From assembly GCF_032191835.1 (NCBI RefSeq), contig NC_083227.1:17608001-17672000 (forward strand): a stretch of 64,000 bases of DNA, written 5' to 3'. The number at the start of each line of letters is the position of its first letter. Position 1 is the stretch's first letter. Shown piece by piece: positions 1 to 64,000 of this stretch. A program made the translations under genes and the position numbers. The notes under the pieces were generated by a model. It saw nothing but the letters and a program-made list of their open reading frames with translations. It was not told where the DNA came from and made no database searches. Origin of the DNA: Heteronotia binoei (Eukaryota).

Positions 1-73
1 CTTGCTAGAACCAACACTTGAGAGATGAGATGCTCACCATGAATGACTATTTAATGCGGGAGGTGAGAACTCT

Positions 74-1129
74 ATATACCATTATATACCAAACCTTTAA
101 TGGCATAAAAGATTCAGATAAAAATACACAGAATATAAAAATTTAAACATTGGAGATAAAATCAAAATAAAACCGAGCTTACAGATGCATTCAAACATGG
201 TCAGAATTAAATTTAAGGATGTCAGCCAGAAATTTTGCCACAGCCTCACTAACCACCCCCTCACTATCACTCAATAAATAATAACAGGGTGGCAGAATAG
301 ACAAATCTGGAGAAAAAGAAAGCTTGCCAAATAAATCTTTACGGAGGTTATGGTATAAAGAACAATCAAGCAATATATGCTGGATTGAGTCAGGGGAATT
401 TGCTCCACAGGAGCAAAGTCTGTCGGCTAAAGGGACTCGCTGATATCTCCCTTGTAAAACTTTGGAGGGAAACGCGTTTAGTCTAGCCAACATAAATGCC
501 CTGCGATGACTTGGAGTGGTTAGGTCTGATAGATAATTGGGCATTTTGCCACAAAAAGCATAAAGACCTAAGGAAGCTGGAGAGCAAATATAAGGGTCAG
601 TTGGCCGTAATTTCATTTCCTCCAATTCCCATAGTCTCAGTTTAATACATCTGGAGATATATGACTCATCAGCGGTAGAAAAATCATCTACCTCTAACCC
701 CAATTGATTGAGTTTAGACAGAAGCACTGCTGTCCAGGATGAAATATATGGGTCTCTTTTCATACAATCAAGAAGGCTGTTGGGATCTGTTCTAAAATGA
801 ATTTTGAGCCAGAATTTAAACACTGCAATCCAGGCTTTTGTCTCCACCAAAGACTGACCCACTTCAGAGCAGAGAGCAAAGTAGGACACACATTTTGGCA
901 AACCAAGAATTTGTCTAAAGAATGAGGCTTGAATGCCCTCCACTTTCCTGGTAAAAGCTGAGATCCAAATAGGGATACCATAGAGGATTTGGGCAAGTGT
1001 TTTGGCTTTGAACACTTTAATAGCTGCTGGAACTAATTGGTTGCCCCTTGCAAAGAAAAACTGTTTAATTTGAGCAGCTGAACATTTAGCCAAGTTGACG
1101 GTGTTGTTACGATGTGAAACCCAGCTTAA
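74..1129 (-). mobile_element. 5'-truncated non-LTR retrotransposon 3' end (RTE-X-like; clade tentative)
   Basis: Frame open from the insertion edge to 191; C-terminal CSCG...HILLDC knuckle; 3' end TAAAGGTTT(GGTATATAAT)x2; sits exactly inside the left arm of the inverted repeat with a 2-bp overlap. Confidence 0.85.
191..1093 (-). CDS. C-terminal part of LINE reverse-transcriptase ORF (thumb region plus CCHC-like motif)
   Basis: 300-aa ORF: AQILYGIPIW, RRAFMLARLN, RLCSCG..DSIQHILLDCSLYHNLR. Confidence 0.8.
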   Translation of the reverse strand: MAKCSAAQIKQFFFARGNQLVPAAIKVFKAKTLAQILYGIPIWISAFTRKVEGIQASFFRQILGLPKCVSYFALCSEVGQSLVETKAWIAVFKFWLKIHFRTDPNSLLDCMKRDPYISSWTAVLLSKLNQLGLEVDDFSTADESYISRCIKLRLWELEEMKLRPTDPYICSPASLGLYAFCGKMPNYLSDLTTPSHRRAFMLARLNAFPSKVLQGRYQRVPLADRLCSCGANSPDSIQHILLDCSLYHNLRKDLFGKLSFSPDLSILPPCYYLLSDSEGVVSEAVAKFLADILKFNSDHV

Positions 1130-1228
1130 CTTGCGTGTCAGCTAGGAAAATTAGCTGTTTGGGTCACCGGGGCACCTCTTGTACAGCAACCAGCTGTTCC
1201 CCCCCCCCACGCCAGATGGAGGAGTATC

Positions 1229-1900
1229 AGGAGCAGGAATTCTGACATGTAATCCCGGACTGACTTCACTCCTTGCCTCAGGTCGTGGAGAGTGGAAATG
1301 GTGCTGGTCTCCTGCAAAGGGTCCTCGAACTGTTCCCTCAAGGCCCATAATAGGTCCCATGCTGTGTCTAAAGTGGGCGAGTGTGAGTCATACAGGGTAA
1401 TATACCAGTCTGCGGCCACTCCCTGTAGATATCCTCCGGTGTAGATAACCTTGGCATCCTCTGTTGGGAAGTTATCAGCTCAAACTTGAAAGTGGCCCCT
1501 GATTTGGACCAAAAAGTACCCCACATTGGCGGGGTTCCTGTCAAACCATGTCTCGTACACCTTCGAGCCCCCTGGGGTGATGGATGACTCCGGCAGGGTG
1601 GCTGGCTGAAGCAGCCAGGCTGATTGCCCTCCACCATCTGGTGGGGGTGGAGATACTCCTCCATCTGGCGTGGGGGGGGGAACAGCTGGTTGCTGTACAA
1701 GAGGTGCCCCGGTGACCCAAACAGCTAATTTTGCTAGCTGACACGCAAGAGTTCTCACCTCCCGCATTAAATAGTCATTCATGGTGAGCATCTCATCTCT
1801 CAAGTGTTGGCTATGTACCATTAGGCTCTCTTGGAGCCACTCAGGCAAGCCTTCGCTGGGGTAACCGAATGAAGCTCCCCTCCTGTATCTCTCTGCTTTG
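1229..1900 (-). mobile_element. Ty3/Gypsy gag remnant (retrotrans_gag, PEG10/RTL-like), disrupted
   Basis: Broken frames give FDRNPANVGYFLVQIRGHF and AADWYITLYD...LREQFEDP...LHDLRQGVKSVRDYMSEF; a possible LTR end TGTGACA lies at about 2014-2020 on the - strand. Confidence 0.8.
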
Positions 1901-3129
1901 TCGTCATATCACCAAGCTCGGTATCCCGAGGAGCGAGGGCAGCTGCGTCTGGCGATTGCTTCCCTATCCTCCCATTCTACAAAGCCTCTCGAGCCTCGAT
2001 TGTCTCTTCTAGTTGTCACAAACCTGGGCACAAATGTGACTCACATCCTGCTGATTGCTGGACTATTAGATATACTTTGAGGCCCAATAAAGGGTTAAAA
2101 TAGCAGCATGTTCAGTTGCATCATGGGAGTTGTAGTCTGCAAGTTCAGTGCCACCTCAGACTCACAAAGTTTCCTTCAAGTTTATTTATTTATTTATTCG
2201 ATTCATATCCCACCCTCCCTACCAAGGTGGGCTCAGGGCGGCGGGTCTGTTTTTCCCCCACCCTCGTCTGTTTTCTCCCCCTCCCCCATGTCTATGTGTT
2301 CACAAAGAGTTCAGTAGCTGGGTCTCTTTCCTTCTCTCCCTGCCCCCCTGAATGCATCTATGTGTTTGCAAAGAAAGGTCTGAATCCAGTAGGTCTGCCT
2401 TCCCCTCACCTCCCTCCTTCCCTAACCTTGCTACTGAGCCTCTGTGTGTGTACAAAGCAAGGCAGTGAGGTGGACATTAGGCTGAGAGTATTTGTTCAGA
2501 CCAAGTTCACCCAGCACATTTTGCTTTATAGACTGGGGTTTTTGAATCTAAGCCTTCCGAATAGTAGGTTCATACCACTATGCATGGCTGTCTCTCTATT
2601 ATTACACTGCCTCTTAGGAGTTGTAGTTATTTTTCTGGGGTTAAATATAGTTTTGTAGACACACACCTCCAGTTCAGTTTTGTAGACTCCCCATTCCAGG
2701 CAACATGGGAGCATAAGTAACAAAATACTGCAAGAGTTTTAAGCATGTTTGTATTGTAAGTAAAAAAAAAGGGGAGGGAGTAATTGTGAATGTCCAGCAT
2801 TGTTCAGGGAGTCCAGCTAGATTACTCTGGAGATCCCTTTCAACTCTGTTTCCATATTATATTTAATTGTGTTGGTCTGTATCTTTTATGAAGTTTATAT
2901 CTGCTGTCTGTCATTACAGCAAAAACATGTAGCTACTAAAGAGAACAGGCCTACAAGAAAATGAAGGATTATCGTATTACTTGTTCTCAGAATTCTCTGG
3001 TTTGTTTGGTATTTGTGTTTGTGTGCGCATCTGGAAGTCATGATGATAATTCATCTTTTTTCGAAAATTGGTTCGGTGTGTGTGTGTGTGCGTGTGTGTG
3101 TGTGCCAAAAGTGAGCTTTGCCTAGAGCA

Positions 3130-3900
3130 CCAGATAGTTCTAGGGCCGGCCTTCAAATAACAAATCTTTCCCTGGAATTTACTCCAGAGCTGTTTTTATT
3201 ATTAGCATTTGAACTTGATAGTATAGCAAATAAATTACAGGCTGAGTTAATCTCAATACTGTTGTCTATAGCAAGAACCACAATAGCTGCAAACTGGAAA
3301 AATGAGTTTAAATATTCAATTGTGGAATACTCAAATATGGACATATATCGTATTCTCTAAAATAACAGTGAACTTGCAATCCCCTTTTCAGAAAGAAAGT
3401 ATCATAACTGGCCGGAGAGCCAGTTTGGTGTAGTGGTTATAAGTGTGCAGACTCTTATCTGGGAGAACCGGGTTTGATTCCCCACTCCTCCACTTGCACC
3501 TGCTGGAATGGCCTTGGGTCAGCCATAGCTCTGGCAGAGGTTGTCCTTGAAAGGGCAGCAGCTGTGAGAGCCCCTCTCCAGCCCCACCCACCTCACAGGG
3601 TGTTTGTTGTGGGGGAGGAAGGTAAAGGAGATTGTGAGCCGCTCTGAGACTCTTCGGAGTGGAGGGCGGGATATAAATCCAATATCTTTGTTAGCATCTG
3701 GTATTCTGTGCTACAATTTTTGTCAGAAAAAATATTCTACCTTCTGAACCCTGGTATAGAGATACAGTTCTATTTTGAATGGTGAAAACTATGTTTATAC
3801 CAGGTGCTTGAAGAATGGCAAAATTACAAAATTTGTGAAATGTGGTCTTACGATTTTAAATATATAGTATCAGGTTTCTAATATTATTTTTGTCTATCTT
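3130..3900 (+). mobile_element. L1 ORF2 3' fragment, interrupted by a SINE
   Basis: ITNLSLEFTPELFLL...LLSIARTTIAANWK resembles the L1 ORF2 C-terminus; boundaries approximate. Confidence 0.65.
3415..3686 (+). mobile_element. tRNA-derived SINE (Squam3-like)
   Basis: GAGAGCCAGTTTGGTGTAGTGGTT head, GGTTTGATTCC B box; near-identical copies at 25158, 34568, 34812 and 42080. Confidence 0.85.
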
Positions 3901-4373
3901 GTTTTTTGTGGGGAGAATACAACGGGCGTTAGAAATTTGCTATGGGTGAGTTTCATGGCTTTGGCAGGGAAGGAAGGAAAAGATAGAGGAAAGCAAGGTA
4001 TGTCAAGAAGGCAGCTGTTGGGAAGGTAAATGGAGAAAGTGGGGAAATGTGAGGTAGGTTATCAGAGAAGGGGGTTTCGTCAGAAAAAAAAGATGGGGGG
4101 CAAAAGAGATGGGGTAGATTGCTTTCTATCTCCTCCCCCCTCTCTGCAGCGTCTATCTAGAAAAGTGCGGTCTTTCTTCACAATGGAGACCAAAGCAACT
4201 TATAAACTTCTCCTCTTCCCTGCTTTTGATCTGCAGAACAAACCTGTGAGGCACATTAGGCTGAAAGTCTGTGACTGGTCTGAAATCACCTCATCAGCTT
4301 TCACAGCAAGAAGTTGGGTCTGGCAGACCCCACTCTGAAGTGCCAGCTGCCATGTCACACTGGCTGTCCCTAG

Positions 4374-4860
4374 CAGGGTTACCAATCCCCAGTTGGGGGC
4401 AGGGGATCCCCTGGTTTGGAGGCCCTCCCCCCACTTCAGGGTCATTAGAAAGCGAGGGGGGGGGGGAGACTGTGCTGGACACTTCATTGTACTTAATGAT
4501 TCCCATAGAGTGTAATGGAGAATTGATCTGTGAGTATCTTGGGCTCTGGTGGGGAACTGATTTTTGAGGTAGAGGCACCAAATTTTCAGCCTAGCATCTG
4601 TTGTCTCTCCTAAAAACACCCCCCAGGTTTCAAAAAGATTGGACCAGGAAGTCCAATTCTATGAGCCCCAAAAAGAAGGTGCCTCTCTCCATTATTCCAA
4701 ATGGAGAGAAGGTATTTAAAAGGCATGTGGTCTCTTGCCAGAACTCCCTTTGGAGTTCAGTTCTGCTTGTCACACCTCTGCTCCCAGCTTTACCCCCAAT
4801 GTCTCCTCGCTTCACCCCCAAATTCCCCAGATATTTCTTGACTCAGACTTGGAAACCCTA
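4374..4860 (-). mobile_element. Non-autonomous hAT-type element (TAGGGTTGCCA-terminus family)
   Basis: Reverse complement of the roughly 490-bp copies at 41147 and 56693; degenerate TIRs. Confidence 0.75.
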
Positions 4861-6448
4861 TTGCATTGCGGGGGGGGGGGGGGGGTGATCTCATCAGGGT
4901 ATAATGACTCAGAGTGTACTGTTTTCTTCCGGGGAACTGATAGATGCCAATCTGGAAAGCAGTTGTAGTTCTGAGATTGGCAACAGTGGTTCCCAGGAGG
5001 AAATGGCTGGCTTTGGGGTAGAGTCTATGGCATTGTACCTTCTCAAACCCCATCCTCTCCAAGCTCCACCCCTCCAATCTCCAAGAATTTCCCAACCTGG
5101 AGTTGCCAACCCTCTCTTTCCCAGCTGACCATCAACCGACCTTTGTTTGCCCCTCTGACTTCAGCTTTCCATCTCCTCCCCTCTTCCCCGCGCCATCTTT
5201 CTCCACAGTGGGGAATGAAGCAGCTTATATAATTTTCTTCTCCCCCTTTTGATCCCCACAACCCTGTGAGGTAAGTTAGCCTGAAAGTCTGTGACTGGTC
5301 TGAAATCACTCAGTCAGCTTCCCCAGTAGGAACCTGGTTCTGGCAGACCTTGAACCTGAAGTGCTGACTGTCACATCACAGTGGCTGCCAAAGTGATTTT
5401 GGGCTGAAACCATGTTATACTTCCACTTCAATGTACTTTAAATATAATTTTAAGAGATGAACTGGGCTATATTTCTTACATATTTACAAAATAACTACAG
5501 TACCATCCCGTTCAATCATGCATCAATGAAGTATTTCAGAGATTTTAAAATCACGCCAGAAACTTATTATTTCCTTTACGATCTTAGAACACCATTTATG
5601 AATCTTTACTACATCACTGTGCCTTCTACCTTTAAGAAAAAAATATCCAAGACACAGCTGCATGTACTACCTGTAATAGTTTTCTTTAAGTAGAGTTAGT
5701 TATCAAGCTTTTTGGAGGGAGTGTTTTGCCAGTAAAATTCTGAAGACTTTTGCATCTAGCTAGAAAAGAGGTTCTGGAATAGCTGGGTCCTAATATAAAT
5801 GTAATGTAGAGAGCATTTGGCCAGCCAAATCCAGAAGGCTTTTGCATCTGGTTAGGGAAGAGGTTTAGGACTGGCTTGCTCCTAGTATAAATAGAAACAC
5901 TTAAGTGAGATTGAGAGGTAAGTTCTTGATAATAATCAATATATTTTTAAAAATTACACGTTTAAAATGTTTACGTTATCCACTTCCATCCAGCTTTGTA
6001 TTGTCGCTTGCTATAATCACCAAGGTTTATTCCAGGATGAGAAATTCTGATGAAAATAGGTTGCAGAGAGCATTTTGCCGGACAAATTCAGAAGGCTTTT
6101 GCATCTGGTTAGGGAAGAGGTTTAGGACTGGCTCGCTCCCAATATTAACACTGAATTGTAACAAGAAGCTATTGGAAGAAAATAGAAATACTCCTGAGGA
6201 AGACTTTTGATGAAATGAGCCTACATGCAGGTGCTTGTTGGATGGACTTTTCTTTGCAATCTTGCAAAGCTGACCTTCTTTATTATGCTTTTAAAAGGAT
6301 TTATATGACTTCTTAAAAACGTTTTACTAAATATACTGTTAGCCAGTATATCACTGTGAGGGGTTTTTTTTTTTGTTTTGGTATTTTCTGAACAGGAGCA
6401 AGCGGCCAGGCCTAGTTAAGTCATACCAGTCAGGTGGAATCAAAATAG

Positions 6449-6624
6449 GTCTGGGGTAGTGAGGCTCTGTATTCTTGGTGCTTGGGGGGGCACAGTGGGA
6501 TGGCTTCTGGCCCCACTGATGGACCTCCTGATGGCACTTGGTTTTTTTGGCCACTGTGTGTCACAGAGTGTTGGACTGGATGGGCATTGGCCTGATCCAA
6601 CATGACTTCTCTTATGTTCTTATG
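6449..6624 (+). mobile_element. CR1 LINE 3' terminus fused to the TUSC3 retrocopy
   Basis: Matches the CR1 3' UTR copies at 12210-12408 and 42690-42759; ends in the TTCT(C)TTATG TTCTTATG tail. Confidence 0.85.
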
Positions 6625-7710
6625 ATGAGGGAGCAGATGTTTTTCAGCAGCTCAATATGAACTCTGCTCCAACATTCATGCATTTCCCCCCAAAAGGTAA
6701 GCTCAAGAGAGCTGACACATTTGACCTGCAGAAAATTGGATTCGCAGCAGAACAGTTAGCTGACAGAACTGATGTTCATATTAGAGTATTCAGGCCACCA
6801 AACAATTCAGGTACTATTGCTTGGCCCTCTTGGTTTCACTGATCAGTGGTTTGCTCTACTTGCAGTGAAATAACTTGAGAGTTCATCTACAACAAGATTG
6901 GCTGGGCAATGGCAGCACTGTGTGTTGCATTTGCGAAGACTTCTGGCCAAATGTGGAATCGCGTTTGTGGTCCCCCCCTATGCTCATAAAAATCCTCAGA
7001 ATGGGCAGGTGAGTTACATTCATGGAAGCAGCCAGGCACAATTTGTTGCTGAACTTCACAGTATACTACTCCTGAATGCTGCTATCACCATGGGGATGGT
7101 GCTTTTGAATGAAGCTGCTACCTTCAAAGGGGATGCTGGGAAACAAAGAATAATATGCTTGCTAGGTCTGAGGCTGGTCATTTTCTTCTTCAGCTTCCTG
7201 CTTCAATATTCCGCGCCAAGTACCATGGCTATTCATACAGCTTCTTATTTAAGTGAATTCACATAAAGGTAATGTTTACTATGAAGATAAGCAGCTCCTG
7301 ATAGTATCTGCTTAGCAACATTACATTTCTTCAAGAGTCTCCATTTGGTTCATCTGTTTCCCGTGATAAATTACAGTGTTCATGTAGAGAAGAAAATTTT
7401 GTGGGTTTTTTTAACCTGATGTACCAAATGCTTCATCTAATTTATAATGTATAGCAAATACTGGATATCTAAATGGAGGATGTAATAAACTGCATGAGGG
7501 TGGGAATATGCTTGGTGGCCCTGAATTTTAAATAAAGCTAGGTTTGGTGGCAAAATTTTTGTTCTTGTGTATTACAGTTGTATAAACTTCAGTTGACAAA
7601 AAGTCAAACCCATTGAGATTTTGTAAACCATGGCATAAAAATGTAAGATTTAAAACTACCATTCAGCTTTGCCTAATAAAGAAAACAAAAAAACTGTGAA
7701 AGAAAGAAAG
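6621..7710 (+). pseudogene. TUSC3: 5'-truncated processed pseudogene of TUSC3 (OST3/OST6 family)
   Basis: Intronless [26 protein letters not shown]...[28 protein letters not shown]...[11 protein letters not shown] (stop at 7256); KWIA deleted, frameshifts and an internal stop; AATAAA at 7675 followed by an A-rich tail. Residues match TUSC3 rather than MAGT1. Confidence 0.93.
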
Positions 7711-7786
7711 ACCAGACCTGGGGCCTTTGGGGGTAGAGCCAGCAGACTTTCCCACTCCCCCTCCCCATAAAAATACATTGCTGTTC

Positions 7787-7978
7787 CAGGGCTTTTTTTG
7801 AGCAGGAACGCACAGAAACGCAGTTCTGACTGCCTTCGTGCCAGAGGGTGTGGCCTAATATGCAAATTAATTCCTGTTGGGCTTTTTCTACAAAGAAGCC
7901 CTATGCAAAGCACATCAGGGGGTGCGGCCTAATATGCAAATGAGTTTCTGCTGGGCTTTTTCTACCAAAAAAGCCCTG
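7787..7978. mobile_element. Palindromic hAT-type MITE (CAGGGCTTTTTTTG...AAAAAGCCCTG)
   Basis: TIRs visible; family recurs at 43772, 46475, 50165, 58481, 59585 and 61605. Confidence 0.8.
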
Positions 7979-8699
7979 CCTGTTCTCCTGAATACAGTCT
8001 TCATTTCCTTGTTCCCCGGCAGCTGACTGCACTTCCACAAAATTAAAGTGAATACACACTCTCACAAAGTAGCCAAATAAACACAGTTTGTAAGCACACA
8101 CTTTTGTAATCTCACTGGGGCAATTACTCACTGGAACCATCTGCTGTATTTCAACCAACTTCTTAAGACTAACAGGAAAATGAAAGCAGAGCAGTTCCAA
8201 ACAAAGGGCCTTTGCTTACCTCTTCCTTTTATACACTCACCAGGAAGCTCCAGGAGCCCTCAACCAATTAGGGGAAGGCTTTCGGTGGCTGTTTCCCTCC
8301 TCCTCCCACCCTTAGCCAATGGAACGCAACAGACCTCGATGTCCCAAAGGTTGATGTGGTACTGTCATCAGGGTGCTCCATTTTGGCACCACAAAAATTA
8401 TTATTATTAATATTAATGTAAAAATAAAAACAGGGAATAATAATAATAATATAGGATGATACCTCTGACATTATTTGGCTGGTGTTTTACGTTTCCCTTC
8501 TGGATTCAACCTTCAGAATTCTACCTAGCCTAGTTTTTCTTCAAAGAAGTTCTGCAACAAAGAACGTGAACACACACAGTCTCTCCCCCCACCCACCCGA
8601 AAAAGCTCTTGTTCCATTTCAAAGCTCATTGTCCGATATATAACTTCAGCCTTTGTAGACGGAGGTTAAAGAAAACACCGCCCCCCCCCCCCCCATTCA

Positions 8700-9150
8700 A
8701 CCATCTAATTTCCTAGATGGCTGAACGCCATTGGATACGCTGGGAGAACAACCCTCTGCAGAGTTACTCCTGAGCAGCCTACTAAAGTCGCAAAGAGTCG
8801 GACTCGACTGTGCGACTGAACAACAACAGCCCACTGAGCTGGGGGGGAGGGGGTCAGAGGCGGCGGCCTGCCTAAACTCCGCTCTGTCCTGGACTGGGCG
8901 CGGGGAAAGAGCGAAAAGCATTTTCTCTTCGACTGGAGCACGGAAGGGGTTAAAGCAATAGAGCTGTTTGCTAGAGAGGGCAAGCGAGGGAGGGGAGTGG
9001 AAAGGCTCTTTTCCTGCTTGTGTATGTTTCCGGCGGGGGGAGGCAGGTTGGTTCTGCATCGCCCTAGAGGGCAGGAGGGGCTTCAGGCAGGTAACAGCGA
9101 GGAAAAGCTGTACAACCGGATCCTGGGAAGGTTTACTCACAAGTAAGACA
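8700..9150 (+). promoter_or_regulatory. CpG-rich promoter and non-coding exon 1 of paralog A
   Basis: CpG-rich by eye; dyad CCATCTA-N6-TAGATGG (YY1-like halves) at 8701-8720; inverted CCAAT box at 8730-8734; donors CAG|GTAACA (9090) and CAA|GTAAGA (9142); all conserved in B and C. Confidence 0.65.
8780..8826 (+). mobile_element. 47-bp Bov-B 3' tail inserted in the paralog A promoter
   Basis: GTCGCAAAGAGTCGGACTCGACTG...(CAA)n between CAGCC direct repeats; absent at the matching B and C sites. Confidence 0.8.
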
Positions 9151-9204
9151 CGGGGGTTAGGGGAGGTATAAGCTCTTAAATTTGAAAAAGAGGCATGTTG
9201 GTTC

Positions 9205-9340
9205 TCATGTATAGATTCAGGTTGGGAGCCGGGTTGGTCTGCAGCAGAAGAACAAAAGTTCGAGTCCATGGACACCTTTAACACCAACCGAGTTTTATTA
9301 ACAGTATAAGCTTTTGCGAGCATGCAGGCTGCTTCAGTTC
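9205..9340 (-). mobile_element. Old Penelope-like pLTR remnant (also about 28370-28480 and 52150-52260)
   Basis: Resembles the younger insert at 28045; - strand carries a decayed CTGAAG...AAAAGCTTAT hammerhead-like tract. Confidence 0.6.
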
Positions 9341-9796
9341 AATTAAAATGGAAGCTACCAGTCCATACATATAGGCAAAGGTGAGCAAAAAATTTGCATA
9401 CAGCTTGATGATGATGTTTAACAGGACCAAGCAGGAATAACATGCTTAGTTCTTATGGTTACCATTTGACGAGTTCATTGGGGGGGGGGGGCGGGATAGG
9501 GAAGGATATATATCAAAATTGGAGGCTGATGGGCAGGTGTCCCCTCCTTATTTGTGAGATGTTGAGAGTCATAAAATGAGACCCTGTTGTCAAGCTTACC
9601 TCTCTTCTTAAGCTTAATGGAGAGTCTCAGTTAAAGACCCTCGGGCTTTAAATGCTTTCAAAGTGTGATTTTTTTTAAAAAAAGTATGTTTTTAATTTGT
9701 TGGTTGTCTTGGTGGCCTTTGTGGAAGACTGATGGATGAGATCTGAACTTTTTAAATCAATTCCCAGCCACTGAGGTCTTAGGGAGGCCCAGAATG

Positions 9797-10007
9797 GAAC
9801 ATATGAAGCTGCCTTATACTGAATCAGACTCTCAGTCCATCAAAGTTGGTATTGTCTACTTAGACTGGCAGCAGTTCTCCAGGGTCTCAAGCTGAGGTTT
9901 TTCACACCTACTTGTCTGGACCCTTTTTAGTTGAAGATGCCGGGGATTGAACCTGGGACCTTCTGCTTACCAAGCAGATGCTGTACCACTGAGCCACCAT
10001 CCTTCCC
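9797..10007 (-). mobile_element. tRNA-head SINE (Squam2-like) in intron 1 of A
   Basis: - strand: A box TGGCTCAGTGG, B box GGTTCAATCC, tail ending CTTCATATGTTC; absent in B and C. Confidence 0.75.
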
Positions 10008-10461
10008 ACACCGGGTCAGGAGGCCCACACCAGGTCAGGAGGGGAGGAATGATTCATGCCAGTTGCTTGCTACACGTTCCAGTTTACATTGAGATGTATC
10101 CCGTGGAACAGGCTGATTCGCCAGTCAACTAAAACCCAAGGTGATATCATCTGCAACATACTTTTTATGAGCTAAATAGAGAGGGTTTGCTTTCCTGAAG
10201 GACCAAACAGGAATATCTAACAAAGCTCAATACATAATATAGCACAATGACGCTAATTGTGATCTGCAAATTGCAACAATAATGCTTCTTCTGATCCATT
10301 GGGCCAATGCTTCACTGTCTCTTGACCAGGATTGGTGATGTAGCTCTTTTCTCTTTTGATTTATTTCTGCCCTTTTGATTTTCTTTCTTCTTCCTCTTCA
10401 TAGCCACAAAAATAAGGGTATCTGAACACAGTAGGATGCAACCCAAGAGAAAGGGAAGGTG

Positions 10462-10872
10462 ATGGAAGAAGGACCTGGAATAGGCAAGAGATCAAGGGAA
10501 AGTGCCCAACCCACCCAGGTTGGAAGTGGTGTTGAATCCTGGGAAAGAGCTGTGCCAGGGATCCTGTCACAGGACACGATGAGTGCAGATGGACGCAACC
10601 GATGCTTCCGACAGTTCCGCTACCATGAGGCTGATGGACCCCGAGGTGTTTGCAGCCAACTCCATGCACTTTGCAATCACTGGCTGGAGCCCGAGAGGCA
10701 CACCAAGAAGCAGATCGTGGACCGGGTGATCATGGAGCAGTTCCTGGCCATCCTTCCCCAGGAAATGCAGTGCTGGGTGACAGAATGTGAGCCAGAGACC
10801 AGTTCGCAAGCGGTGGCCCTGGCCGAAGGTTTCCTTCTGAGTCAGGCTGAGGAGAAGAGGCAGGCAGAGCAG
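10462..10872 (+). CDS. Paralog A exon: SCAN domain
   Basis: Acceptor TAG|10404; ATG at 10462; [58 protein letters not shown]; donor CAG|GTGAGG; 137 codons. Confidence 0.9.
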
Positions 10873-11113
10873 GTGAGGGGCTTTCATTCGCTCAGTTCCA
10901 GCAAGGACCTTATCTTAAGGTTTGCCTGCCAGATATTTCAACCTTGAGAGAATTCACTGGGCTGGGAAGAAAACCCAACCCTGATTCTTAGCCTTGTGGT
11001 TGAACCAGCTCTGCTGGTGGATGCAGGGATGAGGAGTCTGGTAGTGGGACAGGATTCGTCTCCTCAGCCTCTTCCATTTCTTCTCTTACTAGTCTCCCTT
11101 CCTGTTGTTTCAG

Positions 11114-11228
11114 ATTTGGGGACCAGCTGTGAAGATGGAAGCAAAGCTCTCTAAGGCAGGAGGAGATCCATTCGAGGAAAGTCAGAGGGCAAAGACCCAG
11201 AAGTGTGCCCTGGGTGGCCTGTCAAATG
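11114..11228 (+). CDS. Paralog A linker exon (115 nt)
   Basis: CAG| ... |GTAAAG; phase 0 to 1; same length in B and C. Confidence 0.75.
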
Positions 11229-12021
11229 GTAAAGGTGCCTCCTGCCCAGATGGGATTTGGGCACGTAGTCAAGTTGTTGGGTGGAAGATTTGGGACAGAA
11301 GAAAAAAAGAGATGCTTTCCTCACTATGCAGACTCAAGTTCTGGGCCTTAGTGCCCCAGGATGTCATGATGGCCACTCCCTGGAAGGGGGAAAAGACAGA
11401 TTCATGGAATGCCATTACATTCTTATTTACTTGAGTTAAAATATTTTGTATCTCACTTTCTTTCTGTTAGAGGGACTCGAGGTGGCTCCAAAAGGGAAAG
11501 AAGACAAATGTGGATGGAGCTATTAGCCATGGTGAATATTGCTGTGAATTGGATGGCCCAGGCTAGCCCAATCTCATCAGAAGCTAATCAGGGTCAGCTC
11601 TGGTTCGCATTTGAATGAGAGACCACCAAAGAAGGCCGGGTTGCTGTGCTGAGGCAGGCAATGGCATATCACCCCTGATTGTCTCTTGCCATGAATAACT
11701 GTAGGGTCTCCATAACTTGGTTGTGATTTGATGCCACTTCACACACACACATACACGTTCTGCAGCAGTCTGCCTCTGACATAATTGGGCTTCTCAGCCC
11801 CTGCTTAAGAGTTTTCCAGGGGTTTTTGCAAGTCACAGAACAAGGATACTGGACTAGTAATGCCAGCCCATATCCTGCCCCCACAAGAGGTTTCAGGGTG
11901 GAGCATGAAGTGGACGTGATGTCGTGTTGATGTCCAGCCAAATACCTGGATGTGAAGTCAGAGCATCAGCAGTTGCCCTGAAACCTCTTTGGTGGCACAG
12001 AACTTCAGTTGTATTAATATC

Positions 12022-12408
12022 ATGAGCAGTTGCGTTAGAACGGATAAAAGGAAGTACTTCTTTACCCAAAGGGTGATTAACACATGGAATTCACTGCCAC
12101 AGGAGGTGGTGGCAGCTACAAGCACAAATAGCTTCAAGAGGGGACTAGATAAACATATGGAGCAGACGTCCATCAGTGGCTATTAGCCACAAGGTATAGA
12201 TGAAACTCTCTGTCTGGGGCATGTGATGCTCTTTATTCTTGGTGCTTGAGGGGGGCAGCAGTGGGAGGGTTTCTAGTGTCCTGACCCCAATGGTGGACTT
12301 CCTGATAGCACCTGGGTTTTTTTTTTTTGCCACTGTGTGACAGAGTGTTGGACTGGATGGGCCACTGGCCTGATCCAACATGGCTTCTTTATGCTTTTGT
12401 GTTCTTAT
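12022..12408 (+). mobile_element. CR1 3' fragment in paralog A intron
   Basis: RTDKRKYFFTQRVINTWNSLPQEVV is the CR1 RT end; 3' UTR and TTCTTAT tail follow. Confidence 0.88.
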
Positions 12409-12743
12409 ATCCAGGTTGGGGGCTGGATGTTCTGAGAACATGGAGTTCAATGTGATTTCCAGCCCCTCTTTTTCTCCCTCCAATCCAGACTCAAGGGTTT
12501 GTGGGAGGGCCCAGCTGGCAGGAGAATGGAGTGCCTGGGGTTTTGGTCTGATCCAACAAGGATGCTGTAACTTGTTGAGCTCCAGAGTTCACAGGGCATT
12601 TCTAACGAAACAAAAAAACATGTGTCATGGGTACCTTGTGATTGTCTTTCACCTCTCCATTAGTTTATTAAAAAGCATTACACATTTAACAAAATGCAGA
12701 GTCAAGGCTAGAATTCACCCTTCCAATTTTGTCTCCCTCGCAG

Positions 12744-12811
12744 GTTGTGAAGAGATGTTGTCAAGCCATCATCTTTACAGTGGAGCACAAATGTCTCCCC
12801 CTCTGGCCCAG
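12744..12811 (+). CDS. Paralog A linker exon (68 nt)
   Basis: CAG| ... CAG|GTAAGG; phase 1 to 0; GCEEMLSSHHLYSGAQMSPPLAQ. Confidence 0.78.
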
Positions 12812-13012
12812 GTAAGGGGGGATGAATGGGGGACTGCTCCTTTCTCAGGGACATCTTTGCTCCAGCTTTCTGAGCAAGTGAGGCTCTGAACACAACTCCT
12901 TGTGCACATAGTAAGCTCTGCATCCTGCACCCTCCCAGAATGCCCCCGTCCATCAAGGCTGTCGTCTCTGCCTGCCATGACCTGTGACAAGGGAATCTGC
13001 TTTTGCTTTCAG

Positions 13013-13139
13013 TCTCCCTTGTCCTTTGAGGAGGTGGCCGTGTATTTCACCGAAGTTGAGTGGGGCCTGCTGAATCCAGGTCAAAAAACTCTTTATACGG
13101 AAGTCATGGCGGAGAATTATGGAAATGTGGCCTCTCTGG
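13013..13139 (+). CDS. Paralog A exon: KRAB-A box (127 nt)
   Basis: [42 protein letters not shown]; canonical 127-nt phase 0-to-1 exon. Confidence 0.92.
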
Positions 13140-15539
13140 GTAAGGATCTTCTAACTATAGGTGCTAATTGCTGCCATTGGGATGATGCGTGACTCAAAAT
13201 ATTGAAATGCAGTATGTGGTTGTGAGGCCTGCTAAGCTACTTGCTCCCCCCCCCCCCCCAGGGCCTCCAGGACCTGGGGTGGCACTGAAAATGAAGTTCA
13301 GCATGGCTGGAGAGAGTGACCCCAGCTCCCTGGCTAACCCAGGGGCAGCAGTGTTTCGGCCTTCACCCAAGCCAGAGAGGGTGCCATGGCCTGTGGCCAA
13401 GGTGGGGCTGAGAGGCCCTCAGAAAGACTGGAAACATATCTTATTATGTAAATTCCCGATTCCCCGAGATAACTATATGAGATGCATTTGCTTGGAAGAA
13501 GGATAAATGTTTAGCTGTGAATAGTGTTATAGGATAGATTATAGTTTTAAATATGTGTTGTTTTTGTTGATTTTTCACTATCTGACAGCAATGAAGACCC
13601 TGTGAATTTAGGGGGAGGTGTTTGTGAGTTTCCTTCATTGTGCAGGGGGTGGGACTAGATGACCCTAGAGGTCCCTTCCAACACTATGATTCTATCATTG
13701 TTATCTGTAGATAGTATTTTTTAAACAATTCAGGAAATAAAATTTATTAATTTAAAAAAAGAGGCTCTGGAAGGGGCCAGATCCTGATTTCTCAGGGGCC
13801 ATCCTCTACCACATGCCCCTGCCCCAGATGGGATTACAGCCACCCTCTCTGCCTGTGATCAGGAAGGGATCTAACTCCTTTCTTTAGGTTGGAATTTGGG
13901 GCTTTGATTTTGACCATGGCTCCATCCCCCCCATAAGAATTTTTCCTCTTCCTCGGATTTTTTTTCTTCCTCATATAAGAACAATAACTTTCTGTCTCTC
14001 TGTCAAAGAAGCCAGGAATGGAAGAGAGACTACAGTGGAGAGCAATGGACACTTTGTGTCCAAAGAATGGCTGGAGAGTTTCTCAGGAAGATCTCAGGAG
14101 ACTCTTTCTTTTCCACATGAGCTGCCTGCCAGTGAGTATCTTTCATGGTTATGTCAAGGAAATTAGCAAGAAATAGCAGGGGACCTTTCCTCTTCACTTC
14201 TAGGCAACTCTTGGTTTAGTAGAATGATCAAGTTTGGTAGGTAAGGAGGGCTTCTAGGCCGGATATATGAAGATTTGGGAGCTCCTTCTGGGTCTGAGCT
14301 CAGCTGTGGCTATTGATGGGCTGCACTCTCCTTAAATAAAGGACATTCCATGGAGGGGAGGGTTATCTAAGAACAACCCTGCTGGATGAGATCAAAGGCA
14401 CATTTGCCCTCTCCTACTATGGTCTGCTGGATGTCTTCATTCCTTAGGTGGAGTTGGGTTTGAGTGCTTTCTTCGGAGCTGTTCTACCTTGTAGGGGTGG
14501 TGTCCAATTCTTTCTTTCGAGGTGCTCTACCTTGCAGGGATGGCGTCTTGCAGATAGTTCCACTCAAGGAGGACCAGCTTCTGTCAAACCACACAGCATG
14601 CTCTGTTGTGGTGAGGGGAATCAATGTTCACCCCACGGGTGTGGAATCGTGTGCTATTTAAGCGATTCCCACTCACCTTGTCAACCCAGTAAGCACAAAG
14701 TCAAGTTCTCCTTTGAAGCAGAGTTGGTTGAGCCACAACAGGATAGGGAAAGCCCTGTAGCCCCTTCCTGTCTCCCCAACAGGCAGGTGACTGACTCCTT
14801 CCCAAACACTATTTCCCTTCCACCCCCTTCAGGTAGGAAAGCATCTGCTGCAGAAGAACAGACATACACAAACAGAAATAACGGGTATATCTGTCTGATC
14901 AGTGTGCCCTGATGTGTGGCTTTCTCCAAGGCCAGCCAGCACTATCTCGCCCTGTCCCCAGGAAAGAGGATTGACAACAATAACAACCGTGTGGTTTTCT
15001 AAGGTGCTGCCCAACTAACTTCCTCGCACTTCCCTTCCATCGCTCTGGTCATGCTGTTCCTGTGCATATCTGCATGTTCACTGCGGGTTGCAAGGGTTTG
15101 GGGAGGATGGGTCAGGACAAACTCTCCTGGGGTCGGATCTGGACTTTCTGACACTACGTGCTCCTCTAGGGTTGATTTCCAGTGGGGCTTTCTCTGCTGT
15201 GTCATTTTGTAATCAGAAAATGACCTTGAGTTCAATAAGCCACTTTTCTGGCTGACCATAAGATGCACTTCTTTCCAGAGAGACAGGTTGACTCTGTGCT
15301 TCTAGGAAAGGCAGAAGTGCCTGGATGATTCAGAGATGGCCTAGAGAGCACTTGGAGATAGCAAGAAAATGGCTCTGAATGTAGGTGGACTTACACTGTA
15401 GGGCTGCTTTTCTTACTTGTCATTACCTTCCCCCCCCCTAACAAATGGCACCTCTTCCAAAACCATGGGTGTCTCTTTTAAACTGTAGGGTACCCTTTGT
15501 GAGTTCCTGGCTCCTCGCTGCCCCATAGCAAGGGTGTTT

Positions 15540-15972
15540 TTTTTTTCCCCATTTAAAATGTTTTACTGAAAGAAAATGTTTAAAGCCATAATACATAGAA
15601 GAAACATAGGAAACAATTGTCAATAAACAATACAATCAAGGAACAAGGCCAAACGTATGCAACTGTAATTAGGAAAAATTTTAAAAGGAGGTGGAGTGGG
15701 AAGGAGGAACAAAAAATGGTAGAACAGCAGTACATCACTGTAATCACAAAAACAAACAATTAAAGAAATATAATTAACAATTTCTCGACCTGCAGATAAA
15801 AGCTGGAGTAGCAAGTTTTCTTTGTAAGCAATGTGTTTAGCAACGGAGTTAGTATAAAAGGAGTCATAATCAATTTTCTCAAGGATAGGAAACCATTAGC
15901 CATGTAGTTTTGATACAGCCTGGTAGGGATCAGATTGATCCTGGCCAGAAGAGCTCTTGTCCATAGTGATAT
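15540..15972 (-). mobile_element. L1 3' end remnant (longer copy at about 33400-34060 in B)
   Basis: - strand decayed frames (..WFSILEKIGNDPF..) with an A-rich end; shared by A and B. Confidence 0.6.
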
Positions 15973-18235
15973 CTCCTCCCTACAGCCTCTATCTAAGAAA
16001 AGTGTAGTCTTTCTCTGCAGTGGGGACCAAAGCAACTTACATCATTCTTGTCTTTCCCTTTTCGATCTGCACAACAACCCTATGAGGCAGGTTAGGCTGA
16101 AAGTCTACGACTGGTCCGAAATCACCGAGTCAGCTTCCGCAGCAAGAAGTTGGGTCTGGCAGACCCTTCTCTGAAGCACTAGCTGCCACGTCACACCAAG
16201 GGGGGTGACCTCAGCAGGGTACAATGACTCAGAATACCATTTTCTCCTGAGGAACTGATATCTGCCCATCTGGAGAACAGTTGTAGTTCTGAGTGATCGC
16301 CAGGCCTCACCTGGAAATTGGCAACAATGGATCCCCAGGAGGAAATGGCTGGCTTGGAGGTGGAGTCTATGGCATTATACCTGTCTGAGTTACCATTCTT
16401 CCTCAAACCCTACTTTCTCCAAGCTCCAACCCTCAAATCTCCAAGAATTTCTCAAACTGGGGTTGGCAACCCTCTCTCCTTCCTAGCCAATCACTAACCT
16501 ACATTTATCTGACCTCTCACTTCAGCTTTCCATCTCCTCCCCCCACCCCTCCAACCCAGGTCTTTCTCTAAAGCAGCTTACATCATTTTCCTCTCCCCCT
16601 TTTGATCCGCACAACCCTGTGAGGTAGGTTAGGCTGAAAGTCTGTGACTGGCCTAAAATCCTCCATCAGCTTCCACTGTAGGAATCTGGTTCTGGCAGAC
16701 CCTGCCCTGAAGTGCTGACTGTCACATCATACTGGCTGTCAAAGTATGTGGGCTGAAACCATATGTTATACTTCCATTTCAATGTACTTTAATTATGATC
16801 ATTTTAAGGTATGAACTGGGCTCTGTTTCTTACATTTATTAAATAACTGCAGCACCATCCCCTTTAATGATACATCAGTGAAGAATTTCAAACATTTTAA
16901 AATGATACCAGAAACTTATTCTTTCCCTGAAGTTTTAATGGGACACTATTTATGAATCTTTATTATATCACTGAATCTTTACTATATGTGTGTGTCTTAT
17001 ACCTTTTAAAAAAGAGATATCCAAGACACAGCTGCATGGAGTTACCTAGATTAGTTTTCTTGAAGTAGAGTTAGTTTTCAAGCTTTTTGGAGAGAGTGTT
17101 TTGCTAGTAAAATCCAGAAGGCTTTTGCATCTAATGAGAGAAGAGCTTCAAGGACTGGCTTCTAAATTAAACACTTAAGTGGTGTTGAGAGCATTTTGCC
17201 ATCAAAATTCAGAAGGCTTTTCATTTGGGTAGAAGAGAGGTTCAGGAATAGTTGGCTCCTAATATAAATGTAATGCAGAGAGCATTTGGCACCCAAATCA
17301 GGAAAGCTTTTGCATCTGTTTAGAGAAGATGTTAAGGCCCGGCTGGTTCCTGGTATTAACACTGAATTGTAATAAGAAGCTGATAACTTTTAAGAAAATA
17401 GGAATACTCCTGAGGAAGACTTTTGATTAAATGAGCCTACGTTGGATGAACTTTTCATTGCAGTCTTGTAAAGTTGAACTTCTTTATAATGTGTTTAAAA
17501 GGATTTATATGATTTCTTAAAAATAAGTATACTGTTAGCCAGTATATCACAGTGGTGGTTTTTTTTCTGTTTTCTGAACAGGAGCAAGCAGCCAGGCCTA
17601 GTTAAGTCATACCAGTCAGGTGACAACAAAATAGGCCTGCAAAGGGTCTCCTCCCCCCGCCTTTTACTGACAGAACCAATCTTGGCTGTAGGGTTGCCAG
17701 TTTCAACTCAGAAAATATCTGGGGACTTGGGTGGTGGAGCCAGGAGACTTTCTCATTCCCCCGCCTCCAAAAACAACAACACTTCTGTTCCCCTGAATAC
17801 AGTCTTCGTTTACTTGTTCCCCAGCAGCTGAGTGCACTTCACTAATTTGAAGTGTGCACTCATACAAAGCAGCCAAATTAACACAGTTTGCAAGCACACA
17901 CTTTTGTGATCTCACTGGGGCAATTTACTCACTGGAGCAATTCACTCACCAGAACAATCTGCTGTATTTCAGCCAACAGGAAAATGAAAACAGAGCAGTT
18001 CCAAACAAACAGAGGGACTCTGTTCACTTCTCTTCCTTTTATATACTCACCAGGAAGATCCAGGAGCCCTCAGCCAGTTGGAGGAAGGCTCCCTGTGGCT
18101 GTTCCCTTCCTCCTACCACCCTCAGCCAATGGAATGCAACAGACCTTGATGGATGGTTTGATGGGGCAAAGGTTGATGCAGTACAGTCCCAACCAATCAG
18201 GATGCTCCATTTTGCCACCACGGAAGGGCTTTGAT
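15973..18235 (+). repeat. About 2.3-kb copy of the region upstream of gene A, inserted into A intron 4
   Basis: Collinear with 4127-6450 plus 7712-8395 once later insertions are removed; B has about 170 bp of L1 at this position instead. Confidence 0.85.
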
Positions 18236-18652
18236 ATGTATAGGATAATGAAGTATATGCTTTCAAAATGCTGTTACTCTTTTGCAGTCCCACCAGCAAT
18301 GAAGGTAGGAAGCGACAGCCTCACAACCCCTCCTACAAAGAGTGGAGTATTGTTTGTTGAAGTCAGAAATGCACAAGGGGAAAGCAAACTTGTATTTTTG
18401 GGTGATTGAAAACCAACTCCTTTGTGGCTCTCATCACATCTTGAAGGACACTCTCTGTGTAGTTGCAGGACTGGATATCTTGATAACTTCTTGTATTTAA
18501 TCATAACCAGAGAATCAAAAGACATGCTCAGCACATCAAGTGGGACTAGTGAGGGAACAAATCTTTGTCACTTTCCCCCTTGATGTACATTCTGCGGGAG
18601 GGGGGGATTGGAGGAATAGGCAGAATATGAACTCAGTGCTATGGGAGGGCCT

Positions 18653-19905
18653 AGACCAAGCCAAAAGAACTGCGTTAACAAATTGAATAAATATCTCATA
18701 CCACTGAAAGTCTCTTATGATGTCATTTATATACTCAAGTACATGGATACAGACATACAAAAATATTCTTAGATGTCACTATCAAACAATATATGAATTT
18801 GTCACGCCCTGGCTCCCTAGATGGCGGGCCCCCTGTGGAGGCTGTTGTTCCATCTTCCCAGAGTCCCTCTCCTGAAGGCGGCCAGGGGGTCTCTGAATGG
18901 GGATGACAAGGGTGTGGTGTCATCCCATCCACTGAAAGGGCCTGGCCTGGTGGTCCTTCAGGGTGGCTCCAGCTCCTTATCGGGGCCCTGCCTCTTCTTC
19001 AGCTGGCTGGCCAACGTCACGATCTGCCTCTTTTCGGCCAGCTGGACAACACCATGGCGTTCTAGCTGGCTGGCTCACCTCCCTTCCTGGTGGGTGCTTG
19101 GGTCATGGGGCTCGATGGTTTGGGATCATTTGGCTCACCTGGAGGGAAGGGGTGCTGTTGCACGAGTCCCACCCGGGGAATTGTTGGGACAGAATTGCAC
19201 AAAAGTATCTCTGTAGTTTTGACTGCATATGTCAGAAATATAGACAAAGAATGAAAGGCTTGCTTTCAGTGTGGTCCAATATAAAGAAGTTTTCATCCAA
19301 AAAGAAATGGTTCAGTCTCTTGCTGGCTTCTCTCTCCTCTCAATACGCCCGCTAGCTTACAAGAAGCTGTGTTTCACTTCCATTGCTTTCTCAAGGGCTG
19401 ATTTAAACCTTACGGCATGCTGTGGTGTTCTAAGATGTCCTTAGATAGAAAATGTCTTCCGAATATTCTATCCACAGGAAGCTGGAAAAACAGCCCAGGG
19501 CCAAGAGAGCCCACCTGCGGCCTATGCGGGTGCTGTGGCCCCAGAATGAGGCAAGCCAGCACCTCCCAAGAGAGGGGCATGACCCAGAAGGGGAACAGGA
19601 TGACTAAAACCTGGCCATCCCCATACTGAGCCCCCAGCAGCCTTCAAGAGAGGGACATGGGAAGGTGGGATGACAGCCACCGGAGGGGCCCATCAACCAG
19701 GGAACCGGGGAGTGACAAATTCATATATTGTTTGATGGTGATGGGTAAGAATATTTCTGTATATCTATATCCGTGTATCCATGTATTATTGAGTATATAA
19801 ATGACATAAGTGATTTTCAGTGGTTTATGATATTTATATAATTGGTTAGCACAGTTCTTTTGGCTTGTTCTGGGTCATTACTGTGTGTTCACTGATATTG
19901 CTACA
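18653..19905. mobile_element. Unclassified insertion with long inverted arms and a 14-bp flanking direct repeat
   Basis: CTATGGGAGGGCCT at 18639 and 19906; arms 18653-18900 and 19620-19872 are inverted; paralog C has a single-copy empty site at about 63320-63335. Confidence 0.75.
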
Positions 19906-20053
19906 CTATGGGAGGGCCTGGCAGGTGTGACCAGTGGCTGAGTTTCAGAGGAAGGAAAATCTTACTGAGGACTTACTCACCTATTCATGAGCAGGGCCTA
20001 GCTGGTGGCTTGGCTTCTTGCTTGGGTGCTGATGAAGACTCTCTTTATTCCAG

Positions 20054-20179
20054 CAGCAGATGCAGAGGAGACAGCTGGGGAATTCCAGGGATTCTCTTTG
20101 GAAAATGCCAAGAATGAAGATGCTGAAGGAAAGTTGGGAGATGGAGATGTAGCACAGAGGCAGGAGCAAAGCCATGCAG
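20054..20179 (+). CDS. Paralog A 126-nt acidic linker exon (stub of a decayed ZF exon)
   Basis: Polypyrimidine tract with CAG|CAGCAG acceptor and CAG|GTAAGA donor; phase 1 to 1; identical length in B and C. Confidence 0.7.
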
Positions 20180-20445
20180 GTAAGAGGAGGAATAAGCCCA
20201 TTTCTTGCCAAGGAGGGGTTTTCCATGAAATCCCAGACCAAGACAGGTCATGAAAGAAAAAGAGAGAGAAAGGGAGGGAGGCCTGCATGGGAACCAGTAA
20301 ATCCTCTCCAAGGAAAAAAGTGGAATAAAATTGTGGCCTTCGCAGACACCTTCAGTCAAAGAAAGAACGTCATTAGACACCAGTTCCCTTAGGAGAGAAA
20401 CCGTATAATCACTTGAAGTACAGAAAGAGCGTCTATGGGAAAACA
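20180..20445 (+). pseudogene. Decayed remainder of the upstream zinc-finger exon copy
   Basis: KRRNKPISCQGGVFHEIP parallels [16 protein letters not shown] of the live exon; stop at 20251; relic EKPYNHLKYRKS. Confidence 0.7.
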
Positions 20446-21449
20446 GTCCAGGTGAGCACTATAGGAAAAAAAAGGGGCTCCCTGCGTTTAAGCAAAACAT
20501 TCTGCACTAAAATGAATTCAAACAGCCCGCAGAAAAATAAATCAGAGTGCACACAGGCACTTTTAAAGTGCACGCAGGCACTTTTTAAAGGTTAAGAGTC
20601 TGCTTTTGACGCATAAACCAAAATCATGAGACGACGGTCTGTAATGAATTCTTTCATCCAGATCACACACAGACACTTAAATTATCCCACTTCACAGTCT
20701 TTCATATTTAGTCCACTATTGTTTCAATGAGGTGTTAGGACAAAGAAGAAGTTCATCCACATAAAGCCAGTCCATGTTAGCTGGTGTCAAATGTTTCGTT
20801 GCCTTTTTCAAGACTGATGACTTTTAAGCGGAAATGTGGAAAAAATGTTTAAATTCATTTTAGTGAAGACTGTTTGGGAAAAGAGGTTATGCCAAAGTGC
20901 CTGCGTGCACTCTTGTGTTTCATATTGCAGTCTGTTTAAAGGTAGAAGCTTTGGAATACTAAAGTGCCTGTGTGCACATTTATATTTTTCATCTTAGATT
21001 ATTTAGAAATAGAGTCTACTCAGAAGTGAAGGCCACAGGGTTTTTCCTATCACATACTTTTTTTCCTGTAATAAAGATTTTGCTAGTATAGTTTCACCCT
21101 GATGTTTCTTCTAATATAGTCTTACTTCTGGTGGAACTGTCCTGCTCTCACCTGCAGGCCCTGTTCCTTTTAAACTCAGAATTGAGGTTTTGCTCAGTTC
21201 AAATCTGCATCCCAAAGTGCATTTCTTCCCACTTCACATCTAAGACATCATACAGATGGGAAGTTGTACAAATGGTCAGAGTCCCAAACAAGGTTCTCTG
21301 ATGCAGGTTTAATGTACCTTTATTGTACACTTCAGTGTACGTTAGGATGAAGCCACTGAAATATTTGGAGTGCCTGGATGGAAGTTCAGGTGCAGATTAG
21401 ATCTCCTTGTGTGGGTTCTAAAAGGATCTCTCTCTCTTTATTCCTTCAG

Positions 21450-23260
21450 GAGATGATCAGTGGGCTGAGGAGGATGAGGAACAGCATCTTTTATCACCAG
21501 ATGAAATCCAGAATGAAGATATGAGGGGAAATGTCAGGAATCACGTAAGACCTAAGAGGCAGAAAGTCAGCCATGTGGTCAAGAAGAGGAGTAAACCCAT
21601 TCCTCGCCAAGGGGGGGATTTCCAAGAGGTTGTGCACATGTTGGAAGAAACAGTCAATGGCTTGGAGTGCGGAAAGAACATTTTAGGTCAAACACAATGT
21701 AACGTCCATTTAGAAATGCATAGTGGAAATAGCACCCATCAATCCCTGGAGAGTGGAGAGACCATGATTCACAGAGCAGACCTTTGTAAACATCAAAGAT
21801 CACATATAGGAGAGAACCTTTATAGGTACTCAGACTGTGCCAAGAGCTTTTCAGAGAAATCAGACCTTGACAAACACCAAAGCACACATTCAACAGAGAA
21901 GCAATTTATCTACTCAGAGACTGGAATGGCATTCTCTGATGGAAGAAAGCATAATGTACACTTCCCAAAACCCAGTATAATGAAGGCGCATAAATGTTTT
22001 CAGTGTGGAAAGTACTTCAGAAACAGATCACATCTCATTGTGCACCAAAAGATCCACAGAGAGGAGAAACTGTTTGAACTTTCAGAGTGTGGGAAAAGAT
22101 TCAATCATAGCAACAGTTTACAACAGCATAGACAAACCCACGCACGGGAGAAGCCTTTTGAATGCTCAGAGTGTGGAAAGAGATTCATCTGGCATGGCCA
22201 TCTTAAAGAGCATCAACAAACTCACACAGGAGAGAAGCCCTTTGAAAGCTCAGAGTGTGGGAAGAGATTAATTCGCAGTACCATTTTTCAAAAACATCTT
22301 AAAATCCACACAGGGGAGAAGCTGTTTGAATGTTCAGAGTGTGGGAAGAAATTCCGTCGAAGTGACAGTCTTCAAGAGCATCAACGAACCCACACAGGGG
22401 AGAAGCCCTTTGAATGCTCACTGTGTGGGAACACATTCACTCAGAGAAGCCATTTATATCATCACCTAAGAATCCACACAGGGGAGAAGCCTTTTGAATG
22501 CTTTGAGTGTGGGAGGATGTTCAGTCGAAGTGACAGTCTTCAGCACCATCAGTGGACCCACGCAGGGGAGAAGCCCTTTGAATGCTCAGAGTGTGGGAAG
22601 AGATTCATGCAAAGGGGCACTCTTCAGAATCATCAAAGAACCCACACAGGGGAGAATCCCTTTGAATGGTCAGAGTGTGGAAAGAGATTCATGCACATTG
22701 GCACTCTTCAGAAGCATCAACGAATTCACACAAGGGAGAAGCCCTTTGAATGCTCAGAGTGTGGGAGGAGATTCGTGCACAGGGGCACTCTTCAACAGCA
22801 TCAGCGAACCCACACAGGGGAGAAGCCCTTTGAATGCTCAGAGTGTGGGAAGAAATTCATGTACAGTGGCGCTCTTCAGAAGCATCAACGAACCCACACA
22901 GGGGAGAAGCCTTTTGAATGCTCAGAATGTGGGAAGAGATTCAATCGGAGTAGTTCTCTTCAACAGCATCAACAAACCCACACAGGGGAGAGGCCGTTTG
23001 AATGCTCAGAATGTGGGAAGAGATTCAGTCGGAAAGGCACACTTCAACAACATCAACAAACCCACTCAGTGGAGAAACCATTTCAATGCTCAGAGTGTGG
23101 GAAGACATTCACTCGGTGTGCCAATCTTCGAGGACATCAAAAAACCCATACAGGGGAGAAGCCCTTTGAATGCTTAGAGTGTGGGAAGAAATTTTTTTCA
23201 AGTGGTACTCTTCAAAAGCATCAACGATACCACAAAGGGAAGAAACTTTTGAATGTTTAG
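21450..23260 (+). CDS. Paralog A terminal exon: 15 C2H2 fingers (3 lack the first Cys)
   Basis: TTCCTTCAG| acceptor in phase with KRAB; TGEKPF linkers. Spliced protein about 843 aa, or 885 aa with the 126-nt exon. Confidence 0.95.
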
Positions 23261-23640
23261 AGTATGGGAAGACATTTATTTGGGTGGCACTCTTTAAGAT
23301 CATCAGCGAACCTACACAAGAGAGAAGCCCTTTGAATATGCAGAGTGATTCAGCTGGCGTGGTGTGCTTCAACAGCAAACCGGCACAGAACAAGGTTTTT
23401 GAATGTTCAGAATGTGGAAAGCTACTTAGAGTGGCATTCTTCAACAGCATCTATGAACCCATGTAGGGGAGAAGCCCTTTTGAAGGCTCAGAGTGTGTGA
23501 AGAAATTCAGTCACAATGATACTATTTAACAATATCTAAGATGACATACAGAAGAGAAGCCTGTTGAATGCTCAGGGAGTGTGAAAACATTCAGTTATAG
23601 TAGCACTCTTCATCTTCCACACAGCCTACACAGGTGAGTG
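23261..23640 (+). pseudogene. Decayed zinc-finger repeats in the 3' UTR of A (B equivalent about 38889-39260)
   Basis: GAGAAGCCC TTTGAA TGCTCAGAGTGTG-like units continue out of frame after the stop. Confidence 0.8.
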
Positions 23641-23687
23641 TGCAAACAGATTCAGTCAGAGTGGCACTCTTCAACAACATCAAAGGG

Positions 23688-24285
23688 GGGAGGAGCTCAA
23701 GATGGCGACGGAGAAGCTCCTCTCCCCTTCCTTATTTTTCTGGCTGCTTTGAGGTACATTATCCACTCAATTCACAGAACTAAGTTTTGGATAAGGCTGT
23801 CGAACAAGGGGAGTAATTAATTATCTTGAGGTGTTTTTCTTCGTGTCCAATTTACAGGAAAACATCTAAACATGCCACAGGCTCTGAAAGAGTCAGAGGA
23901 CAGCTTGAAACAACATACAACAATGAAAGTTTCTGTTTAATGAAGTAGTTTGTCATATCTTTATGACTGTGTGGGACTAATAGCTGCTGGTGTTTTCATT
24001 AGGCTTCTTCTCAAGGACATTTGTATTGTTAGGAGTGCTTGATCTTTCTGCCTGACGTAACTTCTACACCCAACGACTGGAATTATCTTCTAAACAAACT
24101 GTGTTTAACTGCAGGAGGAGCAAAATAAATACAAAGATATGTTAGTATGTAAACACTCTTATGAGTTTGGGGATTTAACTTCTGCTCCAGTGTCTAAGCA
24201 AAGTAAATTTGCCATTACTAACAGTCCCTATACAATGTCTCTACTTCAAACCAGTTTGTAGCCCTAACCACCATATCAGAGGATT
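23688..24285 (+). mobile_element. Possible L1 5' end in the 3' flank of A (B copy from about 39310)
   Basis: Starts GGAGGAGCTCAAGATGGCG (YY1-type motif typical of L1 5' ends); B continues into an ORF1-like helix at 39925. Confidence 0.35.
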
Positions 24286-24286
24286 T

Positions 24287-24391
24287 TATATATTTATTTA
24301 TGGAATACCTCTACCAATTTCTATATCAGCATTCAGTTGCGTTCCAACTGAATGCTGATAGAAATTGGTAGAGGCGTTCTATAAATATATA
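24287..24391. repeat. Near-perfect hairpin palindrome
   Basis: 24308-24339 pairs with 24345-24374 (2-nt bulge, 5-nt loop); looser pairing extends outward. Confidence 0.9.
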
Positions 24392-24868
24392 TAAAAAAAT
24401 ACAAGGAAGCTGGGAAATTTTGGCACTTCAAGCCTACTGAACCTATGAATGTGGCAAGACGGTCCCTTGAAGAAGGATAGTATATCCAAAATGAAATTGG
24501 ATCGGTTCTTTTTTCTTGTTGGACTTGCTAAAAAATCATTCTGGACTTTGGACAGTAGCTATGTTGTGCAGTGGAAGATTTTTCAATTGCATTAGTTTAT
24601 GTAAGCTTAAGGTGTTTTGTTGTATGTAGTTCGTATTACACATTGCTACTAATTTGTAAACTGAGAGAGTGTGTTTCTTTCAAGTTATTGTACCTCCGTA
24701 GTCCCAACTATTTTTGGTGTCCCTCGATTGCAGCTGGCGATCTGAGCACTGGGGGGCCTCCACACGAGTGCAGCTGGGTCTCCCAAGCACAGCAGGAGAC
24801 CTGGGCATTGGGAGGCCTCTGTGGGAGTGTGGTTCAGTCCCCTGAGTGCAGCAGATGATCCGGGCACC

Positions 24869-25126
24869 ATTTGATCTCTAGTTCCTCTACCTCTTTGAAA
24901 CCCAGCTTGTCCTTCTGGTAGTTCTCTATCCATGTACTGCTGAAGCCTAGCTTGTAAGATCTTGAACATGGCCTTGCTAGCATGTGAAATGAGTACAATT
25001 GTGCGATAGTCTGGATATTCTTTGGCATTGCCCTTCTTTGGGATTGGAATATAAACTGACCTTTTCCACGTCTGTGGCCACAGTTGTGTTTTCCAGATTT
25101 GCTGGCATATTGAGTGCAGCATCATT
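24869..25126 (-). mobile_element. Internal Bov-B (RTE) reverse-transcriptase fragment
   Basis: LHSICQQIWKTQLWPQTWKRSVYIPIPKKGNAKE...QAGFQRGRGTRDQ. Confidence 0.9.
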
Positions 25127-25157
25127 GTAAATCAAATAAGTAACAGGCAGCGCTTCT

Positions 25158-25437
25158 GAGAGCCAGTTTGGTGTAGTGGTTAAGTGTGCGGATTCTTATC
25201 TGGGAGAACCGGGTTTGATTCCCCACTCCTCCACTTGCAGCTGCTGGAATAGCCTTGGGTCAGCCATAGCTCTCACACAATTGTCCTTGAAAGGGCAGCC
25301 GCTGTGAGAGCCCTCTCAGCCCCACCCACCTCACAGGGTGTCTTTTGTGGGGGAGAAGATATAGGAGATTGTAAGCCGCTCTGAGTCACTGATTCAGGGA
25401 GAAGGGCGGGGTATAAATCTGCAATTCTTCTTCTTCT
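25158..25437 (+). mobile_element. tRNA-derived SINE (Squam3-like)
   Basis: Same family as 3415; (TTC)n tail. Confidence 0.85.
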
Positions 25438-25449
25438 CCCTGGCTATAA

Positions 25450-25895
25450 GGAAGGCTTTCATTAGTATTGAAAATAATTATTTACAGAAAGTTTTAGAGT
25501 TGATGATTATGGGCCTAAGTTTCGACAATTTCAGCCATATATGCACCTCCAGTGGCAAAACTAAAGGTCAATGGGATCCTGACAGAATACTTTCTGCTGA
25601 CCCGAGGGATGAGGTAGGGTGCTCTCCTGTCTCTGCTTCTTTTTGCTATTGGCATTGAGCCCTTAGCACAGTTTATCAGAACTCACCCAAATATACACGA
25701 GGACCCTAACAATAAGTCTGTACTGGGCTGTATCAATAAGTCTGTACCAGTAAAACTGGGCTTTATGCTGATAAGACCCTATATCTTACTCATCCTGAAA
25801 CTTCCCTCAAAACTCTCCCAAGTATTTTTATGGCAATTTAGTAATATTTCAGGGCTTCAAGTAAACCAAACCAAGGCTAATTTGTATACCATAAA
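25450..25895 (+). mobile_element. Decayed L1 RT fragment; a CR1 3' end follows at about 25897-26012
   Basis: AKLKVNGILTEYF..TRG.R*G..LS.LLFAIGIEPLAQFIR. Confidence 0.75.
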
Positions 25896-27319
25896 TCTCA
25901 CCCCACTGATGGACCTCCTGATGGCAACTGGTTTTTTTGGCCACTGTGTGACACAGAGTGTTGGACTGGATGGGCCATTGGCCTGATCCAACATGGCTTC
26001 TGTTATGTTCTTAACAGCAGTTAAGAGCTCATTTTGCTTTTAACTGGACTGAAAAATCCTGGTGACACCTAGAGATTCAGATCCCCTCTGTTTTAAACAA
26101 CCTGCAGGCATTGACTAGAAAAACTCAGCTTCACGCTTGGAATAAAATGACTTTCCCTTGTCATGATAGAGTGCACCTAGTTAAAACATTTATTTTACCT
26201 AAATTTTTATGGGGGGGGGAGCTTGCCAATTAGAAGTTTTTAAAAAGGCCTTCAAATCTGGCAAGCTGAAACAAATAAATTTATTCAGGCGTATTAAAAA
26301 ATGAGATTCCATAAAACCATTTTATATCAACCCCATGAAAAGGGAAGTCAGGGAGAACCTGATTCATCTATGTTGGCTGCAACAACTGAGATACTATATG
26401 GTGAATCTCCCAAACACTGAGTACAATAAGGATTCATATACTTATCCACCAAGCATTTGCTAATTAAGATTGAAGACAACCACAGACACTGAACTGTCTG
26501 GACCACCTCAAAGCACAATCATGACCTTAAGATCTGTTTTTTACATAGAATACCTACCAGAAACAGCTGAATAGCAAAATTTGACACAGAATGAATAGGC
26601 AGCTATCCACCATCATTAAACACACCATCATTATAGCACCTGAAACTCTTTCATGCTTTTATATATTAATGCATTTTTACAGGAAAGGGCCTCCTCCTCC
26701 CGCCTTTTACTGACAGAACCAAGCGTGACTGTAGGGTTGCCAAGTCCAACTCAGAAAAGACGTGGGGGACTTTGGGGGTAGAGCCAGGAGACTTTCCCAT
26801 TCTCCCCCCCCCCCCAAACCATAAAAATACAACATTGCTATTCCTCTGAATACAGTCTTCATTTCCTTGTACCGCACCAGCTGACTGCACTTCCACTAAA
26901 TTAAAGTGAACTCTCTCTCTCTCATACAAGGTAGCCAAATAAATACAGTTTGTAAGCACACTTGTTATCTCACTGGGGCAATTACTCACTGGAGCGATTT
27001 ACTCACCAGAACCATCTGCTGTATTTCAACCAACTTCTTAAGACTAACAGAAAAATGAAAGCAGAGCAGCTCCAAACAAACAGAAGGACTCTGCTCACTT
27101 CTCTTCCTTGTATACACTCACCAGGAAGCTCCAAGAACCCTCAGCCAACTGGGGGAATGCTTTCTGTGGCTGTTTCCCTCCTCCTCCTCCCACCCTTACC
27201 CAATGGAACGCAACATTGATGGTTGCGTTGGCCAAAGTTTGATGCAGTACACTTGCAACCAGTGAGGATGCTCCATTTTGCCACCATGAAAGGGCTTTTA
27301 TAGATCGATAAGACAGACA

Positions 27320-27515
27320 AGCTAGAATTCTGAAGGTTAAATCCAGGAGAAACGTGAAACACCAGCCAAATGTCAGAGATACCATCCTATATTATTATCT
27401 AGACAGATAGATAATATAAAAATAGGATAATAATATAGAATACGATGATATCTCTGACATTATTTGGCTGGTGCTTCACATTTCCCTTCTAGATTCAATC
27501 TTCAGAATTCCAGCT
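27320..27515. repeat. Head-to-head inverted duplication upstream of promoter B
   Basis: 27320-27398 is the reverse complement of 27427-27515; single copy in A (about 8445-8530). Confidence 0.85.
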
Positions 27516-27759
27516 AGCCCAGCCTTTCTTCAAAGTTGTTCTGCAACAAAAAACAGGTATACGCACAGGCTAAATCCCACCCCCAACACCCGAAACAGCC
27601 CTTGTTCCATTTCAAGGCTCATTGTCTGATACAGAGGTTCAACTCTATAGTCTGGAGATGAGCAGCTATAATTTCACAGACTCCCCAGGTCCCAGTTGGA
27701 GTAAATTTGTGGGATGAGAGTTAAAGAAAACGCTCCTTCCCCCCGCCCCAGCCATTCAA

Positions 27760-28320
27760 TCATCTAATTTTCGGAGATGGCTGAACGCCATTGGATACGC
27801 TGGGAGAGCGACCCTCTGCAGAGTTACTCCCGAGCAGCCCCACTGAGCTGGCCGGGGTTGGGGGTCAGCCGGCAGCCTGGCTAAACTCCGCTGTGTCCTG
27901 GACTGGGCGCTGCTTCGCGGGGAAAGAACGAAAAGCATTTTCCCTTCGACTGCAGCACTGACGGGGTTAAACCAACGGAGCTGTTTGCTAGAGAGGGCAA
28001 GGGGGGGGGGGGGGAAGGAAAGTGGAAAGGCTCTTTTCCTGTCTATGGATCCAAGTGGGCGGCCGTGTTGGTCTGAAGTAGTTGAACAACGCAGGAGTCA
28101 AGTTGCACCTTTAAGACCAACCAAGTTTTATTCAGAACGTGAGCTTTCGTGTGCTCTCTAAGCGCACTTCATCAGACCTGTCTCTGTTTGTTTCCGAAAG
28201 GGGGGGGGGATTGCTTCTGATTCGCCCAAGAGGACAGGAGGGGCTTCAGGCAGGTAACAGCGGAGAGAAACCGTACAGCCGGACCCTGGGAAGGTTTACT
28301 TACAAGTAAGACACTGGGGG
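27760..28320 (+). promoter_or_regulatory. CpG-rich promoter and exon 1 of paralog B
   Basis: Homologous to 8700-9150; ATTGG at 27790; donor CAG|GTAACA after 28253. Confidence 0.65.
28045..28176 (-). mobile_element. 132-bp Penelope-like insertion with a hammerhead ribozyme core
   Basis: 7-bp TSD CCTGTCT (28038 and 28177); - strand CTGATGA-A-GTGCGCT-TAGAG-AGCACAC-GAAA-GCTC. Confidence 0.8.
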
Positions 28321-29442
28321 AGAGGGGGAGGAGAGGGTATAAAACCTTGGAAAAGAGGAGTATGGTTCCCATGTATAGATTCAGGTGGGGAGCCAGATTG
28401 GTCTGTAGCAGTAAAACAAAAGTTTGAGTCCTTTAAAACCAACCGAGTTTATTCACAGCTAAGCTTTTGCAGGCTGCTTCAGTTCAATTAAAATGGAAGT
28501 TACCAGTCCTTACACCTAGGTAGAGGGTGAGCAGAAAATTATCATACAGCATAATGAAGATGCTTCACAGATTCCAGGACCAAACAGGAATAACAAGCTT
28601 AGTTTTTATGGTTACCATTTGATTGAGGTTCATTCTGGGCAGAGGGGGGGGGGAATAGTGAAGGAAGTACATCAAAACTGGAGGCAGATAGGCAGGTTTA
28701 CCCTTCTTAATTGCAGGTCGCTAAGTCATAAAATGAGATCCTGTTGTCACGCTCCATCCGTCTCCTTGCAAGCTTAATGGAGAGTCTCAGTTAGTGACTC
28801 TCATGGGCTTTAAATGCTTTCAAAGTGTGATTTTTTTTTAAAAAAGTATGTTTTTAATTTGTTAGCTGTCTTGGTGGCCCTTATGGGGGTCAGATGGATG
28901 AGATCTGAACTTTATAAATAAAAAATCAATTCTCAGCCACTGAGGTCTTAAGGAGGCCTAGAAAGGAGTCTCACACCTGTTCAGGAGGAAATTTTATTTA
29001 TTTATTTTGGCAAATGAATCATTCATGCCCATTGGCTGCTTCACCTTCCAGTTTTCACTGAGAAGTATCCCCTGGAACAGGCTGATTCCCTGGTCATTTA
29101 AAGCCAACATGACATCAGCCGCATCTGACTTTTAAAGAACCAAACAGAGATGGTTTGCTTTTCTGAAGGACCAAACAGGCATATCTCACAAAGCTTGATA
29201 TGTAATATAGCAGAATTACACTGATCCTGACCCACAAACTGCAGCAATGACCATCCTTCTGATCCACCAGGCTAGTCCTTCAGTGTCTCTTGGCCAGGGT
29301 CAGTAATGTAGCTCCATTCTTTATGGTTTCTTTTTGCCTTTTTGATTTCCTTTCCTGTTTGTAGCCACAAGAGTGACGGCATCTTTCCACAGTCAGAGGC
29401 AACCCAAGAGAAGGGAAAGAGGAGGACACAGAAGGAGCTGGA

Positions 29443-29835
29443 ATGGGCAAGAGATCAAGGGAAAGTCCTCATCCCACTCAGGCCGGGAGTAATGTTGAAT
29501 CCTGGGAAAGAGCTGTGCCAGAGATCCTGTCTCAGGATACGATAACTGCAGATGGACGCAACAGATGCTTTCGGCAGTTCCACTACCATGAGGCTGATGG
29601 ACCCCGAGAGGTTTGCAGCCAGCTCCATGGACTTTGCAGCTACTGGCTGGAACCAGGGAGGCACACCAAGAAGCAGATCCTGGACCTGGTGATTCTGGAG
29701 CAGTTCCTGGCCATCCTGCCCCAGGAAATGCAATGCTGGGTGAGAGGATGTGAGCCGGAGACCAGTTCCCAGGCGGTGGCCCTGGCCGAAGGTTTCCTCC
29801 TGAGTCAGGCTGAGGAGAAGAGGCAAGAAGAGCAG
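29443..29835 (+). CDS. Paralog B exon: SCAN domain
   Basis: Acceptor TAG|29365; first ATG at 29443; [47 protein letters not shown]; donor CAG|GTGAGG. Confidence 0.9.
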
Positions 29836-29993
29836 GTGAGGGTTCCAGCATAGATCTTATCCTAAAGCTTCCCTGTGATTGAATCAGCTCTGCTGGTCAA
29901 TGCAGGGATGAGGAGTCTGGGAGTGGGGCAGGATCCATCTCCTCAGCCTCTTCCATTTCTTCCCTTACTTAATCTCCCTTACTGTTGTTTCAG

Positions 29994-30108
29994 ATATCAG
30001 GACCAGCTGTAAAGACAGAAGTGAAGTACTTGGAGACTGAAAGAGCTCGGTCAGAGGAAAGTCAGACAGTGCAGGCTCAGAAGCATGCCCAAGATACCCT
30101 GTCAAATG
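29994..30108 (+). CDS. Paralog B linker exon (115 nt)
   Basis: Homologous to 11114-11228; splice sites intact. Confidence 0.75.
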
Positions 30109-31212
30109 GTAAAGGTGCATCTTGCCCAGATGGGATCGGGGCACTTAGTCATGTTGTTGGGTGGAGGTTTGAGGCAGAAGAAAAAGGAAATACTTCCACT
30201 CACCACACAGAATCAATTTCTAGGACTTAGCGGCCCAGGATGTAGTAAAGGCCGTTCACTTGAAGAGAGCATAGACAGATTCATGGAAGGCCATTACATT
30301 TTTATTTATATGAATAAAAATATTTGTATTTCACTTTCCTTCTATTAGAGGGACTGGAGGTGACTCAAAAAAGAAGAGGAAGACAAATGTGGGTGCACCT
30401 ATTAGCCACGGTGAATAAATGGATCTTCCATATTGCTGTGAATTGGATGGCCCAGGTCTCATCAGAAGCTAAGCAGAGTCAGCCCTGGTTCTTATTTGGA
30501 TGAGAGACCACCAAAGAAGGCCAGGGTTCCTGTGCTGAGGCAGGCAATGGCATTCCACCCCTGAACATCTCTTGCCTCAAATAAGTGTTGGGTCTGCATA
30601 ACTTGGTTGTGACTTGATACCACTTTACAACACAAAAAAGCACAATCACACATTATTCTGTGGCAGTATACTGCTGAAATAATTGGGCTTCTCGGCCCCT
30701 GCTTAAGAATTTTCCAGGGACTTTTGGCAGGCCACAGAATGAGGATACTGTACTAGCGATGCCTGGCCATATCCTGGCCCCCACATGAGGTTTCAGGGTG
30801 GAGCATGCAGTGGACGTGATGTCATGTTGATGTCTCGTCTGGCCGAATACCTGGATGTGAAGTCAGAGCACCAGCAGTTTCCCTGAAACCTCACTGGTAG
30901 CACAGAGCTTCAATTGACTCTAAGGCCTGGGGCCTGTATATCTTCGGGACTGCCTCTCCCCATGCGAGCCCTCCTGGGCATTGAGATCATCCACTCAGTA
31001 TCTTCTTATGATCCCTGGTCCTAAGGATGCCCGTTAGGCCTCAACAAGGGCCAGGGCCTTTTCAATCTGGGCCCCTAACTGCCTCTCCAAGTCTCATGGG
31101 TACCTGCTGCTTCTCTTCCACCTCTCCTTTAGTTTATTGAATATCATAAAAAATTTAACAAAATATAAAGCTGAGGCTAGAATTCACCCTTCCAATTTTG
31201 TCTCCCTCGCAG

Positions 31213-31283
31213 GCTGTGAAGAGATGTTGTCATGCCATCGTTATTGCAGTGGATTGCAAATGTCTGTTCCCCCTCTTGTCCAG
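31213..31283 (+). CDS. Paralog B linker exon (71 nt)
   Basis: Homologous to 12744-12811 plus one codon. Confidence 0.78.
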
Positions 31284-31451
31284 GTAAGGGGGGGATCAAT
31301 GGGGGACTGCTGCTTTCTCAGGGACGACTTTGCTCCAGCAAGAAAGAGTCTGAACGCAACTCCCAGTGCTCATAGCAAGCTCTGCATCCTGCACCCTCCC
31401 AGTATTCCCCCGTCCATCAAGGCTGTCATATCTGCCTGGCATGATCTGTGA

Positions 31452-31616
<165 letters not shown>

Positions 31617-34432
31617 TAGATACCAATTGCTGCCATTGGGATGAAGCATGACTCAAAATTTTGAAAAGCACTGTGTAGTTGTCAGGCCTGCCCAGTAACT
31701 TACTCCCCCCTCCCCTGGGGCCTCCAGGACTTGGGGTGGCAGGGAAAGTAACATTCAGAATGGCTGATCCAGGGGCAGCTGAAGCCAGTGATGTGGACAT
31801 CACCCAAGCCAGAGAGGGTGCCCTGCCCTGTGGCCAAGGTGGGGCTGAGAGGCCCTCAGGAAGACTGAAGGGGGCAGATCGTGATTGCTCAGTGGCCATC
31901 CTCTGCAACATGACCCTGCCCCAGAAGGGATTACAGCCATCTGCTCTGCCAGTGATCAGGAAAGGATCTAACTCCTTTCTTTTGGTTGGAATTTGGGGAT
32001 TTGATTTCGACCATGGTTGCATCCCTCCATAAGAATTTTCCCTCTTCCTTGGATTTCTTTCCTTCCTCATATAAGAACAATAACTTTCTCTCTCTCTCTC
32101 TCTCTGCCACAGAAGCGAGGAATGTAAGGAAGACAATAGGGGAGTGCAAGGAAGGCTTTGTTTTGGATGAATGGCTGGAGAGTTTCTCAGGAAGATCTCA
32201 AGAGACTCTTTCTTTCCCGAATGAGCTGCCTGCCAGTGAGTATCCTTCATGGTTATGTCAGGGGAATGGGCCAGGAATAGCAGGGAACCTTTTCTCTTCA
32301 CTTCTAGGCAACTCTTGGTTTAGTAGAATAATCAGCCCTGCTAGGTAAGGAGAGAGGGAGGCCTTCTGGGCACAGGATGTGGAGATTTGGGAGCTCCTTC
32401 CAGGTCTGAGCTCAGCTATGGCTCTTGAGGGGCTGCACTCTCCTTAAATACTGGGCATTCCATGGAGGGGAGGGTTACCTAAGAACTGCCTTGCTGGACG
32501 AGATCAAAGACCCATCAGGCCTCTCCTACTGTGGTCTGCTGGATGTCTTCATTACTTAGGTGGAGATAGGTTTGAGTGCTTTCTTTGGAACTGTTCTACC
32601 TTGTAGGGGTGGTGTCTAGCAGATGGTCCCACTATTTAACACTGCAACCCAAAAGGAACTGGCTTCAGCCATATCATATAGCACACTCTGTTGTGGTGAG
32701 GGGAATCAGTGGTCACCCCGTTGAGGCAGGAAAGCATCTCCCACAGAAGAATAGACATGTCTGATCAGTGTGCCCTGATGCGTGGCTTTCTCCAAGGCCA
32801 GCCAGCACTGTCTCGCCCTGTCCCCAGGAAAGAGGATTGACAACAATAACAACCCTGTGCTTTCTAAGGTGCTGCCAAACTAACTTCCCCGCGCTTCCCT
32901 TCCATCGCTCTGGTCATGTTGTTCCTGTGCATATCTGCATGTTCACTGCGGGTTGCAAGGGTTTGGGGAGGATGGAACAGGACAAATTCTCCTGGGGTCG
33001 GATCTGGACTTTCTGACACTATGTGCTCCTCTAGGGTGGATTTCCAGTAGGGCTTTCTCTTCTGTGTCATTTTGTAATCAGAAAATGACCTTGAGTTCAA
33101 TAAGCCACTTTTCTGGCTGACCATAAGATGCACTTCTTTCCAGAGAGCCAGGTTAACTCTGTGCTTCTAGGAAAGGCAGAAGTGTCTGGATGATTCAGAG
33201 ATGGCTCAGAGTGCTGCTTGGAGATAGGAAGAAATTGGCTCTGAATGTAGGTGGACTTTCACTGTAGGGCTGCTTTTCTCACTGGTCATTACCTGCCCCC
33301 CCCCCAACAAATGGCACCTCTTCCAAAACCATGGGTGTCCCTTTTGAATTGTAGGGTCCACTTTGTGAATTCCTGGCTTCTCACTGCCCCACAGCAAACT
33401 TGTATTTTTCGCTTAAAACCTTACATTGAAAGAAACCGTTTAAAGCCATAATATATAGAAGAAACAGGAATAAATTGGCAATAAACAATACAATCAAGGA
33501 ACATGGCCAAACTTATGCAACCATAATTAAGAACAATTTAAAAAGGGAGGGAGGAAATGGAGGAAAGCGGAACAAAACAAAGGTAGAACAGCAATACATC
33601 ACTGTAGTCACAAAAACAAATATAACTAACGATTTCTTGGCCTGCAGCTAAAAGCTGGAGTAACAAGATTTCTTTGTAAGCAATGTATTTAGCAATAGAG
33701 TTAGTATAAAAGGGGTCATTACCAATTTTCTCAAGGATAGAAAACCATATAGCCATGTAATTTTGATAGGCCTGGTAGGGATCAGATTGATCCAGGCCAG
33801 AAGAAATCTTGTCCATAGTGATATGATCCCAGATCTTGTTGGACCAGGAGTCAAAAGTCAAGCCTTTTGGGTCCTCCTAAGTTTGGGTAATAACTGACTT
33901 AGCAGCCGTTATGAGTACTGTTATGAATGCTCTTTGGGCAGATTTTATTTTTATAATTGGACCAATTATTGAGAGGAAGTAGGCCTGGGCAGAAAGGAAT
34001 GTCAAGATTTGTAATGTATGTATGGTAATGAAATATACGCTTCCGAAAGGCAGTGACGCTTTCGCAGTCCTACCAGCAATGAAGATAGAAAGCGACAGCC
34101 CCACAACCCCTCCAACAAAGAGGGGAGTATTGTTTGTTGAAGTCATAAAGGCACAAGGGGGGAGCAAACTTGTATTTTTGGGTGACTGAAAACCAGTTCC
34201 TTTTGGGTTCTCATCACATCTAGAAAGACACTCTCTGTGTAGTTACAGGACCAGTTATCTTAACTTCTTGTATTTAATCATCAAGACCAGAGAATCAAAA
34301 GACATGCTCAGCACATCAAGTGGGTCTAGTGAGGGAACAAATCTTTGCCACTTTCCCCCTTGATGTACATCCTGGGGGAGGGGGGGATTAGAGGAATAGG
34401 CTGAATATGAACTCAGCACTCTGGGAGGGCCT

Positions 34433-36455
34433 AGACCAAGCCAAAAGAACTGTGTTAACAAATTGAATAAATATCTTATACCACTGAAAGTCTCCTGTGA
34501 TGTAATTTATATACTCAAATACATTGGTATGTATATACAAAAATATCCTTACACATCACTATGTGTAAGAAAGCTAGTTTGGTATAGTGGTTAAGTGCGC
34601 AGACTCTTATCTGTGAGAACCGGGTTTGATTCCCCACTCCTCCATCTGCAGCTGCTGGAATGGCCTTGAGTCAGCCATAGTTATCTTAGAGCTGTCCTTG
34701 AAATGGGAGCTTCTGGGAGAGCTCTCTCAGTCCCACCCACTTCACAGGGTGTCTGTTGTAGAAGAGGAAGGAAGAAGGAGAAAGAAGAAAAAGGAAAAAG
34801 AAGACGACGACATTGGATTTATATCCTGCCCTCCACTCCGAATCGCCGAGTGGCTCACAATCTCCTTTACTTTCCTCCCCCACAAGAGACACCCTGTGAG
34901 GTGGGTGGGGCTGAGAGGACTCTTACAGCAGCTGCCCTTTCAAGGACAACCTCTGCCAGAGCTACGGCTGACCCAAGGCCATTCCAGCAGGTGCAAGTGG
35001 AGGAGTGGGGAATCAAACTCGGTTCTCCCAGATAAGAGTCCGCACACTTAACCACTACACCAAATTGGCTCTCATAAAAGGAGATAAAGGAGATTGTGAC
35101 ACACTCTGAGATTCGGAGTGGAGGGCAGGATATAAATCCAATATTTTCCTCTTCTATCAAATAATACATGATATTGTCACACCCTGGATCCCTGGTCGGC
35201 GTGCCCCCTCCAGTGGCCATCATCTCACCTTCCTGAGTTCCCTCTCCTGAATCTGGCCAGGTGTCTCAGAATGGGGGTGACTGAGATTTAGTCACACTTT
35301 TGGCCTATTCCCTGGCTGGGTCCTGCTGGGTTGTGTCCCTCTCTCGGGAGATGCTGGCTTGCATTGTTCCAGGGCCACAGCACCTGCATTGGCCACAGCC
35401 AGTCTCTCCCGGCCCTGGGCTGTTTTTCCAGCCTTCTGCGGCTGTCTGGGGATGGGGTGTTATTCCATCCATCCTGACCCGGCGGCTCTTTGGGATGGCT
35501 CCAGCTCCACAGTGGAGCTCTGCCTCTTTTTCAGTCAGCTGGCTGACATTGTGAACTGCCTCTTCTTCAGCCAGCTGGACATTTCCATGGACTTCTGGCT
35601 GGCTGGCTCACCTCCCTTCCTGGTGGGTGCTTGGGTCATGGGGCTGACTGGTTTGGGGTAATTTGGCTCTCCTAGGGGGAGGGGGGCATTGTGCAAGTCC
35701 CAGTTGGAAGCTGTCAGGACAAAATTGTATAAAAATACCTCTATAGAGCTGACTGTATATGCCAGAAATATAGACAAAATTCAAAAATAGACTTCCTGTT
35801 TCAGAACAAAAAGCTTGCTTTTAGCGTGGTCCAATAAAAATGAGTTTTCATCCAAAAAGAAATGGTTCGGTCTCTTGCTTGCTTCTCTCTCCTGTCAGTG
35901 CACCCGCTATCCTACAATAAGCTGTGTTTCACATCCATTGCTTTCTTAAGAGCTGGTTTAAACCATACAACATTCTCTGGTGTTCTAAGACATCCTTAGA
36001 TAGAAAATGTCTGCAATATTCTATCTGCAGGAGGCTGGAAAAACATCCCAGGGCCAGGAGAGCCCAGCTGAAGCCAATGCGGGTCCTGTGACCCCAGAAC
36101 AAGGCAAGCTGGTGCTTCCCAAGAGAGAGACACAGCCCAGCAAGACCCATCCAGGGAACATGCCAAAAGGTTGATTAAAACCCGGTCTTCTCCATTTCCC
36201 TAGCCACCTTCAGGAGAGGGACATTGAGAAGATGGGACGACGGTCACTGGAGGGGGCGCACGAATCAGGGTGTGACAAATTGATATATTGTTTGATAGCG
36301 ATGTGACAGAATATTTTTGCATATCTGTATCCATGTATTTAAGTATATAAATGACATCACAAGAGACTTTCAGTGGCATAAGATATTTATTAAATTTGTT
36401 AACACAGTTCTTTTGGCTTGTTCTAGATCATTACTGTGTGTTCACTGATATTGCT
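34433..36455. mobile_element. Paralog B copy of the inverted-arm insertion, with nested SINEs
   Basis: Flanked by GCACT(C/A)TGGGAGGGCCT repeats; arms about 34433-34560 plus 35155-35440 versus 36025-36426. Confidence 0.75.
34568..35155. mobile_element. Squam3-like SINE (+) with a second copy (-, 34812-35073) nested inside
   Basis: The + copy is interrupted after CACAGGGTGTCTGTTG and resumes at about 35075. Confidence 0.8.
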
Positions 36456-36617
36456 GCACTATGGGAGGGCCTGGCAGGGATAAGGTGTGAGCAGTGGCTG
36501 AGTTTCAGAGGAAGGGAGATCTCTGACTGAGAACTAAACCACCCATTTAATAGCAAGGCCTTACTGGCAGCTTGGCTTCTTGCTTGGGTGCTGATGAAGA
36601 CTCTCTCTTTATTTCAG

Positions 36618-36743
36618 CAGTAGATGCAGAGGAGACAGCTGGGGAATTCCAGAGATTCTCTTTGGATAATTCCAAGAATAAAAATGCCAAAGGAAAGTTG
36701 GGAGATGGAGATGGAGCACAGAGGCAGGAGCAAAACCATGCAA
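36618..36743 (+). CDS. Paralog B 126-nt acidic linker exon
   Basis: TTTCAG| acceptor, CAA|GTAAGA donor, then a 166-nt intron to the finger exon. Confidence 0.65.
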
Positions 36744-36909
36744 GTAAGAGAGGGATAATCCCATTCTTTCCCAAGGAGGGGGCTTCCATGAAATCCCAGA
36801 TCAAGAAGAGAGGTCATGGAACAAAAAGAGAGAGGGAGGGAGGGAGGCCTGCATGGAAACCAGAAAATCTTCAAGGAAAAAGGGAAATGATCTCTCTTTA
36901 TTCAAGCAG

Positions 36910-38888
36910 GGGATGATGGACAGAATGAGGAGGATGAAAAACTGCATCATGTATCGCCAGATGTAATCCAGAATGAAGATGTGAGGGGAAACTTTAGGAA
37001 TCAAGGAAGACCAAAGAGGCAGAAAGGCTGCAATGTGGTCAACAAGATGAGTAAACCCATTCTTCGCCAAGGGGGGGATTTCCAAGAGGTTATTCACGTG
37101 TTGGAAGAAACAGTCAACAGCTTGGGGTGTGGAAGGAATGTTTCAGGTCAAACACATTATAATGTCAATTTAGTAGTGCACAGTGGAAAGAGCACCCATC
37201 AATCCCTGGAGAGTGGAAAGACCATGATTCACAGAGCAGACCTTTGTGAACATCAAACATCACATACAGGAGAGAAACTTTATAGGTACTCAGACTGTGC
37301 CAAGAGCTTTTCACAGAAATCAAATCTCGTTAAGCACCAAACCATTCATTCAAGAGAGAAGCAACTGATGTGTTTAGAAACTGGAATTGCATTCTCTGAT
37401 GGAAGAAAGCATAATGTACACTTCCCAAAACCCAGTATAATGAAGGGGCATAAATGTTTTCAATGTGGAAAGTACTTCAGAAACAGATCACATCTCATTG
37501 TTCACCAAAAGATCCACAGAGGAGAGAAACCATTTGGATGCTCAGAGTGTGGAAAGAGATTCAGTAGGAGTGGTGATTTTCAACAGCATCAACGAATCCA
37601 CACAGGGGAGAAGCCTTTCCAATGCTCAGAGTGTGGGAAGAGATTCAGTCGTAGTGACAGTTTTCAACGGCATCAACAAACCCACACAGGGGAGAAGCCA
37701 TTTGAATGTTCTGAGTGTGGGAAAAGATTCCGTCGGAGTTATAGTCTTCAAGAGCATCAACGAACCCACACAGAGGAGAAGCCCTTTGAATGCTCAGAGT
37801 GTGGGAAGGCATTTAGTTCTAGCGGCAGTCTTCAAAAGCATCAACGGACCCACACAGGGGAGAAGATGTTTGAATGCTCAGAGTGCGGGAAGAGATTCAG
37901 TTGGAGTGGCCCTCTTCAACAGCATCAGAAAACCCACACAGGAGAGAAGCCCTTTGAATGCTCAGAATGTAAGAAGAGATTCATGCACAGTGGCACTCTT
38001 CAAAGACATCTAAAAACCCACACAGGGGAGAAACCTTTCAAATGCTCAGAGTGTGGAAAGAGTTTCCATGAGAGCTGCCACTTTAAAGAGCATCAAAGAA
38101 CCCATACTGGGGAGAAGCCCTTTGAATGCTCACTGTGTGGGAAGACATTCACTCAAAGAAGTCATTTATATCATCATCTAAGAACCCATACAGGGGAAAA
38201 GCCTTTTGAATGCTCAGAGTGTGGGAGGATATTCAGTCGACGTGACAGTCTTCAACAGCATCAACTGACCCACACGGGGGAGAAGCCCTTTGAATGCTCA
38301 GAGTGTGGGAAGAGATTCTCGCAAAGTGACACTCTTCAGAAGCATCAACGAACCCACACAGGGGAGAAGCCCTTTGAATGCTCAGAGTGTGGAAAGAGAT
38401 TCATGCACAGTAGCACTCTTCAGAAGCATCAACGAATCCACACAGGGGAGAAGCCTTTTGAATGCTTAGAGTGTGGGAAGAGATTCATGCACAGTGGCCT
38501 TCTTCAACAGCATCAACGAACCCACACAGGGGAGAAGCCCTTTGAATGCTCAGAGTGTGGGAAGAGATTCAATCGGAGTAGTTCTCTTCGACAGCATCAA
38601 GAAACCCACACAGGGAAGAGGCCATTTGAATGCTCAGAGTGTGGGAAGAGATTCAGTCGGAAAGGCACCCTTCAACAGCATCAACAAATCCACTCAGGGG
38701 AGAAACCATTTCAATGCTCAGAGTGTGGGAAGACATTCACTCGGTGTGCCAGTCTTCAAGGGCATCAAAGAACCCACACAGGGGAGAAACCCTTTGAATG
38801 TTCCGAGTGTGGGAAGAGATTTATTTCCAGTGGCACTCTTCAAAGGCATCAACGAACCCACACAGGGAAGAAACCTTTGAATGTTTAG
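36910..38888 (+). CDS. Paralog B terminal exon: 17 intact C2H2 fingers
   Basis: AAGCAG| acceptor in phase 1. Spliced protein about 894 aa, or 936 aa with the 126-nt exon. Confidence 0.95.
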
Positions 38889-40064
38889 AGTATGGGAAGA
38901 CATTTGACTGGAATGGCACTCTTCAAGACCATCATCGAACCTACACAAGGGAGAAGCCCTTTGAACATGCAGAGTGATTCAGCCAGAGTGGTGCACTTCA
39001 ACCTCATCAACAACCCATATAGGAGAAAGCTTTTGAATGCTCAAAATGTGGAAAGCGATTTAGTCAGAGTGGCACTCTTCAACAGCATCTGTGAACCCAT
39101 GCAGGGGAGAAGCCCTTTTGAATGCTGAGAGTGTGGGAGGAGATTCAGTCACAGTGGCACTCTTTAACATCTAAGATGCCATACAGAGGAGGAGCCTGTT
39201 GAATGTTCAGCGTATGGCAAAAGGTTCGGTTATGGTAGCTCTCTTCATCTGCCACACAGGTGAGTGTGCAAACAGATTCAGTCAGAGTGGCACTCTTCAA
39301 CAACAAAGTGGGGGGAGCTCAAGATGGGAACGGAGTAGTAACTAATGGGAGAGGCTCCTCCCTCCCTTCTCTATTTTTCTGGCTGCTTTGAGGTACGTTA
39401 TCTGCTCAATTCACAGAACTGATTTTTGGATAAGGCTGTCAAACAAGTGGAGTTACTTAATTACCTTGAGGAGTTTATCTTCACATCCAATTTACAGGAA
39501 TACATCTAAAACATGCCACAGACTCTGAAAGAGTTGGAGGACATCTTGAAACAACGTAAGACATTTAAAGTTCCTGTTTATTGAAGTAGTTTTGTATATC
39601 TTCATGATTGTGTGGGACTAATAGCTGCTTATGTTTTCATTAAGTTTCTTCTCAAGACCATTTATATTGTTAGTTAAGCTGTGTTTAACTGCAGGAGGGG
39701 GCAAATTAGATACAAAGATATGAGAGTATGTAAATGCTCTCTTGAGTCTGGGGATTTAACTTCTCCTCCAGAATCTAAGCAAAGGAAAATTGTGATTATT
39801 TTGCCCCTACTAACAGTCCCCTATACAATGTCTTTACTTCAAATTGGTTTGCAGCCTTAACAACCATAACAGAGGATTCTCAGCATAAAGTTCTGCATGA
39901 GGATCAAAATGAGATTTAGGCCCTTTGCCACAAGAAGATGGGAGAAATGATAGTAGTTCTAGTAAGATATTGAAAGAACTCTCTTCATTGACGGCTAGTA
40001 CAGTGGACAGGATTTTTGAACAACTAAAATCAATCAGGGGGTGTAGTCTAATATATATATTCGT

Positions 40065-40600
40065 GGTGGCAAAATGGAGCACCCAGATTGGTTGGAACTG
40101 CACTGCATCAGCCTTTGGCCCATCAAACCATCAGTCAAGGTCTCTTGCATTACATTGGCTGAGGGTGGAAGGAGGAAAGAAACAGCCACAGAAAGCCTTC
40201 CCCAAAATTGGCTGAAGGCTCCTGGATCTTCCTGGTGAATGTATAAAGGAAGGGAAGTGAGCAGAGCCCCTAGGTTTGTTTGCAGCTGCTCTGCTTTGAT
40301 TTTCCTTTTAGTCTTAAGAAGTTGGTTGAAATATAGGAAATGTGAGAGAGAGTGTGTGTGTTCACTTTAATTTAGTGGAAATGCTATCAGCTGCTGGGGA
40401 ACAAGGAAATGACGTTTTCAGGAGAACGACAATGTTGTATTTTTATTGATGGGGGATCGGAAAGGCTCCAGGCTCCACCCCCAGAGTCCCCAAGTATTTT
40501 CTGAGTTGGATGTGGCAGCCCTACAGCTGAGCTTGGTTCTGTCAGTAAAAGGCAGGGGGAGGCCCTTTCCAGGCCTATTTTGATGCCACCGGACTGGTAT
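40065..40600 (-). repeat. Inverted copy of the pre-promoter module
   Basis: Reverse complement of about 17610-18225, 26683-27290 and 7980-8395. Confidence 0.82.
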
Positions 40601-41146
40601 GGGAGAGTAGGGAGAGCCGGTAACTGCCCAAACTATTGGGTACCTTTTATTGACAGAATCAGCTTTGCTGGCTAGCAACAGCCACTTGTGTGGGAGAGAG
40701 GAGTGAACTCAACCCATGGCACGCAAGTACTCTTATTGATAGTTTCATACACCAATGGCTGATGTGTCACAGTCCCACCTTGTTTCAACCAATCAGGTCG
40801 CTTTTTTGCCAAAATGAAAGGACTTATTATTTTAAAAATAGTAGAATATTTTTAAAAATAAAAAAAATCTTGGAATCTTCACTGTGCTTTAGTTTGTCCT
40901 GCTCTCCACACCATGGTCCTATGTTGCTAATAATAAGACCTCCAGGTGGTGGCTGGAAATCTCGTGGGATTACAGCTGATCATCAGGCAACAGACATCAG
41001 TTCCCTGAGCGAAAATGGCTGCTTTGGAAGGTGAACTCTATGGCATTATACCTCACTGAAGTCCCTCCCTTTCTCAAGCTCTGCCTTCTCAGACTCCACC
41101 TAGAATCTCCTGATAGTTCTTGACCGGGAGCTGACAACCCTACCAC

Positions 41147-41632
41147 TAGGGTTGCCAAGTCCAATTCAAGAAATATATGGGGACTTTGGGAGTGGGACCA
41201 GGAGACATTGGGAGTGGAGCCATGAGCAAGGTTGGAACAAGTACAATTGAACTCCAAGGGAAGTTCTGCGCATCACATTGAAAGGGACTGCACACCTTTT
41301 CAATGCCTTCCCTCCATTAGAAATAATGAAGGATGGGGCACCTTCCTTGGGGGCTCATAGAATTGGTCCCTCTGGTCCAATCCTTTTGAAACTTGGAGGG
41401 TGTTTTGAGGAAACGCATCAGACGCTATGCTGCAAATTTGGTGGCTCTGCCTCAAAGAACACCCCCCCCCAGATACCCGCAGATCAATTCCCCATTATTC
41501 CTTATGGGAATCGTTCTCCATAGGGAATAATAGGGTGCCCAGTAAACATTCCCCCCCCCCCGCTTTCTAAAGCGGGGGGAGGGCCTCCAACTCGGGGCAT
41601 TCCCTGCCACCATCTGGGGTTTGGCAACCCTC
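41147..41632 (+). mobile_element. Non-autonomous hAT-type element (TAGGGTTGCCA...TGGCAACCCT)
   Basis: TIRs; same family as 4374 and 56693. Confidence 0.8.
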
Positions 41633-42079
41633 CCTTTCTCTCTCACACACACATAAACGCACATTTACTGGGTTTGGTTCCTCCACAACAACACCCCCGG
41701 GAAAAACCACACAATTTGAGTGGTCGTCAGAGAGCACCCTAATGACAAACCCGACCTTGTCGTGCCACTTCCGGTCTCTCCTCCCCCTCCCCCTCTCTCT
41801 CTCACACACACAAACACACATTTACTGGCTCTGGTTCCTCCACAACAACATGAAAAGAACAGGGGCTATGCTTTCTTTTATACACACACTTACTTGCTCT
41901 GTAAATGAAAGCAAAACAAACGGAGGGTCTGTGTTCTGATGAAGCAGCTGCTGACCCTTCCCCATGAAGTGCTTCCTGTTTCCTGCTCAACTTTAAAGGC
42001 ACACATTTTAAAAACGGACCTGTTTGCAGGTTTCCAAACCTGCCAGAGCTCTAGAGGTAATTGATGGCTGTGGGGGTGG

Positions 42080-42759
42080 GTGTAGAGGTTAAGTGCGTGG
42101 TCTCTTATCTGGGAGAACCGGGTTTGATTCCCCACTCCTCCACTTGCTCCTGCTGGAATGGCCTTGGGTCAGCCATAGCTCTGGCAGAGGTTATTCTTGA
42201 AAAAGCAGCTGCTGTGAGAGCTCTCTCAGCCCCACCCACCTCACAGGGTGTCTGTTGTGGGGAGAGAAGATATAGGAGATTGTAAGCCGCTCTGAGTCTC
42301 TGATTCAGAGAGAAGGGCGGGGTATAAATCTGCAATTCTTCTTCTCCATGCATGGAATGCAGAAAGCAAAGAAAGAAGTACTTTTCTCCCTTTCTCACAG
42401 TACAAGAACTCATGGGCATTCGATAAAATTGCTGAGCAGTCAGGTTAAAACAGATAAAAGGAAGTACTTCTTCACCCAAAGGGTGATTAACATGTGGAAT
42501 TCACTGCCACAGGAGATGGTGGCGGCTACAAGCATAGACAACTTCAAGAGGGGGTTAGATAAAAATATGGAGCAGAGGTCCATCACTGGCTATTAGCCAC
42601 AGTGTGTATATATATGTGTGTATATGTATATGTGTGTATATGTATATGTGTGTGTGTATATATATATATATATATAAAAAAAATTGGCCACTGTGTGACA
42701 GAGTGTTGGACTGGATGGGCCATTGGCCTGATCCAACATGGCTTCTCTTATGTTCTTAT
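42080..42759 (+). mobile_element. Squam3-like SINE (to 42345) abutting a CR1 3' fragment that contains a (TA/TG)n microsatellite
   Basis: KTDKRKYFFTQRVINMWNSLPQEMV; microsatellite at 42602-42675; TTCTTATG tail. Confidence 0.82.
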
Positions 42760-43771
42760 TCCCCCCGCTGGCCAGCTGGGTGAGGGCGGGGGGGAGCCTG
42801 TAAAACCGGGGGATCCCCACTGGGACCTGGGGATTGGGAAGCCTACCTAACACTTTGAGATCAGGAAGCAATTTTCTCCAGGCCGCTTTGACCAGAGATC
42901 CTGAAGGTTTTTTACAATCTTCTGGGCATAGAGCAGGGATCACTGGTGTGTATGGGGAGGAGGGGAGATGTGAATTTCCTGCACTGTACGGGGAGTTGGA
43001 CTAGATTACCTTGAAGGTGCCTAGCAAGTCTTTGATTCTATGAGTCTGTGATACTGTGTACTGGAGATCAAACTTGTGACTTGCTGCATCCAAAGCAGAT
43101 AATTCGGTCAGTAAGTTATGCTTTAAAAAAATGACAAAAATCACAAAATCTACAGTATTCCGATCAGATATCTATTTTAGGAGCTGCATACATTCATCAG
43201 TTGGGCCCATAAGAAATTTCTAATGTACCAACAAATATAGATTTATTGTTGATCTATAACCCTTTTTTCCAAGTCCGATGAGGTCACAAAGCAAAAACAT
43301 TAGAAACTGAAAGATAAAAGATGTCCAAGGAAAAATACAGACTGACTCAGTAGTGTTATCTGATTCTGTGATCTACAGAGACAATAATACTGACGAAAGT
43401 ACAATTCTGTTACTCTTTGGGAGTTAGAAGCCAATTTTAAAAGAAAATATCTCAATTGTATTCAAGATAGAGTGCTTTCACGCATGCAAAATTGCACATT
43501 TTCAATGCACTTTGCAACTGGATTTTACTGTGTGAAACTTGCAAAAGGTTGCTGAAGTGGATTGAAATGGCATGATTTAGCATGTGTGAAAGAGCTACTT
43601 TCCTTCCAATGGGCTTAGGGCCAAACTAGTTGTTATGGCATCCATGAATCCTGATGCCATTTTCCTTCCTATAATTATTTTTACAAAACATGGCCTTTTT
43701 ACCTCAGCAAGTTAATGAGAGAGCTCCCTGTTGAACTCCAGATGATCCTATGCAAGTCCCTTCTATTTCTC

Positions 43772-43956
43772 CAGAGCTTTTTTTGAGCAGGAACGCAGTT
43801 CCGACTGGCTTGGTGTCCGGGGGTTTGGCCCAATATGCAAATAAGTTCCTGCTGGGCTTTTTCTACAAGCCCCCTGTAAAACAATGGCAACATCAGGGGG
43901 TGTGGCCTAATATGCAAATGAGTTCCTGCTGGGTTTTTTCTACCCAAAAAGCCCCG
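43772..43956. mobile_element. hAT-type MITE
   Basis: 8-bp TSD TATTTCTC / TGTTTCTC. Confidence 0.82.
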
Positions 43957-45131
43957 TGTTTCTCTAATTGTGTATAACAGGTGTTTAACTTATAGCCTTT
44001 GTGAGGACTAACCTCTAATACTGTGCCAAGCAACTTCAAAACACAGCTGCTTGTCCATGAAGGCAACTGTTATGTATTTGCTGTGTTCTCTCTGTTAGTA
44101 GGCCTGAGCTTGAGGCAGGCACTCCTTGCAAACCAGGATCCTGAACCCTGCAAGAATTGGCCATTCAGGATGCTAGACATGTAACAACTTGTAACAATGA
44201 AATGCAAATGAAGGATTCTGGAGTGAGCCAGCAGGAGTAACTGTTGTCTGCTGGGGTGGGGGTGGGGGAGTTAACCATGGCCAGACTGTATATACTTGCT
44301 GTTTTGCCAGTGTTTCTCAATGACTGTTTTTTCTTGCAATAAAGTGTGAATTTATCAGTCTGCATCTAGGGCTTTATTCAGAATTACATATACACGGCAT
44401 AATCCAGTTTAAGAAAGGCAGACTATAAATGAAGGAAGAATAAAGTAATGATATTATGTGCCAATAAAGGCTGACTGGACTTGACTTGATATTATGTGGG
44501 GACTGCATCTCCCAGTATGCTGTGTGAAAACTCAATAACATGAACTAACTTAGTAATATGAACTTAGTAACATGAACTGAAATGAGCACCAAATGTTAAT
44601 ACTTCTTAAAATTATATCATTTATAAATGACTGATTGGTTTGCTTACTATTGATATAATTGGTTGTTGAGCAATGTGCAGAGATGACTGGTCCCTGTTGA
44701 GGGGGCAGCGAAACAAGGTTTCTCATTGGGCTGTATGAAAACACACATCCATAAAATGCAGCTGTTTGTACTGTACTGTGTCAATATGCGGAAAGTAACT
44801 TATTGGGCAGGTGATGCCACTTTCGGTGATGCCAGGGGTATGACCTAATATGCAAATAAACTCCTGTTGGGCTTTTTCAAAAAAAGAAAGCCTTGGGCAC
44901 ATCAAATAACAAGGAGGCCCCACCCTTGCAGGCTTTCAACGACTTTCTAGAAAGTAGTCCTGAGGGAAGAAGATTCTAGAAGGAAGCTACTTGGGCCCAG
45001 AAGTTTGGACTTTATGACTTCCTCAATAGAGCACACAAATGTTTGAAAGAGAGTGAGTCAGAAATCAGAACTAGTACAGCTGTCAGAACTTGTGACATTT
45101 GAGGTGTTAATTCCAGGCTTCCTCTTCAAAC

Positions 45132-45465
45132 TAAGGTTGCCATTTGTTCAGAATATTCCAGTACAGTGCGGTATTTTCACGGATATTTAAATGCCTGATA
45201 TTTTTCCAGTTTTCTCCAAGCAGTCAGCGAAAGCACTGGACTGTCCAACAGGTAACCATACCAATCTCAAAGAGCAGAAAGCTTGCTCTTTGGGCTTCAA
45301 TGTGGTGGCGTTGAGCCCAAGTGTGAGGTTGGCAGCAGCGATTGCCAAATCATGCTTGTGCTGGGCACTCCCCCCAGTGCAAACCGTGTGCTTCAAGCTG
45401 CTTGTGCTGACAGGGTGCACCTCAATGTGTCCAGTTTGTTTGTTTTTAAATATCTGGCAACCTTA
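45132..45465. mobile_element. Non-autonomous hAT element
   Basis: Perfect 11-bp TIR TAAGGTTGCCA and perfect 8-bp TSD CTTCAAAC. Confidence 0.9.
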
Positions 45466-46474
45466 CTTCAAACTATCTGGGGGAGGAGATGGATATTTCC
45501 CCCCCCTCAAGATTTCCAAACAACTGGTGGTCATGTTTGGGTGCGAGTGCGTCTCAGTACATGCCTCACAACACCATGGTTAGGGCTGCCAGTTCTAGTT
45601 TGGGAAATACCTGGAAATTCTGGGGGTGGAGTTTGGGAGGATGAGGTTTGGGGAAGGGAGGAGCTTCATAATGCCATGGAGTCCAACCTCCAAAGCTGCC
45701 ATTTTCTCCATGGGAACTGACCTCTGTAGTCTGGAGATCAATTGTAATAGCTGGAGATTTTAATCAAAAAATTGAACCAACTGTCACTTTCCTAGCCTGA
45801 CAGCATGAATCTTATCAAAAGTTTACTTTGCCCAAATATTTATTTTTATTTAGGACTCTTCCTCTTGAAATCTCAATAAACGGCAAAAAGACTTAAATGC
45901 CTTCTTATGGGCATTTTAGAAACAATTAATAAATTCACTTTATATAGACCTACAAAATTTGGCAGATTGGATATGCCAGAACTCCGGAAATACTATGAGG
46001 CCTCCAACTTAATATCGATGTTACGTGCTTTTATTTTTCCTCATTTACAATGGGTTCAACTCATGCAGTCATACTTAGTCTCATATTCTCTGTTGAACTT
46101 TGCTTGGAATCCATCATTGGTCCCAATCCAAACATGGCAGCAAAACACATAGTTTGCTACACTATTTAAAATCTGGCTTAAATACAAAAAAAAATTAGCC
46201 CCTGAGACCTCCTTACCTTCTTCGTTCATTGACCAAGAATGGTTCCCCCCAAGGAAAGACAGTAATCCAACTTTTACTTCCTGGCACAAAGCAGGAATTA
46301 AATGCTTGGCAGACTTTTTACAGAAAGGCAAATTTGCTGACAAAAAATGATTAGAACAAAAACTTCAGAAAAAAATAATGTGTTTTCATGTTTACAGGTT
46401 AAACATTTATTTGAATCTCCATTGTTAAAAGAAACCCTCCAGAGGCCACAAACTGACTTTGGATTATTATTAAC

Positions 46475-46644
46475 CAGGTCTTTTTTGTCCTTTGCATATT
46501 AGGCCATACCCCACTGATGTAGCCAATCTTCCAAGAGTTTACAGGGCTCTTCTTACAGGACCTACTGTAAGCTCCAGGAGGATTGGCTACATCGGGGGGT
46601 GCGGCCTAATATGCAATGGAGTTCCTGCTACAAAAAAAGCCCTG
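46475..46644. mobile_element. hAT-type MITE in L1
   Basis: Perfect 8-bp TSD TTATTAAC. Confidence 0.88.
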
Positions 46645-47391
46645 TTATTAACTAAACTAAATGACAACACTATAGATATCCTTTCAAAATTATACAAAAT
46701 CTTAAAATCCTTAGATCTTAAAAAGCCTTTAAATTATCAACTAAAATGGAATTCTGATTGTAATCATCGCTTAACAGAACAAGACTGGGCTAACATCTGG
46801 TCTGCTCCAAGTTATATGTCTAGTACATATAACATAAAATAACAAATCATTACGTTAATAATGTGGTGGTATATACCACTGTCAAATTTGCATCATATTA
46901 GACATGAAATTGACCCCTACTGTAAAAAAACAATGCGATTTAATAGGAGACTACATGCATTGCTGGTGGTTGTGCCATTTTATAAAACAATTTTTGTTCC
47001 AAATATCTCAAGAAATCAAACAAATTGTTGATTGTCAGAATATACAGTCATCAGACCACAGCTAGAGCTGCAATGATCTACATGACAGTAGATGATCTAA
47101 CTGACAGTTGACAGCTGGCAGTCCTCCAGATTCCATCAGCTAGGATGATGTAAGGGGGAAGAGTATAATGACTCAGCACTAAGCTGATTGGATAATGAAC
47201 TGTGCTGAACTGTATAAATGTAATGTAGCCCAGTGCTACATGTGGTGGATGGATGGTGGTTGTATATGCGGAGCACTTTGTTAGTCTGTGTAAATATCTG
47301 TAAATAAATAGTGTATATAGTTTGCCTAACAGCAACTATGTGCAGACTTTATTCCGTCGAGTCTCAAGAGACCACTCACTAAAAGCCAACA

Positions 47392-47410
47392 GGGTTATGG
47401 GCCCAGCACG
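47392..47410 (+). promoter_or_regulatory. Primer-binding site complementary to the 5' half of tRNAiMet
   Basis: GGGTTATGGGCCCAGCACG is the reverse complement of tRNAiMet CGUGCUGGGCCCAUAACCC. Confidence 0.88.
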
Positions 47411-47478
47411 ATACCGCTGCACCTACGTACCCTGAGTAGTGGTGGTTCGTTGGAAGGAGACGAAGGAAAGCTCCAGGA

Positions 47479-48402
47479 GTGAAGGAAGAAGGCTGCTTGG
47501 AGGAGGAGACCAGCGAGGCTGATAACCAGGTGTGGAGCAGAATGGCTCAGGCTACAGCTACGTTGCTGGTGGAGAAGCTAACTCCCGTTAACTACAATGT
47601 GTGGGCGGTGCAGATGGAACACTATCTGAAACGAGAAGGGCTGTGGGAATTCATATCCGATCCTCCCGATGCACCCACACCTGCAGAGACCGTCCGGGAC
47701 CAGAAAGCCCTTGCCACCATAATCCTCAGTGTTGCAGATGACCAGTTGGTGCATGTGTCGGGAAAGACGCAGGCAAAGGAAGCCTGGGAAGGTCTGAAGG
47801 CCATGTACGTGCAACAGACTGCTGGCTCACTAATTGCCCTGACAAGGAAGCTATATCATAAAAGAATGCTGCCAGAGGAGTTGGTGAGAGACTACCTCAA
47901 TGCCTTGTTGGTGTGTTTCCAGGAGCTGGAGCAGAGAGGAAAGGTGATTCCTGATGAGGATAAAGTCTACATAATCTTAAACTCTCTCCATGAGCGGTTT
48001 GCAATGCTGCTCATGGCTTTTGAAGCACAGGATACTGATAAAATCACATTGAGTTATGTGACCCGGAAGCTCTTGGCTGAGGACCAGTGGCAGAAGGAAT
48101 GTAGAGAGCAAGCTGCCCACGCTAGTCTCAGCCAGAGGCCGGGGAAAGTGAAAGAACCAGACGAGAGAGGAGTTACGTCCAGCTGGAAGCAGCCGGAGGA
48201 GCGAGCTCTGCGAGTAAAAAAAAATTTTTCCTGCAGGTCCGAGAAACATCTGAGAAGAAACTGCCCTGAGGTGCAAAGAGGCAAGAAGTCTCAGAGACAG
48301 CAGGCTACGCTGGTGAGGACAGACTTGCACTTGCAGCATGCTCTGTGGATTGTGGACTCGGAAGCTACACAGATGTTTTGCTGTGCGAAGAAACTACTCT
48401 AA
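47479..48402 (+). CDS. Copia gag with decayed zinc knuckle and protease motif
   Basis: NYNVWAVQMEHYLKREGLW, DQKALATIILSV, AKEAWEGLKAMY; WIVDSEAT (DSGA expected); ends at a premature stop. Confidence 0.85.
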   Translation: MKEEGCLEEETSEADNQVWSRMAQATATLLVEKLTPVNYNVWAVQMEHYLKREGLWEFISDPPDAPTPAETVRDQKALATIILSVADDQLVHVSGKTQAKEAWEGLKAMYVQQTAGSLIALTRKLYHKRMLPEELVRDYLNALLVCFQELEQRGKVIPDEDKVYIILNSLHERFAMLLMAFEAQDTDKITLSYVTRKLLAEDQWQKECREQAAHASLSQRPGKVKEPDERGVTSSWKQPEERALRVKKNFSCRSEKHLRRNCPEVQRGKKSQRQQATLVRTDLHLQHALWIVDSEATQMFCCAKKLL

Positions 48403-48408
48403 GACATT

Positions 48409-49047
48409 GTGCCAGCAAGTCTAAAATCTGTCAGTCTTGCAGATGGCAGGACAGCTGAGGTACTGTGCATGGGGAGTGTATATTTCCCAGAGCTAGAACA
48501 CAAGTTTGAAGATGTGCTGTGTGTTCCAAGCTTAGAGACTAGCCTGCTGAGTGTGTCAGCCTTGGCCAAAGTAGGTTTTTCTGTGTCTTTTGATGATAAG
48601 CAATGTAAAATCTTTAAAAGACGTAAATTGTTAGCCAAAGGTAATTTAAAGGAGAATGTCCATGTGCTAGAACAAAATGCAGTAAAAGCAAAGTTGGTGT
48701 TGAATAAGAAGCCGCATCACAGGTGTATCCACCTGTTGCATAGGCGTCTGGGGCATGCAAGTTTCAACACAATAAATAAGACCTTGGCTATCCTAACAGG
48801 GGAGAAGGTTATGCCCTGTGATACATATTTGGATTGTAACATATGCAAACAGGCTAAGTCTAAAGCCTATCCTGTAGCAAAAAGGAGTAACAGGCTCTCT
48901 GAGAGGCCATTGCAATTAATACACGCAGATGTTATTGGCCCCTACCCCCCTAGCGTGTCTAAAAATAGGTTTGCCTTAATACTGATCGACAATAAAAGTC
49001 GTTTTGCATGGGTATATGCTATAAAAAATAAATATTTGTATATGTAG
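48409..49047 (+). CDS. Copia pol fragment (gag-pre-integrase region and start of integrase core)
   Basis: LLHRRLGHASF, CNICKQAK, LQLIHADVIGP, LIDNKSRFAWVY; truncated. Confidence 0.85.
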   Translation: MPASLKSVSLADGRTAEVLCMGSVYFPELEHKFEDVLCVPSLETSLLSVSALAKVGFSVSFDDKQCKIFKRRKLLAKGNLKENVHVLEQNAVKAKLVLNKKPHHRCIHLLHRRLGHASFNTINKTLAILTGEKVMPCDTYLDCNICKQAKSKAYPVAKRSNRLSERPLQLIHADVIGPYPPSVSKNRFALILIDNKSRFAWVYAIKNKYLYM

Positions 49048-51120
49048 AGCACTTTGGAAATATCTGTAAATAAATAGTGTATATAGTTTGCCCAAGAGCA
49101 GCTGTGTGCAGACTTTATTTCTTCGAGTCTCAAGAGACCACACACTAAACGCCAAAACTGATATGGACTTACCTATGCATCCCGAGATATTTCTCTTAGG
49201 AAAGTGGTCAGATCCCACACACAACAAACTGAAACAGTCCATATTCTCATTTCAGCTGCACACACGGTCATAGCATCTAGGTGAATAGATAGATCAAACC
49301 CCAATATTGTTGAGTGGCGCAACAAACTATGGGAAAGTTTTATTATGTTTAAAATTTCATCCAGTATTTCTTTTTTATCAGAGATTCAAGAGTCAAGACT
49401 AATTGCAACCTGGTATCCTATTGTTAAGTATCTCATTTTGAAAAAGGTCATCCCTAAAAACAAACTGCACCACAAAATGCTATATTTTTGAACTAAAACA
49501 ATGCCTTATTTTAACTTTAATGGAGTTTGTCTTACAGTCTAGTACTGGTAAACTGTTTTCTTAGTTGTTGTATAATTTCATGCCATACCTTTTCATTTAT
49601 TGTTACCTGTTGTGAAAGATTGCGGATATATGTAATCTATTTTTATTTTATATGATTTTGTTACATTGATTCTGAAATAAAGTTTGAATTTTTTTTTTAA
49701 AAAAAAGTAATAGCCAGAGATAATCAGGCACAACCTGGAGGATGGCAACTCTAACCCTTGACCCTGGTTGACTGTTGGTACTTGATCAGCATTTACAAAA
49801 TATTTGTCACATATGGAGGTGGCAAATTCAGTGACTTTAGCTGCAGACAGAGGGTAGATGTCTGCTGCCACAGAACAGGAACCTATTCACCTATCACATT
49901 TCTCTGTTTCCTCTCCAGTCCACTTTCCTGCGTGGTGTAGAAGTTAAAATACTGAATGATGATGGCCTGGGTTCAAATCCTTACTCAGCTAGCTGCCAGG
50001 AGGATCACTGGGTGGCCAAGGATCCTAAGCTACGTCACAGGGAGAAATAAGGAGAAACTTAAGTTTCTTAGTAAAAAGGTGGAATCAAAATGTGGGGGGT
50101 GATAGATCATGTTGTCCTCCTGGGACAAGCTGGGAGAGACTGACCCCTGAGTGTGTGACGGTGCAGGGGCCTACTGTCAGCTCTTGGAGGATTGGCTACA
50201 TCAAAACTCTTGGAGGATTGGCTACATCAAAACTCTTGGAGGATTGGCTACATTGATATGCAAAGGAGTTCCTACTACAAAAAAAGCCCTGCTTAAGGTT
50301 ATTACTGGATATTTTGTTCCTTAAAAATTAGGAGTTGGCAACTGCAAGTGGATGGCCAGAGATGCTGCAAGCCAGAGGTGATGGGGGTAGGGTTGCCAGG
50401 TTCCCCTGGCCAGGCCTTGAATTCAGCAGGATTCAGCACAGCTCCTGAACCTTTCTGACGGTTCCCCCTCCTCCTCCCCACCTTGTCTATTGAATAGTAG
50501 GTGCAGCTGCATAACAATCCCTGGATGAGCTCCAACACCTATTTTTCTACAAAATGACCCCTGCTCCTGGCCATCAGCAAGGGGTTGGGGATGGAAGGGT
50601 TGCCAACTCCAGGTTGACAAACTCTTGGAAATTAGGGGATGTATTACTAGAAATTTTAAAACGGGAGGGGGACTTAACCCAAAAGAATTGAGTCAAGAAT
50701 AAAAAAGGCAGGAGGTGGTAGACAGGAGGGTTGTGAACTCTTGGCTGAGAAACTCCTGGAGATTTGGGGATGGAGCCTGGGAAAGAAGGGACTTCAGTGG
50801 GGTAGAGCCATCAGCGGCCATTTCCACCTGGGGAACTGGTCTCTGTAGTGTGGAGAAGCTGTAATATCAGCAGATCCTCAAGTCTCACCCGGAGGCTGGC
50901 ATTCCTAGTGGATCCAATGGCCAGAGAGACCATCCCCCAAAACATCCATTTTCTCAGAAAGTGATCAGGAAAGAAACACTGTTTTTTTTCTCTGCAGGGG
51001 AAGATCCCACCAAGCCAGAAAGACCCGAAACAATGTTTACAAGGACCAGAAGCACCTTTTCTTTTATAACAACCATAATTTTAATAACCCAACCTAATTT
51101 GTATAGTCATCCCTGACCAC

Positions 51121-51219
51121 CTGGGCAACTCAGTGGGGCTGCTCGGGGGTAACTCTGCAGAGAGTTGCTCTCCCAGCGTATCCAATGGTGTTTAGCCATC
51201 TCAGAAAATGAGATGGCTG
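51121..51219 (-). repeat. Inverted duplicate of the core-promoter module of paralog C
   Basis: Reverse complement of about 51673-51770. Confidence 0.88.
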
Positions 51220-51659
51220 CAATAATAAATAATGCCCATCACTGATTTTCTCATGTTGGTTAATTTTAAAACTCGATCCACATTGCTATCCTATATTATT
51301 CAAGATATCTGTGACAGTATTTGACTGGTGCTTCACGTTTCCCGTCTGGATTCAACCTTCAGAATTCCAGCTAGCCTAGCTTTTCTTCAAAGAAGTTCTG
51401 CAACAAAAACCGGGAATACACACAGTCTTCCTTCCCTCCTATTTCAGAATTCATTGTCTGAAATACAGCTTCAACCTTTGCAGATGGGAGGGGGGGTTCA
51501 GGCGGGGGTTGCCAGTCTCCTGCCGGGAGACAACCAAATCCGTCCTCCAGAAGGGGAATTTATAGTCTGGAGATGAGCAGCTGTAATTCCAGAGACTCCC
51601 CAGGTCCCAGTTGGAGGCCAGCATCCCTAAGTGTGTGGGATGGGGGTTAAAGAAAACGC

Positions 51660-52100
51660 CCCCCTCCCGCTTCAACCATCTCATTTTCTGAGATGGCTGA
51701 ACACCATTGAATACGCTGGGAGAGCAACCCTTTGCAGAGTTACTCCCGAGCAGCCCCATTGAGCTGGCCGGGGTGGGAGGGTCAGGGACGGCACCCTGGT
51801 TAAACTCCGCTCTGTCCTGGACTGGGCGCTGCTTCGCGGGGAAAGGACGAAAAGCATTTTCCCTTGGACTGCAGCACGGAAGGGGTTAAACCAACAGAGC
51901 TGTTTGCTAGAGAGGGCAAGCGGGGGGTGGGAGTGGAAAGGCTCTTTTCCTGCCTGTGTTTTTTTTTGGGGGGGGGGGTTGCTTCTGAATCACCAAAGAG
52001 GACAGAAGGGGCTTCAGGCAGGTAACAGCGGAGAAAAGCAGTACAGCCGGATCCCGGGAAGGTTTACTCACAAGTAAGACACGGGGGGTGGGGGCAGGCG
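51660..52100 (+). promoter_or_regulatory. CpG-rich promoter and exon 1 of paralog C
   Basis: Homologous to A and B; dyad CCATCTCA-N5-TGAGATGG; donor after 52021. Confidence 0.65.
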
Positions 52101-53146
52101 GGGGGGAGGTATAAGCTCTTAAATTTGAAAAAAGAGGACTGTTGTCTCTCATGTATAGAGCCAAGTGGGGAGCAGGGTTGGTCTGCAGCAAAAGAACCAA
52201 AGTTCGAGTCCATGTACACCTTTTAAGATCAACGAAGGTTTATTCCCAGGCTGCTTCGGTTCAATTAAAATGGAAGTTACCAGTCTGTACATCTAGGTAG
52301 AGGGTGAACAGAAAATTAGCATAAAGCATAATGAAGATGTTTCACAGATTCCAGGACCAAATAAGAATAACAAGCTTCGTATAGTTACCATTTGATTGGG
52401 GTTCATTCTGGGGCCTGGGGGGGGGGGGGGTGGAATAGTGAAGGAAATATGTCAAAATTGGAGGCTGATTGGCAGGTGTCCCCTTCTTAATTGTGGGATG
52501 CTGAGAGTAACAGTTGTCACGCTCCATCCATCTTCTACCAAGCTTAATGGAAAGTCTCAGTTAATTATTCTCAGGGGCTTTAAATGCTTTCAAAGTGATT
52601 TTTAAATGCATGTTTTTAAGTTGTTAGCTGTTTTGGTGGCCCTTGTGGAAGTCAGATGGCTGAGATCTGAACTTTTTAAAAAAAATCAATTCTCAGCTGC
52701 TGAGATCTTAAGGAGGCCCATGCCTGGTCAGGAGGGGAGGACTCATTCATGCCAAATGGCTGCTTCACGTTCCAGTTTACACTGAGACATATCCCCTGGG
52801 ACAGGCTGATTCTCCAGTCAACTAAAGCCAAGGTGATAACATCCACAATGGACTTTTAAAGAGCCAAATAGAGAGGGTTTATTTTTCTGAAGGACGAAAC
52901 AGGCATATCTCACAAAGCTTGATGTGTAATATAGCAGAATCACACTAATCCTGATCCGCAGACTGCAGCAATGACCATCCTTCTGATCCATCAGGCCAGT
53001 ACTTCGGTGTCTCTTGACCAGGGTCAGTAATGTAGCTCCATTCTCTTATGGTTTCTTTCTGCCTTTTGATTTCCTTTCGTCTTCATAGCCACAACAGTAA
53101 GGGTATCTTTCCACAGTTGTAGGTAACCCAAGAGAAGGGGAAGGAG

Positions 53147-53569
53147 ATGGAAGAGGAGGACCCAGAAGGAGCTGGAATGGGCAAGAGATTAAGGGAAAGT
53201 CCCCAACCTACCCAGGCTGGGAGTGGTGTTGAATCCTGGGAAACAGCTGTGCCAGAGATCCTGTCTCAGGACATGATAACTGCAGATGGACGCAACCGAT
53301 GCTTCCGGAAGTTCCTCTACAATGAGGCTGATGGACCCCGAGATGTTTGCAGCCAACTCCATGGACTTTGCAGCCACTGGCTGGAGCCCGAGAGGCGCAC
53401 AAAGAAGCAGATCATAGACCTGGTGATCCTGGAGCAGTTTCTAGCCATCCTGCCCCAGGGAATGCAGTGCTGGGTGAGAGGATGTGAGCCAGAGACCAGT
53501 TCCCAGGCAGTGGCCCTGGCCGAAGGTTTCCTCCTGAGTCAGGCTGAGGAGAAGAAGCAGGCAGAGGAG
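53147..53569 (+). CDS. Paralog C exon: SCAN domain
   Basis: Acceptor TAG|53089; [47 protein letters not shown]; donor GAG|GTGAAG. Confidence 0.9.
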
Positions 53570-53783
53570 GTGAAGGGGTCTCCTTCGCTCAGTTCCAGGC
53601 TTCCCTGTCAGGTATTTCTACCTTGGGAGAATTCACTAGGCTGGGAAGAAAACCCAGCCCTGATTCTTGACCCTGTGGTTGAACCAGCTCTGCTGATGGA
53701 TGGAGGGATGAGGAGTTTGGGAGTGGGGCAGGATCTGTCTCCTCAGCCTCTTTCATTTCTAGTCTCCCTTCCTGTTGTTTCAG

Positions 53784-53898
53784 ATGTGGGGACCAGCTGT
53801 AAAGATGGAAGCAAAGTTATCTGAGGCAGAAGGAGCTCCATCTGAGGAACGTCAGAGGGCACAAGCCCAGAAGCATGCCCAAGATGTCCTGTCAAGTA
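53784..53898 (+). CDS. Paralog C linker exon (115 nt)
   Basis: Homologous to A and B; weaker donor GTA|GTAAAG. Confidence 0.68.
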
Positions 53899-55296
53899 GT
53901 AAAGGTGCCTCCTGGGATTGGGGCACCTGGTCAAGTCATTTGATGGAAAAATTGGGACAGGAGAAAAAGTGAATACTTCTGTTCACTATGTAGAGTTGAC
54001 TTCTGAGATGCCCCTGGATATTGTGATGGCCACTCACTTGGAAGGGGGACTAGACAGTTTCATGGAAGGCAATTACATTCCTATTTACCTGAATTAAAAT
54101 ATTTTTATCTCACTTTCCTTCCATTAGCTGGACTCAAGGTGGCTCCAAAAAGGATAGGAAGGTGCCCAGAGTGGGATAGTCCAGCCAAGCCTGATCTTGT
54201 AAGATCTTGAAAGCTGAGCAGGGTCAGGTCTGGCAAGTACTTGAGTGGGAGACCTCTTTGAAATATCAGCAGTTGGGAGGTGGGGGCAGGTTTCATTCAG
54301 CTACCTCTCTGAATATCCTTCAGGATCCCAGAGTTTGCCATGACTTTCAGGAGCAGACACACACATTTAAAATACAAAAATCCCCCTCTCCCCCCCAACC
54401 CCCCCCCCAAAGGATAGGAGGAAAAATGTGGGTGTAGCTACTCGCTATGGTGAATAAATCGCACTTTCATATTGCTCAGAGTTGGATGGCCCAGACTAGC
54501 CTGGTCTCATCATGTCTCAGAAGCTAAGCAGGATTAGCCCTGGTTTGTACTTCAGTGGGAGACCACCAAAGAAGTACAGGGTTGCTGTGCAGAGGCAGGC
54601 AATAGCATATCACCGCTGAAGTCTCTTGCACTGAATAAGTGAGGGGTCCCCATAAATCTGTTGTGACTTGATGACACTTCACATAAACACACACAAACAC
54701 ACACACATTCTGAGGCAGTACACGTTAAAACACCTGTTGCTGGAGGCCAATAAATGGGCTTCTCAGTCTCTGCTTTAAGGGTTTTCCGGGGCTTTTTGCA
54801 GGCCACAGTCAGAAAGAGGATACTGGACTAGGAATGCCAGGCCATGTCCTGCCCACCCCCCATGAGGTTTGAGGGTGGACATGATGTCCTGTTGATGTCT
54901 CACCCAGCTAAATACCTGGATGTGAAGTCAGAGCATCAGCAGACACCCTGGAGCCCAATTGGTTGTACAGAATGTCAGCTGATGCACTAAAATCATGTCC
55001 AAGGTTGGGGCTGGATGTGCTGATGCCATGTCATTTGTCTTGATTTCTGGCCCCTCCTTTTTTCCTTCCAGTCCAGACTCAGGAGACTGGCATGCCTGGG
55101 GGTTTTGTCTGATCCAGCAGGGATGCTGTAACCTTTTCAGCTCCAGAGCATTTCTAACAATCACTCACCCCCATGTCTCATGGGGACCTGGTGCTTCTCT
55201 TCCACCTGTCCATAAGTTTATTTAACATCATTACAATTTTAACAAAATACAGAGTCAAGGTTAGAATTCACCCTTCCAATTTTGTCTCCCTCACAG

Positions 55297-55367
55297 GCTA
55301 TGAAGAGATGTTTTCAAGCGGTCATCTTTGCACTGGAGCACAATTGCCTGCTCTGTCTCAGGTCCAG
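55297..55367 (+). CDS. Paralog C linker exon (71 nt)
   Basis: CAG| ... CAG|GTAGGA; in phase. Confidence 0.72.
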
Positions 55368-55454
55368 GTAGGATGAATGAGGGACAGTCAGGCCCTGCTC
55401 CTTTCTCATGGACACCTTTCATCCTGCTGTCTGAGCAAGAGAGGCTTTGAATAA

Positions 55455-55700
<246 letters not shown>

Positions 55701-56624
55701 TAGGTGTTAATTGCTGCCACTGGATGATGCATGATTCAAAATATTGAACAGCAGTATGTGGTTGTGAGGCCTGCCCAGCTACTTGCCCCCCACTGAGGGC
55801 CCCCAGCACTTGGGGTGGCAGTGAAAGGGAAGTTCACGATGGCTGGAGAGAGCAGCCCCAGGCCCCTGTCTGATCCAGGGGCAACTGAGTCCAGTGTTAT
55901 GGTCATCACCAAAGCCAGTGAGTCTATCCTGGTCTTTGGTCAAGGCAGGGCTGAGAGGTCCTCAGAATCACCCTGGGAGGGGCCAGATCCCAATTTCTCA
56001 GTGGCCAACCTCTACCACATGCTCCTGTCCCAGACGGGATTACACTCATCCATTCTGACTTTGATCAGTAAAGAATCTATCTCCTTTATACTGGTTGAGA
56101 TTTGGGGCTTTGATTTTGACCATGGTTCCATCCTCCCAGATGAGTTTTTCCACTTCCTTGGATTTCTTTCCTTCCCTGTGTAAGAATCATCACTTTCTGT
56201 CTGTCTGCCAAAGGAGCCAGGAATGTAAGAGAGTCTACAGTGGAGAGCAATGAACACTTTGTGTCCGAAGAATGGTTGGAGGGTTTCGCAGGAAGATCTC
56301 AAGAGGCTTGCTCTTTCCCACATGAGCTGCCTGCCAGTGAGTATCCTTCATGGTTATGTCAAGGGAATGGGCAGGAATAGCAGGGGACGTTTCCTCTCCT
56401 CTTCTAGGCAACTCTTGGTTTGGTAGAATGATCAAGTCCACTAGGTAAGGAGGGAGGGAGGCCTTCTGGGCCTGGGATGTGGAGATTCAGGAGTGCCTTC
56501 TAGAGCTGAGCTCAGCTATGTCTCTTAGAAGATAAAGATTTGACAGGTGCCACACCCTGCTAGACATGACTTCAGGGGTCCTGGCAAGGGAAGTGGGGCA
56601 TGACCAGTCAGGGATCCTCTAATG

Positions 56625-58416
56625 CAGTGGTCCCTAACCTTTTTGGCACCAGGGACCGGTTTTGCCGCCACTCCCGCTGCCACGGCCCGCCCTAGGATTG
56701 CCAAGTCCAGTTCAAGAAATATCTGGGGACTTTGGGGGTGGAGCCAGGATCAAGGGTGTGACAAGCATAATTGAACTCCGAAGGGAGTTCTGGCCCTCAC
56801 TTTTAAAGGGACAGCACACCTTTTTAAATGCCTTCCTTCCATAGGAAATAATGAAGGATAGGGGCACCTTCTTTTGGGGATCATAGAATTGGACCCCGTG
56901 GTTCAATCGTTTTAAAACTTGGGGGGGGGGTAGTTTGGGGAGAGGCACTGGATGCTATGCTGCAATTTTGGTGCCTCTACCTCAAAATACAGCCCCTCCA
57001 GAGCCCCAGATACCCATGGATCAATTCTCCATCATTCCCTATGGGAATAAGTCTCTATAGGGAATAACAGAGTTCCCAGCAGATATTTCCCTCCCCTCCC
57101 CCCTGCTTTCTGATGACCCTGAAGCAGGGGAGGGCCTCCAATCCAGGGAATCCCCTGCCCCCACCTGGGGATTGGCAACCCTAATCCGCCCCCTCCCCTC
57201 GCTTCCCCAGCACCGCGCTGTGTTTCCTCCCCTCCCCCGCCCTCCTGAGGAGGCTTGTAGTTACCTGTACCTGCTTCGGCAGGAACTGGGCTGATTCTAC
57301 AGCGTTTGAAGAGCAGGCTGGAGGAGGAGGAGTTTCACCCCCTCCCTCACTTCTGGAAGTGAGGGGGGAGAAGACTTCAGCATGCTATTGAAATAACTCA
57401 GAATTAGCCCGGTTCCTGCCAAAGCTGCCCAAGCCTCATCGCAGCGCCCCTCTGATCACGTGCGGGGTGTGTGTGTGTGTGATGAGGCTTGGCTCTACGA
57501 CTTCAGCAGGGCCCAGTGTCACGTTCTCAGGGTGCAGGCAGGCAGGAGTCCAAAGCCAATCCAAGGTCAAAGTCCAGGAAGTCAAGCAGGAGCCAAGTCA
57601 CCAATGCAGAATCACAAATTGGAATCAGAAGTCAATGTCCAAAAGCCAAAAGGTCAGGGTGCCAAGGAAATCAAGCAGGTCAGGATCAGGAAGGAGCATG
57701 GATGCAAGCCAGAGAATAGACTTGTTGCTTCCACAAGGTTACCAGGTCCTGGGTGGGAGCTATATGGGAGCCTCAATCAGCCTGCTCCCTGGGTGACAGT
57801 GACTCTGCTAGAACTGAGGGCTGAGAGATCTGCAGCATCGGTGTGCCTCATGTCTTCGCTCTGAAAGTTCTTTCCGTAGCCTGCTTCGAACTCTTGAGAT
57901 GGGAGGAGGAGAGCTTGGAGGAGATTGATAGTCAACAGCTGACACTGGTGCCTGGAGAGTGATTGATGGGCCAGCTGCTGTTTGTTCAGCTGAGGAACTG
58001 GCAACTCTTCCAGGTCTGTTAACCCTTCCAGCTCCTCCTCGTCAGGTCTCATGACACCTGGGCTGATTCTAAGTTATTTCAATAGTGTGCTGAAGGAGGC
58101 TGCTCCCTCCCCCTCACTTCCAGAAGTGAGGGAGGGGGTGAAACTCCTCCTCCAGCCTGCTCTTCAAATGCCATAGAATCAGCCCGGGCCCTGTCGAAGC
58201 AGGTAGGGGTGACTCCAAGCCTCCTTGCTCCTCCTTGCTGGCGAGGGAGCAGGGCAGAACATGGTGCGGCACTGGGGAAGGGAGGGGAGGGTTGTTGTGC
58301 GCGGGGGAGGGAGTGTGGCGCCGCTTTGCGGTTATGCGAAGGGCATGTGGAGGGGGCAGGGGGGCAGAGGTCAGGGAGTAGTGGCCCAGTAGTGGACTGC
58401 AGCCTGGGAACCCCTG
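56625..58416 (+). mobile_element. Non-autonomous hAT element containing a MITE (56693-57183) and a solo LTR
   Basis: CAGTGGTCCCTAACC...GGGAACCCCTG; TSD CTCTAATG / CTCTAATA; internal inverted arms about 57230-57410 and 58058-58240. Confidence 0.82.
57517..58056. mobile_element. Solo LTR (Gypsy-type)
   Basis: TGTCA...TGACA, 540 bp; TSD CCCAG / CCTGG, consistent with CCCGG after CpG decay on opposite strands. Confidence 0.78.
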
Positions 58417-58520
58417 CTCTAATAGGTGTGCAATGGCCTCATTAAAGTTTTCCTCCCATGGTATAGCACCTGGCAGTTTGAAGGCTTTTTTTGTAGCAGG
58501 AACTCCTTTGCATATTAGGC

Positions 58521-59382
58521 CAGGAGTGTTAAACATGCGGCCTGTGGGCCAAACTCCCCCCCCCCCCGGGGCTTCAATCAGGCCCACGGGGCTCCGTCCT
58601 CTCCCCTCTACCTCTTATGCCCTCACCCTGCAAAGCTCCAAGACTGATGTTCTCAGCTCCTTCTGCCTTCTCTTTGCAGAGGCTAAAGCAGGAGTGAAGT
58701 TGCAAAGAAAATGCAGAATGGATTTCCCGTTCAGGCCTATGGGCAGAGCAGACTGGAAAGGAAAATCCACTCCATCATGTTTTCCTTGCAACTTAGTTTC
58801 AATGGAGAGGAACTCAGTTAACTTCCCAGCGTTCCTATGGCCGCTGAAGCTTTCTGGAGTTGTGTCCTTGCAGATCAAGCGTTGATGCTCTGAGTCAGCT
58901 TTGTCTCTTCTCAATGGAGTGAGAGCTAGTGCCTAGTGAGTACTCTAGCTTGGGAACCCACAGCCAAAGGGGGATGTTACACTGGAGAGCCATTGCTAAT
59001 CTGAGTAGACCCGGGGAGAGCAGGGAGAGAAGCTTGCAATGCCTTGCCATTTCATGTTTCCCCAGGCTGAGAGCTTTTTATATTTTTCATTTTCTGCTGC
59101 ATGATCCTTGTGCTTTTTCTTGATGTTTTATTTTTAAAATTGCATTGGAAAATCCCACTATTCCCCTACCTTTCCATTTCAAACAAAATATTGCAAGAAT
59201 TTTAAGCATGTTTGTTTGTATTTTCATTTAAAAATAATATCTTTAATTGGGTTTGCATGTGTCCTTTATAAAGTCTAAATCTCCTCTATCTGCCATTGCA
59301 TTTTAGGACACGCATGGCTCAGCCCCACAAAATCCCATTTAGGTAAGATCCTGCCCTCCTAACAAATGAGTTTGACACCCTG
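58521..59382 (+). mobile_element. Non-autonomous hAT element nested in a MITE (58481-59507)
   Basis: CAGGAGTGTTAAAC...GTTTGACACCCTG; approximate TSD (A/T)TTAGGC. Confidence 0.72.
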
Positions 59383-61113
59383 TTTAGGCAATCCTCCAAG
59401 AGCTTACAGGGCTATTAGAACAGGACCTACTGTAAGCTCCAGGAGGATTGGTTACATCAGGGGTTTTTGGCCTAATATGCAAAGGAGTTCCTGCTACAAA
59501 AAAAGCTGATTGTACCATGCTGAGGTCCCTCCGTTCCTTAAATCCTTCCATCTACCAGATGGTTGGATGATGCACGGTTGATGTCGGGGCTTTCTTTGTA
59601 GCAGGACCTCCTTTGCATATTAGGCCACACACCCCTGATGTAGCCAATCCTCCAAGAGCTTACAGGGCCCTTAGCACAGGGCGTACTGTAAGCTCTGGGA
59701 GGATTGGCTATATCAGAGGTGTGTGGCCTAATATGCAAAGGAGTTCCTGCTACAGAAAAAGCCCTGGCAGCAGCAGACTTCTTCCATGCCAGCCTAGGTG
59801 GGACCTGAAGATCTGGAAAATTCAGCTCAACTGCGATTTCAGCTCTCTCCTTTTCAATTTTCACCACTTGCAAAAAGCATCCCCTTTCCAAACACCCCCT
59901 TGTACAAGTCACAACCCCTCCACAGGAAAATCCTTTTTTTCACACTCTTATTTCCTCCAGTACAACACACACACATAAATTCCGAGTACACTTATGGGGA
60001 AAATGGCAGCACCTCAAGAACAGAGCCCTTAGGGAAGGGGAGAGGCACCATCAAACTGCCAGGTGTTACGCCATTGGAGGAAAGCTATCACATGGCCACT
60101 GCACTCCCATTGGAGGATCCCTGGCTGGCCCCACGCTGCCCTTCTCGCCTATCAAATCTTTGATGAGAAAAGAGGGTACCCCTTTATCTTCTGCTGTTGA
60201 AGGGGTGCTCTCTCCTTAAATAGTGGACATTCTTTGGGGGGGGGAGACATTTACCTAAGAACAGCCTTGTTGGACGAGATCAAAGGCACTTCATCCCTCT
60301 CCTACTGTGGTCTCCTGGATGTCTTCATTCCTTAGGTGGAGATGGGTTTCAGTGCTTTCTTTGGAGCTGTTCTACCTAAGGGTATATTGAAGCAGTTCCC
60401 ACCAGTTAACACTGCAAAGGGGCTTCAGCCAAACCACACAGCACCCTCTGTTGTGTTGAGGTGGATCAGTCCTCACCCCCAGGTGGGTGGAATCATGTGC
60501 TATTGAAGAGATGCCCCCTGCCCCTGTCAGCCCAGTAAACTCAGAATAAAGTTCTCTGTTGAAGCATAGTTGGTTGAGCCATGACAGGATAGAGAAAGCC
60601 CACTAGCCACCTCCTGCCTCCCCAAGAAGAAGACTGCAGATTTATACCCTGCCCTTCTATCTGAATCAGAGACTCAGAGCAGCAAGAGGCAAGAAATCAA
60701 CTCCTTTCCAAAGGCTATTTCCCTTCCACCCCCTGGAGGCAGGAAAGTGTTTGCCACAGAAAAACAGAGAGAGAGAGAGAGCCAGGTATACCTATCTGAT
60801 CAGCATACTCCAATGTCTGGGTTTCTCTGAGGCTCTTTACCACTGTCTCCCCCTGTCCCCAGGGAAGACAGTTGATGTTGAGGAATGTAGGAGTGCAGGA
60901 ACCTTTTCATGGACTCCCATCCCCACTATATTCATTGGCGAAGGAGAGAAACTGTTAGGGATCCAAGCTGCATCAAGAAACAAAGACAGCTATTTCAAAG
61001 AAAACCTCTTTTTATTGAATATTTAATATTAAACCTTCCAGACATAGAAGGGTCTGGTACGCAGCATACAAAATTGACCCATAAATTCTAATTCAGTACT
61101 TGTAATTCAATAT

Positions 61114-61448
61114 GAGAGTCCTTGGACTGCAAGAACAAATCAGTCAGTCCTAAGGGGAATCAACCCAGACTTTTCACTGGAAGGTCAGATGCTGAAGCTG
61201 AAGCTCAAATACTTTGGCCACCAAATGAGAAGGGATCACTCGTTGGAGAAGACTCTGATACTGGGAAAGACAGAAGGCAAAAGAAGAAGGGGATGGCAAA
61301 AGATGAGATGGCTGGACAGCGTTACTGATGTAACAAACACGAATTTGAGCAGACTTCAAAGGATGGTGGAAGACAGGAGGGCCTGGCGTGAATTTGTCCA
61401 TGGGGTCGCAAAGAGTCGGACCCGACTGTGTGACTGAACAACAACAAC
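61114..61448 (+). mobile_element. Bov-B 3' end
   Basis: LKLKLKYFGHQMRRDHSLEKTLILGKTEGKRRRG; (CAA)n tail; perfect 10-bp TSD AATTCAATAT. Confidence 0.92.
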
Positions 61449-61970
61449 AATTCAATATACAGTATAATATCTAAATGAATATATTCTGGCTACAGGACTA
61501 AGCCCCCTGGCATTGTTGAGCAGCCGTGGCCATTAGTAAACCAGAGGTATACATCTTTCTTGAACCGATAGCTGTTAATGTACCTATGGATGTATAGCTG
61601 CGGTCAGGGCTTTTTTGGTAGAAAAAGCCCAGCAGGAACTCATTTGCATATTAGACCAGAATCCCTTATGCCATTGTTTCACACAGGGCTTTTTTTGTAG
61701 AAAAAAGCCAGCAGGAACTCACTTGCATATTAGGCCACACCCCTTGATGTCAAGCCATTCAGAACTGTGTTCCTGTGCATTCCTACTCAAAAAGAACCCT
61801 GGCAGTGGTAAATGTGACCAGGACAAACTGGAACTGATCCGAACTGACCTGATATACTGATCCAAATCCCTCCCCTTCTTTCTATCTCTGGGGTCAGGAA
61901 GCTCTCAGAAAGTCAAGGAAGCCAGATTCTGATACTCCATCTATTTAAACATTGATAGTGGCACTACTAA

Positions 61971-62273
61971 GCAGCCCCATGGCACAGAGTGGTAAAGCTG
62001 CAGTATTGCAGTCAAAGCTCTCTGCTCATGACTTGAGTTCGATCCAGCAGAAGCTGGGTTCTGGTAGCTGGCTAAAGGTTGACTGAGCCTTCCATCCTTC
62101 CAAGGTCAGTAAAATGAGTACCCAGCTTGCTGGGGGGGGGGGGGGAATGTAGATGACTGGGGAAGGCAATGGCAAACCACCCTGTAAAAAAGACTGCTGT
62201 GAAAACGTTGTGATGCGACGTCACCCCAGAGTCGGAAGCGACTGGTGCTTGCACTACCTTTACCTTTTTTTTT
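61971..62273 (+). mobile_element. Sauria SINE; partial - strand copy at about 63407-63573
   Basis: tRNA-like head, Bov-B-like tail (TACCTT)n; perfect 15-bp TSD TAGTGGCACTACTAA. Confidence 0.88.
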
Positions 62274-63617
62274 TAGTGGCACTACTAACTCCTGGAATGT
62301 ATAAACATCCTCTAAGGCAAAAATCATGTCCAGGGTTACCTGTACTGGAAGGTCACAGCATCAGCAGAGTTCTGTACCTCCTGGGAGAGAGAACTAAAGA
62401 TTCAACTATAGAAGCTAATTTATTATAGAAATTAAAGTAGCAGGCTTAGCAGGGGACTGAGGCTCCGTCTAGCCCTGATTCTGTGACTGTTGACAATGCT
62501 AACAACCTGTGCTTTTCTAAGCCACTGCCAAGCTAACATCCCCATGATTCCCTTCCATCACTCTGCTCACGCTGATCCTGTGCCTATCTGCATGTTCACT
62601 GTGTGTTGCAGGAGTTTAAGGAGGATGGAACAGGGCAGGTTCTTCTGGGTTCTTACCTGGACTTTTTGGCACTGTGTGTTCCTCTAGGGCAGACTTCCAG
62701 AGGGGCTTCCTCCATGGTGACATTTTGAGGCCTGGTAAGCCAGTTTTCTGCCTATCTCTTCCTGACCCTAAGACAAGCTTCTTTGCAAAGAGACAGGCTG
62801 ACCGGGTGCTTCTAAGAAAGGCAGAAATGCCTGGATGATTCAGATATGGCTGTGCATTGTACGATAGACATGTCTGGCCAAGGCCCAGAGAATGATTCAG
62901 AGATAGCAAGAAAATGGCTTTGAGTGCAGGTGGCCCTACACTCCATGGTTGCTTTTCTCACTGGTCATTACTTGTACTTCCTAACAAATGGCACTTCTTC
63001 AAAAACCATGGGTGTCTCTTTTGAACTGTAGAGTTCACCATAAGCTCCTGGCTTTTCACTGCTTTACAGCAAACTTGTATTTTGGGGTGCCTGAAAACCA
63101 GCTCCTCCTTGGCTCTCATCACATCTAGAAGGACACTCTCTGCGTAATTGCAGGACCAGTTATCTTGATAACTTGTATTGAATCATCGAGAGAATCAAAA
63201 GAGCTGTATGGCAAGTCAAGGGAGAACAGCAGGGGAAGGAAACTTTGCCACTTTCTTACTTGAAGTACATACAGAGGATGTTGGAGAGGGGATGAACAGG
63301 AAGAATAAGAACTGAGTTCTACTGGAGGGCCTAGCAGGGATTAAGGTGTGACTGACAGTTGAGCTTCAGAGTAAAGATCTGACCAAAGACTTGCATACTC
63401 ATTCATGGTAAAGGTAAAAGGTAAAGGCGGTCCTGTGTGCAAGCACCAGTTGTTTCCGACTCTGGGGTGATGTCGCATCACAACGTTTTCACAGCAGCCT
63501 TTTTACAGGGTGGTTTGCCATTGCCTTCCCCAGTCATCTACACTTTCCCCCCAGTAAGCTGGGTACTCATTTTGGCTTCTTGCTTGGGTGGTGATGGAAA
63601 TTCTTTCTTTATTCCAG

Positions 63618-63743
63618 CAGCAGATGTACAGGAGACAGCTGGGGAATTCCAGGGATTCTCTTTGGAAAATGCCAAGAATGAAGATGCTGAAAGAAAGTTG
63701 GGAGATGGAGATGGACCGCAGAGGCAGGAGGAAAGCCACACAG
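63618..63743 (+). CDS. Paralog C 126-nt acidic linker exon; decayed ZF-exon remainder follows to the window edge
   Basis: TTCCAG|CAGCAG acceptor, CAG|GTAATA donor; downstream frameshift and relic GEKPYNCLEHGKNF. Confidence 0.68.
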
Positions 63744-64000
63744 GTAATAGGAGGGATAAACCCATTTATTTCCAAGGAGGGGATTTCCATGAAATCCCAG
63801 TCCAAGAAGAAAGGTCAATTAAAAAAAAGAAAAGAAACAGGCCTATGTGCAGATAGGAAAATCCACTCCAAGGAAGAAGGGAAATGAAAGCTTGGTCTTT
63901 GTAAAGATCTTCAGTCAGATAATGAATGTCATTTCACAGAAACCAATTCCCTTAGGTGAGAAACCATATAATTGTTTAGAGCATGGAAAGAACTTCACTG

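Follow-up and report, generated by a model that had tools for sequence, protein, structure and literature searches.

Upstream of their zinc-finger exons, three tandem genes of the gecko Heteronotia binoei carry a 126-nt open stretch that is followed by finger-like relics, and the question raised by this locus is whether the open stretch, here called the stub, is an exon and, if it is, from what it was made. The window, that is, the whole 64,000-nt stretch of DNA that was analysed, holds three SCAN-KRAB-C2H2 paralogues, recognized by self-comparison, Pfam and tblastn with two database proteins. All three lie on the + strand: gene A at ~10.4–23.3 kb, gene B at ~29.4–38.9 kb and gene C from ~53.1 kb to the window end, with its live finger exon beyond the window. 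The SCAN domain (PF02023) is matched at E = 9e-35 in A and 2e-35 in B and was located in C by tblastn. The KRAB-A box stands alone on a 127-nt exon, found in A at 13013..13139 (+) through its Pfam match (PF01352, E = 1.1e-20) and its splice sites, and in B and C by tblastn at 75–80% identity, with exons of the same length. In A and B the tandem C2H2 array is contained within a single terminal exon detected by Pfam. The live spacer-plus-finger exon of A spans 21450..23260 (+), is open to 23257 and then closed by a stop, and holds 12–13 fingers (zf-C2H2 and zf-H2C2_2); that of B spans 36910..38888 (+) and holds 16–17 fingers. The closest database proteins are the H. binoei NCBI models P0001 and P0002, which come from other loci and are paralogues. 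A word-based search with the head of A's finger exon matched only these two, and the products of A, B and C themselves were absent from the database proteins. Queries throughout were single exons or database proteins.

Between KRAB-A and the stub, all three genes possess a further exon of 123 nt and phase 1-1, the peptide of which runs from ARNGRETTVESN to HELPA and which is flanked by a tandem AAG|AAG acceptor and a CCA|gtgagt donor. It was identified by tblastn and splice sites at 14009/14012..14131 (+) in A (76–83% identity to P0001/P0002), 32113..32235 (+) in B and 56214..56336 (+) in C. A preliminary description of this DNA had skipped the exon and joined KRAB-A directly to the stub (13139>20054). 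Adding it corrects the exon chain of these SCAN-KRAB genes, and since it sits between the two, the main junction is probably not 13139>20054.

The stub itself measures 126 nt or 42 codons, is open in phase 1 in all three genes and has phase 1-1 boundaries. It lies at 20054..20179 (+) in A (...ttattccag|CAGCAG...CATGCAG|gtaaga), at 36618..36743 (+) in B (...tatttcag|CAGTAG...CATGCAA|gtaaga, donor at 36744) and at 63618..63743 (+) in C (...ttattccag|CAGCAG...CACACAG|gtaata, donor at 63744), so that the positions, signals and frame of the preliminary description stand as claimed. In A, the acceptor region at 20014..20053 (+) combines a branch-point-like GCTGATG, a pyrimidine tract and the AG, and the 5′ splice site GTAAGA at 20180..20185 (+) falls within what would be former Gly-Lys codons of an older exon. 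The encoded peptide follows the pattern A/V-D-A/V-E/Q-E-T-A-G-E-F-Q-...-Q-R-Q-E-Q/E-S/N-H-A/T, with 8–11 acidic and 3–6 basic among 41 residues per stub across A, B and C, and Pfam gave no domain match in it. It probably forms an acidic, Gly-rich, unstructured spacer of 42 residues that separates the KRAB side from the finger exon.

Gene models of paralogues in H. binoei and Gekko japonicus place an exon at the same boundaries, in agreement with the earlier reading of the first 126 nt as an acidic linker exon whose splice sites and frame are kept. P0002 contains the stub twice with exact boundaries (...HELPAT-ADVEETTGEYQRF...QEESHA-E/D-next exon), and both of its stubs, at 69–71% amino-acid identity to that of gene A, are followed at their locus (L001) by the same decayed tail. 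A word-based search with the stub region of P0002 returned P0002 itself as the sole match. A profile built from five stubs and searched against 1.84 billion representatives retrieved 17 proteins, all from geckos (Heteronotia, Gekko japonicus, Paroedura, Sphaerodactylus, Euleptes and Eublepharis). In P0003, P0007 (Gekko japonicus), P0008, P0009 and P0012 the stub ends in ...SHA/GHT/CHR and is joined directly to the next exon; in P0004 and P0008 it runs to short alternative ends; and in P0014 the donor of a paralogue is read through to a stop. Every model seen for a stub-bearing gene includes the exon, and its copy number varies from none at locus L002 to one in each window gene and two at L001. 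Use of the new donor site is documented in NCBI protein models of paralogues, which may be partly ab initio, and the splicing of genes A, B and C at the stub sites is inferred. A search for transcript-derived fragments across the KRAB>stub>finger junctions returned three NCBI models, with none from run assemblies or Logan-derived proteins, and a literature search found no paper describing the stub exon in geckos.

Beyond the donor the coding sequence is in decay. The tail of gene A (20186..20450, +) can be aligned with the other copies' tails and with the full-length exons of two further geckos described below; it contains KPISCQGGVFHEI, a stop at 20251-20253 and the finger relic GEKPYNHLKY near 20392-20436. 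In gene C the tail (63744..64000, +) meets a stop 38 codons in and retains a GEKPYNCLEHGKNF relic in another frame, the relic GEKPY(N) being present in the tails of both A and C. Gene B has an intron of 166 nt (36744..36909, +), as opposed to 1270 nt in A, in which a frameshifted tail start is joined to the live-exon acceptor. Its frame is broken 7 nt into the intron, where 1 nt is deleted, and stops at 36914. The reported loss of ~1.1 kb from this intron with retention of both splice sites was thereby borne out, A's 20319-21430 having no counterpart in B, and the read-through stops given earlier for A (20251) and B (36914) were found in the sequence. Translated in the old frame, the sequence behind the donor gives KRRNKPISCQGGVFHEI in A and NRRDKPIYFQGGDFHEI in C, and this frame remains open for 23 and 37 codons, respectively. 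As the frame is open well past the donor in these genes, the openness of three stubs says little by itself, and the strength of the argument comes from comparing nine copies.

The unit was proposed earlier to derive from a duplicate of the 5′ part of the finger exon, and similarity searches uphold this. Between the stub with its read-through and the head of A's live exon, 47 ungapped residues align with 40% identity (E = 1e-9); when the live head is used as tblastn query, stubs are recovered from A, C, L001 and L007, with E of ~3-7e-7 (~5e-7). The context of the stub acceptor also resembles that of the live finger exon's acceptor. The donor was said to be missing from the live exon, which holds at the homologous site, where GTG GTC AAG AAG forms no donor; elsewhere in the live exon, A has an unrelated donor-like CAC|GTAAGA at 21545 that is absent in B.

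Nine gekkonid copies were aligned, namely A, B, C, two each from L001 and L003, one from L004 and one from Gekko (L005), which brings the unit first noted in the three paralogues to nine copies or more, from two genera of gekkonids. The number of Fitch steps per site is 1.5 more than 40 nt upstream of the stub, 0.43–0.58 at positions -40..-1, which hold the GCTGATG and the pyrimidine tract, and 0.58 in the stub, then rises to 0.83–0.99 in the first 63 nt of the tail and 1.4–1.9 in the later tail. The exon accumulated 72 steps against 147 in the next 126 nt (p = 4.5e-8), less than half the rate of the tail, and across three close independent pairs it differs at 34/372 sites as compared with 136/905 in the flanks (p = 0.005). 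The donor GT is invariant in 9/9 copies, with a single step at +1..+6 where ~8 were expected (P = 0.003). The only indel in the exon is an in-frame deletion of 6 nt common to the clade of L003 and Gekko, which reduces it to 120 nt, and frame-shifting events make up 0/18 of the pairwise gaps in the exon as opposed to 58/75 in the adjacent tail. The lesions were described earlier as confined 3′ of the donor, and in the nine copies there are none in the 42 stub codons and at least six independent ones in the first 42 tail codons (sign test ~0.016): stops in A, C, L001 copy 1 and L004, the 1-nt deletion in B and a 26-nt deletion in Gekko. This count is limited to six unambiguous lesions of nine candidates, the purine microsatellite region aligning poorly. 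In the purine-rich stub 4.5% of random substitutions would give a stop, and the probability that 72 give none is 0.037.

These patterns bear on the reading that the stub is no exon but an intronic relic kept open by chance or gene conversion, with the database models as prediction artefacts. Its adherents could point to a stub pN/pS of about 1, to the frames of A and C, which continue open beyond the donor, to paralogues that are just 9–20% diverged and to the search for transcript-derived junction fragments, which yielded NCBI models alone. Gene conversion among paralogues could indeed add to the nucleotide conservation of the stub. What such a relic would leave unexplained is a conserved island bounded by the branch-point/acceptor region and the donor, with flanks evolving 2-3 times faster, a nearly invariant donor, the absence of frameshifts and stops from nine copies as against at least six in the adjacent stretch of equal length, and the same boundaries in models of two genera annotated years apart. 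The reading is judged very unlikely.

If the stub is translated, its peptide is at best weakly constrained. The earlier proposal to compare dN/dS and indels inside and 3′ of the 126 nt gave a divided result, with frame and indel conservation inside the unit, as predicted, and a pN/pS near 1. Over 41 codons in nine copies, pN/pS is 0.77 for all pairs and 1.06 for four independent pairs, as compared with 0.57–0.74 between A and B for the fingers, KRAB-A and the live head. Given these values of about 0.8–1.1, no amino-acid-level purifying selection was detected on the stub. For the same gene pairs, synonymous changes number 2/46 in the stub and 20/77 in the live head (p = 0.003) with equal non-synonymous rates, the counts being small. 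Slow synonymous sites are a pattern generally reported for alternatively spliced cassette exons, and on this ground the stub may also be a regulated cassette exon.

In its full form, that proposal makes the stub a regulated cassette or alternative-5′-site exon in which the RNA sequence rather than the peptide would be under selection, and which would tune the spacing between KRAB and fingers or yield fingerless SCAN-KRAB products. Such products, made by reading through the donor, are a possible role, and the preliminary description had suggested that skipping the donor in this way might act as a dominant-negative switch. The slow synonymous sites agree with it, as do a length divisible by three (126 nt, or 120 nt in one clade) with symmetric phases, the conserved intron at -40..-1 and donor, the donor read-through of P0014 and the short alternative ends of P0004 and P0008. 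The synonymous counts are small, however, and the exon is included in every model seen of the genes that bear it, which leaves the regulated form somewhat unlikely. Most likely the stub acts as a frame-neutral acidic spacer between KRAB and fingers, and it may be nothing else.

As to the source of the exon, relatives contain it in a longer state. The annotations of Sphaerodactylus townsendi (P0010, L007 8866-9291) and Eublepharis macularius (P0021, L006 9699-10130) include this exon at full length and as an internal exon. It comprises 142-144 codons at these two loci, arranged as an acidic head, SHV/SHA-KK-x-RD-x-PIPCQGG, NQRIHS, a finger and a G|GTGAG donor from which it is spliced to the main finger exon, and the same long layout is seen in Paroedura P0019 and in Sphaerodactylus P0005, P0013 and P0018. 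Compared within one protein, the long exon matches the start of the main exon (head and first fingers) at 28% identity over 167 aa (E = 5e-15). The gekkonid donor site reads GCA GGT AAG AGG, whereas the long forms have GCA AAG AAG or GTA AAG AAG at L006 and L007, and other long-form proteins carry D, E or N at the corresponding residue. On the basis of these proteins, a GAT-to-GGT change is one possible origin of the donor.

Some copies appear not to have completed the change. At L003, two Heteronotia copies have lost the finger cysteines but still show an open frame through the entire tail, and in Euleptes the exon of model P0011 extends seven codons further, to a 49-codon form. The open tails at L003, the slightly conserved first ~60 nt of the tail and the read-through of P0014 together suggest that some genes may still make use of the long ancestral form.

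Since Eublepharis and Sphaerodactylus have the exon internal and at full length, spliced from a donor of its own and lacking the internal GT, the shortening of a live exon is the simpler history: most likely an internal 5′ splice site cut a live internal exon short and the tail decayed afterwards, as opposed to the revival of a dead exon; the polarity from long to short rests here on paralogues, not proven orthologues. Under this scheme, the head of the terminal finger exon would have been duplicated long ago in geckos, and the upstream copy would have become an internal exon of ~140 codons with an acidic head, KKRDKPIPCQGG, a degenerate finger, one finger and a donor after ...HTG, a form apparently still present in the models of Eublepharis, Sphaerodactylus and Paroedura. 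In a gekkonid subfamily (Heteronotia and Gekko), a strong CAG|GTAAGA would then have arisen at codon 42-43. Splicing would have moved to the new site, and the downstream two thirds would have become intron, decaying independently in each paralogue. This order of events is inferred.

The preliminary description had instead seen a dead exon recycled, the stub being exonized from it. No ancestral non-coding state was encountered, and the coding internal exon exists at full length in three other gecko lineages. The related scenario, in which the upstream finger-exon copy first turned into a dead, unspliced pseudo-exon of the intron and a chance donor later led to exonization of its first 126 nt, draws on the dead tail of most gekkonid copies, on the acceptor context shared with the live exon and on P0006 and P0015, in which type-1 heads also head terminal finger exons, so that a terminal-exon origin fits. 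Against it stand the internal exons of Eublepharidae, Sphaerodactylidae and Paroedura, which are open, annotated and equipped with a 3′ donor of their own, and the two Heteronotia copies with open tails. Given these long live forms and open tails, a dead stage before splicing is unneeded and less parsimonious, and the scenario is considered distinctly unlikely. A bolder extension combines an eroding-exon series in gekkonid SCAN-KRAB genes with a micro-exon that RNA-level selection would keep as a regulated cassette, switching between full repressors and fingerless SCAN-KRAB forms. The stages would be the full-length exon with its finger, the full-length exon with dead finger cysteines, the 49-codon exon of Euleptes and the 42-codon exon with a decayed tail. 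The combined reading seems unlikely. The stub is likely a genuine, frame-neutral coding exon of gecko SCAN-KRAB-C2H2 genes that was shortened from a long internal exon by a new donor.

Several known systems help to place this exon. A canonical KRAB zinc-finger gene has a 127-nt KRAB-A exon, small phase 1-1 middle exons encoding KRAB-B or spacer, and one exon for spacer and fingers, with degenerate finger relics in the spacer. The gecko genes share the 127-nt KRAB-A exon, the symmetric phase-1 middle exons, the phase-1 terminal finger exon and the finger relics in the linker. In contrast to the canonical gene, their extra middle exon is not KRAB-B but a truncated duplicate of the head of the finger exon, and by profile search this type of middle exon was found in geckos only (17 proteins). 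The view of how KRAB zinc-finger proteins work is unchanged by it. Exonization of intronic or pseudogene sequence likewise yields a short symmetric exon beside a non-coding relic. Here, however, the ancestral state in relatives is coding, which makes the case one of exon shortening and not of exon birth from non-coding DNA.

[quoted passage not shown] As in that model, relatives, in this case paralogues, hold a longer ancestral exon with a downstream donor, the new GT is absent from the long form, and an exonic mutation would have produced a strong GT donor, with the stretch between the two donors predicted to be lost from the mRNA. Unlike in that model, the process is apparently complete in most gecko copies. 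Their old distal part is disabled, and the two donor sites therefore no longer compete. Since the gene family is multi-copy, several stages of shortening coexist in one genome, and intermediates are preserved among paralogues and gecko families. The stub exon is already part of public paralogue gene models and the mechanism is known, and the locus adds a clean multi-copy case in which one new splice site would have shortened a coding exon and the discarded part decayed, a tidy but fairly ordinary piece of exon evolution.

A further exon of 123 nt, again in phase 1-1, lies between KRAB-A and the 126-nt stub exon in all three paralogues (A 14009-14131, B 32113-32235, C 56214-56336). It encodes the peptide ARNGRETTVESN...SFPHELPA, for which Pfam returned no match, and its acceptor is a tandem AAG|AAG of the NAGNAG type, either AG of which is chosen in the NCBI models of paralogues.

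At a Heteronotia locus outside the window (L001), the gene modelled by NCBI as P0002 carries the pair formed by the ARN exon and the stub as a tandem duplicate (L001 13448-13573, 22481-22606, 26205-26333, and 28095-28220). Both stubs are included in the P0002 model, from which KRAB is absent, and a break of approximately 2.9 kb (L001 22717 to 25615) divides the decayed tail behind the first stub.

Within the window, the live finger exon of A contains a strong donor-like CAC|GTAAGA (21542-21550), which is not common to B, where the site reads CAA GGA AGA. Past the stop of A at 23258, finger-like sequence goes on in another frame (e.g., ...ECLEYGKTF..., seen in 23170-23680); a frameshift may have cut the finger array of A short relative to the longer array of B. 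Long minus-strand open frames at 194-1141 and 24688-25131 are probably intergenic repeats, the latter resembling a reverse-transcriptase fragment of a LINE.

In two Heteronotia copies at another locus (L003 19024-19500 and 37425-37900), the entire ancestral exon is open for more than 100 codons beyond the GGTAAG donor, and the finger cysteines are gone from both. The NCBI model P0014, from a different locus, runs on past the donor as far as a stop. In the Euleptes europaea protein model P0011, the end of the stub lies seven codons further on (...SHTAKRKDKS|GDDQW); as read from this model, the same exon may have been shortened independently there, through another donor.
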